Assembly: GCA_937625935.1 (NCBI GenBank)
Contig: OW569384.1
Span: 124,001-188,000, forward strand
Source of the DNA: Tetramitus jugosus
Taxonomy: Eukaryota; Protista; Heterolobosea
Length of the DNA stretch: 64,000 bases
Direction of reading: 5' to 3'
Below the pieces are notes generated by a model that was not told the DNA's origin, searched no databases, and saw only the letters and a program-made list of their open reading frames with translations. Shown piece after piece: positions 1 to 64,000 of this stretch. A program made the position numbers and the translations under genes. The number at the start of each line of letters is the position of its first letter. Positions within the stretch are counted from its first letter, which is position 1.

Positions 1-1392
1 CCACAATCTACGCTCATCAAAGTACCTTCTAAATGCTAACCAATGCTCTGGAAATACCAACAAGGCATGCGTATCAACCAATTGATACAAGTATGGTTGA
101 TGGTTATTATCATTGACTGTAGGTTCCGTGTCTGGATTGCCTGGCACCAATGTAGGTCTCTGTAACGATATTCCATAGATGGATGAAGCAACGAGAGAGG
201 ATGGATCGAGAGACAATTGACTCGCCGTGAATTCACTCTTCCTCTTCTTCTGATTTATATTGTTTTGATCATTTTCTTGTTCTTCTGACTCTTGCTCTTT
301 CTTCGTCTTCTTCTCATCTTGACTACTACTACTACTACTACTGTAGCGATACCTTGAGATCATCTTCTTCAAATACAGGTAATAGTACGGAGAAACAACC
401 ATGTCATCATCCATAATCAACGCATACGTATCATTGTTTAACGGATAAAACGATTCCAACCATGAAAATTGCTTGTTTGCCGCTCGATGACGATACTGCA
501 CACTCAATTTACCATGTGGCCACTTGAACGACCTCATCAAATAGTTTAAAATTTGTTCATGCATTCTTCTCCTTGTTTCATGTTCTTGCATGGTCATGGG
601 TCGTGATGTCACAATACTTGTCTTGTGCTTGTTGTTCGGTGATGATGGTGCAATGACAGTCATGTTCTCATTCGGATCATAATGATCCACAAACACTGTT
701 AAATCAATTTCTCCGATTCTCTCTGCCAACAATTGTTCTTCTTCTTCATCACCGTCATCGTCATCGCCATTATCACCACTCTTGTTTTCACTATTCAAAT
801 TCGTATTTTTGTTGTGATTGATGTGATTATCATATTTGGCATCTCTTAGTGCTTCCAAGCACCGACTCAATGAATCCAATTGATCCATGGCCAACACTTT
901 GATCTCAAACGAAAATTTTCCTCTCTTACTATTATTATTGATTGTCGTGCTTGTTGTTGTTGCTGTTGTTGTTGTCATTGTCGAAAAAAATTTTTGTTGA
1001 TCATTACGATTCGTGGTGGTGGAACAACAATGAATATCACACAATTGTTGAGCATGCATCTGATCAATCATTGTCTTATCCATAATAAATCCCGACAGGT
1101 ACAACAATTGATAGAGTGTATTGATGACGAATGCAATGACAATAACAATGGTTATCATGTAGAAGAATCGATGAGAAGCACTTGTTATTGAACTTGCATT
1201 TGAACTGGTATTTGTATTTGTTGATGATGATGATGATGACATTGTATTACTATTACTATTACTACTGCTATTGTTATTGTTGTTTAGGGAAGGAGAGCAA
1301 TTGGAGGTGGTGGTGGTGGTGGGAAGTGTATGATGATGGTGGTGGTGGTGGTGGTGTGCGGGTGATGGATGAGTGTGTTGGTGGACCACCAT
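1..1392 (-). CDS. Type II membrane GT-A-fold glycosyltransferase (GT2-like, resembling the uncharacterised plant At5g12260-type family); partial, runs off the window start
   Basis: Not in the ORF track because there is no stop in the window. Manual translation from ATG at 1392 stays open to base 1: N-terminal TM (FFYMITIVIVIAFVINTLY), FEIKVLAMDQLDSLSRCLEALRDAKY, IDLTVFVDH, FKWPHGK, WLESFYP, ALIMDDDMVVSPYYY (DxD), IYGISLQRP, PYLYQLV. Confidence 0.8.
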   Translation of the reverse strand, partial: MVVHQHTHPSPAHHHHHHHHHTLPTTTTTSNCSPSLNNNNNSSSNSNSNTMSSSSSSTNTNTSSNASSITSASHRFFYMITIVIVIAFVINTLYQLLYLSGFIMDKTMIDQMHAQQLCDIHCCSTTTNRNDQQKFFSTMTTTTATTTSTTINNNSKRGKFSFEIKVLAMDQLDSLSRCLEALRDAKYDNHINHNKNTNLNSENKSGDNGDDDDGDEEEEQLLAERIGEIDLTVFVDHYDPNENMTVIAPSSPNNKHKTSIVTSRPMTMQEHETRRRMHEQILNYLMRSFKWPHGKLSVQYRHRAANKQFSWLESFYPLNNDTYALIMDDDMVVSPYYYLYLKKMISRYRYSSSSSSSQDEKKTKKEQESEEQENDQNNINQKKRKSEFTASQLSLDPSSLVASSIYGISLQRPTLVPGNPDTEPTVNDNNHQPYLYQLVDTHALLVFPEHWLAFRRYFDERRLW

Positions 1393-2366
1393 GGTGTTTT
1401 TTGTTGATGATTGTTTTGTGGTCTTTTTCGTTGTTTGATTTTTGAGCTCCCAATTTGAAACGACGACCAGTTACCATAAAAAAAAAGTTACATTTTTGAT
1501 GGGTTACTGTCGGACCTAAAGGGAGACTCTGGGAAGAAAGTACGGGTGGATTGGAATAGAGATTAGTACAGTTTGTTTCGCTATTTACAGTGTGTGTTTT
1601 ATTTACAAAATACAATCGACAGTTTTGTGTTGGTTATCACTCATAAAGTCGTACTACGGACAATGTAATACCCTCTTTCATCGAGTCTCCCCATACTCCA
1701 TGTGAAGCAAAGTCGTATCCCTCGAGCCAATGTTCATGGTAATTACCATGGATTGAGTTCTTTTGTTTTTTCTTGTGTGTAACTTTTTCATGTTTAAAGT
1801 TCCAGTGTTGGAGAAAACTCGATATCGCTTGTTTGATGATGTGAGAGATGGGATGGAAGTTGGCAGGTGGAACCAGAAGTGTGATGGTGGTTGACGAACT
1901 TGTGGTGACAAGTGTTGTTGTGAATGTGAGTGCTGTTGTTGCTATACAGGAATTTGAATAAGTTGTGGATAGTATGATACATTGTGAGGTTATCTGCAGA
2001 TGGAAAGTAAGTGGTTTTCTTATAAGAAAGCTGGATGTGGTGTTGAAGTTTTCTTGATTGATTAAATTCTGTTGTGTGTCCATGATTCGGGTATGATTAG
2101 TCGTAACGATTCGCAACATTCATGTGGTGTTTGAAGGAGTGAATCCTTATTTCTGTTGGGCGCATACTGCCCTGTGGCTGACAAATGAAATCCTTATCTT
2201 ATGTGTGATGCTAGGATGTCTTGGAACAAATTTGTGTTAGATTTCAGACGACAATCAATGAAGGACTAATATGCATAAACAATTGTTTACTTGGCATCTT
2301 GTTGATTCGACAATAAGACTCCGGTAGGAACTCTATGCTGCCTGGCCTACTTCCGTTTCAACCTTT

Positions 2367-3131
2367 CTACTCTTTCTTTGGTTGTGCCACATGATATGTA
2401 TCTGGTAGATACAATGTTCCGAATAGATAATCCCAGATCATGAGATGTTCTGCAAAGTTTACCTTGTAGCGACGATGATGTAAGTAATGAAATCTAGCGG
2501 TATATATGTATGGTATCTCAACCATTCTTCCTGAGTGATTGAACTGAACAAAAACACTGATCAAGAACAGGAAGATCACTATTGAACTGATTGGAACCGA
2601 AAACACCATCATTTGACAGATGGCAAAAGATGCAACTAGCGCACCCTCAAAAGCATCACCATAGATGGCATCGAAAACACCCCTGGGTGAAGCGAACTCG
2701 TGATGTTGTGAATGGATGTGCTTGTACATCCACCTGAACTGATGGCATGACCTATGAAAAATATAGATTTGGAGATCATAGAGTGCAACCATGAGAAGAA
2801 CACATGCAAGAACCTCCACTACGTATAGAGTGAATCCTAGAAAAGACATGTCACTCACTGTCCTCTCATACAGTGAGCCATGGTAGCTGGTCCATGCTGT
2901 GACAAAGGAAGCCAGTGTCCCAGCACTGGAGTGGTTAATTACCCAGAAGAGAGGCACGTTCTTTGTTGGCTTGTTGTTCTTCTTTGGATCCTGTTCAATG
3001 TGGTCCCAGTATTTAGAGAGTTCTTGAGCAAAGATAGATGTCACCATGGACAAGAGAGAGAGCGCAATTGGTACGGTTAGCCAATAGTACAAGGTAGGTC
3101 CAGTGCTGGGTAAGAAAGTATTGATGGGCAT
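2367..3131 (-). CDS. Fatty acid hydroxylase / sterol desaturase superfamily membrane di-iron enzyme
   Basis: His boxes HRSCH, HSQHH, FNH and HYLHH; WDYLFGT near the C-terminus; several TM segments. Confidence 0.9.
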   Translation of the reverse strand: MPINTFLPSTGPTLYYWLTVPIALSLLSMVTSIFAQELSKYWDHIEQDPKKNNKPTKNVPLFWVINHSSAGTLASFVTAWTSYHGSLYERTVSDMSFLGFTLYVVEVLACVLLMVALYDLQIYIFHRSCHQFRWMYKHIHSQHHEFASPRGVFDAIYGDAFEGALVASFAICQMMVFSVPISSIVIFLFLISVFVQFNHSGRMVEIPYIYTARFHYLHHRRYKVNFAEHLMIWDYLFGTLYLPDTYHVAQPKKE

Positions 3132-3723
3132 TGTGTGTGATTTATAAATTTGTTTGATGGATTCCTTTCGTGTTCAATTGCACCCCTTATTAAGGCTTCG
3201 ATCAACATGATCTAGAAATTTCATGATTGTTAGTTGACTTTACAAAACATGTTCGTGGATGGACGCAGTGGACAACGCGAATTTCCTCAAAAGGACAGTT
3301 GTTCGGGTCGTTTACACCAGCTTTCACGTCAACTGGCAAGAACTTGCAAGGTTGATGAGCCCGAAGCAAAGCGAAATTGACACAAACACTTGGTCAAAAT
3401 TTCTTGTTCACATTGCTCTAAGGTATCTATCAATTGCCCCGTTCATTGAGCTTGTCCAAGGTTATCTCACGCACGTGCTTCAAACCAAGCTTTCATGCGA
3501 TGATCTTGCGTACAAAACTAACAGCGAGACCACACATTGAAATGAACAAAGTGCTACATCTTACGTCACGATCTGATTACGAAGTAATCGTTGAGTTTTG
3601 TTCACAAGCACAAGTTCGCCAACAAGGAATCCTGCCAAAAGCATTTTTGTCCGCCGACCAGAGAACATCAACACAAGAAATCAACAAACAAACAAAAACA
3701 ACCATTTCTCATCTCACTGGATC

Positions 3724-4383
3724 ATGAAATCATCATCATCATCACCCAACAAAATCTTTCTCTATGCACCCAATCTCATTGGTTTTGCTAGAGTGTTGCT
3801 CACCATTCTCTCCATTTGTATCTACGACACTTATCCTCGCATCTTCTTGATCATGTACGTGCTTTCCTTTGTGTTGGACGCTCTAGATGGTCACATTGCC
3901 AGAAAACTCAATCAATGTTCTCGTTTGGGTGCTGTTTTGGACATGGTGACTGATCGTTTTTCAACGGCTGCGCTCTGTACTATTTTGGTCATTTTGGCGG
4001 GAGAGGGAAATAAGTGGCTACAGCTGAGTTTTATTTTTTTGAACATTTTGGATTTTGTGTCGCATTGGTTGCGCATGTATGTTTCTCTTGTTGTCGGATC
4101 CACCTCTCACAAGAATTTGTCCGATGATTCCCCTGCCATCTTGAAGCTCTACTATGGAAATAGAATGTTCATGGGTGTGTTGTGTGTGGGCAATGAACTG
4201 TTCTATGTCATCTTGTATGCCTTGTGGATTGGTCTCCCAATTGTTCCTTACTGGTTCCTGTACGTTGTGATTTCTCCATTGTGGGCCTTGAAGCAAGTCA
4301 TGAACGGTATTCAATTGTATCAATCTGCATTGGATCTTGTCAGATGGGAGTACGAAAATGAACCACACCACAAGTCCAACTAA
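3724..4383 (+). CDS. PIS1: CDP-diacylglycerol--inositol 3-phosphatidyltransferase (phosphatidylinositol synthase)
   Basis: IFLYAPNLIGFAR N-terminus; CDP-alcohol phosphotransferase motif DALDGHIARKLNQCSRLGAVLDMVTDR; LDFVSHW. Start placed at ATG 3724. Confidence 0.93.
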   Translation: MKSSSSSPNKIFLYAPNLIGFARVLLTILSICIYDTYPRIFLIMYVLSFVLDALDGHIARKLNQCSRLGAVLDMVTDRFSTAALCTILVILAGEGNKWLQLSFIFLNILDFVSHWLRMYVSLVVGSTSHKNLSDDSPAILKLYYGNRMFMGVLCVGNELFYVILYALWIGLPIVPYWFLYVVISPLWALKQVMNGIQLYQSALDLVRWEYENEPHHKSN

Positions 4384-4727
4384 CAGTGACGTGATTTTAT
4401 TGCAGCAATAAATGATCTATTTCTTAAAAGTTAAGGTCAGTTTCCTTGTGGTTTTGCCTCGTAGTCATCATCTGAACTCGTTATCTGAATCTTCATCCGT
4501 ATTGTCTCCCCAAATTAAGTCTGTAATTGTTCGGTGGTTGCTCCACATGGTCAGGAGCGCTTCTTACGAAGTCGTCAATTATCCTAGTGAAGGATAAGGG
4601 ATTAATTTTGAGTGTTGTACCTCAATCACCTGACACTTAGAATAGAGGCCATGTTGTTCACAATTGGACTTTGTTTCGTGCGTTTCGCAGAAGTTTGAAC
4701 ATTGACGAGGACAGAAGAACAATTAGT

Positions 4728-5750
4728 TTATGAATTTCTGTAAACAGCGTTCATCGAATTCAAATAGGGCACAGGCAATCCCGTATCACATCTGTTTCCA
4801 TTAATAAACACTCCTAGCATACCATGCTCCTTGGACTCAATCAACTGTTTCATGCCGTGCATTCTCAGATTCAATTCTTCCTTCTTGGTTCTTGTCTTGT
4901 TCTCCTCTTGTAATATGATCCAGTTCTCTCGCAAGTAATCAAAAGCCGCAATGGTTAAGATATCCATTCCGAAATAGCACAGACACTGCCTCTCGTTTGT
5001 TTGTTGCTGTTCGTTGAATCCTCCAATCTTACTGAGTACACTGTGATTCAAAAACAGACCAAGTTCCTCCGCGGTCTGCGAGCTTGGCTTTTCAAATGTT
5101 GTTTCGACCTTGAACAGACCTGCTGATGAATCCAATGAACCATCATCCATCTTCAGTACGCCATTGACACTGAGTTCAGATTCAACAGTTGTTGATACAC
5201 TCGTAATACTCAGAGCACCATCAGTTCTCTGATAGGCTTGAATCATTTGTTGCACACATGATCCAGAGGCAGTTTTTGGTGCAATGTACACATGATCACC
5301 TAGCATGAGCATAAAGCTACTCTCACCGCGTACATGAGGCTCACAAATCAGAATGGCATGACCGAGACCTGCTTGCTCCTCCTGCACAACCAATTCAATG
5401 TACTGTGCAATCTGTTTAATGCGATCAATCTGTTGCTTCATCACCTTGTCCTTGGCATACAAGTGATCCAACGAGTGATCATAGAAAAAGTGTTCCAAGA
5501 ATGGCCTCTGATCCTCCTGTATCACAATAATGAGCTTGAACTTTGAAATATCTTCCTCTGTTAAATCTTGTTGTGCTTCCAGTGCTTTCAGTGTCATGTC
5601 ACACAGCATGTACAGAATGGGCTTTACGAGATTGTCTTGTGGATCGACCAGTGGGAATAGAGCCTTTGGGATGACTTTTGTAGCAGGGTACATTCTTGTG
5701 CCGTACCCTGCAATGGGAATAATGACCTTGTGGATAATGGGTGCTGTCAT
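4728..5750 (-). CDS. Bacterial-type UTP-glucose-1-phosphate uridylyltransferase-like nucleotidyltransferase (GalU family)
   Basis: KVIIPIAGYGTRMYPATKVIPKALFPLVD, QEEQAGLGHAIL, MLGDH, FEKP, RCDTG. Start at ATG 5750. Confidence 0.82.
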   Translation of the reverse strand: MTAPIIHKVIIPIAGYGTRMYPATKVIPKALFPLVDPQDNLVKPILYMLCDMTLKALEAQQDLTEEDISKFKLIIVIQEDQRPFLEHFFYDHSLDHLYAKDKVMKQQIDRIKQIAQYIELVVQEEQAGLGHAILICEPHVRGESSFMLMLGDHVYIAPKTASGSCVQQMIQAYQRTDGALSITSVSTTVESELSVNGVLKMDDGSLDSSAGLFKVETTFEKPSSQTAEELGLFLNHSVLSKIGGFNEQQQTNERQCLCYFGMDILTIAAFDYLRENWIILQEENKTRTKKEELNLRMHGMKQLIESKEHGMLGVFINGNRCDTGLPVPYLNSMNAVYRNS

Positions 5751-5952
5751 GATCGAAACAGTTGTTGTTTTCCTTTTGTTTTGTCTGAGATTTCTGGGTT
5801 CAAAACATAATCTAAAAATGAAGTTTTGAATATCCCGACACTGTTTTCGCGCCATTCTCATTTTCCGTTAGTTAACAAGCGAACAAATATTTGAAAGAGA
5901 GAAGCGTTGCTTGTTTGACCAATATTATTATTATTACATAGATATAGACACC

Positions 5953-6819
5953 ATGGACAGAGACGAACTAGAGGGATTCATAGCGTTCAACAACAAGGAA
6001 GAAGAAGAGGCCTACTATCGTGAAATTGACCAGCAGAGAGATTTGGATGACTCTGACTCTGGCAGCGACATGGAAGAGAGAGCAAGAGGTGCCGCCAGCA
6101 AGAGAAACAGAAAAAGAGCCAACAATGGTGGTGCAAAGAAAATGCCAAAGAAACAAGCCATCTTACTGCACGCTCTGAACCACATGCCCGAATTGGAACA
6201 ATTGTTTGCCAAGAATGATAAGGATATGCTCATGAGTTCAGTATCGGACGAACAATTGTTGCACCATTGGGTACATTTGCATAGACAGTGGTACACCAAA
6301 GTGTTTGCACCTCATTTGAGCTTTGAGAATGCGGCATACTTTATGGAACAGCAGAGCATGTCTCGATTCGCTAAACAATACTTGAACAAGGCGAGAGAGA
6401 ACAAGGTGGGGCCGAGTCGTGCGTCAAGTTCTGTGCCGGCAGTGAGCACCAACAAGAGCAAGAGTAAGAAGAGACAGCGATCAGAAGAAGCTGACGACGA
6501 GGACAAGGCTTCAGAAGATGATGAGGAATATGTGCCTGTAAAGGAGAAGCAGAAGGATGACGATGATGAAAAGATTGCGATTGAAATATCAAAGGATGAC
6601 AACGCAGGTCGGAGAAGAAGAAGAAGAGGAGACAGTCAAAAGACAACCAAAGCATCATTATCTGATAATAATAGTGACCATAAGGATAGTGACAATGAAA
6701 GCAACAATGCGATCGAGGATGAACAACGTTCGAATAAGAGAGGAAGATTGAAGAAGAAGGCCAAGAAATCAACTTCGGATGACAAGGGTGCATCGAGCGA
6801 GGAGGAACTTGAATTGTAA
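5953..6819 (+). CDS. Probable Swi3/Csm3/TIPIN-like replication fork protection protein (acidic/basic disordered flanks)
   Basis: Central segment LLHHWVHLHRQWYTKVFAPHLSFENAAYFME resembles the Swi3 domain (L..Y..W...LFP...F.DF...E); NLS-like basic clusters. Confidence 0.5.
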   Translation: MDRDELEGFIAFNNKEEEEAYYREIDQQRDLDDSDSGSDMEERARGAASKRNRKRANNGGAKKMPKKQAILLHALNHMPELEQLFAKNDKDMLMSSVSDEQLLHHWVHLHRQWYTKVFAPHLSFENAAYFMEQQSMSRFAKQYLNKARENKVGPSRASSSVPAVSTNKSKSKKRQRSEEADDEDKASEDDEEYVPVKEKQKDDDDEKIAIEISKDDNAGRRRRRRGDSQKTTKASLSDNNSDHKDSDNESNNAIEDEQRSNKRGRLKKKAKKSTSDDKGASSEEELEL

Positions 6820-6965
6820 TATCGTTTGATTTTTGAGAGTTTTATACGGAATGTATGACTACACAGAACAGGAGTGAATGACAGATGATCTGATTAGGTT
6901 TCAAGATCTTCAGGAAATAAATAAGCTCCTCGTGGACCAATATTTATTGTTATCAATCAAATGCT

Positions 6966-8600
6966 CTAGTCTGTCGAGGGTATTGTGTAGGATACAGATA
7001 CACCTGGTTGATATTCGTCCTCTGCTTGAGCAGCGGGTGATTCAATTCTACTTTCTCGCTGCTTTTTAGCATGTTCGTTTGGTGGGACGATGAGAAAGAT
7101 TACAAAGATGCAGCTGATGAGGGCAGAGGCCCCACCAGTTGCGAGAGTGGCTGTTACACTACCTCGGGAGAAGTGGGAGATCAATGGACCAACTCCGCTC
7201 ATTATCAATTGAGGAATGACGACAAATATGTTCAGTATGCCCATGTACACTCCCTTGTCATTCTCTTGAGCCACATTGGCGGTAATCGCGAATGGAATCG
7301 TGTTAGTGATGGACCATGGAATTCCAAACACTGAGATTAGAGCAACGGCAAAGTATTTGTCTCTGATAAAGAATGTGAGTCCGAGGCATGTTGCCAGAAT
7401 GAATTGTCCAATGAAGAAGATGACCCGGGTGCCAAGAGCACTGCTCAATCGTGGCACCAATGGACTGAATAGAAGCGAACAACCAGCAAATCCTGCCAAC
7501 CCAAAAGAGCCATATCTTACACCGTTCTCAAACAAGTGATATGTTGGATCATTTTCATCAGGTGATCCATGAAACACATCGAGAGCAACCCAAACTGTTA
7601 TGTATATCAGAAAAGTGAACCAGGCGAACCAATTGAAGAATTGAACTAGGCAGACACGAATCATGGGCTTTGGCAAATGAAACAGAACTCGAAAGAGGTG
7701 AAGCAGTGGACGATCTCTGCTTACTGGCGATTCTTCATCATTGTTTTGAACCAGTGTTCGAGTAAATGGTTTCTCTTTGGCGGCTATTAGTGTAACAATC
7801 ACTGTAGCAGTCAGAACTACAATGCTGATGGAGAATGAGATTCTCAAGTCTTGGCAAGCAGTACCGCACATCTTTGTACCGGTGAACGTAATCCAACTGC
7901 TCCATGGCATCCAACCAGTGATGAATCCCAGAATGTTGCCCAATCCTAACCAGAATGTGAACAGTGCATTACCAGTTTCTTGTTTCTCAGGTGGAGCAAT
8001 ATCAGCCACTAAGGCTCTACACGGTCCCTGTAGTATGTTGTTTGCAATGTCTAACATCCAAAATCCAGCCACTGTTAAACCGATCGCTGCTGGATGATAT
8101 GTCCGCGTATCACCAAACAACCTTCCAATATCCAGTGCATTTGGAATCAACAACAGTGACACAGCAACAAATATGGCACCAAAGAGGATGAACGGTCTTC
8201 TGCGACCCCATCGACTCGTGCATTGATCAGAGAAGGCACCAACCGTTGGCTGAACGATTAAGCCAGCTACAGGACCACACAACCAAACAATGGTAATCAA
8301 TGCCTTGGGAATACCCAACTCGAGCAAGAAGGGTGTTAACAGAGAGATTTGCAGTGCCCAACCAAACTGTACACCAGCAAAGCACAGAGTTACGAGTGCT
8401 AATCGAATGAAAGAAATGTCGGGCTTTGTGTGAGATTGATTGTCATCGTTAAATTCGACTTTCACGGAGACATCTTCGAGAGAATTGTATGATGCGTTTC
8501 TGAGCAGATTCGCAGAGTCTTGAGCTCTGATAGTGTAGATGGATGATGAGGGAGAAAAGGATAGACTTTCAGAGGATATGATGGATTGATCTTGACTCAT
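6966..8600 (-). CDS. Sucrose/H+ symporter-like GPH/MFS transporter (SUT/SUC, SLC45 family)
   Basis: GVQFGWALQISLLTPF, WLCGPVAGLIVQPTVG, SRWGRRRPF, QGPCRAL, GVYMGILNIFVVIPQ; about 12 TM helices. Confidence 0.92.
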   Translation of the reverse strand: MSQDQSIISSESLSFSPSSSIYTIRAQDSANLLRNASYNSLEDVSVKVEFNDDNQSHTKPDISFIRLALVTLCFAGVQFGWALQISLLTPFLLELGIPKALITIVWLCGPVAGLIVQPTVGAFSDQCTSRWGRRRPFILFGAIFVAVSLLLIPNALDIGRLFGDTRTYHPAAIGLTVAGFWMLDIANNILQGPCRALVADIAPPEKQETGNALFTFWLGLGNILGFITGWMPWSSWITFTGTKMCGTACQDLRISFSISIVVLTATVIVTLIAAKEKPFTRTLVQNNDEESPVSRDRPLLHLFRVLFHLPKPMIRVCLVQFFNWFAWFTFLIYITVWVALDVFHGSPDENDPTYHLFENGVRYGSFGLAGFAGCSLLFSPLVPRLSSALGTRVIFFIGQFILATCLGLTFFIRDKYFAVALISVFGIPWSITNTIPFAITANVAQENDKGVYMGILNIFVVIPQLIMSGVGPLISHFSRGSVTATLATGGASALISCIFVIFLIVPPNEHAKKQRESRIESPAAQAEDEYQPGVSVSYTIPSTD

Positions 8601-8753
8601 GTTGGTTGTTCCTCATCAATATTCAATTGTTTTTTTCACGTCGTCAGTCAACCAAGCGTTTTATCGGAATAGATTCAAGTTCCCGAAGTTTCTATTTTTG
8701 AAACAGTTCGGATAACAAAATTTGGACGTCGCAACCGGTTCTCGAACACAATC

Positions 8754-11700
8754 TCATTGTTGAACCGAACTAATGCAATCATGCAAACAATGAATCAGCC
8801 GTTGTAAACTCTCATCCTTGGACTGAAGAAGCAGAGAGAGTTGATTGTGCTGGGCTATAAATTGATCCAGTAGCGTGAGGAAGGACAGGACACATTCTCC
8901 GCTACTCGTTATGGTGGCAAGATGATTATCGTTCACATGGTGTTGGTTGTTTGAGAGAATATGGATTGCCTTTGATACTCCTGAGCGGTACTCTTGCTCG
9001 CTTCTGGATACTTTGACGCAATCGACAAAGCTTGTCCTCAGGTACAGCTTGTACACATCTAGTTCGCCCTGTGTTTCTTCGATAGAGCTGACGAGGTGTT
9101 GATTGTGTCTCTGTAGCTCCTGATTTGAGATCATGGTCGATTCGAGCTGCGATTGAAGGTGTAGAGACATAATTGAATTGCTCTCAAGATCTGAGAGCAG
9201 TCGTGTATGCAATTGCCTCAATTGATTGATATCTCGCATGAGCTCTGAATTTAACTCTTCCTGCTCGTTCCTATCTGAGTCAAGCAGTTTGAATCGTCGT
9301 TCCATATTATGACATTGGTTCATCAGCTCTTTCAGTTGATACAGTTGCAGTAGCACAGTACTTCTATACACAGACAGCATGGCTTCGTTTTCAGCAACCA
9401 CATCATCATTTGAGTTAGATATATCGTCTGTTTCAACAGATTGATCGGCTACAACTGTGGAGCTCGTGTCTACGCACCCTGCTGACTGCATTTTATAGGA
9501 TACAGAATCGATAACATTCACAATTTTGATTTTTAGTTCCTCTCGCTTTGCAGCTGCCGTACCACTCAGTGTTATTGCAGTGTCACTGACAGGATCGACC
9601 AGATGACTCAATTTGAGGCACACATCTCGCAAGAAGTCAAAATCAACATTTATCTCCGATTTAATCTGCACCAATTGTTCTAGTTGATCCAGATTCTCAG
9701 ATTCTAGATCCTCTCTGAGAGCATGCAAGTCATGAACTTGCTTATTCAAAACTTTGCAATGATAGGATATTTGCTCCTTTTCGTGTTGAAGTCTCTTATT
9801 CTCCAATCTACAATGTGCCAGCTCCTGCTTCAATCGATGGATCAAATCGTTGGAATCTTCAACCTTCTGAAACAAATTATCGATTGTTACTTCTAATTTC
9901 TCGATTCTGCTGTGATCATGACTACGATGATGACTGGAAGATGTAGAATCATTCAAGGATTGAATCTCTAATAACTTTGTGTTTTCGAGCTCAACATGAT
10001 GCAGTTTCTCTCTAAGTTCTGAAACAGTTGTTTGTGACTCTTTAGCATCAGCTTTATATCGCTCTATCAGTAATGAAGCCATTTCGGACACTTCCTCTAC
10101 TTTGGCTATCGAATTATACTCTCTCCTTAACGTTAATTCTCGCAATATTATATCAGCAGTCCTCTCAGTTATTCGAGCGAGTTCCTGGCGGTTTTTGTCC
10201 TTTGTCACTAGCGAAGAAGACAGTACAAGAAGGGATTTTGCGATATTGTCCATTCTCTGATTCAATCGATTGATCATATGGTTGCACTTCTCTGAAAACG
10301 AGTGAAAACTTTGAAGGAGGTGCATCTTTGAAAACAATTGACTATGCTCGAACGAGCCACTAGCACCAATAGCACAGTTATCATCACGACAGGAGAAAGA
10401 ACCCTCGGATATGAGATCGCTGGTTACATCTTGTTCAGAATTCATCATGGAATTTGCAGAATAACTACTGATGATACTAGTTGAACCATCACATAGTTCT
10501 TGTTGAGTTGTGCTGGTCGATGTCTGGTTTCTTCTAATCAACTGATTCTGGCTGGATATTAAGGACTGAATTCTTTGGAAGGAATGTTCAATATCTCTGA
10601 ATTTTGGAGTCAACTTGTCAAATGGCGCCTCTTCTTTGTCTTCTCTAATGTGATGTTGCATATCTCGATGAATAGTCTCCTCTGGAGTAACAACAAGAAA
10701 CAAATCTTGAGAGCCACAGAACATTTTAGCTATTCTATCAGCAATAGGCAGAGAAACACGAGTAGGAACAGGAGTACGATAATGATGGCCGCATGTTCCC
10801 CAGACGAGCACTTGTTTGTCACTTGTTGTGACAGCTGTGTATGTATCACCACATGACACATCAATGACCTTGTATTGTTGGATAGCTTGAATGACAATTG
10901 GACTCATCACGATGTGATTCTGATGGATGTTTGATTGTATTCCTAATTGAAACTGCTCATTGGATCCCATGCCGTACACTGTTCCTTGTTCTAATAGATT
11001 CTTCTAGTGAGCGTCAATGCAATGTAAATGAAAAGAATTCAATTCACATACTTGTAAGACAGATTGAAAACTGAGAACCACATGAAACCTTTTGAACTCT
11101 CTGTTGGAGAAGAGCTTTAACAATGGTTGGATAGAAACGATTCATGACATCTCCCACACCCCTACACACATATTGGAATGAGTCAGTTACAAAATTACTA
11201 TCCATCTTTCAACAACAAGAATAATGACAATTAGTAACCAACCTACAATTGACCATTCTTATTGTTGCCAAAGGCATACAATCGACCATAGTGACACACT
11301 AACATTGAATGATCCCCAGCGGCAGCAATACACACAATTCTCGTTGCTTTCAAAGGATCGACTCCATGTGTCAACAATGGTGAACGAATCAAACATGGTT
11401 CACTCACACTATCACTCTTACCATGACCCAAATTACCAAATGCTCCTCTTCCCCAGCTGAACACTCTACCAAACTGTGTTAGGACGAGCCAATGATAGGA
11501 ACCTGATGCTATGCTCACAATTGAATCACTGAAATAACTGGTCTCATCGTTATCCGTATCACCACTGCACACATTCAACATTTGTTGTTGTGGCGAAGGA
11601 TAATGATAATGATGATGGACAGGATCAGAATGGTTTAGAGCTGGTTCAGCATCGCTGGAGGACGATGACGAAAAACATGAAGAAGCGTTTTGTTGGTGCG

Positions 11701-12222
11701 ACGAATGATAGTTGGTAATGTTGATCCCACATTGAAGCAACGAACCATCACCGGTGATGAACAAGGATTGAACATCATTCACTGCACAATTTGTCAAATA
11801 ATTGGCCTCAAACTCACTCAAGTAACAAAACACTCCAGTAGCATCATCATCATCGCCATCATTATTGTAGCAGTTGTTGTATGCTTGTTGTGATGATAAT
11901 CTGCCAACACCAAACACTTGACCATCACTCGTCAACAATAGTCCATGATCGACTCCTGTTGAAATTTGAGTAATTTCAGTTGTTGTTGATTCTGTGATTT
12001 GAGTGGGTAGAGGTACGGGCACAGGGACAATTTCAGAGCTAGAACACTGTTGTTGTTTCTCATCATTTTGTATTGTATTTGTTGTTGTAGTTGATTGTTG
12101 AAGTAATTGTTGATGAGATGTAGGTGAATGGTTGGGAAGCCACAGTGGAGAAGACTTTTCTGATGAGAACGATGCATCACCATGTGAGTTCTCAGCTATG
12201 CTATGAAAGTGCTTGCCCCAAG
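8754..12222 (-). CDS. RCC1/BLIP-II repeat protein with long C-terminal coiled coil (multi-exon; first exon not resolved)
   Basis: RCC1 repeats (ISTGVDHGLLLTSDGQVFGVG, IASGSYHWLVLTQFGRVFSWGRG, VSCGDTYTAVTT). GT-AG introns 11162-11246 and 10991-11051 join the ORFs in frame (GQL-GVGD...SICLT-KQGTVYGMG). An acceptor at ~12223 implies a further 5' exon. Confidence 0.82.
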
Positions 12223-12429
12223 CTATGGATGATTGAATACAAAAAAAACATTAAAAAATTTTGTCAGTTAAGTTTAACCTGAAAGAAAAAATTGGTTGCA
12301 ACGAGAATAAGAGCTTCATTTACCATATAATTTTTGTTTCATTTTTGGGATTTGTGTATTTGATATTGTTGTTGTTGTGGTTATGTGTACAGGTTGCTCT
12401 GTTTTGGCGGGTAGCTGTGTCGTTCAACT

Positions 12430-13527
12430 TTACTCCGATGGAGTGCTGATGTTATTGTAAATGTGTTCAATGTTGATGTCCGCAGCACTAAATGTATCCT
12501 CCAATACACCTGTTCGTTGTAAGGTGGCTATCGTGTCGCGCAACATTTCTTCTGAAACTTTTCTCATGTCAGTTGCAAATCGAACCGTATTGAACCACTT
12601 GGCAGCGTCTTCCATGCTCAAGTGACAAGCTCTGGAGATGAACTCCAATGAATCTTGTCGGTCTTGATAAAACAGGGTGCAACACTCCTGAAGAGCATCC
12701 AACAGGCAAGACAACTCCTTTGGATGATCATTCGCAAACTGATCTCGCACAGCAATCATGAAACAAGGCCAAGGCGTTTCAATACTACCCAACATTTTCA
12801 GCTCTCCCTGATCGACAAAATGCTTGAGCATAAATGTCTCCCACAGGAATGTATCAATCTCCTCCTTCGCGATACCCTGTCGCAAATCATCCAAACCTCC
12901 ACAGGGAACAAACTGAACAGACAAATCCTTTTGCTTTTTCGATTCTTTCGTCTCGTTCTTATTGTTCTCATTATTGTACCAATGTTCCTTCTCTGCCAAC
13001 AAATAACTCATAATGTGACTTCCACTGCCGAATCGACTAATTCCAATCTTGCCATTATTTTTCAAATCGCTCAACGATCCAATACGATCACTATTCTTGG
13101 TCACGATACCCCAGACCAACGAACTGTGAACATAGGTTCCACAAATTCGAAAACTGTCAGTGCTCGTCGTAGACGATGAAGCAACATTGTCAACAATCAA
13201 TTGATTCTTGATAATGTCGGATAGGAGACCCTCGGTCAACGCAATGGCAACATCAAGCTTGTTTTCTCTGAGTGATTTGCACATGCTTCCCGTGCCTCTC
13301 GGATGTTCAATAACATCCACCTTGTTCGCCAGTCCGTGCTTGTTGAAGATTTGTTGTTCGGATCCAATGTGGAAAGGCGTAGAAAAGTGCTCTGGTACGA
13401 CTCCGACTCGAATCTCAACGTTGCTTGCAGAAGTGGCAAACATGGGTTGTTGTTGAGTCTGATCGGATGGCGTCTTTGGAGTTCTGATAATCTTGTTCTG
13501 GGCACTGGTGGGATGTAAATGTTCCAT
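12430..13527 (-). CDS. Type 2 periplasmic-binding-protein fold protein (NMT1/THI5-like, Ca3427-like)
   Basis: VGVVPEHFSTP, GTGSM, LTEGL, IGISRFGSGSHIM, FLWETF, TPWPCF motifs; no signal peptide evident. Confidence 0.75.
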   Translation of the reverse strand: MEHLHPTSAQNKIIRTPKTPSDQTQQQPMFATSASNVEIRVGVVPEHFSTPFHIGSEQQIFNKHGLANKVDVIEHPRGTGSMCKSLRENKLDVAIALTEGLLSDIIKNQLIVDNVASSSTTSTDSFRICGTYVHSSLVWGIVTKNSDRIGSLSDLKNNGKIGISRFGSGSHIMSYLLAEKEHWYNNENNKNETKESKKQKDLSVQFVPCGGLDDLRQGIAKEEIDTFLWETFMLKHFVDQGELKMLGSIETPWPCFMIAVRDQFANDHPKELSCLLDALQECCTLFYQDRQDSLEFISRACHLSMEDAAKWFNTVRFATDMRKVSEEMLRDTIATLQRTGVLEDTFSAADINIEHIYNNISTPSE

Positions 13528-13697
13528 CTTATGCTTGTTGATTGAAAGTTGCTTTGTTTTTTTCGATATTCACAATGGGTTGTTGTTGTTTATTGGATAA
13601 ACCATGTTGGTTGAGCAGGGTGTTCCAGATCAGTCAGAACTTCTGAGATCGCGCACAAAAAAATTCAGTGCTGAGGACAATTTTTGGTTGGTTGTTC

Positions 13698-16600
13698 TCA
13701 AGGAAACATGGCGTGGCTTTGAGACGTGGAAGGGGAGCTCGAGAAGGGATTCACAGGACTAATGATGGAATCTTCCGGCCTGAGCTTGTTCTGCAACAGA
13801 TAGTATCTGTTGAAGGGAAGACCGTTGGGCAACAGAAGTGACATATCTGGGTAGTCGTCAGCGTCCCTCGACAACTCGAACTCGTCGCTCTCGAGAATGT
13901 TTTCCACATTCTTTTTCTTGTTTGCACTCGATTTACTGTGCGAGTTTTCTTCTGAAGGCCAGCTGTTGTCTGTGCTTGTCTCAGGCTTGGGACTCTTGGA
14001 GTTTCCAACGTTCAGATACTGTGCAAACAAGTTTTTAGTGTCGACAAAGCCCTTCTCCAGTTCGATATGCATAGTTTGCTGGTTCGTCTTCACAAGCTTG
14101 GCATCAATCTTGATGGCCTTTTCACATAATTGTAAGAACTGCAGACATTTTGCCTCTAGTTTCTTCACGTGTACTTGCTCAAACTTTTGTCGTTCTTCTT
14201 CTGATAAGAAGCTTTCTACAATGTCCTTGGGTCCTCCGTTCACACCTGCCCTAACAGAACCCTGTAAAATTAATTGTAATTGTGCCACATCAGGGAATTT
14301 TGGCTCAATAACTTCCTCGAGCTTCTCTATCTGAGCATTAATATTCTCGATTGCTGTTTCAATAGGTGTCAAGATACGTTCCTCTTCGCGTACAATCATC
14401 AATCTCGTTCTAACATCTGGGAATGTTTCGCGTGTTGTGATAATAATCTTTCGCTTGTAAATCTCGGATGCTTTTTCTGATATTTTCTTTGAATTGGGCG
14501 TGAATGCACTCTCGGAATAGAACTGATTCACGTTGAAGTAGTCTCCAAAGTGTTTCTTTCCCTCCAGTTCTTTGGTGTAGGGTTTGACATTCGTTATGAC
14601 CAATAATTTTTCTGTAGATGTCAGCGCTTGATCGCTTTGTGCTGGATTGGAGGTCAAGGTAAATTCACCAAATATTTGCTTCAGCTTACTGGCCATTGTG
14701 TGCACCTTGTAGTGCTTTGGCGTCTTGTAGACATACTTCCTACCAGACATCTCGCCCCACTGTTCTCCAATAAACTCCAAGCGCCAATAAGTGCCAAATG
14801 CACGAGAATTAAATGAATTGCAAGAGAAGGCCTTCTCTAGCATGTTAGCAATACTGTTATGCGCTTCTGATAAGTTGACAAGATCTCTCTCACAATCAAA
14901 TTTTGCTACCAAAATTTGTAACAGAGGCACAGTGTGCTCGTACAGTTCAGCACGGTCGAGAGCATTGATCGTCTTCTTCACGAGACTCAACAAATCACGT
15001 TCTGTAAATTTGATTGCCTGAACGACTGCATCAATAGAGGTTTGACTAGGCCGTAAATGAGGACACAGCAAGTAGAGATTGTCTAGTGGCAATTTCTTGG
15101 CTGTTTCCTCCTCTCTTCTCAAGCTCTCGAACATGATAGCCAAAATTCGATAGTAGCACTGAGCAGATTCAGCATCTTGGTCCATCTTTTTATGGTAGTT
15201 GGCCAATTGCATCAACCACATGATATGAAGCTCAGGATTGTCCTCAAACGCCTTTGAAATATCGAACAATAATTCCTCGCTCCTCTGTTGATCGTTTCCT
15301 GTGAGCACTTGATTCACAGCTAAAATATCCTTAACAAGTTTTTGAAGTTGTTCGGATAGTGATGTTACGTCCTTAATAAAGTTTTCATGTCGATTCGTTA
15401 AACAATTTGGTAAATCCGTATCGGTTTGTGCCAATGTTACGAGCCCTCTGATCGAGTTAACGAGATGCAACTCCTTGTATGTTCTCTTCAGCGTGTGATT
15501 CAGAGAAATGATTGAGGTAACCTTACTCCAATAGATATTGCCTTGTTGCTCGTATGCAGATCGCAATAGAATGTAGAGCGAGCTGGAGGCATGGTTGCGC
15601 ACACTCTCTATCACAGAGTTACAGAGACACATGAAAGCTTCTGCTAACATGGGGCCAATCGAGGAATTTACGTTGCATACGATATGGCTTTCCTCTGCAG
15701 CAATTGAACGTAAATAACTGAGCAATAATGCAACAGTATTATCGGATTGATTCAAATGCAACTGGGAAGTTAAAACTTTCATTAGACCAAGAGTGAAATG
15801 AGTACTGAGAGTCTTTGATTTAACTCCCTTCACAAACTTGACCAACCGCGTCATGATGAAAAGACAATAAAGATTAGCATCGTACGAAATATGCTTCTCC
15901 AACAATATTTTGTCAAGAATATACTTGTCTTTCAACTCGCTTTGTTCAAGTCCCTTGTTCTTCGGTGATGGTAGTGGAGAGGCGTCATTTTCTGAACTCT
16001 TTGTCTGGGGTAACTTTTCATCGCTATCACCTCGTCCTATTGCCTTTTCCTTGATAAAAGAGAGCACATTAGCACTCCTAGGCTTGGCAGACACACTACT
16101 ATGACCACTCAAGCGCTTCAGTATAGGTGTTGGTACCAACTTAGAACCACGAGCGTTTGAACTATTGGGTGATGATTTCAGGGTGGTGTCCAGTTGAGTA
16201 TTGTCTTCTGATGCACTTGATGTTGAACGTGCACGCATTGAATTCTTTCTCTTCTGTTGTATTTTCTCATGTACAACATTGTATGTCGGAGATAAATCCT
16301 TCTGTCCGTTATATTCAAACACAACCATTGCAATTTGAAGGAAGCTCAATAAAGAGTTTCCTTTTCCTCTGACTATTAAATCCAAACACCATGAACACAC
16401 CAAATCTTGGTGCATATTCCTGATGATATGCAGGACTGATGATAATAACAATCGTTTTTCCTGCTTCATATGTAATCTCTCCATAGCCATGATACGTTTA
16501 CCCTTGGCTATCAGCTGTAATATTGTAATCTGTTCGCGCTCAAGAGTCTGAATATGTTGCGTGTATGTAGCAATCATAGATGTATTCTTTTGCCTTTCTG

Positions 16601-19600
16601 CGCTTTGTAGGGCTGTTGAATCAATATAGATTGTACCTTGTACAATCTCCAGTTGTCTCTTCCATTTGAATAGTTCTTTAGAGACACCAGCAATCGACTC
16701 ATCTACATGCTTGATCCAGTCTGATACAACATCCATGAACTTGATGACAAATTCAAAATGTATTTGGTTAATTCTTTGCCTAAACTGAGGACTAAAGAAT
16801 CTCTCGTCGTTATTTGTTCGCTTCACAAAATCTGTAAAGAATGCTATGGCCCTAACTCTAATCGATTTTGATGAATGATCCAAACATCTTGCGATCAAAT
16901 CTGCAAATGGAGTGTACAAGAAATGATGATATGTGTTGAGTGATATATTCTCGTAGAGTAGATGAGGATCGTGAGTTCTCTTCATAGCTTCTGCTGTAGT
17001 CTGAGGAAGGAACAAAAGTTCGTAATTTCTGAATGAGAACATCTGATTGAAGAATGCAAGCTGAGCTTCTAAAGTGTGATCATTGATCTGCTCCAGCGAC
17101 GAAGCAAGCACTGAGTAAAATCGAAGAGCAATTTGCAAAATTCGAGGAACTAGGCTGTAGTTCACAATTGACATCAGTCTGACCAAAAAGTTACCAATCA
17201 CAGCACAAACTTTGGCAATCTTCCCATCACTATTGCGCTTAATATAATCACCATATGACTGAACAATGATATCTTCCAGCGTATCAACAAATATTGTCGA
17301 GAAGGTGAAGTTATCCGACGATACAATCTCGAGTAGCAATGCTTTAAATAGTACAGAGAAAATAAACCATGAATAATTGAGTATGGTTCGGTTAGCATCT
17401 GCCGAGACTTCTTCAACAAATGATTGAATAGGAACTAATAGAGCCTCACAAATGTTGGTAAATTGGAAATTGAATTTCACATATGATCGTATCAACTGCG
17501 GATTGTGATTAAGTGATTTGCTCACATAATCCATGATTGCCCTAAAAGCTCGCGACCGAACATCAAACCTCGAATTATCCTCAATCACCTTGAACAATGA
17601 ATTAAGAATGAGAGGAGCATATGCATCCAAGTTTTGAGGGACATGAGATAGCCCAGACACCGCTTCGTCCAGCACAGTTAGAAAATCTCCCTGTGTTAAA
17701 CGTCTGTTGAGATAATTGAAAAAATTTTGCAAGCATCCTTGACTTCCGTTAGGAAAGGCAACAGATCTAGCATGTACCTGAACTCGGAATGATGATGATT
17801 CAGATTTACCCTCTGCTTGACTCAAATATAACAATCCTTCAGACTGTCGTTTCTTTAACTTAAAGAATGGAAGGTCATAAGCACCGTGAGCCAACTTCCA
17901 AGAATGAGTGTTAAACAACCGTAAAAATGAGTAGCCAATGAACTCTTTGGCTCCGTTTTTGGCAATATGATAGAATCTGAATAATAAATGATGATCAGGA
18001 CCAATATTAACTGGCAGTTTAAACTTGATCTGCTCAGAGAATTCAGGAGAATCATTCGAGGGCGAAACAAACGTAAATGTCTCCATATTTAAGTCATGCT
18101 GGCCCAACGACTTGAATGAAGGATAAAACACTCTCATTCCTGGTTGATGAATATTTGTATCTCTTTCACATAATGATACAGAAACAATAATGTTACGACT
18201 CTTCTTGCTCATACTGTTTCTAATGTTGGCAAATGTGGGCTGCACAATACAAACATTCTCAATATCGAGTACACCGCTCAAATGATTGTGATATGATTTG
18301 ACAAGTGTCGCAGGCAATTTACCCCAATCTGTTTCCACCAAAATTTCATTGTCCTGATTGAATTGAGACTTGTTCGGTTTCATCCATCTGGTAAATCCAA
18401 ACTCAATGTCAGCTTGAAAACTTTTCGCATTGATCGTACCAGATGAGTAATTTGAAAGAATCTTCTGATTACTGACATTGCCCGTTGATGGTAGTAGATA
18501 AAATCCAGACAATACTGTGGTAGGGGAAGAGTATGATATAGCACTAGACAAATTGACAGCAGTCCATGAAAAGTAAGAATACAATCCATGAACAGAATCA
18601 AACACTCTAGCTTTTGCCTTTGCACTTGTGACATCCTTCTCTCTAACCTTGTCTCCTGCAAGGTACACGTCATTAAATAGGTCATTATAATCTCCTCGAT
18701 ATTGTCGCGCTAATTTAATGAGAACTATCATGGTATCAGTCACTGGACCTGTAACAAAAAGAGCACGATTCAAAGAAGAGCTTCGCTTTGTGAATTGGAA
18801 GCTAAACTCTTCAGCTACTTGGACAAATGAATCCTCCGATGCAACATCATAGATTGTGATTGAGCAGTAAATATCCTCGAGAGGTACAGCACATCGTTCA
18901 TTGAATCTAAAGTGAATGGAGGAAGGGACAAATAAAACTGTTTCAACATCAGGAACAGCATGGAACTTTTTCGTATCTTGCAACAAGACATCTGCTTGAT
19001 CCTTATCCACTGTTTGAATTGGTGTCTCAGATGTGATTGGTGCGTCAGATGTTGTGCTAAGGATTGATTGGAATAGAAAATCGCTTCGATCCTCGGACAT
19101 ATACTCTGCTCTGATACTATCTTCACATTTATCAGTTCCAATCACCATTGGATCCAAATCCAACTTTCTCATTCTCTCTGCGGCAGTGACTGGTACTCTC
19201 TTCTTCTTCTCATCACCGGAAAGATAGGATAAAGAATCCACTTCATAATCCATATCTGCCAAATTGTCATGGGAAACAAGTGGTTCAACCAGTCCAGGAG
19301 AATTATCAATAGGATCAAACGATACAAAGTCATCAAATACACTTGCCATACTCAATTTGACATGATTTGGCAAATCAGTCACAGATTTCTCATAAAAATC
19401 GAGGCAACTCAAAACTGCAGGTGTGACACTGCTCTCCTTCTCTCTCTTGAACCTCCTCTTTGCGATTTGAGATGTTGATTCAATTTCTGAATCAGGTGTA
19501 TTGTCACCACGCATATCAAACTCGTCTCCTCCTGTACCCTTGTGATCAGCAGTATCGTTCGAGTCTTCCACAGCGTTATCATATTCATTTCCACCCATGG

Positions 19601-20951
19601 GTGACAAGGCGGAATGCATCATGAGAGAAGATGATGATGCAGACATTCTTAATGATTCTGCATTGTCCTTGTCTTGACGCACATGATGACTATTACTATT
19701 GTTGTTGGAACTGCTACTATTATTATTTACATTGCCCATCTTTATCCTCGTGGGCAATGAACCCAATGAGATTGAATGAACAGGCACAGAAGCAGATATT
19801 CGTTGCGTTTTCGATGAAGAATCAGATGATGCACTGGATGTGCTTGCTCCATTGTTGTTCACACTCACTGCTCCAATACCACTCGTTCCATGGTTCAATA
19901 CCGACTGTGACAGTGGTGCTGATGTTGATGATGATGCATCTTGAGATGAAACACTGGGTTTCATCTTGACAGGTCTCGTAATGTTTCGTCTCGTCAAACT
20001 AAATGGAAAATGAGTGGTTTGCTCTTCTTGCTGATTCAACAGCATGGTGAGTGAAGAATTTGAGTTTTTGTTGTTGGTGTGATTGCTGTTACCATCGTCG
20101 TTCGTCATCACTGTTGGTGATGATACAATATTGGATGATGCAGATGCTGTTGCTCTTGTAGGAAACATTGTGTTCATCGCATCTCTAAACATGTCATCGC
20201 TCGTGATGGAATCACTGTGTAGCAGAGTGGCATACTGTGCAGCATCAAACGACAGTACTTGTTGTTGTTGCTTCATTTGATGCTGTTCCTGTTTTTGCAA
20301 CTGTTCCAATACGCTCAATATAGTGGATGGAGAGGCAGAATTACTGCTACTGAGTCGAACACTCTTTCGAGCAGCAGCAGTCACTGATGATGACGTACCT
20401 CGACTGCTTCTACCATTATTATTATCATTATTGTTATTATTATTACTGTTGTTATTGGTTGCAGCAGCTGTCGAGTGAGGATGAGTCTCATTGGCATCTT
20501 CATTGATGGTTGCTCTTCTGACTCTTTCCGTGCCAGAGTGAGGATTGCCACTACCGCTACTACTACTCTTAGTTGTTGCAGCAGAAGAAGAAGTAGAGTT
20601 GTCAGTGTTTTTAGCGTTGGAGGAAATGTTGTTGTTGTTATTGTTGTTGTTGCTTGGAGAATCAACAGTGGGTGATGGAGTCATGCTGCTCAAATCATCT
20701 CTGTGCAGAGAAGAAATGGGAGAAGAATCGACAGGTGATTGATAATCCATGAGTAACAAAGAAGCTGGTGTTTGAATGGATGATGGTGTCATTGCACTCC
20801 TTCTCTGTTTGGTGATGGGTGTGACGACATTATTCTCGTCATTGTTGTCATTGACATGACTATCGTTGCTATTATTGACGATCAATATGGGTGAATCACC
20901 AGTAGCAGTAGTCGATGACCTGGGATTATTTTTGGCGGGAGTTGATGACAT
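13698..20951 (-). CDS. DOCK-family Rho/Rac guanine nucleotide exchange factor (DHR-1 C2 and DHR-2 domains)
   Basis: RNIIVSV...PEFSEQIKFKLP...HHLLFRFYHI (DHR-1); ILTPIETAIE, LQLILQGSVRAGVNGGP (DHR-2); single 2417-aa ORF with N/S-rich N-terminus. Confidence 0.92.
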   Translation of the reverse strand: MSSTPAKNNPRSSTTATGDSPILIVNNSNDSHVNDNNDENNVVTPITKQRRSAMTPSSIQTPASLLLMDYQSPVDSSPISSLHRDDLSSMTPSPTVDSPSNNNNNNNNISSNAKNTDNSTSSSAATTKSSSSGSGNPHSGTERVRRATINEDANETHPHSTAAATNNNSNNNNNNDNNNGRSSRGTSSSVTAAARKSVRLSSSNSASPSTILSVLEQLQKQEQHQMKQQQQVLSFDAAQYATLLHSDSITSDDMFRDAMNTMFPTRATASASSNIVSSPTVMTNDDGNSNHTNNKNSNSSLTMLLNQQEEQTTHFPFSLTRRNITRPVKMKPSVSSQDASSSTSAPLSQSVLNHGTSGIGAVSVNNNGASTSSASSDSSSKTQRISASVPVHSISLGSLPTRIKMGNVNNNSSSSNNNSNSHHVRQDKDNAESLRMSASSSSLMMHSALSPMGGNEYDNAVEDSNDTADHKGTGGDEFDMRGDNTPDSEIESTSQIAKRRFKREKESSVTPAVLSCLDFYEKSVTDLPNHVKLSMASVFDDFVSFDPIDNSPGLVEPLVSHDNLADMDYEVDSLSYLSGDEKKKRVPVTAAERMRKLDLDPMVIGTDKCEDSIRAEYMSEDRSDFLFQSILSTTSDAPITSETPIQTVDKDQADVLLQDTKKFHAVPDVETVLFVPSSIHFRFNERCAVPLEDIYCSITIYDVASEDSFVQVAEEFSFQFTKRSSSLNRALFVTGPVTDTMIVLIKLARQYRGDYNDLFNDVYLAGDKVREKDVTSAKAKARVFDSVHGLYSYFSWTAVNLSSAISYSSPTTVLSGFYLLPSTGNVSNQKILSNYSSGTINAKSFQADIEFGFTRWMKPNKSQFNQDNEILVETDWGKLPATLVKSYHNHLSGVLDIENVCIVQPTFANIRNSMSKKSRNIIVSVSLCERDTNIHQPGMRVFYPSFKSLGQHDLNMETFTFVSPSNDSPEFSEQIKFKLPVNIGPDHHLLFRFYHIAKNGAKEFIGYSFLRLFNTHSWKLAHGAYDLPFFKLKKRQSEGLLYLSQAEGKSESSSFRVQVHARSVAFPNGSQGCLQNFFNYLNRRLTQGDFLTVLDEAVSGLSHVPQNLDAYAPLILNSLFKVIEDNSRFDVRSRAFRAIMDYVSKSLNHNPQLIRSYVKFNFQFTNICEALLVPIQSFVEEVSADANRTILNYSWFIFSVLFKALLLEIVSSDNFTFSTIFVDTLEDIIVQSYGDYIKRNSDGKIAKVCAVIGNFLVRLMSIVNYSLVPRILQIALRFYSVLASSLEQINDHTLEAQLAFFNQMFSFRNYELLFLPQTTAEAMKRTHDPHLLYENISLNTYHHFLYTPFADLIARCLDHSSKSIRVRAIAFFTDFVKRTNNDERFFSPQFRQRINQIHFEFVIKFMDVVSDWIKHVDESIAGVSKELFKWKRQLEIVQGTIYIDSTALQSAERQKNTSMIATYTQHIQTLEREQITILQLIAKGKRIMAMERLHMKQEKRLLLSSVLHIIRNMHQDLVCSWCLDLIVRGKGNSLLSFLQIAMVVFEYNGQKDLSPTYNVVHEKIQQKRKNSMRARSTSSASEDNTQLDTTLKSSPNSSNARGSKLVPTPILKRLSGHSSVSAKPRSANVLSFIKEKAIGRGDSDEKLPQTKSSENDASPLPSPKNKGLEQSELKDKYILDKILLEKHISYDANLYCLFIMTRLVKFVKGVKSKTLSTHFTLGLMKVLTSQLHLNQSDNTVALLLSYLRSIAAEESHIVCNVNSSIGPMLAEAFMCLCNSVIESVRNHASSSLYILLRSAYEQQGNIYWSKVTSIISLNHTLKRTYKELHLVNSIRGLVTLAQTDTDLPNCLTNRHENFIKDVTSLSEQLQKLVKDILAVNQVLTGNDQQRSEELLFDISKAFEDNPELHIMWLMQLANYHKKMDQDAESAQCYYRILAIMFESLRREEETAKKLPLDNLYLLCPHLRPSQTSIDAVVQAIKFTERDLLSLVKKTINALDRAELYEHTVPLLQILVAKFDCERDLVNLSEAHNSIANMLEKAFSCNSFNSRAFGTYWRLEFIGEQWGEMSGRKYVYKTPKHYKVHTMASKLKQIFGEFTLTSNPAQSDQALTSTEKLLVITNVKPYTKELEGKKHFGDYFNVNQFYSESAFTPNSKKISEKASEIYKRKIIITTRETFPDVRTRLMIVREEERILTPIETAIENINAQIEKLEEVIEPKFPDVAQLQLILQGSVRAGVNGGPKDIVESFLSEEERQKFEQVHVKKLEAKCLQFLQLCEKAIKIDAKLVKTNQQTMHIELEKGFVDTKNLFAQYLNVGNSKSPKPETSTDNSWPSEENSHSKSSANKKKNVENILESDEFELSRDADDYPDMSLLLPNGLPFNRYYLLQNKLRPEDSIISPVNPFSSSPSTSQSHAMFP

Positions 20952-21317
20952 TGGGTATTGGCGCGAAAAAGAAAGTGTCTAGAGTGAAGCGTCTTTGGGG
21001 AAAAACTCCACTTCTACTTGATGTTTTGTTGCAATGGTAATTGGTGGTACAATGTGATAATTGTTGTTGTTGTTGTTTGTGTTTCGTGAGTCGTTTGGGT
21101 GTCACAAGGATCTGTCTGTGTTAATTAGATGGGGAATGGAAATTGGTGCAGTTTTGTAAGAAAAGTGATGAGCTCTTGCGACATGTGAATCCATCCGAAA
21201 AAATTTTGACGTGTGATGGGGCGTTGGCTTTATCAATTTTCGACGTGATGATACGAACTTCAGCGCATCATTTCATAGGAAGCAAAAGTTCACACTCTCA
21301 GTTTGGTGTTTGTGGCA

Positions 21318-24300
21318 TTACCATGGATTGTGACCACTGGTTTGTCCCCAATTTTGACCACTGAAGCTCTCTTGTGTTGATGAGGCATCACGTAGCGTTT
21401 GTCCACTTGGATGATGTTGCCATTGCTGACCAGGTTGTTGCATGGGGTGATAGAATGAAGGACTGAAGCCTGTCCATTGACCTCCTGCACTTGCTGCGTA
21501 TGGACTATACGGGTTCGATGGGTGATGATTGTTGTCATGAGGTAACGACCACATGCTACCTGTATGGTAGAACAATCCCGGTCCACCAGCAAATGGTTGA
21601 ATATTCTGCTGTTGCTGCGGTACCTGAGGATTGCTTATCAGTGTATTTTCGACAGGTTGTTGTTGCCGTTGTCCTACGAAATGTTTAGAACTGTTGTTGA
21701 CATTCTCCGTGGTATGCATAGGTACAAATGATGTGTTGTGGAAGGATGTAGGAGTACCCGTTGATGGTGACCAAATATCTGAAATCGCGGGGTTAAAGCC
21801 TCGATTGATATTGGCAAACTGTTGGTTGTATGTGAATGCGTTGGAGGAGTGCAGTGGATCATACTCAGCCTGTACTTGATTCGTGGATGCATAAGCTGGC
21901 TGGTTATCCTGGATGTTATTGTACATTGACAGTTGTTGCATGTGTTGAATCGTTGTAGCTTCTTCGTCTTTCGTTTCTGAATCAATATGATGCCGTTCGA
22001 ATATTGTAACGTTGTTTTCGTTAGATGGAGACGACCGATATTGCTCTGACTGGGTAGAGGAGGTAGAATCGATGCTCAGAGAGGTAGCACCGACTTGTGG
22101 TGCAGTACTTTTGCTTGGGTTTGATGCCTTCTGTTTAGTCTTCTTGCCATTTAAGCTTGGATATTCGACATCATAACTCAACGATGGCTCAACATTAGAT
22201 GACGATGATGAGTTGTTTGCTGAGCTGGTGATTACATCTGTTACGACATCACCTACAACTGAGATAAAATTGAACTGTTCTGCAGTATTTTTAGGCTTTT
22301 GCAGTATGGTTGGAGTCTTATTCGCAGTCATTGGCTTCGTATCAATATGCCACGGATTGTCCGTGTGTGTTGTGCGTGATTGATTGCTTTGTTTCAATGT
22401 GTCCAGAGAGCTCGTTGATGTCGTACTGATCTTGGTTTTGGACGACGATTGCGTTTTGGTGATTGCTGGTCTTTGAATTGCGATGGATGATGATGTTGCA
22501 CTTGTGGACACAACAATAGATTCTTCTCTCGGTTTTCCTCTGGTCTTCTTGCTCGTGTTCACAGACCATTCTCCTTCCACTAATCTCACACTGAAACATA
22601 TCTCGCAAGCATCAACAACAGGAGCATTGAGAAACGTACACTTCTTACACGTCCAACAACCATTTGCCGTGATAGAAGACATTCCAACCATTTTCTGCGC
22701 TTCCTTCTTTTTATGCTTCTTCTTCACGACAACGACACCAGGGGAAGGAGCGATATTGGTCATAACCATGTTTTGGCGCACCCCACCTTCTCTCTGCCTC
22801 GCCTGTTCTGTGCGGTACGCCTCCCACAACGAATTGTTGTTAGCAACCTCTGAGAGCTGACTACCAAAGCGCTCAATCTTTGAAATCAGGTCCTCACACT
22901 CCACAACCAACTGCTCCTTCAATGATTGACTAATTCCAATCTGATTCTGGTCAAACGTGGCGATATTGAGTAATAGACCACGATTGGAGTCAGCAGCGTT
23001 CGACTCATCCACTCGTATATTCTTGATTGCAGTGAATGCACTGCTCATGTCTTTGTGTAACCGAATCGCTGCATTCTGAGCAGTTGTTAGCCTTGTCAAC
23101 ATTTTTTCATCCACAGGCACATGATGATCGAGCTTTGAGTGCTTGGGAGCTCTCCACTCTCTCAGTTCATTGACATCTAATTACGATACGTACACTTGGT
23201 GTGAGCAACAAACAATTCAACGACAAATAATGAAAAGCAACAAACCAAAAAAGCAACACACTTACTTTCTCTCAGTCGAGTCAAGCGATCTTGAACATGT
23301 CGCGCCTGTGTCAATAACTGAATAAACTCCTGGATTTGTTCGCGTGTGAATTCTGATGCCTTATCCATCAAATTGGATAAATTTTTGCCGTTTTGCGCCA
23401 TTTGAGACCACTCACTCATTATGGTTTCAGCTCTTTCAGACACCTATATGATCGATGACAAAAAAAAATATTTCGTTAATACCAATTTTACAACGTACTC
23501 AGCAACATAACAACAATCACCAACACACATACAGTCACTTCAACCAATTTTCCTGATTTCTTAGCATGACAAGTCCTATGCTTCATATTTCGATCTCCAA
23601 TCACAACTAAATAATCCGCAGTTGAATTTGTGATAATTTCCTGAAGGTGATTGGGCCGTATGGGTTCCCATTTTCCAATCAATGCACCAACATCACTATT
23701 CTCATTTTCATTCTCATCACCTTCTTCATGATCATCATGAATCGTTGTCAATTGTGCATACACATTCATTCCATGTGACAAAAAAGTTTCCTGTACATCG
23801 TCCAAATAACTCCGAACTTTAGTGTCTTCTGCGAACAAGACAACAATGTGCAACAATGGTCTTCGGCCTAGTAAAATAAGAGACACTGGGTCTAATCCTC
23901 TCTTGATTCGATCCAATGATTTATAGCGAGGTAACATTGCCACGATCGATCCATTGTTATTGTTATTGTTATTAGTATTATTATTATTATTATAGTTATT
24001 GTTGTTATTGTTTTGATTGGTATGAGAAGTGAATGAAACTTCATCATTATCACCACCACTTCTATTGTGATTCAAAAAAGCTAATCTACTATTATTATTA
24101 TTATTATTGTAACTATTGTTGCTATTGTTACTATTGTTGTTATTGTTGTTCCAATGCATCATCATCATGGCATCATTGTTCGATAAATTTACACCTTCAT
24201 TAAAATATTCATCAGCATCGTTATAACCATTCACCAACGTGCCATTCTAGAACATCAGGATTGATATCATGAACGTTTTTTTCACACAACAACCAACGAC

Positions 24301-24594
24301 CGTTATTATTATTTTTGTATACAAAAAACCAAAGAGAGTAATAAGTATTGTTGTTCATTCATGTTGGATATGGTTCATCACACTCGCAGACAATGAGTCT
24401 TCAATAATACACTAGAGAGAAAATTTTTGATTTTTTTTTACCTTTTCAATGTGAAGAAACCGACATTCACTACCATAGACACATTTGCCAGAGGAATAGT
24501 ATTTGCAAGGTATGTTGTGCCTAGTGAAATGTTGAGATTGTGTATTATTTACACTTGTTGTTGTTGTACTACTAGATGATGATAGTCTCGACAT
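21318..24594 (-). CDS. Four-exon protein: CCCH zinc finger, Asn tract, anticodon-binding-domain-like segment, helical region, RanBP2-type zinc finger, Q/P-rich tail
   Basis: Exons 24594-24442, 24246-23533, 23443-23266 and 23176-21318 join in frame via GT-AG introns. CKYYSSGKCVYGSECRFLH (CCCH); WTCKKCTFLNAPVVDACEIC (RanBP2). Confidence 0.75.
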
Positions 24595-24918
24595 TGTCCC
24601 CCAATCCAATCTAAAAATTTTCGTTTGTGTTGGAGCGGAGCGGAGAAAGAGAAAAGAGGCAAGATCTCACCTTCGAAAAACAAAAGTTATAAACTTGTAC
24701 GGAACATAGAATTTATCCCAGTCAACCCCGTCTCATCCCGGAGCGTCCGGATAATATTAACTTTTTTTAACTCTGAATTGTTGAAAATGATGTCCAATAA
24801 AACGTCGGTTCAAAAGTTAGATACCACCCAATTCCAATTCAAACAACTACCAATCAAACCTGATCATCACATACTCCTCCACAGTTTTTGATTACACAGT
24901 AATATTATACAATAGAAC

Positions 24919-27484
24919 ATGGGACAGAAAGTTGAAAGGCCAATCGACCAGCCAGGTGTCGTTTACTCTTATGCTGACAATGTGACTGAACGGGCATCCC
25001 GTGACCAGGCCCGTCTATCATCCATCAGTGAATTGGAACAAGAAAGAAGGAGCGTGGATTATCGAGAGAGAGATATCATTGTTGATCGATATCCTGATCG
25101 TCGAAGATCATCTCACTACTACAGAGCAATGGGACAAGCTCCTCCAACTCACATTGCCCAAGAACCAGGTGGATCTATCGTTGAGAATGCTCAACAGTAC
25201 ACCAATGCACACAATATTATTGGAGATGTCAATCTGATGACTACTCACGTCCATAATGGAGTGTATTCGATTGGAGAACCTATGAGTCATGTGATTGATG
25301 TTTCCCCGCCTCAACCTCAATCGGTGCCACAAACAATGATCCAGCCACAAGAAATGGCTCAAAATCCAATGACAATGGGAAACGTTGTAATCTACCAGAT
25401 TCCAAATAAGGGTGGTGAAGCCGGTGAGGTTGGAGACAGCACCAATAGCACAAACAACGGAAATCACAACGGAACAGAGGAAGAAGAAGAAGAGCACATA
25501 CCATGGTACTCTCATATCAATCCATTAGCAGCACTTAATCGGAAAAGGAAACAAAAACAACAATTAAGAGATCAATTGACATCATCAGGTGCTCCATCAT
25601 TGATGCTCGAATGGTTCAACATTGAATTCAAAGTCAAGACAAAGAGCAACAGCAAATCACCATTCAAGGGCAAGCGAAATGTGAAGCAAATTTTGTTCCC
25701 TCAATCAGCTCATGTTGCTCCTGGTCAAATTATGGCCATCATGGGTCCTTCAGGATGCGGCAAGGTAGGTCAATCCTTTATTTTGTGCTTTCCTTTTTCT
25801 GTTAACTGAAGTTCGAACTAACCCTTTGTTTGTGCGAAACCTATAGACGAGTCTGCTCAACATCATCAGTCAAAGAGTAAAGAAGTATGAAGGAGAAGTC
25901 AGAGTTAATGGAAAAATTGCCGGAAAAAATCTGGGAGGTTTGATGGCGTTCGTTCAACAAGATGATGTTTTAATTGGGAATCTCACGGTGAGTGAGACCC
26001 TAAGGTATGCTGCTCATCTGAGATTACCATCCAAAATGACAAGAAAGGAAAAGAGGGATCGAGTGGACGATGTAGTGAAAGAATTGAATCTGACAAGTTG
26101 TAAGGATACTCTAGTTGGTCAACCGGGTATCAAGAAGGGCATCTCAGGTGGAGAGAGAAAACGTTTGGCTATTGCTGTTGAGTTGCTAACGAGACCGTCA
26201 GTCCTCTTTTTAGACGAACCTTCCACCGGCCTCGATGCTAGCGCAGCACTTCATTTGATGCATCTGTTGAGAAAAGTAGCTCAGAAGGGTCGAACAATTG
26301 TCCTTACGATCCATCAACCTCGTAGCAACATTTTCCAACTGTTTGATCGCTTACTTCTACTCGTCAAAGGAAAACTAGTCTATTTTGGTGAAGCGCAGGA
26401 TGCTGTGCCGTACTTTGCAAAACTGGGATACGAAATGCCTCCAAATTACAACCCTGCCGATTATTTATTGGATTTGCTGTCAGTCACGAGCTCTGATGAA
26501 GAATTGAGTCAAGAAGTCATTGAGCAGGATGAGAAGAGAGTTCAGAATATTATTGATTCGTACACACCAAACACACAGGAAGAAGTTATTTTGACCGATG
26601 AAATGAAGAAAACCAATCTCAAGCATTACTTGGGATATCCCAGCACGTGGCTGACTCAATTTTGGATCATATTCCTCCGGTCATACCAAGTGATACGACG
26701 AAACACTGTACTAACTCTGGTCCGGTTCATCCAGACAATTGTATTGGCTGTCATTGTTGGTCTCATTTTCTTGAGACTGGGTTACACACAGGTCAATGTT
26801 CAAGACAGAGCCGGTGTTCTGTTCTTTATTATGCTCAATCAGATGATGAACAGTCTCATGACCGGATTGTCATTGTTCTCTGAAGAAAGGCCTGTATTTC
26901 TCAGAGAGAGAGCAGCCCGTGCCTATCATGTTTCGAGCTATTTCTTTGGAAAGATATTCAGTCAGCTACCACAAATTGTCTATCCAATCCTGTTTGGTTG
27001 TATCATTTACTATATGGTGAACCTGAATCCGGGTGCTGATAACTTTTTCAAGTTCCTGGGCTTGCTCGTTCTGGCGTCATACTGCTCGTTGTCCATTGGT
27101 GAAACAATTAGTGCTTGCACCAAGAGTACGCAAATGGCACAAGCCATTGCCATCTTGATGATGATTATTTTGATTCTCTTCTCAGGATTCTATGCCAACA
27201 CATCTACTCTCCCAGTATTCCTCATCTGGGGACCATACGCTAGTCCCTTCCGATATGCTTATGAATCCTTCTTCCTGAATGAATTTAGAGGAGAGACATT
27301 CACGTGCAGCGACGGAGAAGCTTGCCGATTCCGAACTGGTCAGGATGTCATCGCATTCTTTCACTACGATAGTGCAATCAGTGAGATCTGGATCGATGTC
27401 TTGTTTCTCTTTGCTTTCATCTTGCTCTCAAAGACCTTGACCTACTTGGCTCTCGTATTCCTGAATCGACCAAAGGGTGCTTGA
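24919..27484 (+). CDS. ABCG (White-type) half transporter
   Basis: Walker A GPSGCGK|TS split by intron 25765-25846 (GTAGGT...ACTAAC...TAG); ISGGERKR, LFLDEP, TIHQP; C-terminal TMD. Confidence 0.93.
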
Positions 27485-27758
27485 TCTATTCAATAAAACG
27501 CTGCATTTCCAATAACCTTTGTATACAATGATTCATGCACGACTGATATAAGATCCAAATCTGATCTCGGGAAGAGGGAATTCATCTGTTACGTTTCTGG
27601 ACTGCGTATGAACTGCGCATCTTTCTCCGCGATAGCCCCGGGAAATTTCCCTCAAAGCTTCTAGTTGTTAACTCTTAATTAATAAAAACAATCAACAACA
27701 AACAGAAGCACAACAAACGACACTACGCGCACACAAATATATATATCAAACATCAATC

Positions 27759-28733
27759 ATGAGATTCTCAGAGATCAGAAAAGTAATTGTAATTGGCAGT
27801 GGACCAGCAGGTCACACAGCAGCCATCTACGCTGCCAGAGCAAACCTTCGTCCACTCATGTTCGAAGGATTCATGGCCGGTGGTGTAGCCGCTGGTGGAG
27901 CTCTCACCCAAACGACTGAAGTTGAAAATTTCCCTGGTTTCCCCAATGGTATCACAGGCATTGAATTTACTGATAATTTGAGACAACAGAGTGCTCGTTT
28001 CGGCACTGAGATTATCACTGAGACCATTGCCAAGGTGGATCTCACCAAGAGACCATTCCGTGTTTGGACCGAGAGTGATCAAGACTCTCAGGAACCAAGC
28101 GCCATGTCCGAGTCCATAATTATCGCGACAGGCGCTTCCGCCAATCGGTTGAACATTCCTGGCGGGGAGGAGTATTGGCAACGCGGAGTTTCTGCGTGCG
28201 CCGTTTGTGATGGAGCGTTACCAATGTTCCGTAGAGCACCCCTCGTTGTTGTTGGTGGAGGTGACTCTGCTGCGGAGGAAGCTCTATTCTTGACCAAGTA
28301 TGCTTCCAAGGTCTACGTTGTTCACAGAAGAGACGCACTGAGAGCATCTAGCATTATGGTGCAAAGATTGAAGGAGAATCCAAAGGTTGAAATCGTGTGG
28401 GACTCTGTTGTGAAGGAGGCACTAGGAGATGAGAAGAGATTGCGCTCTGTTGTGATTGAGAACTTGAAGAGTGGTCAAGTGACTACAGTGGATGCCAATG
28501 GCTTGTTCTTTGCTATTGGTCACACACCACAGACTGGTATCTTTGCAGGTCAGTTGGACAGAGACGCTGAAGGTTATCTGATTACGAACAATACGAAAAC
28601 CAATATTGCTGGTGTGTTTGCTGCTGGAGATTGCCAAGACAAGGTGTACAGACAAGCGATCACTGCTGCTGGAACTGGTTGTATGGCTGCTCTGGAAGTT
28701 GAAAAGTTCCTAGTTGCTGAAAATTTGGAATAA
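27759..28733 (+). CDS. TRR1: Low-molecular-weight NADPH thioredoxin reductase
   Basis: IGSGPAGHTAAIYAARA, CAVC active site, GGGDSAAEEA, VFAAGD, QAITAAGTGC. Confidence 0.96.
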   Translation: MRFSEIRKVIVIGSGPAGHTAAIYAARANLRPLMFEGFMAGGVAAGGALTQTTEVENFPGFPNGITGIEFTDNLRQQSARFGTEIITETIAKVDLTKRPFRVWTESDQDSQEPSAMSESIIIATGASANRLNIPGGEEYWQRGVSACAVCDGALPMFRRAPLVVVGGGDSAAEEALFLTKYASKVYVVHRRDALRASSIMVQRLKENPKVEIVWDSVVKEALGDEKRLRSVVIENLKSGQVTTVDANGLFFAIGHTPQTGIFAGQLDRDAEGYLITNNTKTNIAGVFAAGDCQDKVYRQAITAAGTGCMAALEVEKFLVAENLE

Positions 28734-28843
28734 ATAAGAATGTAAAATTGAACAATAAGTAAATAAAACGTAAGGAATCCATATCGTTTGTCATTCTGCT
28801 ACTGGATTTATTATTGAAACAATCAATTGATTGTCAAGACAAT

Positions 28844-29689
28844 TTAATCGCGGAATCTGTCACTACGGAATGCAGAAGGCAAGTCACGAGACTTGATGAG
28901 GTGAATTCCTCTGGACTTCATGTCAGCCTTGGCACTAGCAATAGTTTCAGGAGCAATACCAGCAGTGGCATCCTCAATGACAAAGGTCTTGTAGCCGTGG
29001 AAGCTCTTTGCATCGACAGATGAGTAGTATACACAGTAGTCATAAGCGATACCAACAAGGTAAACCTCATCAATATCATGTTGTTCCAAAATACCGTTCA
29101 AAACAGTGGCAGCAAAGTGACCATTGTCATAGAAGGCAGAGTAGGAGTCCAAATCGCACTTGAATCCCTTTTGGACAACAACATCACTGTTCTTCTTGAC
29201 CAAAGTGCTCACAAAGTCAGCATCAGTCGTGTTTTGGATACAGTGATCTGGCCAGAGAGTTTGAGTCAAAGGAACAGTTTCAACACCGGTGCAATCGACG
29301 CCATAGGTGGCACGGGAGGACAATCCTTCAGTGTGGCACAAGTTGGCGCTTCTAGTGTACAAGAGTTGCTTCTGGGAGAATGGAGCGTAGCCATCGTGCA
29401 TCGAAGCAAAGGAAGCATGGTTAGGACAATGCCAGTCTTGAGTTCTGACAACAAGGTCAAAGTGTTGGTCGTATCTGTTTCTGATTCTGTTAATGGTTGG
29501 AACAATGCCCAATCCACCAGCAACAGCAAGAGTACCACCTTCGACAAAGCAGTTCTGAACATCAATCATCAAGAGAGCTCTCTTTGGGGATTCTCTTCTT
29601 CTTCTGGCTTGAATGGCTTCAGTGCTAAAGAAGAGAGCAATCAAGGCAAGCAACAAGAGTGAGGAAATGGCCTTCTTATAGTACATCAT
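28844..29689 (-). CDS. PNC1: Nicotinamidase/pyrazinamidase with N-terminal signal peptide
   Basis: ALLMIDVQNCF, TQDWH, LWPDHC, QKG...DSYSAF, GIAYDYCV; hydrophobic N-terminus SLLLLALIALFF. Confidence 0.88.
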   Translation of the reverse strand: MMYYKKAISSLLLLALIALFFSTEAIQARRRRESPKRALLMIDVQNCFVEGGTLAVAGGLGIVPTINRIRNRYDQHFDLVVRTQDWHCPNHASFASMHDGYAPFSQKQLLYTRSANLCHTEGLSSRATYGVDCTGVETVPLTQTLWPDHCIQNTTDADFVSTLVKKNSDVVVQKGFKCDLDSYSAFYDNGHFAATVLNGILEQHDIDEVYLVGIAYDYCVYYSSVDAKSFHGYKTFVIEDATAGIAPETIASAKADMKSRGIHLIKSRDLPSAFRSDRFRD

Positions 29690-30355
29690 GGCTTGTATAT
29701 AAAGTATATATGTTTAGTTATGTTACAGTATTATTTAGTATTTGGGTTTGAAGTTGGTTTTTGTTTGTTGTTCCTTCCCATGGGATCACAATGACCGTCA
29801 GCTTAAATACGGATCGCCACCTCATCTCGCAGTCAACTCGTCACTTGATGTTCGGTGACACTAATCCATACCAAGAAGGAATCAACTGACAAGCGATCTC
29901 ATCCATTCAATCCCATCATCCCCATAATCCGATCTATCCTCCCGATATTTTCCTTATAGAGTGTAAGGTAGTGAAACATGACTACAATCGTATCGCGTAT
30001 GGCCGAAATAACAGCCGGATTTTGACAGTTGATTTCATATCCACGTGGATACGCAATTTATCCAAGGTTTTGTAAGATAGGAGGTTCTTCAAATGATCAA
30101 CGAGTTTTGTTATGTACGCAAGGATAATCTTATTTGGGTTCAAAATGGCACGAACAGGTTAACAAGGATACCCAATACAGTAACCAAGAGGGTTGAGAAG
30201 ATTTATACAATTCATGAGATATGACGGATGAAGCGTCAATAATCATTCGATTTGAGATATGACATTTGAAGTATCAAGAATGTGAAGACTAATGGTCGGG
30301 ACAAGCAGGTACTCCTCACAATGAAACGATTTACTATCTTGTTCTAAGAACATAA

Positions 30356-32130
30356 TTATTGTGCAAATTGCATCTTCTTCAAGTCGTTGGAAACTCTGAA
30401 CTTGGCTTCAGTCTTTTGACGGATTTCATCAACAGTGACACCTTCGGCATGTTCGATCAAAACAAGACCTTCCTTGGTGACATCAAACACACCCAGCTCA
30501 GTAATAATTCTATCAACACATTGCCTGCCGGTCAGTGGCAATTGGCAAGATGACAAAATCTTTGGCTTGCCCTTGGCAGTGTGTTCCATGGTAACGACAA
30601 CTCTGGTACCAGATGACACCAAGTCCATAGCACCTCCCATACCCTTGACCATCTTTCCGGGAATAATCCAATTGGCCAAGTCGCCATTCTCTGCAACTTG
30701 CAAAGCACCCAAGATGGACAAATCAATGTGTCCACCTCTGATCATGGCAAATGACTCTGCACTGGAGAAAATGGAGGAACCAGGAATAGTGGTAATGGTT
30801 TCCTTGCCGGCATTGATCAGATCTGGATCTTGATCACCAGATTGTGGATATGGACCCATACCCAAGATACCATTCTCACTCTGGAGAACAATGTGTACAT
30901 TTGGTGGCAGATAGTTGCTGGCCAAAGTTGGCATACCGATACCAAGGTTGACATACATGCCATCTCTGAACTCGAGAGCAGCTCTTCTCACAATTCTCTC
31001 TCTGTAATCCATTTCTGCAGCGCTAGTGGTAGCAGTGGTAGCGCCACTCTTGTCTTGAGCAGGCTTAGACAGAGTCAATCTTTCGATTCTCTTCTCGTAC
31101 TTTGGTGCCTGATAGATTCTGTGAACGAAAACGCTTGGCAAGTGAACATGATCAGGATCAATCTCACCTGGCTGTACCAACTCTTCAACTTCTACAATAC
31201 ACATCTTTGCAGCCTGAGCCACATTAGGATTAAAGTTTCTTGCTGTTCTCTTGAAGACAACATTACCAGTTGTGTCAGCCTTCCATGCCTTAATCAATGC
31301 AACGTCACCCCAGATGGCCTCTTCCATAATGTATGATCTACCATTGAATTCTCTTCGTTCTCTTGGACGAGCAGCAATATCAACAGATCCATCTGGTTTG
31401 AACTTGATTGGGAAACCACCTTCCTCAATCAAAGTTCCAACAGCAGTCGGAGTATAGAAAGCAGGGACACCAGCACCAGCCGCTCTCATTCTCTCAGCAA
31501 GAGTACCTTGAGGCACCAATTCGACTTCCAATTCACCTTTCAAGTACTGTCTCTCGAATGTGGCATTCTCACCGACATAGGATGAAATCATTCTCTTGAT
31601 TTGTCTGGTTTGGAGCAAAAGACCAAGTCCCCAGTCATCAACACCACAATTGTTGCTCACAACAGTCAAATCCTTTGCGCCCTTGTCTCTCACAGCTTCA
31701 ATCAACTTTTGTGGTGTTCCGCAGAGACCAAATCCACCAACCAAACTTTATTGAGTCATCATCAATCAAACACAGACACACAAACAACAACAACAATAAG
31801 AAGAAGAAGAAAAACAGGATTAAAATACGTGATCTCAATGAATGTGAACAACATGAACAACAACATGATATGCACAATGATGATCAAGAAAGATTGATCA
31901 ATCTCCATCACCTTTCATTGCCATCACACTGTTGTGAAAGTGATCATCATTACATACAGCTTTTGACCATCCTTGATTGGTTCAACTGCTTCTTCAGCAC
32001 TAGCATAAACCTTGTTAATGTTTCTCTTGTTGACCACAAAAGATTCAGTCACAAAAAGCTTATTGCTATTATTAGAGTGAGAGGATGTTGTAGTTGCAGC
32101 AATGCGACGGCTGATTTGTCTAAAGGCCAT
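30356..32130 (-). CDS. OXCT1: Mitochondrial succinyl-CoA:3-ketoacid CoA transferase (SCOT)
   Basis: Exon 1 32130-31958 (transit peptide MAFRQISRR...) plus exon 2 31745-30356 via intron 31746-31957. [20 protein letters not shown] catalytic Glu, MGGAMDLV. Confidence 0.95.
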
Positions 32131-32881
32131 TTTGTAAGGAAAGCTCTTAAAAGTGACAAAAAAGAAGGGTTGATTCAATCAGTTAAATAGTTGAGTTGCT
32201 TCTGAAGCAAGAGTCAAGAAGTGAGAAATTCACAATTTGTTTTTTGCGTGCACGCAGCACAAAAAAAAAGTCGGAGCTTTGATTTGGATATCTGACAAGA
32301 AGAGATTGAATTGCGGGTGCGGATAGATCACACGCGGGTCTCTTTGGCCAAGGTGTGTGCTGCCAGGTTTTTTGTAGATGCTGTTCTGTTTTTGAATCGT
32401 TGGAGTGATTCAAGGATACTCCTGAAAGAGTATCAGGTCACAGTTATGTCTCAGTCGATGATGCCCATATTTTATCACGTGTGAGCCTATCTCGAAAGCA
32501 CGATCGTGTTTTTTGCCAGTGATTCGTTACACCAGACCTTACAATCTGACTTTTCGAGAAGCAAGTGCGTCTGTCGTTGTGTGCTTTATGGTGAATGAAG
32601 TACGGAAGTTTCACCAGGGAAAAAAACTGGAGACACAGACCTGTCATTTCCAGTGATGATCTGATCGCCATTTTTACAATTCGCCCCTGTTGGCTCTCCT
32701 GCCGGCCTTTTATCCATCTATCACACACGAAGCAGTAAGAGTTCACCATTTTTTATGCTATGATACTAGCATAAACAACACCACAACACAACAACAAACA
32801 TAACCCATACCCTTTATTAACAAACTCAACACACACGAACACTGTCTGTTTTTTTTGTTCTGAACTCCCACACACACTTCC

Positions 32882-33541
32882 ATGCAAGCTCCACACCAAT
32901 CTGACCATCATCATCATCGTCATGCAATTCTTCCTTTTGTGTCTCAGAGTACGTCGACACGATCACACCACAACTATGACCACAACAACAAGGAAAATTG
33001 TGATCCAACCATTTTACCACTGTTACTCTCACTATCGTCATCATCACCTTCACTCCACCAAAGCTCAACTGTTCACAACAACCTCCAGCAACAAAGAATA
33101 GGGTTTTCACCCATACAGCACAGTCAGCAGAGAAGAAGGTTGGGACACAACCATCATCATCATGCTCACATTGGATGTGTCATACGCAGAATAAAAAACA
33201 GAATTCCACTTCAAGAGCTCAGAAGCAATCACAATGATAATACCAATGTGTCAAATGTATGTGTGTGCTGCTACCTCAACAGAAAGACGACCTCTTGTGA
33301 AGAGATAATTTTTGAATGTGTTTTTTTGTGAGTGAGGAAACATTTGTGACCAATGAGTCATATTGACACCACATTTTGTGTTTTATTACCCTAGGGAAGA
33401 GATATTGAAGATGACAGGACACAAGGAAGAAGAACACTCCGAAGGAGAAGAGAGACGATGTCAACAACATCCTCAACAGAAGCAAGCTCCTCATTTTGTA
33501 GCAATAGAGTACACAACTCAGAAAGAATTTTTCTGAGATAA
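32882..33541 (+). CDS. 173-aa disordered protein with KEN box, D-box and C-terminal LR tail (candidate APC/C substrate or inhibitor)
   Basis: Exon 1 32882-33256, phase-0 intron 33257-33394 (GTATGT...CCCTAG), exon 2 33395-33541 reading GRDIEDD...SERIFLR*. Motifs NKENCDP and RIPLQELRSN. Confidence 0.6.
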
Positions 33542-33687
33542 CAACACAGTCGTGTTGAAACAATTTTACAGCTTCACTTTTTTGATCACAATTGTAAACT
33601 AGATTATTTCTCCTATTACTGTTTTTGGTCTCTTCGGGTAAAAAACCAAATTTGTGCATTAATTGAGCTAGCAAATTAGAACATAAA

Positions 33688-33760
33688 AGGCTCCTACGAG
33701 ACTCGAACTCGTGACCTCTGTCTTACTAGGACAGCGCACTGCCACCTGTGCTAAGGAGCC
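33688..33760 (-). tRNA. tRNA-Thr (anticodon AGT)
   Basis: GGCTCCT/AGGAGCC acceptor stem, GCAC/GTGC D-stem, CTGTC-CTAGTAA-GACAG anticodon arm, GTTCGAGTC T-loop, followed by a TTTT Pol III terminator. Confidence 0.93.
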
Positions 33761-33855
33761 AGATATTTTCACATCTTCCATTTTTATATTTTCCGTTTTG
33801 AGCGCAAAGTTTCGGAAAAAACGGGAAATTATTTCTGGGGAGGGACTACTGGGGA

Positions 33856-34276
33856 AGGCGTCAGTGGGCTTGTTCTTGCACCAACAACCAAGGGTTTTAC
33901 CTTCGAGCTCATGCAGCGCACTCATTAGCTCTGGTTGTTTCACAATGTACTCCCGAAATTTTTCTACTGCTGCCTCCACGGATCCACTGTCCTTGACCGA
34001 GAAAGGGTTGTGCCATTTACTCTGCTTCAAGTTCCATCCACCCATTGTACATTTGCGACCAATGTACACATCACAATCCTGGATAACTAGATCCTTGCTT
34101 CGCCTGAGTCGTACAACTCGAGGAGTAGTGCGACTAGGAGTGTCCTGCTTCTTCTTGTTCGTGCGGTTGACAACTTTAGAAGGACTCAACAATTTAATTT
34201 TCTTGTTCTTGGGTCGTTCTTGAGTTTCCTCTTGATCACTGCTGCTCTCCTCTTTGTTAGGACGACTTCTCTTCAT
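33856..34276 (-). pseudogene. DUF4326-family gene, apparently 3'-truncated
   Basis: DVYIGR...SKWHNPF...FREYI...LHELEGKTLGCWCK. The usual closing CHGDVL motif is absent, and the frame continues into unrelated sequence and through the tRNA-Thr. Confidence 0.6.
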
Positions 34277-34440
34277 GTTTTTCTTGCTTCTTGGTTTTCC
34301 TCGAATTGAATTTTCTAAAAATTACCAAGTTCATCTTCAAGGAACTGTCAATGCACTGGAATAGAGACGACCAAGCAGAATAGCAATCCAAAGATCGAGG
34401 GGATTTCATTTGGTAACTTTACTATTGCGAAACGAGTTCT

Positions 34441-36009
34441 TTATTCATTCCTCTTTGACACTTTGATTTTATCAAAGACTGGATGAATGGTGATAATTTC
34501 TTTTTCTCCAATCTCCATATTCGGATCATATCCATCAGGGAAGCTGATATTGTAGAATTGAGCTAGTCTCGCGAGAATCATCACAGACTCTACCAAAGAG
34601 AACTGGAATCCAATACATTTTCGAACACCAAATGAGAATGGTAACCAAGTCATTGGCTTAATTTTCTTGGCCAACACAGGATCATGGAATCTTTCAGGGT
34701 TGTATTTCATTGGCTCTGGCCAGTATTCCGGATTTCTATGAGTTGCAATAAAATTGGTGAATACCATGGTGTCCTTTGGAATCTTGAAGTTTCGGATCTT
34801 GACGGTCTTTGTTGTGACTTTCGGAACCATGGAAACAGGAGAATGGAGTCTCATACTTTCTTTGATACAACTCAATGTATAGGACAACTTGTCATAATCT
34901 TCAAAAGTGGGAGGTCTTTTGTTGGGTAATTGAGTATCAATTTCTTGTTGGAGTTTTTGATAAATGTCCGGATGTCTTGCTAGCTCCAACAGAGTCCATT
35001 TTAGTTGTGTAGCTGTTGTTTCATGTCCAGCTGCCAAAAAGATGAACATGTTGCTTCTAATTTGTTCATAACCCATTTTTTGTCTTGTGACGAGATTTCC
35101 TTCCTCATCTACTCCTTCTTCCTTTTCATTTGCAGTTAAGAGTAGTGACATGAGATCTAACTGATGGTCACTAGCAGTGTGATTATCACTTCCTTCCAAT
35201 GATTTCATTTTTTGATCGTAGAGCTCATCAATGTACTTGCCAAAGTCTGCTACCGCTCTGTTCGTTTTGGACCATAGAAACTGCAATGGATCAGGAACTA
35301 AACCCTTAATAAGAATAGCAGAATCGATTGTAATCTCCAAAGCTTCTCTGAATGTAAACTCATGCTTCGTTTTATCAATCTTTGCCCACTCAGATTCCTT
35401 GTTGAATACGCCGAGATCGACATTGAATCCCGCCTTTGAGATAATATCCAGTGTCACATCGACGGTGGCAGTATTTAACGAAACAACAGAAGCAGATTCC
35501 TTGTCCCACTTTGATCTCAATAGATCAGTGCTTCTCACTGATACATCAGCCAAGTATCTCATATGAGAGCTTGAGAAAGCAGGACTACATAGCATGTGAT
35601 GCTTCTTCCAGTCATCATACTTGACAAGAGTTAAAATGTTGTGCCCCAACAATCTCAGCCCCTTGTAGTAATCCACAGTTGACTTGACAAAAGAATCTTG
35701 AGACTTCAAGAGTACTTCCTTCAGATCCTCTGGGCTACTCAAATAGATGTTAATTTGCTTTCCGTTCACTATTCTGAACAAGAGGTTTGATCCTTGATTC
35801 AATTGCTGCTGTGCAACAATACCAGAGTTGCCATGATATCCGTGAGGGGCCAACAAAGGGATCCTGAAAAACGAGAAGGGAAGCAATTGAGATACTCCTG
35901 GGATATTCTTGACCTTTTGCACTTGTTCATAGTGCTTGTACAAGTAATGAACAATGAATGTGACCAAAAGTACCAACGGGGTGTACAAGATATAGGCTAA
36001 GAGCGTCAT
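34441..36009 (-). CDS. Cytochrome P450
   Basis: N-terminal TM, AAGHETT (I-helix), KESMR (ExxR), PERF, FSFGVRKCIG heme motif. Confidence 0.96.
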   Translation of the reverse strand: MTLLAYILYTPLVLLVTFIVHYLYKHYEQVQKVKNIPGVSQLLPFSFFRIPLLAPHGYHGNSGIVAQQQLNQGSNLLFRIVNGKQINIYLSSPEDLKEVLLKSQDSFVKSTVDYYKGLRLLGHNILTLVKYDDWKKHHMLCSPAFSSSHMRYLADVSVRSTDLLRSKWDKESASVVSLNTATVDVTLDIISKAGFNVDLGVFNKESEWAKIDKTKHEFTFREALEITIDSAILIKGLVPDPLQFLWSKTNRAVADFGKYIDELYDQKMKSLEGSDNHTASDHQLDLMSLLLTANEKEEGVDEEGNLVTRQKMGYEQIRSNMFIFLAAGHETTATQLKWTLLELARHPDIYQKLQQEIDTQLPNKRPPTFEDYDKLSYTLSCIKESMRLHSPVSMVPKVTTKTVKIRNFKIPKDTMVFTNFIATHRNPEYWPEPMKYNPERFHDPVLAKKIKPMTWLPFSFGVRKCIGFQFSLVESVMILARLAQFYNISFPDGYDPNMEIGEKEIITIHPVFDKIKVSKRNE

Positions 36010-36622
36010 GATGTTCCAATGTTTTCAAGTGTTTTTTCTTCCGGATGGAAAAAGACACAGGGGGGACACTCAACTTTTTCTGCCGCTCAAAGTATCGGTT
36101 GAAGCTAACCAACACCAAACACAACAGAAAGAGCATCAACAACATCTACAACAACAACAACAAGCTACTGTACCATCATCATCTCCTTCTTCTCCATCGA
36201 CGTCATCTCCAACCTCTACAACTTCTTCCATTCAACAACATGCAGATGATAAAAAGGAACAACAACAACAATGGCGCGATGTCGACGAAATACAAGAAGA
36301 GTTGCAATTCGCCACCACACCAAACAATCTGGCAAGTAAGTTGAATGCCTACTTACTGATGGGTTCAGGCAGCGTAGGTTCCAAGAAGATTTGACTGAAC
36401 AAGTGTTGTTACTGAACTTTAGTTAGAACTTTGATGACTTTCGAAATTTGCTTTTCATACATCACACGATGATATGTGATTAAAGTTTGATCATCTGCAG
36501 TGAAAGTACTTCCAATTGTCTTTACACTAGAGGAGCGATCATAGGATTCTTCCGGTGTCTTACAGTACCACCACTGTCACACTCTAAATCTATCTGAAAT
36601 TAGTTGTATGAAACAAGCCATA

Positions 36623-36913
36623 TCATACCCGGGGAGCGTAGATAATTCTTCGTGGTTGGTAAGTTATTCTCGGTTTGCTCACCACCAAAACATCCTTGAT
36701 TATTTCGCGTCGACAGACGCAACATGTATTGTGATTTTGAAACCAACTTGCAATACACTTCCAGTGAAATGTATGTTGGCATTCAGTGGTGAATATATTG
36801 GTATTGGCGTACGACATGCAAATTGTACATTGATGCTGTCGTTTATTCATCAGATACTTGTTGTGGTGCTTTCGTCGGGAACTCTTGCCTCTACTTCCTC
36901 GCTTCTTCTTCAT
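36623..36913 (-). CDS. Small RING-H2 finger protein (putative E3 ligase) with basic N-terminus
   Basis: CTIC...CQHTFHWKCIASW...TCCVCR, C3H2C3 spacing; intronless, 96 aa. Confidence 0.75.
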   Translation of the reverse strand: MKKKRGSRGKSSRRKHHNKYLMNKRQHQCTICMSYANTNIFTTECQHTFHWKCIASWFQNHNTCCVCRREIIKDVLVVSKPRITYQPRRIIYAPRV

Positions 36914-37090
36914 TTGTTGTTTTATTCTTTTTGATCGCGATCACACATACATATTCTAATTTTACAAACAGACCAGTTGAGTTAACACATCAACAAATAA
37001 AACAAAGTCAGATCGAATGAAATTTAAGGGGAATAGTATTGTCGATGATTTTAAGTTTGTGCGCGGTGTGTTTAACATGCTGCAGCCTTA

Positions 37091-40000
37091 TGAAACAACA
37101 TCGACATACACAATCACCTATTTGGGTCATGAATGATATACACTTACATAGTGAGATTCTACTTATGATAACCACATGAAACTTCAAGCTTAGAACAACA
37201 AGACTTACAACACTTCGAAGAACATGCTTTGGCCCCAATCTTATTACAAGATATACATTTCTGTCTAACATTGGACACGACATCTCTCGACAAACCAATG
37301 ACAGGATTTGTCAAGATACCATGTTCATCAAAATTCCGATGCCATAGATGAGCATCGATTGTTTTCGCCCGCTCAGTTATCAGCTTTCTCACGGTCATTC
37401 CATTACCATCGGCGATATATTGCAGTATCTTCTCCATCGCTATAACATCAGGTTCCACTTTATGTTGATTCTCAATTCGTTGATTGAACAGATATTCATA
37501 TACTGAACCAAGGTCATATTTAGATAGACCTTTTACTCGACACTTGAATATTGGTAGCGTGTCCACAAATATGAGCCTCTTTCTACAAAGACGCTCGTCC
37601 AGGTTTGTTTGATGTCTGGTGTAAACCTCCATCAACACATCTCTATCGAATGTGGCATTATGACAGACAATAGCCGTCACATTCGATTGGTTCAACATAC
37701 GCACAAGCTTTTGAATTGCATTTACCTCCGGTTCTGCCTCTAGTAACATGGTTTCAGTAATCCCCGTTTTCCTAGTTGCCTCATGAGATAATCTAATCCC
37801 AGAGTTAATATACAAAGGAAAGCTCAGGGCTTCCTTTGTATCCAAACAGATACAGTATAGATCTGTTAAACCTCTAGGTGTCTGGAAACCAGTAGTTTCT
37901 GTGTCAAGAAATAATATTTGGCTATCATCCATGACTCTGAGGACATTATATTCCACATGATGAAGTGTGCAACCACCTTGATCCCTACAGCACTTTGCAC
38001 ATCGACTATTTGAGCACTTACTTGCTGAAGCTCGCCTGCATGAACCACTAGCACATATCTTTGACGTTTTGTTGGTTCTTGTGGAAGAACTGGATGTAGT
38101 AGCGGCAGTATTTGTTGAAGGTCTGGAATCTTTCCGAAGAATGACAGAGCCAGCAGAGGTGTCAAACTCAGTATTATCAATTATCTGCGGATGATCTCCA
38201 ATAGATGAAATAGAGAGATGCTCCTCTAGAAGTTGAGATGAATCGATGATGGTAGAATCTGATAACTTAGCCGTTCGTTTCATCTCATTAGTTACTGCAG
38301 TTGCCACGGTTTTGCTGATTGCATGTGCAGTTTGTAAATGATTAGCTAGGCACTTTGGGTACGAATATAACTTCTCGCAACTGCATCCTTCTACCGGACA
38401 AGATAAATAGACAGGGGCTCTACACTTATGTTGTGATCCTATTGTGACGAAGTTCTTGATTGGACGGAATCTATCAAGCAATTGTTGCACGAATGGAGTG
38501 ATAACAGATGATCTTTGTTGTCTTGGAATTGTTTTCTTTCGTTTTAAGTTCGGAGTTTTCAAAACTATATCAATATCACAGTAGTTCTTGCCTAGAGGAC
38601 ATCTTGGAACCGCGAATCCCAGATCAGATTCATCTGCAAATTTGATTTGCATTATCAAGTATGCTTGGGCATGGAGTCTAGCATATTCAGCAACGGAGAA
38701 TACAGGATTCTTAGCTCGCATAATTGAGAAGAAATTTTCTACAACCAGTGTCCCAAGCGAACTGAACCGAAATTGAGTATTTTTCCACTTTTCAACCAGT
38801 TGTATGAGATTGTCAATCGTAATTGTTATATGATGAATTGTAGGGTTGGGGGTTCCTTCAATAGATTTAAAAAATTTAGAGCATATCTCCATCTGTTTTT
38901 TCCGGTCAGTCCAAACGATATTATTACTGTATAAACATTGATAAAGATTCTTCATGTTTTGAATATATGCTCCAATCGCTTTGTATTTAAAATCTGTATG
39001 ACTGGTCAATACTGTTGTATCCATATTGATAAGTGCCTTCACAGGTTCCCATTTGAGTTTGTTCGGATTGAGAACCTTTGGGTCAAGTTTCAATTGAAGC
39101 GTATCTATTGCATCAGCAAGTAATTTGCTGTTAATGGCAACTCTATTCTGGTTCACGACGACGATAATATCATTGTTTAGCAAAGCATTTCGAATATTCT
39201 TAACTATATGTTGGGAGTCGTATATGTGAAATACATCTGGGTAACGCAATTTAAGTGCTTCTTCCACTTCTGCATTTTGTGGATCGCCATCACTGGATGT
39301 CCAAGCGAGAACAAACTTTTTTGTTTCTTCAAGCTTTTGGATTAGAGGGCATAGGTGTTTCATTAGACAATCGGTCAACTTTGTGTTCGCGTTCTTTGCA
39401 AAGAAAGCCAACGGAAAAGTATTGCTTCCGTTTGCAAATGTTATAAATAACTGCAATACCTTATCCCCCAAAAGGCATTCGATGGAAGGCTCATCCATAT
39501 TTCGGAGGTCATCTATGGTGAGAATACTTTCTCCCCCAACAACGAACAGATCTCCACTCTTGTGCATGACTTCAAGACCACTTCTAATATCAGTTTCATC
39601 CCAAGAGATGCCAATTGGTATTGGATCGTTTGTAGTCACCGAATCAATCAAATTTTTGAAATCTGTGTCAGATAGGGGACCATCGTTTCAGTGTTTTGTT
39701 GTGAGGAAACATCATATTACTCCTCCCATTTACTCGTGCAGATGATGTTAATATATCGATAGCTTTCTTTCCTCCATACCATTTTAAATACATGGCTAAT
39801 AGTAAGATAGAGTTGTCGTATCTGTGACCATTGGATGTCTTTTTGTTGAAGTTCCGAAAACATATACGTATCCAATGTGAAAAGAATGAGTTGTTGAAAC
39901 TAGGATTTTGTATTGTAGATGAAAAGTCTTTGATCAATGAAGTAGATTCTTGAAAAGCAATAGTTTGTCCCTGAGATCTTAGCTTGTCGTTGTCTGATTT

Positions 40001-41110
40001 GAGTTTCGAGTTGTGATGTTGATACTGTTTGATGTACTCCCGTAGTAGCTCAGGGGGATCATGAATCTTCACTTTTCGTTGCGTTAGATCGTTCACGAGG
40101 TGATTCTTCAATCTCTTGATGCGGAATCTCAATATGTTATTGAACAACTTTTTACATTCTTGACACATAATATTTTGCTCTGAAAGGCTTTGACATAGTA
40201 TAGAATGAACTCTTCCTATGTCGTTGATATTATGTTGTCGTGCTATAACCATGTTCTTTTTTGAATCTAATATAACACCATTATTTATAATGTATTTTAA
40301 GCTGTCATCAATAATTCCGGGACAATTATGTTGTTTTGGTTTTTTGGAAGATCGATGTTCGGGTGTATCTCGCTTTCTTTTAGCATTTGTTGATAACCAT
40401 TGATTTGTATCTTCTTTAGAAAGTATTGTTCCTCTGTAATGGCTTTTCGTACTTGAAGATTGATAACGATGATATTTTATGACTATTGGTGTATCAGTAG
40501 ATGTGATGTTGTTTGTCAGTCTTTTTATTTCCTCCAAGCAATGCCAACAAATTTTATTGAGTTGGTTTCCGTTGCTTTTGTGTATGTGTACTCCATATGG
40601 GATGTTGTATAGTTTTGTTCCATTATTCACTTTATGTTGAAATACCACGCATTTACTCATACTATTCTTCGTTTGTGTTTGAAATTGTGCTCTGTTCTGA
40701 TTCCAATGAGTGCAAAAATTTGTTGAACATTCACCAGATTGAAGTTCAATAAACACGATGAAGATTCAATTATGGCGTTTGTGTGTATCAGGCCCTTTGA
40801 CACCCGCTGAATTTTCCTGGAACTTCGTTTTTACTGCATGTATTCTGTTATCCCCTATGAAATAAGTGCAAGTACAAGCACAAGAATCGTTGGTGTTCAT
40901 TTTCTCTTCCTTTTCACTTGTTCGGTTCCCACTCTCCAATGTGCGCGAAATAAGAGATTTAGTCGCCGAAACTGGTTGGAGTGTCCCCCCTATGGAAAAA
41001 GAGGAAGTTCTACTTCCCAAGAAATACCCCTTCGTACTACGACTGTCAGTCCGCGTGCACGAAAAGCGTGACACGGACTTCCGATTACACCGATTTTCGA
41101 TGTTGCTTCA
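37091..41110 (-). mobile_element. P-superfamily DNA transposon (ends uncertain; may extend to include the RING gene)
   Basis: Encodes a P-type transposase; more AT-rich than flanking genes. The only inverted-repeat candidate found is a 13/14 match (37091-37104 vs 41097-41110). No TSD seen. Confidence 0.6.
37159..40660 (-). CDS. P-element-like DDE transposase fused to C2H2 finger, DEDDh exonuclease and two SRS-type zinc fingers; one +1 frameshift near 39670
   Basis: ORF1: GHRYDNSILLLAMYLKWYGGKKAIDIL...FPHNKTLKRW. ORF2: ISWDE, TFPLAFF, SSDG, DSQHIVKNIRN, VVENFFS (P-type D-D-DxxH-E), then CPVEGC...HLQTAH, FLDTETTG/HNATFD/HKVEPD. Start at ATG 40660 is inferred. Confidence 0.85.
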
Positions 41111-41852
41111 ACAGTTGGTCACCGGCACCCACCGAATGGACGATCCTTTGCTCTTCTAATACTTTATCCATCAGTCTTACATGTCAATACTATGAAACCT
41201 GAGAAAAAGATTTAGCTTAAAATGCTTCGCTCCTTCCGCAAGCGAAAAGAACTCAAAGAGGAGAGCTTGAAGGATCAGAATACTTCTGGAAACGAAGCTT
41301 CGGAAAATTGATTGTCCATCCTTCCAAAGACACAACTTGCAGATTTAAGAAGGAAAGGAATCCATATCTATCAAATGAACTCAACAGATATTGTGCTTTG
41401 CAACAAGTTCACCGCAACAGGAGGATTCGAGAACATTTTCCAAGTAAACCCATTCCAATCTGCAAATTTTGCTGGATACTCAATGTCACCTTGACGTTCT
41501 CAGATCAACTAATGAACTTTGAACTCCACTTGGATGCTTTCACTCAACGACCAGTGCTATGGGAGCACAGAGACACCAAATTAGAGATTTCAAGTTACAA
41601 AACTGGTGTACTTGATTCCACTGTTTGAAGTACCTGAAGGATTGCAATGTCAAGGATCTGCGAGAAGAAGCTGCTTCTCTTGTCAACATCTTCAGAAAGT
41701 AATGGTTTGAGGATTGCAATTGAATCGAATGATTTTGAAAATTTTAAAGGGAGGAAACACAGAAGAAGTGGTTGGCATGTAAAGCACGAGCTCACACTCG
41801 ATTAAACAAATGAAATTTTTCAGGATAAAATACTCTACATTATAACTGATTG

Positions 41853-42983
41853 CTATGACAATTCTCTAAGCTTTTCCAAACAACCAACAATCATACTCTT
41901 ATTCTTCTCCTGATTCAAATCCTGTGCACTAAACAAACAATACTTTGGGATTCCTAGTTTGACACACGCGTCCAAAAATAATTCCACATTTGCATTGGAT
42001 TGAAAGATGGACCGTACTTTGTACTGTATCTTTCTCGTTGATATCAGCAGATTTCCTTCTGTTTGATTTTCAGTCTTCTTGCCAATCTCATTCACAAGTT
42101 GGCAAAGGATCACTCCTGAAGCTAAATTCTGATAGAATGACAGGTTTGGCTGGAATTGCAGCGCTTGATGATTGTTATCACTTTGATAATTGACAATCAT
42201 TGATTCAATCCAAGATTGCAATTGCACTTGAAGTGTTTCCAATTCCTGCTCCGTGTACTGTGGTGTCATGACTCGAAGTGAAAGTCTTCGATTGGAATTC
42301 AACACTGGTGAAGATGGAGAGGACGGTGAAGATGGTGAAACAGCAAACGGTGAAGAGATGGACGATGGCAGCGATGATGAAGGAGAACTGAGTGACCGAT
42401 CTCTATGTTGCGTCATAGGACCTCCACCATTATGACTTGTCGATGAGAGACGCCTCTGATGATGATTCATCATTAAGGATGCAGCATTTTGAGTAGTCGT
42501 CGGTGTGTTCGGCGTGTTCGGTGTGGTAGGTGTCACAGTTGACGTTGGAGTCGTCGATGAAGAAGATGAAACAACAGTAGTAGTAGTGCTGCTTCTTCGA
42601 CCAACATTAATAGTACTGTGACTGCGATGAGACCGATGATTGTTTGTTGGACTCGTATGATTGGCTTGTTGAATCATTTGTTCGAACATTAACATTTTTT
42701 CTCTTGTTGGGCTATGAGAATACAACTGTTGTTGCTGTTGTGGTTGCTGCTGTGGAGAGGATGATTCAACGACTGATAATGACATCTTTGAAGATGAAGG
42801 AACTAAAGGTTGAATTTTTGGTTCAATGAACAGTGAGAGAGTAGGAGGTGGTGTAGCTACTGTTGCCACACTTGTTGTCTCAGCTATCGATATCGTTGTC
42901 CTTGTGCTTGTAGTCGTAGCACCTATTATAGGTGTTATCATCATCATGTTATCATCGTTTCGTACATCAATAATCGTCGTCAT
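41853..42983 (-). CDS. Calponin-homology (CH) domain protein with S/T/P-rich disordered N-terminus
   Basis: LQSWI...LASGVILCQLVNEI...NVELFLDACVKLGIP...LFSAQDL...IVGCLEKL. Confidence 0.85.
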   Translation of the reverse strand: MTTIIDVRNDDNMMMITPIIGATTTSTRTTISIAETTSVATVATPPPTLSLFIEPKIQPLVPSSSKMSLSVVESSSPQQQPQQQQQLYSHSPTREKMLMFEQMIQQANHTSPTNNHRSHRSHSTINVGRRSSTTTTVVSSSSSTTPTSTVTPTTPNTPNTPTTTQNAASLMMNHHQRRLSSTSHNGGGPMTQHRDRSLSSPSSSLPSSISSPFAVSPSSPSSPSSPVLNSNRRLSLRVMTPQYTEQELETLQVQLQSWIESMIVNYQSDNNHQALQFQPNLSFYQNLASGVILCQLVNEIGKKTENQTEGNLLISTRKIQYKVRSIFQSNANVELFLDACVKLGIPKYCLFSAQDLNQEKNKSMIVGCLEKLRELS

Positions 42984-43351
42984 TGCAGAATTGGAATGGT
43001 TCGTTTCGTGATCACTATTGTTGTGATTCTCATGATTGTGAGTCGTATTGTTAATCGTAATGACAGGAGAATGGTGGTACTCATTGTTCGTTTCAGCAGA
43101 GGTAATATCTATTAGAATCGCTTCTCGAACCGTGTCATTCTTCTTTTCACTCTTTCGAAGAGTCTTGCTTTTCTTTTTTGAAATAATTTTTACATTCTTC
43201 TGTGTGTTCGCTTGTGTCTTTGGCGGAGGTTGATACGACTGTTTTCCAATGAGCGTTCATTTAGTCGTAGATCGATTATTGGAGGGAGAAAATAAAACAA
43301 AATTTTTAATATACAATCCGAAGTTTTTTTGTAAGGCCGCACAGTGGTTTT

Positions 43352-43810
43352 TCAATGGTGTGTCGTAGTAGTACCTACTTTGAATGAATCATTGATATCT
43401 TGCGATCGATTATCATTGTTCACCAACAATGACATTGAATCATTATTGTTGTTGTTGTTGTCGTTGTAAGTCTCCTCCTGATGCCACTGTGTTGTTGACA
43501 AATTTTCTTCATCGTCGGACAATAAGGGTGCTTGGAGGGAGCGGTGCTGCGCAGTGTTTGTTTCGTCAGCATGACTGTTGGTTGGTTGAGATGCCTTATG
43601 AGAGAAACATTTGTTCAGTGTCTCCCGAATAGACTGTATGGACGACCATGAACGATGATGACTGTTGCTATTGTTGTTGGTGGTGTGGTGCGGAAAGAAA
43701 CGATTCTTCACATAGAGTAAAATGACAAAGATGATGAGGAGAAGGAGAAGAAGAAACAGTATCATGAGTGGTACTGTCAGAGTGACATATAGCATTGCCA
43801 GTCCATTCAT
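43352..43810 (-). CDS. Small single-pass membrane protein, unknown function
   Basis: Strong N-terminal hydrophobic helix followed by KNR; cytosolic tail with dileucine-like APLLSDDEE. Confidence 0.55.
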   Translation of the reverse strand: MNGLAMLYVTLTVPLMILFLLLLLLIIFVILLYVKNRFFPHHTTNNNSNSHHRSWSSIQSIRETLNKCFSHKASQPTNSHADETNTAQHRSLQAPLLSDDEENLSTTQWHQEETYNDNNNNNNDSMSLLVNNDNRSQDINDSFKVGTTTTHH

Positions 43811-44313
43811 TTTGTGTTTGTTGTTTTTTGTGAATTTGCGTAAAAATGTTTGTCAAGTCAGTCATGTGTCACACGGAGAAATACAGACATGATCGGACAA
43901 GAAAAGCCTACATTACTGAGGGTTCTCGAGTAGTCTCCTATCTCAATACTGACTCAGCCAGATGACGCTTAACTTCTCTATTCGGATGGGAAGAGGTGGT
44001 TCCATCATTGTATGAACGTAGACATCGATAAAGATACTTAGAACTATTTGTGTGATTAAATATGTAAATGTTGAAATGCATTCGCGTTTTTTGAGAATTA
44101 TTTTGAGTCCAGGTGAATCAAGCAACAATTGAATCGTATTCGGTAAGCATCTGATCGATAGGCAATAGATTCATTTAATTATCATTCACTCCTTATCGAC
44201 TGATAATGCTGCTCTTACGAGTTCATCGAGAGAAGATTGAAAACCTTCTGACTTCACAGGCCACCCATAATCGAGTTGAGTGCTGTTCGAAAACCAACCT
44301 GCAAAAAAAAAGC

Positions 44314-45342
44314 ATGACCACAGAATCAGCAACACTCAGCTGGGACGAACTGTTCCAGGTTCTGCTCTTTCTGCCAGTATCAGATGTGTGTCACTATTCT
44401 CAGACCAATTCTTTTACTTATGACTGCATCACATCCAATCAACACTTGTGGAGTGAGCTTCTCAAAAGAGATTTTGGTGACTTTTTGGAAATCTTGCAGT
44501 CATCTCTGACTGTCATTGAAGAAGAAGACACTACAAAGATTCCATTTGGTGGTGGATGTGACGAGCTGAGAGATTATACTTGTTACTATGCACGATTTTG
44601 TCAGTTTCCGTTCAATCTCGTAGAGTCCCCTCCCGTGTTCAACGATGAAAACAATTGCACAGTTTCAAAGGTTGCATTCGGTGTGGTATCCAGCCAACTA
44701 AACCTATCAGTGCTCTCCATCTTAAGAGACAGACAACTAAAAAAACAACAGGATGATTCGTGTCATACGATGATTGGTGTCGATTTTAAGGTTATGTACA
44801 TGGCTTCCAAAGAGCCAACGAAGACTTCGAACTTTGCACTTCAATTTTGGATTCCCGGTCGAGGTGTGGAGTTATCTCAACGCATTGCGAGAGGTTTCTA
44901 CCGAGGGACTCAATGCTTGGTGATCGCGGTTGACCCTAGGCATGCATGGGATGAATGTAGTTATTCCACTAGTTTGCCATACAGCAATAAGGGCACGAAT
45001 TCAATGTCGAGAGCTTTGACTGCACTCAAGGAGAGTAAACCTCATTTAAAGCTTGAACCACCAAATGCATGCAAGGGAGTGTTGATTGTTGGTGTCGGGG
45101 CTTGGTCAAAAGATGCACCAATTTCAAAACAGAGATTCCTCAAGGATTGTGCTCAAGTGTTATTGTGTGATATTTTACCTTTGGAGTACTGTGAGGTAAC
45201 CAGTTCTAATGTAACAGTAATGTCTGATCTAATTTTGAGGCGGCTTTACACATTTCATCAATGGGCTGCTCTTGATGGAGATAATCTACCACCACCCAAA
45301 CCAACACAACAAGCCCCAACATCGAGATGCATCTTGAGTTGA
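44314..45342 (+). CDS. F-box protein fused to a degenerate Rab-like small-GTPase domain with C-terminal CaaX
   Basis: F-box LSWDELFQVLLFLPVSDV...LWSELLKRDF; Rab-like TMIGVDFKV, LQFW, GFYRGTQCLVIAVD; ends CILS. Confidence 0.72.
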   Translation: MTTESATLSWDELFQVLLFLPVSDVCHYSQTNSFTYDCITSNQHLWSELLKRDFGDFLEILQSSLTVIEEEDTTKIPFGGGCDELRDYTCYYARFCQFPFNLVESPPVFNDENNCTVSKVAFGVVSSQLNLSVLSILRDRQLKKQQDDSCHTMIGVDFKVMYMASKEPTKTSNFALQFWIPGRGVELSQRIARGFYRGTQCLVIAVDPRHAWDECSYSTSLPYSNKGTNSMSRALTALKESKPHLKLEPPNACKGVLIVGVGAWSKDAPISKQRFLKDCAQVLLCDILPLEYCEVTSSNVTVMSDLILRRLYTFHQWAALDGDNLPPPKPTQQAPTSRCILS

Positions 45343-46047
45343 ATTGGCTTATTTGGATTCAACAATCGTTCGATGGCCCAAGCTCTTTTGTGGAAGCTTC
45401 AATGGAAAATTCAATAAGCAAAATCAAAGAAGAAATTCCAAAGACATTATCTCAATGCAATTGGACTCGAGGGCTCTGCACAAGTTAAACAACCAGACAA
45501 TTACCCAGGTCCAACTTTCTGAAATATGTTCATTTCTGGGCGGAGATTCAGGTTCTAGTGAAGAACATCCTCTCTGTCGAACCACAATTCTACTCTTGTA
45601 TCCTTAGGCATGTTCAATTTGTTAAGCTGTAAGGCGAAAACCTCTCTAATTCTACGCCTAACCTCTTGTGCGGGCGGACACTCAACTATTAGATGAACAA
45701 TAGTTGTGTAATGTGCCACTCCTAACCTGGTGATAAAACCAGAGTTCTCTTCTATCCACTTTAGGAACGTGTTCCATTCACCGGTACGCCATTGATACAG
45801 AGTACATACGTCGTACGGTTCGAAGTTACATCAGCCCGACGGCACGGAGGACCGGCCAGTTCCACATAAAACTGGACACGCCTGTATTCCTTGGTCCAAG
45901 TCCTTTCAGTCCATACAATTGCTTTGCTTTCTCGTACAATGAGACATGATTCCGCTCAGCACGTTATGAGCAGTGTTTCATCTCTCTGTCACAAATTGTT
46001 CTCTCTGCATCCTTTTTGGTGTCTTTTTTCGTCAATTTACTGTAGAT

Positions 46048-46127
46048 GGCGGAATGGCCGAGAGGTCTAAGGCGGTACGTTCAGGTCGTATTCCGAAAGG
46101 GCGTGGGTTCGAACCCCACTTCCGTCA
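46048..46127 (+). tRNA. tRNA-Leu (anticodon CAG)
   Basis: GGCGGAA/TTCCGTC acceptor stem, TGGCCGAGAGG A-box, GTACG-TTCAGGT-CGTAT anticodon arm, long variable arm, GGTTCGAACCC B-box, downstream TTTT. Confidence 0.94.
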
Positions 46128-46203
46128 AACCTTTTGTGGTTTTTTCAACCCAAAAACTCAAGTCAAACAAAAACCATTGAACAATCAACAAAGAACACAC
46201 AAG

Positions 46204-48885
46204 ATGAACAACGCAGAGTATAACAATAGCGACGGTGAGAACTGCTCGGATAGCACCACACCCACCAACAAACATTCATCAACCCATCACGTCGGCACTG
46301 AATTTGTCGAAAATCAACTCAACAATGTCGAATTAAACGACAATCATCACCCATTTGTTGAACATGAGGAAGAAGAAGAAGATCAACACGACGACGACGA
46401 CGACGTTGATCAACACCAACAACATGACAATCATCATCATCATCACCACCACCGTCAACAACAACAACATCCATTTTCAATCAAACTGTACAACAAACGA
46501 GGAATGAAGCGACAGAGACAGTACAATGATCACGATCCAAACTATGATCGATTTGGTCACAAGGCATCTTCATCATTGTTCATTGATCGATTGCCCGAAC
46601 ATGTCACTGTTCAAGAATTACAACAAATGCTCAATCAAATGCTAGTCAACAAGTTTGTTCCCAAAGAGATTCAACTCGGTCAGAAACCAAAGTTACAGAG
46701 AGGAGAGTTTCGAACGGCAATCATGAGATTTCATTCAGTGGAGGAAGCAGTGGCATGCAGGAGTGCGTTGCAACAGTATCAGGACTCTGAATGGGAGAAT
46801 CCAATAGTGGTTCATTATGTCAAGAGTTCTATTGATGAAGAAGAAACATCCACCTCATCTCATTCCAATAACAATAGTAATAACCATAGTCCCGTTTCGC
46901 CATTGTCTTCAACGGGTAGTGCATTTGTTGTTCGTTCTGCTTCGACATCGCCTCTGAGTGCATCTGCTACGACTTTTACTGCTGCTGCTGCTGCAACGAC
47001 TACTCCTACGACAACTGCATCTGCTGTTACTACTCCTACGACAACTACTGTGACAACTAGCTCTGAGGATCCAACTACGACGACAACAACAAGAACAACA
47101 TGCGAGACACCACCACCATCACGATCAACACCCTCTCAATCCTTGTCGGCATCACCAGCTGCAGCAGCAACAGCAACAGCATCAGCATCAGTGTCATCCA
47201 CATATGTTCCACCACCACCTCCACTACTGACACAATCTACAGCAGCAATGTATCATAGTGGTGGTGGTGCAAGCGATATTTTTTATCCTCCTTCTTCATC
47301 TGCTCATCACCATCACTACATTCCCCATCATCCTTCTCACCATCATCCTCACTACCCAACATACTCTTCTCCCTATCATCATGTAGCGATTGTACCACCA
47401 CCTCCACCACAGGTACATCATCATCATCAACAACAGTATCAACAATATCCATATCAACCATATCATCAACAACAACAACAACAACCCCATTATGGTTACT
47501 ATGTCGTGCAACAACAACAACATCAACCACAGCAGCAACAACCAGTACATTCCTATCATGTTGCCCATCATCATCATCATCATCAACCACAAGCACAACA
47601 ACGATATGCATCTTCTCCCATGTATGATCATCACTATGATGATGAAGAAGAACAAGTCGAAGAACAAGAACAGGAAAACAACAAGATACCAGATGATTAT
47701 TATCAATCATCTGCGAGTGATCAACAATCGAGACGTTCTCTGTCTCCGTCTCCTTCGATTACTTCATCTACATCATCATTGTCTTCTTCTTCTGCTGCTT
47801 CGATACGATATCATCATTCTCATCCACACTATCGTCAACACCATCAACAACAACAACAACATCATCCATCACATTATTCATATCAACAACAGCAAAATCA
47901 ACAGCAGCAGCAGCACTATAGAAACAATTCATCTTCTTCGTATCATAAGCATGCGACAGGTAGACAACATCAACAACAGCATTATCATCCATCATCATCT
48001 AGTCATCAACAACAGCGCAACAATACTTTGAAACAACAACAATATACGAATAATCGATATCATCATCATCATCATTCTCATGGTCATGGTAGTGGTAGTA
48101 GTGGATCAAACTCGAGAGGAGGTGGAGGACATTATGGAAGAATGAGATCCATGCCATCTTCTCCTATCTCTCACAATAGTGCAAATAGTCAATTCAATGT
48201 TAGTGCTAGTGGTGTCTTTTTGGATCAGGATCGATTGGGTAATGGCGCATGTCCCTGCTTGTTCATCAAGAACTTTTCTAGGTTTGTCACAGAGGATTGC
48301 GTTCGTGCTGCGTTCCCCTCTGTTCAATATGTCTCGCTGGGAACGAAATCGTTGCAATATGGTGAGCACAGAACAGCGTACTTGTATTTTGAAGATGTTC
48401 AAACGGCTGTGAACGAACGAAAGAGAATGGATGGTCAACTGATAAAGGTATCATCAAGTTGTGAGACAGGAAGCCATGGCTCGTTGAGCACTTCCAACAA
48501 CAATAGTGCACAGCAACAATCTGAACAGCCAATCATTGATGCTGACGCACAACAACCGCTCATGATTTACTATTCAAAGAGGCCTCAGGATCAACAACCG
48601 CACTCCAAAGTATTAAGCTATCTTTATGATTCGCGTGGTAACCCTGCTACTAACTGTTTGTTCATTGATCAATTACCGTACAATATATTGGAATCAGAAA
48701 TTAGGGGCATATTCGAAGGATACTCTCCAATGAATATCGTGGTCGGTAAGAAGCAACTGAGACCTGGTGAGTACAGAACTGCTCTCGTTTATTTTGCGAG
48801 TGTGGAACAAGCTGTCGATTGTCGCTCAGATCTTCAAGATTACAAGATTAACGAGCATTCGATAGTTATTAACTTTAGGAGGTAA
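46204..48885 (+). CDS. Triple-RRM RNA-binding protein with long Q/H/S/P low-complexity region
   Basis: Three related RRMs (LFIDRLP/LFIKNFS/LFIDQLP, each with GE.RTA...F..V..AV). Start at ATG 46204; the ORF-track extension runs through the tRNA. Confidence 0.82.
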   Translation: MNNAEYNNSDGENCSDSTTPTNKHSSTHHVGTEFVENQLNNVELNDNHHPFVEHEEEEEDQHDDDDDVDQHQQHDNHHHHHHHRQQQQHPFSIKLYNKRGMKRQRQYNDHDPNYDRFGHKASSSLFIDRLPEHVTVQELQQMLNQMLVNKFVPKEIQLGQKPKLQRGEFRTAIMRFHSVEEAVACRSALQQYQDSEWENPIVVHYVKSSIDEEETSTSSHSNNNSNNHSPVSPLSSTGSAFVVRSASTSPLSASATTFTAAAAATTTPTTTASAVTTPTTTTVTTSSEDPTTTTTTRTTCETPPPSRSTPSQSLSASPAAAATATASASVSSTYVPPPPPLLTQSTAAMYHSGGGASDIFYPPSSSAHHHHYIPHHPSHHHPHYPTYSSPYHHVAIVPPPPPQVHHHHQQQYQQYPYQPYHQQQQQQPHYGYYVVQQQQHQPQQQQPVHSYHVAHHHHHHQPQAQQRYASSPMYDHHYDDEEEQVEEQEQENNKIPDDYYQSSASDQQSRRSLSPSPSITSSTSSLSSSSAASIRYHHSHPHYRQHHQQQQQHHPSHYSYQQQQNQQQQQHYRNNSSSSYHKHATGRQHQQQHYHPSSSSHQQQRNNTLKQQQYTNNRYHHHHHSHGHGSGSSGSNSRGGGGHYGRMRSMPSSPISHNSANSQFNVSASGVFLDQDRLGNGACPCLFIKNFSRFVTEDCVRAAFPSVQYVSLGTKSLQYGEHRTAYLYFEDVQTAVNERKRMDGQLIKVSSSCETGSHGSLSTSNNNSAQQQSEQPIIDADAQQPLMIYYSKRPQDQQPHSKVLSYLYDSRGNPATNCLFIDQLPYNILESEIRGIFEGYSPMNIVVGKKQLRPGEYRTALVYFASVEQAVDCRSDLQDYKINEHSIVINFRR

Positions 48886-49096
48886 TACATTAATGAATGA
48901 GCTAGATATCAAACAAAGGTATACAAACAACAATGATAACAATGAGAGTTTGCTTTTGATTGATTGATAGATTGATTTGATTGATACTGAACGATTACAC
49001 TGTATTCGATTGATTGATGCATTGGTATGGATGATTACGATGATGAACAACAACAGTACGATGATTTTGATAGTCTTCAAACAATATCCTTTATTC

Positions 49097-51037
49097 TTAT
49101 ATTGTGCACTTATCAATATAAGCCAAACATTTAGCTGTTTCAATTTGTCTTCTGCGTGAATTCCAGCCGAGCTCGTCACCCAGTAAATCAACTACTCTTG
49201 GCACAGCCTTTATGGCTTCGCTTCTATCAAGTAGCATGAGATTTGTTCGGTAGGCAATAACATCTGTCGCACGGCATGCATACTCTGACCTTGCGTGGTG
49301 TACGACCTCTGCTTCAATAAAATCAAACTTGTCAGACAACTTTCTGTTCCAGTTCTTGCCCAGCTTCTTCTTTCCATACTCGATCAACTCGATGGATTTG
49401 GAGCCATAGTAGTGGAAAAGATGATTGCTCAATGATAGATTGAGATTGGTCAGTGAGTTGAGATGACTCATATCAAACTTGTAAGGTGCGCCAATCAACG
49501 GAGTGACAGCAGACATGGACTGTGGGTGATTAGGATGCAACGATGACACCTCGATTGCTTTGTCGACAGTCTCCTCTGCCATTCTTCTGAATGTTGTCCA
49601 CTTGCCTCCACAAATAGTGACAAGACCAGAGTCTCCAACTTGGATGACGTGATCGCGAGGCAGTGCTGCTGTTGTGCCGCTGGTTGGAGCATCACTGTGC
49701 TTGAGGGCACTAGGATCCACCAATGGTCTTATGCCAGACCATGTACTCAATACTTGATCCTTGGTGATTGGCTTATCAAAAGAATCAGCCAAATGTTCCA
49801 AAATATAGTCAATGTCTTCTTGCTTTGGTTTTGGTGGTTGATCCTTTAGCTGATCCAATGATTCAGGATGGTCCGTTGTACCAATAATGGTGCGATCCTG
49901 CCATGGGACAACAAACAGAACTCTGCCATCCTTTGTCTTTGGAAACAGTAGACCAGTGTTCTCAGGTGTCAGACTCCTATCCACTGACAAATGCACACCA
50001 GAACTAGGACGAATGATGTCATGATTGCTCGTTGATTCAAAGTTCAACACTGTATCATCTCTGTCCATTCTCAAGATAGAATCAGACAGATAGCCAGTTG
50101 CATTCACTACACAATTAGCTCTAATTTCATACTTTTTGCCCGTTAGCTCGTCCACTGCAACGACACCAGAGCACTTCTTACTCGCGGGATCCTTGAGAAT
50201 CTTTACAACTTTGCAGTGATTGACAACACAGGCGCCCATAGAAGCAGCTGTCAAAACATTGCTCAACGCAATTCTAGCATCATTGAAACACCCATCATAG
50301 TACATGACTGCACCCACGAGTCCACTCTTCTTCAGAGTAGGACAATATCGATTCACATCATCAGGCGACACCCATTTCACCGGATGCTTCGATATAGTGT
50401 CTACACTATATCCCTCGACAGGCTTAATCGCAGATGGACTGCTCATACTCAAAAAATCATACAGTTTCAATCCGCAGTACATGATCATTGCGTCCCAATA
50501 ATTGTAACAAGGTGTCAAAATGGGCAACGCATTCACCAAATGAGGTGCCACATTGAAAAAGTGTTGTCTCTCCCTCAGTGAATCATACACAAAGTGCATT
50601 TCATTGAGATCCAAGTGATTGACCGCTCGTTGCAAGTAACGAACACCACCGTGAGCCATTTTGGTGGATCGACTGCTCGTACCACTCGCAAAATCATCCT
50701 TTTCCAGTAGACAGACACGCAATCCTCTCGTACTCGCATCCAATGCAATACCCGTACCCGTTGCTCCACCACCAATCACCACTAGATCAAATTTGTCCGA
50801 ACCCGATTTGGAAGCTGCCATTTGCTTTTGCATTTGATCCAATCGATTCAATTGATCATTTCTCGTTGGGATCACCTCTGATGACGTAGATCCTGTTTGT
50901 TGCAAATGATCCACACGAATCAATTGTTGTTCTTGAATAGGACGATTGACAGTGGAATAATAGACGTATCCTGTGCCAAGAGTGGCACCTACGGCACCAA
51001 TGAGTGCTCCTCCCTTCAATAGCTTCCTCATGCTCAT
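49097..51037 (-). CDS. GPD2: Mitochondrial FAD-dependent glycerol-3-phosphate dehydrogenase
   Basis: VVIGGGATGTG, GTSSRSTKMAHGGVRYL, WSGIRPL, GGKWTTFR. Confidence 0.95.
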   Translation of the reverse strand: MSMRKLLKGGALIGAVGATLGTGYVYYSTVNRPIQEQQLIRVDHLQQTGSTSSEVIPTRNDQLNRLDQMQKQMAASKSGSDKFDLVVIGGGATGTGIALDASTRGLRVCLLEKDDFASGTSSRSTKMAHGGVRYLQRAVNHLDLNEMHFVYDSLRERQHFFNVAPHLVNALPILTPCYNYWDAMIMYCGLKLYDFLSMSSPSAIKPVEGYSVDTISKHPVKWVSPDDVNRYCPTLKKSGLVGAVMYYDGCFNDARIALSNVLTAASMGACVVNHCKVVKILKDPASKKCSGVVAVDELTGKKYEIRANCVVNATGYLSDSILRMDRDDTVLNFESTSNHDIIRPSSGVHLSVDRSLTPENTGLLFPKTKDGRVLFVVPWQDRTIIGTTDHPESLDQLKDQPPKPKQEDIDYILEHLADSFDKPITKDQVLSTWSGIRPLVDPSALKHSDAPTSGTTAALPRDHVIQVGDSGLVTICGGKWTTFRRMAEETVDKAIEVSSLHPNHPQSMSAVTPLIGAPYKFDMSHLNSLTNLNLSLSNHLFHYYGSKSIELIEYGKKKLGKNWNRKLSDKFDFIEAEVVHHARSEYACRATDVIAYRTNLMLLDRSEAIKAVPRVVDLLGDELGWNSRRRQIETAKCLAYIDKCTI

Positions 51038-51248
51038 ATTGTTTGATATTGTGACAGAATGCCTATCTCGTCGTCGTTATCGTGCTTTCTCGTGCTTTGT
51101 TGTGGAAGCTTGTTTTATGCGATCGCTCCTCTTTCCAATTTTTATCCGTCGGGAGATAACACCGCGGAGAAAATTGCGGAGAAAAGGAAAGAAAATTTCA
51201 CACGAGAAACAAAACTGCGACAGAGCGAAGACACAACAGATAACAAAC

Positions 51249-52661
51249 ATGTCAACAGATTCAACAATGACAGGAATACAAGAGTATCAATTGTTTGTCA
51301 CACACACAGAAGGTTTTCAACACTATATTATAGACGAGATTGAAGAAAAATGCAGTGATTTCTTTTCCCGCCAAAATATTCTCCACCAGAACGCGGGAAT
51401 CATCGCATTTACGATTACAGCGCAGCTCGAAAGAGTAGAAGAATGTATTTGTCGGTTGTATCAATTAGGGTCCATTGATAATGTGTATGCTCTGATTGAT
51501 ATCATCGAACCCATTCCATATGACATGGAACCAATGCTTCGATTATGTGACAGTCACGTGTTTCAAATGACTGAGACTGTTCACACTCGATGGAACAAAG
51601 CTTTTGATCTCTATCAAGCTCTGTACATGGAAAAGCTAAAGGAGAAGCAACAAAAGCAAACAGAAGAAGCTCAATCGGAGGTAGAGAACAATGACACACA
51701 AAAGATTGACGAGCAACCTTTTGTTCCTCGTTGGTGGTTTGATTGCATTCGATTTAGAACGACAGCAGAGAGATTTAGAAAAAATTCTTTGCACAAGTAC
51801 AAGAGTCCTGAAGTGTCTGCAGAGTATGGTTGGGCGCTCATGGAGAAATTCAAGTGGAAAGTTAGTCTGTCTCAGTATGATGTCAATGTGTACATGCACT
51901 TGAAGATGGACACAATGGTCGTTGGTGTTCAGTTGTCTCCGTGTGAGCATGAACTGTTTTCTTACAAGGCTGGTGCCATCGATCGTGAATCATACTTGCA
52001 CTTGTCTGCTCTCTGTCCCATTTTTCGCTATGCAAAGCTGGATTATAGGCAGGCGTTTGGAAGAAGCAGTATGAAGCCTACGACGGCATACAATCTGTTG
52101 CGAGTTGCAAAGTTGCAAACGATGCAAAATGCAGTATTGTTGGATCCGATGGCAGGCTGTGGCACGATACCGTTGGAGGCTGCCGTGCGATTCCCAAATA
52201 ATTGCTCTCACGGCTATATTTTGGAACTGGACAGAAATGACATTAAGAAGGCAGAAATTAACGTTTGTGCTCTGCAGCAGTACACTCATGAAGAGATTAG
52301 TGGCGACTGTTATTACAAGAACAGAAAGACTACTTTTCAGAATCCAGTGAGCATTGGTTGCTTCCACAATGACTCTCGATGGCTACCCCTGAGAGATAGT
52401 TGTGTAGATGTTGTGGTTTGTGACATGCCATTTGGAAATCTATGCGGTTCACATGGATTCAACGCAAAGGTCTATCCAAAGGTAGTGAAGGAATTGGAGA
52501 GAGTATTGAGGTCCGGTGGAACATGTGTGTTGCTGACAACGGAGAAGCGACTCTTGGCTCAACAGATCAAATCTAGGAAGAATAAGTGGACAATTGAAGA
52601 AACGTTCGACATTAACATGAACAACATAATTGCTACTGTTCACAAGTTAACTCGAAACTAA
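51249..52661 (+). CDS. THUMP-domain SAM-dependent RNA (m2G) methyltransferase (THUMPD3/Trm14-like)
   Basis: THUMP-like FRTTAER...WKVSL; SSMKPTTAY, LDPMAGCGTI, DVVVCDMPFG. Confidence 0.85.
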   Translation: MSTDSTMTGIQEYQLFVTHTEGFQHYIIDEIEEKCSDFFSRQNILHQNAGIIAFTITAQLERVEECICRLYQLGSIDNVYALIDIIEPIPYDMEPMLRLCDSHVFQMTETVHTRWNKAFDLYQALYMEKLKEKQQKQTEEAQSEVENNDTQKIDEQPFVPRWWFDCIRFRTTAERFRKNSLHKYKSPEVSAEYGWALMEKFKWKVSLSQYDVNVYMHLKMDTMVVGVQLSPCEHELFSYKAGAIDRESYLHLSALCPIFRYAKLDYRQAFGRSSMKPTTAYNLLRVAKLQTMQNAVLLDPMAGCGTIPLEAAVRFPNNCSHGYILELDRNDIKKAEINVCALQQYTHEEISGDCYYKNRKTTFQNPVSIGCFHNDSRWLPLRDSCVDVVVCDMPFGNLCGSHGFNAKVYPKVVKELERVLRSGGTCVLLTTEKRLLAQQIKSRKNKWTIEETFDINMNNIIATVHKLTRN

Positions 52662-52662
52662 G

Positions 52663-53909
52663 TTATTTATTTTGTTCGTTGAACTCGATAAACTCCTTGA
52701 TAAATTGATCACGAGTCTCCCAATACAACTCATACTTTTTCTTTCCATAGTCCAAGTAATCAAATTCAATGTTTGAGTTCTTCGCCTGAGGAATGGCCCA
52801 TGTTCCCCAGGAAAGAGTCGCCAACAGAGACAAGAAGTTACTCTCGATTCTCATCTTTTCAATCATCTTTTCAGTTGGTTCAGTTTTCTTCAGCTCCTTC
52901 AGATAGGCCTTTATGAATCGACGTTGGACTTCAATAGATGGATACTGTGCATAACTCATCGAATCATAACCAGTATACTCACTGAAGTGATTTCCAATGT
53001 CAAAGCAACGATAGTTGTATCCGCAATACTCATAATCGATGAAATGAATCGTGTCAGATGAATCATCATATATGATATTAAGTGGTTGCAAGTCGTTGTG
53101 ACAAAATGCCAGCTCGCACTCATATTGTTTCAACAATTTTGTGATACGATCCAGTTCCTTTTTCATCTTTGGAACATTCATATCTCTGATTCTCTGACAT
53201 GTGTCCTGATCGAGATTCTCTCCTCCTGCCTCAACAAGATCTATGGCAGTTTCCATCCACTTGTGGACCATCCTCAATATGTTTGATTCCTTCTTGTCAC
53301 CATGCTTTTCTATCTGATGAAATTGAACCATCTTAACAGCAATCTTCTCACAGAATTGTGCCATTTCTTTTGGTTCTAGATTTCGTCCTGGTATGAAATC
53401 GTAGACAAATCCATTATCAAATGTGCAGAATACTTTAGCTCCCACCTCAAAATCGGATAATAGTTTCATATGTTGAAACTCTCTTTCTCTGTCAATTAAC
53501 TCTTCTGTGCCCAGACCATTGATACGAACGAGGATATTCTTCTGGAGAGTTTTTACTTTGTACACTAATAGAGGAAAGAATTTGTTGTTAGTCTGTATCA
53601 AGAAATAATAATTTCATCATCATCACTATTATTTACATTTGTTTGTAATTCCACCGGTAAGAGGTCTCATTCTTACAATTTCCTCATCGTTCAGTTCTTC
53701 GTCATTCTTGAATAAATCTTTCAGGAGCGATCTGAAGATAGATATGCCACAAAGTGAGTGAAATCTCCAACAACAACATAATGTTGAAAAAGAGAAAGAA
53801 CTTACCTGATGGAATGTTTAATTTTTGATTCATCTTGGTCTAAATCAATTGTTCGTTCAAAGTGTAGCTCTGCTTTTGTTGGACCTGATACTGTTATTTC
53901 GTTTTCCAT
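52663..53909 (-). CDS. Ethanolamine/choline kinase
   Basis: Exons 53909-53806, 53731-53637 and 53564-52663 join in frame. LTGGITNKLY, FCHNDL (Brenner motif), FIDYEY, FDIGNHFSE. Confidence 0.92.
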
Positions 53910-54051
53910 TGTTTGGTGAATGGTTGATCTGTTTGTTGACACTTTGTCAATCATTTTATGTGATTCCAAAATACAAAAAGAAAGAAGGATCTATTTTTAC
54001 AAAACGATTGGTAAACCTTCAAAAACTCCGATGACACCCACTCGCTCAAGT

Positions 54052-55326
54052 TTACTTGAACACCCAATAGGCACAAGCCAACAATATGGTAACAGTTAGA
54101 GCTGATCCAAAGAATATCAAACTCCTTGAGGTATTCTTGCTCTTTTTGGCAATGGCTCCTTCTTCAATGTGTTCTCGCACTGCTAACCGTATTGCATCTT
54201 CGAGTTCCATCGGCTTGTATCCCAATACCTGCTTCGCCTTCTCACTGCTATACCATCTATCTTCTTCCAAATTGTCAACAGTGTCTGGATGGAATAAGAA
54301 AGAAACGTCGTGTCTTTGATTTGCATCTAAATAGTTTCTGACCATGTTGTACAATGGATACAAGGCAGAAACAAGTGCTTTGAACAAGGAAGCAGGCATT
54401 ACGAAATAGGGTCTCGAGCTACCCAGTGCATCACAAATCACATCAATGCATCTTCGAAATGTTACACTGGAATTTGGACCGATGATAAATACTTGATTCT
54501 TACTGTGTTGTTTGTTTTCCATGCACAATGTAATCGCCTGCAGCACGTCACTCACATGAACAAACGAACATATGCCATGGCACTCTCCGGGATAACTGAT
54601 GAGCATTCCTCGGGATGCAGCTTGAATCATTTCAAACACTGCATAACGATCACCTCTACCAGTGACACCACACACCCTTAAAATAGTATAATCAACAAAA
54701 TTAAATGACTCTACATTCACACTACTGTCCTTGTCTTGATGAATCAGCATCAATTCGACATCTCTTTTGTTTTGGCCATAGAGGTATGTTGGTTTACAAG
54801 GAGTTGTCTCCACTGCAGGCATCTTCTCCTCTGCTGCATTCGTACCATCTTTCTCCAACACTGGACCCATACTCTCCTGAGAACTAGCAAATATGAACTG
54901 AACTTTTCTCTTGTGAAGTTGTTGGTACCACTTGATTGCATTCAGCAAGTTTCGAGCTGAATTCAAGTTGACAGATGTAATCTCTCTGCCTTCGGCCTCA
55001 CTCTTTGGATGAAACTCCATCAGAAATCCCAAGTGTACCACAGATACGATATCATCGTGACGCTGCAACAATTCTCTCAATGATTCCTCGCTCTGGAAAT
55101 TCACGTTCATCTCTGCTTCAAACAACAAACGAGGTGGATTCTTGTTGTTGGCATTGGTTGGTGAGATCACACTCTGGAATGCATCTGGAAAAACACTTGT
55201 GGCCGGTAATCGGTGAGATCGAAACGTGCCAATGATTTTGTGAAGTTGGGACTGTTCCTGTCGCAGTAAATGTTTCACTAGAGATCCACCCAGAAATCCA
55301 CTGGTACCAGTAACCAAGATTGACAT
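54052..55326 (-). CDS. Extended SDR (NAD-dependent epimerase / 3-beta-HSD-like) with C-terminal membrane anchor
   Basis: ILVTGTSGFLG, ASS, YGQNK (YxxxK), FVHVSD; hydrophobic C-terminus. Confidence 0.85.
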   Translation of the reverse strand: MSILVTGTSGFLGGSLVKHLLRQEQSQLHKIIGTFRSHRLPATSVFPDAFQSVISPTNANNKNPPRLLFEAEMNVNFQSEESLRELLQRHDDIVSVVHLGFLMEFHPKSEAEGREITSVNLNSARNLLNAIKWYQQLHKRKVQFIFASSQESMGPVLEKDGTNAAEEKMPAVETTPCKPTYLYGQNKRDVELMLIHQDKDSSVNVESFNFVDYTILRVCGVTGRGDRYAVFEMIQAASRGMLISYPGECHGICSFVHVSDVLQAITLCMENKQHSKNQVFIIGPNSSVTFRRCIDVICDALGSSRPYFVMPASLFKALVSALYPLYNMVRNYLDANQRHDVSFLFHPDTVDNLEEDRWYSSEKAKQVLGYKPMELEDAIRLAVREHIEEGAIAKKSKNTSRSLIFFGSALTVTILLACAYWVFK

Positions 55327-55653
55327 GATGTTTGTTGTTTTGCTTGTTCCTTGGATCAAGGGAAGTTCTCTTTTTCTTCTTTGGTAGAGTATTTTTGGAA
55401 TGGGACCGAAAACTGTCAATGGACTTCCTAACAGGTTTTATTGTTTTTGCTGCCTGTCATGATATGTGGCAAATCACTATCCGACGAAAACTTACACACT
55501 ACTCAATTATCGTAAAGTGCAACCATAGCTTTCCAACTTGTTGAAAAGCCTCATTGGTGAATGCTGGATCCGTCAATGGACCTGAATTTCTTTCTTGCTT
55601 CTTTCCTGAACTCTGTATCATATCGATACGATAAGAGAAATACATTCGAAAAA

Positions 55654-56977
55654 TCACGTAGTGTTCTCCCCGAGTGCAGCAACCACATCCGTATTCTTAT
55701 TGATATCATCAGAACTTGTTCTCATGACTCTTCTCTGTTGAAGATGACTAGTACCCCTACTATTACCGTTGTTATGACTATAATTACTATTTCTACTATT
55801 CCTATGATTACTATGATTGCTTTTCCCACTATTATTCTTCTGACTTGTCGTCGAATCAATCACGATATTCGGTGGCGGTGGTTGAGACCCCGTATTACTA
55901 TTATTCTTATCCAACAAAGAAGGATTTCCAACAACAACAACTGAGCCACTACTACTGCTACTGCCACTGCTACTACTACCCCTCATGGATGCAGCTGCAC
56001 TTTGTTGCTGTTTCATAAATTGTTGAGCATGATGACCCTGTTGTTGTTGTTGTTGATTGAGATGACTCAACTTGTGGAAATAGGCCAACCGATTCAAGTG
56101 AATCGAATTCGAGTTCCACTGCGACTGAACCAACTTTGTCTTGTGTCGTTCTCTGTCTCTCATATCCGACTCGATCCGTTCCATGAGTAAATTCTCTTGA
56201 TACACGGTGCTCCAATTCTGGAATGCACCAATCCATTGCATGCACTCTTGATACGATTCACAAACAAAGAAAAAGTGTCGCTTGCATGTCACCATTTCAA
56301 ACATGAAGAGTTGTTTAGAGTTTGATGCGTACACTTCTCGATTCACATACTATATATCACATGTTCCCCCCGCCCAATTTAAATCAATCGATTTGATACA
56401 ACAACAACAACAACAAAAAAAGCGTGTGTTACAATGACATTTTGTTTCTTGTGAACACATGTATATAGACTGACAGAAAAAGACATACTCTGATATCAAA
56501 GTGCTCCAATGCGAGCGATCCTAGTATTTGATTCGATTCTGATGATTCCTTGTACAATAGTGTGCATTGATTGGACAAGAGGAAGAATAGTGTAGCATAT
56601 TGTTGTTGTTGATGTTGTTGATGATGATGAGAATGATGATCCCATGCATCATCATTATTAGAATCATTAGAACTACCGCTACTACTATTATTGGAAGGAG
56701 GAGTGAAGCTAATGGAAAAGTGTTGCGATGGTCTTAATATCAATGATGATAATTTGTTCATATTGTTGTTGTTATTGTCGTTATGGATCCAATCATTAGG
56801 TTGTTGTTGATGTTTTTTTATACTAGTAGTTGTGGTGGTGATGGTAGGGAATGTGCCTAGAGGGAAGCCAAGGTAACCACATTTTTCAATTTTGAAAGAG
56901 TTGTTGGCATGAGGTGGGTGTGAGTGTGGGTGTGTTGGCGGAGGTGCGGCTTGTTGTTGTTGTTTTCTTCCTGACAT
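55654..56977 (-). CDS. PH-domain protein with low-complexity inserts
   Basis: Intron 56350-56488 joins exons in phase 0. KCGYL, FFLL...LLYK, LGSLAL, FFVCESYQECMQWIGAF. Confidence 0.72.
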
Positions 56978-57293
56978 GCATTCAAACGTATTTGGGCTTC
57001 GAAAAAGTTTTCAATTTTTTTTTATATAGGTGGGTCTGTTCGGAAGCTTGCTAATGTAGTTTTCTCTGATTGTGTTTTTTGGATTGGCCAATTTTCCGCC
57101 GGATTTTTTCATGTGGTGTGAGAACAACGCTTTTTTCGAGGTGTCACTGCGAAATGCAAAGCGTTCCAACGTGGGCAACTCCGCGGGTGAACTTGTGTCG
57201 TTTCCATGCTGGATCCTTGAATTGGAAGTTCCAGTATGGTGCTGTCCAATGGTCTCCAAGATAGGATGGTGTTTACGAAATTTATTATTACAG

Positions 57294-59087
57294 TTAGTCA
57301 ACGAGGCGTTCTGCACGAGGTTGATCCAACGCGACACTCGTTTGAGAATACTCTGGACGACCCATGATAATATAAGATGTGGTGTTTTGACGACAGATTG
57401 GACACTTGTCAATCTGTTGGAAACACTCTTGACAAACGCACATGTGTCTGCACGGCAATAGTGTTACCTCCCTGTCATTGTCCCAACAAATGATACATTT
57501 CTCGTCCTGATCAGAAGCACCTTCATCAGACGTACCATAAATGTCTTGCATCTCATAGAGTCCCTGCTCCGTTTGCACCAAGCTCTTGTACACTTTGATC
57601 GAATAACTGGGTGATGATGAATTGCTTTCACTGGTGTTGTTGTTTTTGGTGAAATGAGCAATGCAATATATACAGACTGATTCTTCATCATATGGACCGT
57701 TTTCCGTCGTCCGCTTCATAGACTCTGACGAAGCATACCTTGCAGTCGCCCGTATCACAATTATCAATGGTAGAGTAACCCGATTAATCTCATCATTCTC
57801 ATCATCAACAATCACAGCAGCACTGTCTCCCTCTTCATTCACATTGATCACTGTTGAATCAGGAGCATTCTCTTCGTTGTCTTGCTGCTCCACAGAATGT
57901 TCCTGTGAGTTTTCAGCAGATTCAGCTGAAGTGGCAGCAGCGACATTTGATGATGAAGCGCCACTAGTGGCCGATCTTCTGTGTAAAGGCAACGAAGAAA
58001 AGTATTGATCAATCTGTGACTCTGGAATGAGCTGGGTCAATGGAAGAACAAACATGTTGTCCAACGAAGGCACAAAAGCTTTTGGTTCACTCTTATCCAA
58101 ATAATCCTCTCTCTCTAATATCGTATTCAGATCAATCATTAACCTCGTCTGTGTTGTTCGTTGTTGACTCGTCGTCTTCTTTGTGTGTCTCGTTGAGCGA
58201 TTTGATGTCGTTCGTTTGCTGTTGTTGTTGCTACTATTGTTTTTGCGATTCGTTTTTCGATTGATTGTCGTTCGAGCATTGTTGCCATTGCTTCCCAACA
58301 GATGAATGCGTCCGTCGTCGTCTTCCTCGTCTTCTTCTTCCTCCTCCTCATCCAATTCTTCATCCATTGGCATGTCATCACCACCATTCTCATCTTCTTC
58401 ATTCATCACAATCACATGATCATCATCATCATTGTGACTACCACCGTCATAATCATCATTACCATGATTCGACACAATCATCACTTCACCCTTCTCGTTC
58501 AAACACAGATTCGAAACAAACATTTGTTGAAACGGTTGCAACACTTTTTCATTGAACACTTGTTCTCGAACACCCCAAAACAATTGAATCGTTGCAGGCA
58601 CCAATGAATCAAACTTGAACGTGACACCATATCCCTTCTCTTGTTGTGCATTCACATTTCGACAATCAACCTTTAGAGAATTCTTGTTCAAATTCATTGT
58701 CGTATTGATACGTTTCATGGTAACAGACGGTGAGGCAACATTGCCTCTGAACAGTGCTTGAATAAAGGAACGAACAGATCCTTCACCCCACAAATTATCA
58801 ATCCGATCAAAGTTGGCAATCTAGAACAAACATGTCAATCACACTTGAAAAAAAAACACATCATGATGATGAGAAAAAAAAAGTGGATAACAACAAACGT
58901 TTAAAATATTAAATCGACCACTGCGCAGCGCATAGACGAGTTGTGCCATCGAAATGAATCCCTTGCACATTCGAATCATCCAGATGAAAAATGCGATGCA
59001 AATGAGGAAAATCAAAAGATTGAAAATTTCTGGTGAGAGCACATTGGGTGATGCAGCATCATCAGAGAATGAAAATCGGAAAACCAT
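57294..59087 (-). CDS. LOG2/MGRN1-like RING-HC E3 ubiquitin ligase with N-terminal TM
   Basis: Intron 58821-58898. DAR2-like NLNKNSLK...VTFKFDS...IQLFW, YEMQDIYG; RING CIICW...LLPCRHMCVCQEC...CPICR. Confidence 0.85.
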
Positions 59088-59660
59088 GTTGTTTCCTTCC
59101 AAAACGAAGATGTAATATTTTTTTGTTTGTTGGAAAGGAGTTCTCTCTCGTAGGATATATAAAAGTGATCTCTTTCAAACTCTGTGATTTTTGTGTTTTT
59201 TGGCGGCCTTTTTGTCGAGTTATTTTGGTGTTGTTCAATTGACCCGACTGACGTTTCATGCATCTGTTGTAAAACATTATTGGAACATCGGTTGATATTT
59301 TGGATGCACTTGAATTTCAAATTGTCCCTCAACTAGATACTGATCTCACCAGGGAATCTGGTTTTGCTCCGTTGAAGACTAACATTAGAAACCTCTCCGT
59401 GTGAACGAATTGGTTGTTCCCAAAGCTGGCCATCATCAAGGTCTTTGCTCTTTGCTTCCCTTTGGCTCCAATATGATTATGACGTCACAGCTATTAAACC
59501 GAGCAGCCACTCATACTTGTTGGAAAAACATACTTGGAACAACAACAGCGGTTCATCTTCCCCTTCTTTGCCACTTCAAACAAGAACAACACAAGGCCCA
59601 CTGAATACACTCACACAAAAAGAATAACCGACACAAAAAACTGTACATACAAGTTCTACC

Positions 59661-60200
59661 ATGAAGAGAAAGATAGAAGCAACAGAGTTTCTGACTGTGG
59701 ACACAGGATTCACAATTTCAGAAAGCAAGAGAATTAAGCTCCTTTCGAGCATCAACAACTGCTCACATTCTCCCTTCACACCCAGTCCTGTATCACACCA
59801 ATCACCTTGCAGTCCCGATAAAGAGGACGAAGAGTTCTTCTCAATGTTGATGATGGAGTCTCAGTCAGGGACGAGCACAGATACTGGACAGAGTATTTCT
59901 GAACAAGATGGTCAAGATCTCGATGAAATACATGCTACCTCTATTGTGATTGAAATACCTGAACAACAACAGGCAAATGCAGAAGGTGTAATCCTTTCTC
60001 CTGGTACTGAAGAAGACTTGTATTTCGATAATGCCACTTGTTTATTTGATGACATGTTAGAGATATTCGAAGACGAACCAAACCGAGAGGGCAACGGTGG
60101 AGAAGAAGATCTGTTGAGATTGGCAACACCAACCATATCTCCCATCGTTTTCCACGAAATGTTTCCTGTCCGCTCTGTTGCACCTAACCTCAACCCTTAA
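59661..60200 (+). CDS. Hypothetical acidic disordered protein with bipartite NLS-like N-terminus
   Basis: 179-aa ATG-initiated ORF with KRK...KRIK and SP/TP clusters; no family recognised. Confidence 0.5.
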   Translation: MKRKIEATEFLTVDTGFTISESKRIKLLSSINNCSHSPFTPSPVSHQSPCSPDKEDEEFFSMLMMESQSGTSTDTGQSISEQDGQDLDEIHATSIVIEIPEQQQANAEGVILSPGTEEDLYFDNATCLFDDMLEIFEDEPNREGNGGEEDLLRLATPTISPIVFHEMFPVRSVAPNLNP

Positions 60201-60547
60201 TACACCAATAATTGTACCATTATCTTTATTCCAAACCGTCAAGTAATTTTCCTTTTATTAATCTCACGCTCGTGAATACTCTAGAAATTCCCTATTGCAC
60301 ACTCAACCAAACAGGAATTCCTTTGATCGCTTGTTTTTCTCCGCGCGAAGCTGTCATTCATGTCACGCCAAAAACTCGAACGTTTAAATCACCTTCCAGC
60401 AACGCGACGTTGGGACAAAAAATTAACCCACCACCAAAATAAAAAAAAAGTCTGGAACTTCCTTGGTTATTCAACAACCACAATCCCCCCATCAACAAAC
60501 GAGAGAAAAAAAACAACCAACAATAACATAAACAAGAAATCAAAAAA

Positions 60548-61498
60548 ATGAATGATCGATTGGCTGATTTAGGATACGTGGACGCCGATGAAGAGGAATA
60601 CCGCTCCTCCATTTCTCCCACCAACAAAAACAACAATAAAAAATCGAGCGGCAAAAAAAAACAAAAAAAATACGATAGTGACGACGATGACAACAATGAC
60701 AATAATGACAATGGACAATCAGGTAGCAATGTGAATGAAATGGGTCAGGGCATGCAAGAGTACTATGATCAAGTTCAATCGATACGAACAGAGATTGACA
60801 ACATTAGTCTCAACATTAAAAAACTCAAAAAAGTGTATTCTGTCATATTGAACGCCACTGACGGCAAAGAAATGCAAAAGAACAAGAATATGGTCAATGA
60901 GAAGATTAGTGAAACATCAGTCATTATCAAAAAGTGTCAAAAGTTGCTAAAGGACATGAAGGACAAGACACAAAAAATGAAGGACGAAGATGATGGAACA
61001 GGGTCGAATGCAGTGATTCGGATCAGAGAACAACAACACGTTCAAATCACTAGAGAATTCATGGACGTCATGCAAGAGTATCAAGACGTTCAAGAAGAAT
61101 ACAAGGACAATTATCAGAGTCGGATGAAACGATCTATTTTGGTCGCAAATCCCGACGTTTCCGATGAACAGGTGCAAGCAATGTTGGAGAATCCGAATTT
61201 TCAGCCGACTGATGTGTTCAAGGCGGACATGTTGGCAGAGACGGATAAGCACACGTTGGATACCATGTATGCTGAGGTTGCGGAGACACACAAGGATATT
61301 CTGAAGCTCGAGGTTTCATTGAGAGAGTTGCATCAGTTGTTTGTTGATTTTGCAGCACTGGTGGAGGCTCAGGATGAAATGTTTGACAATATTGAACACA
61401 ATGTGACTCATGCCAGAGAGTATATCGAGAGTGGTATTAAGAATTTGAAGAAGGCAAAGAAATGGGAGAAGCGATCTCGAAAATGTATCATGATGTAA
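60548..61498 (+). CDS. Syntaxin-1-like Qa-SNARE lacking a TM anchor and ending in CaaX
   Basis: MNDRLADL N-peptide, Habc helices, SNARE motif HKDILKLEVSLRELHQLFVDFAALVEAQDEMFDNIE; ends KRSRKCIMM*. Confidence 0.9.
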   Translation: MNDRLADLGYVDADEEEYRSSISPTNKNNNKKSSGKKKQKKYDSDDDDNNDNNDNGQSGSNVNEMGQGMQEYYDQVQSIRTEIDNISLNIKKLKKVYSVILNATDGKEMQKNKNMVNEKISETSVIIKKCQKLLKDMKDKTQKMKDEDDGTGSNAVIRIREQQHVQITREFMDVMQEYQDVQEEYKDNYQSRMKRSILVANPDVSDEQVQAMLENPNFQPTDVFKADMLAETDKHTLDTMYAEVAETHKDILKLEVSLRELHQLFVDFAALVEAQDEMFDNIEHNVTHAREYIESGIKNLKKAKKWEKRSRKCIMM

Positions 61499-61624
61499 CA
61501 CCGCACCACCGAAAACAAATCGGAGGTTTTTTAACTTTTTCAATATATTTTATCATTGCATGAGCGAGGGTGTTCAAATTTTGTGCTGCACATTCGTATT
61601 GAAGTTCAATGGTTTGTTGCTACG

Positions 61625-63130
61625 TTATGACTGTGTGGCTACGGATGATACGTCTGCTGCTGGCATGGATTCGTGCGAGCGATTAATGGCAGCCCGTTGT
61701 CGTTTCTTCCTTCGTTCCATGATGCGCAACCGCCTCTTTCTTTCCTTGTTTTGGTTGTATATGAAGTAGGATACAGCAATGATGACAACTATTGATCCCA
61801 CGAGTTGCCACGTGCTTCTCAATCTTTCACTCAAAATCATCTCACTGAAAATGATGGTGGCAACCAATCGAACTGCCAGCATGCTTCCAGATGTAGCTGC
61901 ACCCAGAATTTGGATCGAGTAGATGTTGAGCGACCTGCCAACGAGATAGACCAAGATGGAGAACGCCATGAAGAAGCAATAGCCCTTTGCATCCAAGTAC
62001 CGCCATGCACTCCAATCCTCTAGTGTGATGCTCGGTATGAAAAACACACAGACAACAGTCAATTGTTGAATGAGAAACAATGAATTCTCTGATATCGTGA
62101 TACCTGGTTGTCCGTCTTGACTCTTCTTCATGAACCGCAGAGCAATCATGTAAATGGACAATGAAACAGTTGAAAAGAATGCCAGACTCATTCCCAATCC
62201 ATCTCTCCATGTCAAGTGACCCTTGAACAGTTGGACCCAATCAATATACACTTGGAACAAGAAATCGTACCAGTGTCTCTTTGGAAACAGGTGAACTGAA
62301 CCTCCAACGACAATCAATGCACCACCAAGAACAGTGATGATCATGGCGGCAACACCCTTCCAATTCCAAGCTTCTCTTTGACTCTCCTCAATCAGTCGAT
62401 TTCCCAGACAAAAGGACAGCAAACTCACGACAAACGGTGTCGACAGTGATACGAGCTGAACATTCACTGCCGTAGTGAATTTTGTGGAATACAAGTTGGT
62501 TCCCGATCTCAGGATAATTGCCACGATAAAGACAATCAGGGCAATGTATTTCTTGAGACCTGATAGTCTTTGCTTGAGCGATCGCTTTGCTGTTGGCTCC
62601 AACAAGGTTTGTGTCTCTTCAGTTACCACAGCAGCTTCTCCTTCATCGACAATGACTTGTGACAAATTGCTTTCTTCTTGAATAGAAGCTTTTGGCTCGT
62701 TTCTGTTGCGAAACCGTGTCCACAGAGACTTGAACCAAGGAATCAACAGCACTGGCATATACAACAGGAGAGCTACCAAATTACTCGTGAAAAGCAGAGA
62801 CAATGTCGGAATAGGATGAGACACATCATGTTGAAGATATCTTGAGAATGGATGTTGAAGACCAAAAAGCACATGAGACAACAAACACATGGCAACTCCA
62901 GTCGTATACTTTACCGATGTCGTCGATGCAGATGACACTGAGTGTTTGTCTTGACGTTTTCTTGATGTAGCTTGGTCACCATCAGCTGATTCATTACGTT
63001 CAGTTACGGTGGCGCCATCGATTGAGTCCATGAGAAGTGGTTCAGAGCTAACACCGTGGTCAACAGTGTGCGAAGTTGCAACAAGTAATGTCTTTTCTTC
63101 ATTTTCACGATTCAACGAAAATGAAGTCAT
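61625..63130 (-). CDS. EamA/DMT superfamily transporter
   Basis: About 10 TM helices in two repeats; STPFVVSLLS and ILSERL...QLVGSIVVI motifs. Confidence 0.78.
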   Translation of the reverse strand: MTSFSLNRENEEKTLLVATSHTVDHGVSSEPLLMDSIDGATVTERNESADGDQATSRKRQDKHSVSSASTTSVKYTTGVAMCLLSHVLFGLQHPFSRYLQHDVSHPIPTLSLLFTSNLVALLLYMPVLLIPWFKSLWTRFRNRNEPKASIQEESNLSQVIVDEGEAAVVTEETQTLLEPTAKRSLKQRLSGLKKYIALIVFIVAIILRSGTNLYSTKFTTAVNVQLVSLSTPFVVSLLSFCLGNRLIEESQREAWNWKGVAAMIITVLGGALIVVGGSVHLFPKRHWYDFLFQVYIDWVQLFKGHLTWRDGLGMSLAFFSTVSLSIYMIALRFMKKSQDGQPGITISENSLFLIQQLTVVCVFFIPSITLEDWSAWRYLDAKGYCFFMAFSILVYLVGRSLNIYSIQILGAATSGSMLAVRLVATIIFSEMILSERLRSTWQLVGSIVVIIAVSYFIYNQNKERKRRLRIMERRKKRQRAAINRSHESMPAADVSSVATQS

Positions 63131-63594
63131 AATTGGATAGTGTGAATACCTTTGAATGTTCGATGCCGACGTGAGAGCTAGGAAGAGTATGGTTTAGTTT
63201 TCATATGGTTTCAAACAGGCCTGTTTGGCATCAGATAAACTGTTTCCCACAATTCAAATTTTGATTTTTTCCGCTATAAATGGAATGATCAAAGTTGTTC
63301 GACCATTCCACCGCACAATCTGGCGGACCAAATTCTTGTATGGAAATTTCAGTCAACCTTGAATCTAACTTAGAAATCTCTAATTGTCAACATCCTTTCG
63401 CAGTTATTTGATTTCGGAGAATGTCGCCCGGTCAACATCGGTTTTCAGCTGGAATGCAATCCTGTTCATGCACTTCTGAAGCGAAAACTCATGTTCCAGG
63501 GTTCGGAGAACATGCAACACAAGTCCCATTATAAAAACAAAAACAAGCAGGTTGTCCAACCAATCACAAGAAAAAAAACAGAAAGAGCATCATC

Positions 63595-64000
63595 ATGGTC
63601 ACTACTGGTAAGCCAACATTCAAAAAGTATCCATCCATCGAAAATCACTACCGGGAAGAGTTCATGGAACAAGTGTACGAGAGCATCCAACACTTTCATA
63701 GCAAGAACGAAGAGAATCAATTACCAAGACAAGATATCGAATGGGTTTCATCTGAAAAGGTCCACGGATCAAACTTTAGCTTTATTGTGAGGCGCTCTGA
63801 TGAAGACGCAGACAATGTGTCGATTTCTGTTGGAAAACGTTCGGGTATTGTTGCTCCTGATGATAAATTCTTTCCGCAAGCAAGAGCCGCCGTACAGAGA
63901 AAATACGCTGGTGCTTGTAAGAGAGCTTTCGAGGTGTTGAGCCAAGAGTTTGAGTCTGATGACTCGAAACCAATTCGTGTGGAACAAGTGGTTGTTTTTG
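63595..64000 (+). CDS. T4 Rnl2-family ATP-dependent RNA ligase (partial, runs off the window end)
   Basis: Not in the ORF track. Manual translation from ATG 63595: FKKYPSIENHY, EWVSSEKVHGSNFS (motif I KxHGxN), GKRSG (motif Ia), DKFF, VVVFG (start of motif III). These match T4 Rnl2 in order and spacing. Confidence 0.9.
   Translation, partial: MVTTGKPTFKKYPSIENHYREEFMEQVYESIQHFHSKNEENQLPRQDIEWVSSEKVHGSNFSFIVRRSDEDADNVSISVGKRSGIVAPDDKFFPQARAAVQRKYAGACKRAFEVLSQEFESDDSKPIRVEQVVVF

What the first reader, a model, noticed from the sequence alone, without database searches (positions are those of the whole stretch)
37159..40660. P-element-type transposase fused to a DEDDh 3'-5' exonuclease and multiple zinc fingers
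Seen: a P-superfamily core (RY...L...K A...L...FP..TL.RW; WDE; SDG; DSQHIVKNIRN; VENFFS) followed in the same frame by a C2H2 finger (~38325-38400), a Cys-rich finger, a DnaQ/TREX-like nuclease with all catalytic residues (DTE, FD, H....D; ~37420-37920) and a second Cys-rich finger. Knowledge: Drosophila P transposase uses a GTP-binding insertion and makes staggered cuts leaving 17-nt 3' overhangs. Exonuclease fusions are reported for some other DNA-transposon groups (e.g. Dada), but I do not know a P + DEDDh + paired SRS-finger architecture. Inference: a new P lineage that carries its own end-trimming nuclease, to process donor or transposon 3' overhangs or to degrade silencing nucleic acids. 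This is the best candidate for an undescribed system here.
Basis: partly seen in the sequence, partly recalled or inferred. Interest (0 to 1): 0.85.

Follow-up and report, generated by a model that had tools for sequence, protein, structure and literature searches.

The report
P-type transposon with built-in exonuclease
This is a 4.9-kb cut-and-paste transposon of the P-element kind in an amoeba-like protist; its transposase is fused to a TREX-like DNA-trimming exonuclease, an arrangement shared by a large protist branch of P elements for which I found no publication, although this particular copy is broken by a frameshift.

Summary
The minus-strand gene encodes a P-type transposase core, a C2H2 finger, a Cys-rich finger, an intact DEDDh exonuclease and a second Cys-rich finger.

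- **Core:** a family profile hits the Drosophila P transposase (E 3.5e-10). The model (pLDDT 91) matches 6p5a with Z 27; the next fold scores 13.
- **Exonuclease:** it passes Pfam RNase_T and is closest to TREX1 (Z 18.9).
- **Element ends:** They are 16-bp inverted repeats, CAYAGGGGGGACACTC, at 36056-36071 and 40979-40994, flanked by a perfect 8-bp duplication (GAAAAAGA). The repeat core occurs only at these two places in the 26-Mb genome.
- **Second gene:** the 4,939-bp element also carries a small RING-H2 gene.
- **Recent insertion:** contigs from public runs appear to read straight across an empty site.
- **This copy is broken:** a frame shift at about 39670-39690 is reproduced in three runs.
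- **The fusion is not a chimera:** 27 of 29 homologues complete enough to judge carry the exonuclease. A soil relative shows 99.9%-identical copies in at least six contexts.
- **Not KolobokD:** it has no TTAA duplication and no zinc fingers in the core.

The exonuclease's role is inferred only. This scan had already reported sister families in the same genome (s1-547765).

The parts
36048..36055 (.). Target-site duplication, left copy (GAAAAAGA)
   Evidence: Identical 8-mer on the outer side of both inverted repeats.
36056..36071 (+). 3' terminal inverted repeat, CACAGGGGGGACACTC
   Evidence: Pattern search gave 2 hits in the window against 0.18 expected. The 14-nt core occurs only at these two sites in the 26.35-Mb genome. 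The same repeat ends the homologous elements L009 and L008.
36623..36913 (-). ORF2: 96-aa RING-H2 protein inside the element
   Evidence: Pfam zf-RING_2, 39.4 bits against a cut-off of 27.3. It lies between the transposase stop codon and the 3' inverted repeat. L009 carries a chromodomain ORF in the same slot.
36932..36943 (.). Palindrome TGATCGCGATCA just upstream of the ORF2 start codon
   Evidence: The block is conserved with L009, where it also lies just upstream of ORF2 (blastn hit; alignment; position). A promoter or operator role is inferred.
37159..39651 (-). ORF-C (830 aa): P-type RNase H core with insertion domain, C2H2 finger, Cys finger 1, DEDDh exonuclease, Cys finger 2
38725..39603 (-). 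DDE catalytic core from the first D (WDE) to E (VENFFS), including the insertion domain that aligns with the P-element GTP-binding domain
   Evidence: Profile alignment to 6p5a residues 282-540. VIA-align Z 27.1 to 6p5a residues 212-569. D121, D145 and H148 are invariant and E305 nearly invariant in the 49-sequence alignment.
38323..38400 (-). C2H2 zinc finger
   Evidence: Sequence CPVEGC...HLQTAH. The family profile hits the YY1 fingers at E 0.003. The model shows a beta-beta-alpha element at residues 415-443.
37957..38055 (-). Cys-rich finger 1 (C-x4-C-x7-C-x4-C-x2-CC-x5-C-x2-H)
   Evidence: Conserved in P0001, P0002, P0008 and P0035. No Pfam match.
37447..37911 (-). DEDDh 3'-5' exonuclease domain (TREX-like)
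   Evidence: PF00929 at 33.8 bits. DxE, NxxFD and Hx4D are present, and conserved in nearly all family members shown (P0008 has TE for FD). Foldseek hits TREX1/2 at E 2e-9. VIA-align gives Z 18.9 to TREX1.
37165..37257 (-). Cys-rich finger 2
   Evidence: Sequence. Present only in the window, P0001 and P0002.
39668..39690 (-). Frame break between ORF-N and ORF-C
   Evidence: ORF-N stops at TGA 39668-39670; the ORF-C frame opens at 39687. About 20 nt are missing here relative to L008 and L009, which both have 10 codons between RWSP and (D/Q)FK. Contigs of three runs cover the site without a difference (table 8).
39671..40660 (-). ORF-N (330 aa from the ATG): CHCC zinc finger, second Cys cluster, basic and coiled-coil stretch, then the 'RYDNS...FPHNKTLKRW' block that precedes the core
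   Evidence: Alignment with P0001 and L009. Atlas features are nearest to THAP/Tnp_P_element clusters at 0.86, a lead only.
40979..40994 (-). 5' terminal inverted repeat, CATAGGGGGGACACTC
   Evidence: The conserved block lies about 320-370 bp upstream of the ATG in the window, L009 and L008.
40995..41002 (.). Target-site duplication, right copy (GAAAAAGA)

Best explanation
Window 36056-40994 is one insertion of a cut-and-paste DNA transposon of the P superfamily.

Shown:
- It has 16-bp terminal inverted repeats (CAYAGGGGGGACACTC) and an 8-bp target-site duplication.
- One long gene has this domain order: zinc finger(s), coiled coil, P-type split RNase H core with an insertion domain homologous to the P-element GTP-binding domain, C2H2 finger, Cys finger, TREX-like DEDDh 3'-5' exonuclease, Cys finger.
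- A small downstream RING-H2 gene also lies inside the element.
- The element belongs to a deep clade of P-like transposases, mostly from protists and soil metagenomes, in which the exonuclease fusion is near-universal. Relatives have moved recently.

Inferred:
- The N-terminal fingers and coiled coil bind the repeats and dimerise. The DDE core then excises the element and joins its 3' OH ends into a target with an 8-bp stagger, as in P elements.
- The tethered exonuclease acts on the 3' single-stranded tails that staggered P-type cleavage leaves. The most likely substrate is the broken donor site or mis-cut ends, so that the breaks become repairable or the ends become uniform.

This copy:
- It inserted recently. 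The duplication is perfect, the repeats differ at one base, and an allele without the element appears to exist.
- A frame shift now separates the DNA-binding part (330 aa) from the catalytic part. It is therefore probably unable to move by itself and may at most make a truncated, DNA-binding-only protein.
For: P core:
- Profile against 6p5a, E 3.5e-10, with the second D, D-x2-H and E motifs aligned.
- 26 of 49 family members hit PF21787.
- Model pLDDT 91. Foldseek E 5e-14. VIA-align Z 27.1 against 13.3 for the next fold.

Exonuclease:
- PF00929 above its cut-off.
- Catalytic residues conserved across the family.
- TREX1/2 are the top structural matches.

Ends:
- Inverted-repeat pair, unique in the genome, with a perfect 8-bp duplication.
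- L009 has the same repeats and its own perfect duplication, GAAAATTT.

Mobility:
- Loose ends 'before 40992' in X1, X3 and X4 read the left-flank sequence ...GTGTTTTTTCTT(C/A)CGG. This is an empty site (table 7, compared).
- Homologues sit in unrelated flanks.

Recurrence of the fusion:
- P0019, P0021, P0024 and P0166 carry PF21787 plus PF00929.
- 41 retrieved proteins match both my core and my exonuclease profiles.
- In the tree, 27 members carry the exonuclease, 2 clearly lack it, and 32 are too truncated to tell. The fusion is spread over all branches.

Active relatives:
- P0156/P0155 elements: 99.9%-identical copies with at least six different left flanks, inverted repeats and the 8-bp duplication GCAGTTTT.
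- A second family in this genome, on contig 36: intact 1522-aa gene, repeat CAGGGGGGGGTCA, duplication GCAATTTG, plus broken copies.

Frame break reproduced in three runs.
Against: - Pfam does not recognise the P core in this sequence itself.
- The N-terminal finger is not recognised as THAP by Pfam or by a profile search of solved structures.
- There is no biochemical evidence for any role of the exonuclease. A 3'-5' exonuclease could in principle destroy the reactive 3' OH ends of the transposon, so its substrate must be restricted in some unknown way.
- The structural match to TREX1 is only 1-3 Z units above DNA polymerase III epsilon, RNase T and the ERI1-type 3'hExo. DNA versus RNA specificity is therefore open.
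- No RNA run was found, so expression is unknown.
- The empty-site reading rests on 30-nt loose-end consensus strings, not on full contigs.
Confidence: 0.78

Rival explanations
1. The exonuclease is not part of the DNA chemistry of transposition. It protects the element instead: it degrades small silencing RNAs (ERI-1-like), or excised or abortive DNA that would trigger a host response (TREX1-like).
For: The DEDDh fold is shared with ERI1/3'hExo (Z 15.9), ERI2 (14.7), SDN1 and the QIP exonuclease of the quelling pathway. TREX1 itself clears stray DNA. The element also carries chromatin- or ubiquitin-related ORF2 cassettes (RING-H2 here, a chromodomain in L009), which suggests interplay with host silencing.
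Against: The best matches are DNA exonucleases: TREX1/2, the DinG exonuclease domain, polymerase III epsilon and ExoX. The domain is covalently tethered to a DNA-bound transposase, flanked by DNA-binding-type fingers, and kept in nearly every member of the clade. This fits an in-cis role. Analogous fusions in Dada and KolobokD were also read as end processing (PMC3706591, PMC9587614).
Confidence: 0.15
2. The locus is a domesticated, immobile host gene derived from a P-like transposase, as THAP9 is, rather than a transposon.
For: There is a single full copy in the genome. The ORFs are long and otherwise open. A paralogue on contig 36 has host-like SAP domains and a basic tail.
Against: Intact inverted repeats and a perfect 8-bp duplication. 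Empty-site contigs. A frame-breaking deficit of about 20 nt. Homologues in L008, L009 and L010 share no flanking genes with the window. L009 has its own duplication.
Confidence: 0.03
3. It is a member of KolobokD, the published Kolobok lineage with a DEDDh exonuclease, and not of P.
For: Kolobok and P are related and share the C/DxxH signature. KolobokD encodes a TREX- or exuperantia-like DEDDh nuclease (PMC9587614).
Against: The duplication is 8 bp and not TTAA. Neither of the two zinc fingers that define the KolobokD core is present: the window has no CCHC after the first D and no finger between DxxH and E (sequence; criteria). The last motif is the P-type VENFFSxxR, not the Kolobok AESMNH type. 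The match to the P transposase has Z 27.
Confidence: 0.03
4. The frame break is a programmed +1 ribosomal frameshift at ATC-TGA-C. It would set the ratio of a short DNA-binding repressor to full-length transposase.
For: The stop is a UGA-C, a weak termination context. The zero-frame product would be a DNA-binding and dimerisation fragment, like the truncated repressors of P elements (PMC7776569).
Against: The closest intact homologue, P0001, is one uninterrupted 1161-aa ORF. L009 is broken at a different place. The break coincides with about 20 nt that both relatives have and the window lacks, which is what an ordinary inactivating deletion looks like.
Confidence: 0.04

Closest known systems
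Drosophila P element transposase / vertebrate THAP9 (P superfamily)
   Same: Split RNase H DDE core with a large, mostly helical insertion domain (Z 27.1 to 6p5a). D-x2-H signature and the E motif (V/L)E(N/H)FF. 8-bp target duplication. Short inverted repeats that begin with CA. The N-terminal order is zinc finger, coiled coil, then the region preceding the core.
   Different: Only about 14-16% identity. Pfam's P-specific models (PF12017, PF21788, PF21789, PF12596) do not match. The N-terminal finger is CHCC and is not recognised as THAP. After the core come a C2H2 finger, Cys-rich fingers and a DEDDh exonuclease that P and THAP9 lack. The repeats are 16 bp, not 31 bp. GTP dependence and the 17-nt stagger are untested.
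KolobokD (Kojima & Bao 2022, PMC9587614)
   Same: A DDE transposon of the C/DxxH group that encodes a TREX- or exuperantia-like DEDDh exonuclease. The authors propose that it degrades DNA intermediates from the 3' end.
   Different: Different superfamily: TTAA duplications, two zinc fingers inside the core, and a different E motif. It is reported from molluscs, arthropods and cnidarians. This looks like an independent acquisition.
Dada transposons of Laccaria and Ectocarpus (Kojima & Jurka 2013, PMC3706591)
   Same: A DDE transposase carrying a DnaQ-like 3'-5' exonuclease that is proposed to process cleaved 3' ends.
   Different: The Dada domain is DEDDy-type and sits inside the core, between the second D and DxxH. 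Here it is DEDDh-type and sits C-terminal to the core. Dada targets small-RNA genes.
TREX1/TREX2 and other DEDDh exonucleases (Pol III epsilon, ExoX, RNase T, ERI1)
   Same: Fold (Z 18.9 to TREX1, 23-24% identity over about 186 residues) and all five catalytic residues.
   Different: Here the domain is part of a transposase of about 1160 aa and is bracketed by Cys-rich fingers. The TREX-specific dimer and polyproline features were not examined.
Cas1:Cas2-DEDDh 'trimmer-integrase' (PMC10284694; 8fyc)
   Same: A DEDDh exonuclease fused to an integrase complex, which trims 3' overhangs of the DNA to be integrated. Structural match Z 14.2. This is an analogy of mechanism.
   Different: Prokaryotic and unrelated to DDE transposases. 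There is no evidence that the P-type fusion trims the ends that are integrated.

Membership tests
P superfamily of DDE transposons | RNase H-like DDE core homologous to the P transposase, interrupted by a large insertion domain | tested here: met
   Profile against 6p5a, E 3.5e-10. Foldseek E 5e-14. VIA-align Z 27.1, rmsd 3.0, 306 residues, covering P residues 212-569.
P superfamily of DDE transposons | D-x2-H signature after the second D, and the (V/L)E-x-FF-x3-R motif at the catalytic E | tested here: met
   D145 and H148 invariant, E305/F308/S309 nearly invariant. They align with SDTPH and VEHFFGSMR of the P transposase.
P superfamily of DDE transposons | 7-8-bp target-site duplication and terminal inverted repeats | tested here: met
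   GAAAAAGA on both sides of 16-bp repeats. Relatives have GAAAATTT (L009), GCAGTTTT (P0156 family) and GCAATTTG (contig 36 family).
P superfamily of DDE transposons | N-terminal THAP zinc finger (C2CH) | tested here: inconclusive
   No Pfam THAP hit at E<=10 and no hit to solved structures with a profile. The conserved ligands are C4, H9, C38 and C41, with an L(Y/F)xIP motif. Language-model features are nearest to THAP/Tnp_P_element clusters at 0.86, which is only a lead.
P superfamily of DDE transposons | GTP as cofactor; 17-nt staggered donor cleavage | not testable with these tools
   The insertion domain aligns with the P GTP-binding domain. Nucleotide binding and cleavage geometry need biochemistry (features taken from PMC7776569).
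Kolobok / KolobokD | TTAA-specific 4-bp target duplication | tested here: not met
   The duplications are 8 bp and of varied sequence. Criterion from PMC9587614.
Kolobok / KolobokD | CCHC finger after the first D, and a zinc finger between C/DxxH and the catalytic E | tested here: not met
   There are no conserved Cys or His clusters in those intervals of the 49-sequence alignment. The window has two isolated Cys between DxxH and E, and three scattered Cys (one His) between the first and second D.
DEDDh (DnaQ/RNase T/TREX) exonucleases | Exo I DxE, Exo II NxxFD, Exo III Hx4D; alpha/beta RNase H-like fold; Pfam PF00929 above threshold | tested here: met
SHI/STY (SRS, LRP1) zinc finger | Match to the family model (Pfam DUF702/PF05142) | tested here: not met
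   No hit for either finger at E<=10. Only the Cys spacing, C-x2/4-C-x7-C-x4-C-x2-CC-x5/6-C-x2-H, resembles it.
Dada exonuclease-bearing lineage | DEDDy domain inserted between the second D and DxxH | tested here: not met
   Here only 23 residues separate the second D (121) from DxxH (145). The exonuclease is DEDDh and lies about 275 residues after the catalytic E. Criterion from PMC3706591.

The most novel reading that the evidence does not exclude
The exonuclease is an obligatory catalytic partner, making this a 'trimmer-transposase'. The DDE core would make a loose or long-staggered cut, and the tethered TREX-like domain would then chew the 3' strand back to a boundary set by the bound G-rich repeat, or clean the donor break. 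The clade would thus transpose by a two-nuclease mechanism not known for any eukaryotic DDE transposon. The swappable ORF2 cassette (RING-H2 here, a chromodomain in L009) with its conserved palindromic control element would add a second layer, steering the element towards or away from particular chromatin.
Probability: 0.22. Interest if true: 0.75.

Novelty: new variant of a known kind. Interest (0 to 1): 0.55.

Why it matters
P elements are the textbook eukaryotic transposon, yet outside animals their diversity is poorly charted. This work documents a deep clade found in protists and in soil and peat metagenomes. It includes a Naegleria gruberi protein and an expressed Protostelium nocturnum transcript. 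Nearly every member of the clade keeps a catalytically intact 3'-5' exonuclease welded to the transposase, and some members have moved recently.

Together with Dada (DEDDy) and KolobokD (DEDDh), this makes a third exonuclease acquisition in the C/DxxH group of transposases. By position in the protein and by superfamily it appears independent of the other two. That points to a common unsolved problem in their chemistry: what happens to the 3' tails after staggered cleavage. Intact, very recently mobile relatives exist (the P0156 family and the contig 36 element), so the question can be tested directly with wild-type and exonuclease-dead proteins.

The RING-H2 or chromodomain second gene suggests a link to host chromatin that has not been described for P elements.

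Tried and rejected
- **Pfam and phmmer on the window protein alone.** They gave no P-element hit and only weak exonuclease hits in solved structures. A family profile and a fold model were needed.
I rejected it as the element's ends. It has no flanking duplication and it lies inside or beside the real ends found at 36056/40994.
- **Assembly error as the cause of the frame break.** Rejected: contigs of X1, X3 and X7 cover 39507-40431 without a difference.
- **A short intron at the break.** Rejected: the only GT..AG there is 18 nt long, which keeps the frame and so does not join the two ORFs.
- **Synteny of L008, L009 and L010 with the window.** None beyond the gene itself.
- **THAP identity of the N-terminus.** No support from Pfam or from a profile search of solved structures.
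- **SRS/SHI identity of the Cys fingers.** No Pfam support.
- **A host source for the RING-H2 gene.** The best host paralogues are only 30-45% identical. One fragment on contig 20 is 57% identical at protein level and 99% over 74 nt.
- **The loose-end 30-mer at 39181.** No match in the window, so the second, rearranged form seen in the reads remains unexplained.
- **Literature.** Six full-text searches found no paper on a P-type transposase fused to a DEDDh exonuclease. Repbase and Dfam themselves could not be searched.
- **Not attempted.** The joined (frame-corrected) protein was not searched or folded; the two ORFs were handled apart.


Full report
**1. What is in the sequence**

The window is part of a 26.35-Mb, 56-contig eukaryotic genome. 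An earlier follow-up in this scan calls the organism an amoeba.

On the minus strand two long ORFs abut:
- 39668..40756. The likely start is the ATG at 40660, which gives 330 aa.
- 37159..39651, 830 aa.

The first ORF ends ...FPHNKTLKRWSPI*. The second frame opens 17 nt before that stop and reads ...LSDTDFKNLIDSVTTNDPIPIGISWDETD.

**2. The domains**

*Exonuclease.*
- Pfam recognises only the exonuclease in this sequence: PF00929 RNase_T, 33.8 bits against a cut-off of 24.
- The region modelled at pLDDT 86, and 97-98 within the nuclease.
- It is closest to TREX1/TREX2: Foldseek E 2e-9, TM 0.63-0.71.
- An exhaustive comparison with representative chains gives Z 18.9 to TREX1. Next come the DinG exonuclease domain (18.0), polymerase III epsilon (17.3), exuperantia (16.7), ExoX (16.1), RNase T (16.0) and 3'hExo (15.9).
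- The fold and the DEDDh residues are therefore certain. DNA versus RNA preference is not.
- DxE, NxxFD and Hx4D are conserved across relatives only 14-30% identical.

*Transposase core.*
- An exhaustive search gave 339 homologues.
- Ten were scanned with Pfam. Five carry PF21787, the P/THAP9 RNase H N-terminal domain, above its cut-off. Three of those also carry PF00929.
- A profile of 49 core regions hits the Drosophila P transposase (6p5a) at E 3.5e-10. It aligns the second catalytic D, the D-x2-H signature, the whole insertion domain and the catalytic E motif.
- The AlphaFold model of the window's own core (pLDDT 91, pTM 0.87) finds 6p5a/6pe2 far ahead of everything else. Foldseek gives E 5e-14 against 3e-4 for the next hit. 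VIA-align gives Z 27.1, rmsd 3.0 over 306 residues, against Z 13.3 for Transib.

*Fingers.*
- The C2H2 finger is real.
- The two Cys-rich fingers have the spacing of SHI/STY fingers but match no Pfam model.
- Finger 1 occurs in several subfamilies. Finger 2 occurs only in the closest clade.

*N-terminal half.*
- It has a conserved C-H-C-C finger with an L(Y/F)xIP motif, a second Cys cluster, and a basic and coiled-coil stretch.
- This parallels the order THAP, leucine zipper, HTH of the P transposase (PMC7776569).
- THAP identity is not demonstrated.

**3.

The closest homologues are:
- P0001: 1161 aa, uninterrupted, 57% identical.
- P0002: 776 aa.

They sit on contigs L008 and L009, which share nothing with the window except the gene.

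How the ends were found:
- Aligning the three upstream regions exposed a conserved block, TTCAYAGGGGGGACACTC, about 320-370 bp before the ATG.
- In L009 and L008 the same block recurs, inverted, downstream of the gene.
- Searching the window for it gave exactly two sites: 40979-40994 (minus strand) and 36056-36071 (plus strand, one mismatch), against 0.18 expected by chance.
- The 14-nt core occurs only at these two sites in the whole genome.
- Both sites are flanked on the outside by the same 8-mer, GAAAAAGA.
- L009 has its own perfect 8-bp duplication, GAAAATTT. In L008 the duplication is unclear.

The element therefore spans 36056-40994, which is 4,939 bp. It sits about 40-46 bp upstream of the start codon of a cytochrome P450 gene.

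The earlier candidate ends, a 14-bp repeat at 37091/41097, have no duplication and are rejected.

**4. A second gene**

- Between the transposase stop and the 3' repeat lies a 96-aa RING-H2 ORF on the same strand: zf-RING_2, 39.4 bits against a cut-off of 27.3.
- In L009 the same slot holds a 93-aa chromodomain ORF: Chromo, 52.7 bits.
- Both ORFs are preceded by a conserved block containing the palindrome TGATCGCGATCA.
- This looks like a cassette position with its own control element. That reading is inference.

**5. State of this copy**

- Relative to both homologues, about 20 nt are missing between the codons for RWSP and (D/Q)FK. This shifts the frame.
- Contigs built from three public runs of the same organism cover the site with no difference (table 8: X1 39082-40431, X3 39642-39935, X7 39507-39763). 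The break is therefore not an assembly slip.
- L009 is broken at a different place. L008 is intact.
- This scatter of lesions is what decaying transposon copies look like. It argues against a programmed frameshift.

The same runs hold contigs whose unaligned part, just left of 40992, reads ...GTGTTTTTTCTT(C/A)CGG (table 7). That is the window's left flank at 36029-36044. These contigs therefore appear to run from the left flank, through one copy of ATGGAAAAAGA, into the right flank. That is an empty site. It is seen in the organism's own runs and in a groundwater metagenome.

The genome assembly holds no second copy of the flank, so this looks like allelic presence or absence. The basis is 30-nt consensus strings, so I rate it likely rather than proven.

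The reads also show a second, rearranged form of the element that I could not resolve. It has a 1-nt deletion at 38869 and foreign sequence between 39181 and 40372.

**6. The fusion is the rule in a large clade**

- With profiles built here, 41 retrieved proteins match both the core and the exonuclease.
- Among cores long enough to place in a tree, 27 carry the exonuclease (this count includes the window and its contig 36 paralogue). Two with at least 200 residues after the core lack it. The other 32 are truncated by short contigs.
- Exonuclease-bearing members occur on every major branch (quick tree, SH-aLRT support only).
- Members include a Protostelium nocturnum transcript (P0024/P0166) and a Naegleria gruberi predicted protein (P0025, XP_002672253). 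For P0025, my profile finds an exonuclease that Pfam misses.

One relative from soil and peat metagenomes (P0156/P0155) is present as 99.9%-identical copies:
- It has a sharp common left end and at least six different left flanks.
- It has imperfect inverted repeats, TACGGGGTGCTGACT... / ...AGTCAGACACCCGTA.
- The left flank of one contig and the right flank of another share the 8-bp duplication GCAGTTTT.

The window's own genome holds a second family:
- The contig 36 copy is an intact 1522-aa gene with added CXC-like and SAP modules.
- There is a 51%-identical intact copy on contig 14, and broken copies on contigs 18, 19, 26, 38 and 43.
- Its repeat is CAGGGGGGGGTCA and its duplication is GCAATTTG.

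This scan had already reported that family and reached the same reading (s1-547765). Other notes list variants with a PHD finger, which I did not examine.

**7. Comparison with what is known**

- *Dada.* Some Dada transposons carry a DEDDy exonuclease inside the core (PMC3706591).
- *KolobokD.* This lineage encodes a TREX- or exuperantia-like DEDDh exonuclease (PMC9587614).
- *Why the present clade is not KolobokD.* Its duplication is 8 bp and not TTAA. It lacks both core zinc fingers. It has the P-type E motif.
- *Literature.* Six full-text searches found no report of a P-type transposase with a DEDDh exonuclease. Repbase and Dfam could not be queried, so 'undescribed' is provisional.

**8. 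How it most likely works**

Shown: the architecture, the ends, the 8-bp duplication, and the recent mobility of relatives.

Inferred:
- The element moves by P-type cut-and-paste.
- P transposase makes a 17-nt staggered cut that leaves long 3' tails on both the element and the donor (PMC7776569).
- A tethered 3'-5' exonuclease most plausibly trims such tails at the donor break or on mis-cut ends.
- A role against silencing RNAs or stray DNA cannot be excluded.
- As it stands, the window copy can at most make a 330-aa DNA-binding fragment. It probably depends on another source of transposase, and none is present in this assembly.

**9. Verdict**

The lineage and the architecture hold. The function is untested. 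The SRS label is unsupported. This copy is broken.
- It is a new variant of a known kind, of moderate-to-good interest.

Noticed in passing
L014:951-5519 (G000 contig 36, 175950-180518); also contigs 14, 18, 19, 26, 38, 43: A second P-exonuclease family in the same genome. The contig 36 copy is an intact 1522-aa gene with CXC-like and SAP modules, repeat CAGGGGGGGGTCA and duplication GCAATTTG. Its 5' end seems to lack the terminal CA. Contig 14 has a 51%-identical intact copy, and there are several broken copies.
   Followed up: partly
L015-L025 (soil and peat metagenome contigs): A very recently active relative, 1144 or 1201 aa. Copies are 99.9% identical, with at least six different left flanks, inverted repeats and an 8-bp duplication. 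In L015 a Ty3/Gypsy-type retrotransposon is inserted right after its 3' region. A variable poly-A/GA tract near the 3' end breaks the assemblies.
   Followed up: partly
L009:4214-4495: The sister element carries a 93-aa chromodomain ORF where the window's element carries the RING-H2 ORF. Both are preceded by the palindrome TGATCGCGATCA.
   Followed up: partly
L008:4504-5826: In the intact homologue, the 1.3 kb between the transposase stop and the 3' repeat holds opposite-strand ORFs. One of them has a PSME4-type HEAT hit. This may be a captured fragment of a host gene. The duplication of this element is unclear (GTTATTCG/GTTATTCC, displaced by 7 nt).
   Followed up: no
window 38869, 39181, 40372 (reads of X1, X3, X4): A second form of the element exists in the organism's runs and in a groundwater metagenome. 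It has a 1-nt deletion at 38869 and foreign sequence replacing 39182-40371. It is absent from the assembly, and its location is unknown.
   Followed up: partly
G000 contig 20, 133978-134239 and 136561-136634 (L033): Two short relics of the element's 3' part. One is 93% identical to window 36935-37187. The other is 99% identical to 74 nt of the RING-H2 ORF. They lie 2.3 kb apart.
   Followed up: partly
window 34441-36009 (minus strand): A cytochrome P450 gene has its start codon only about 40-46 bp from the insertion. The element has cut it off from its upstream region, and the empty allele would keep that region intact.
   Followed up: no
window 36008-36394 (plus strand): A Q/S/T-rich 128-aa ORF runs from outside the element, through the 3' inverted repeat, into the element. 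It is probably spurious low-complexity sequence.
   Followed up: no
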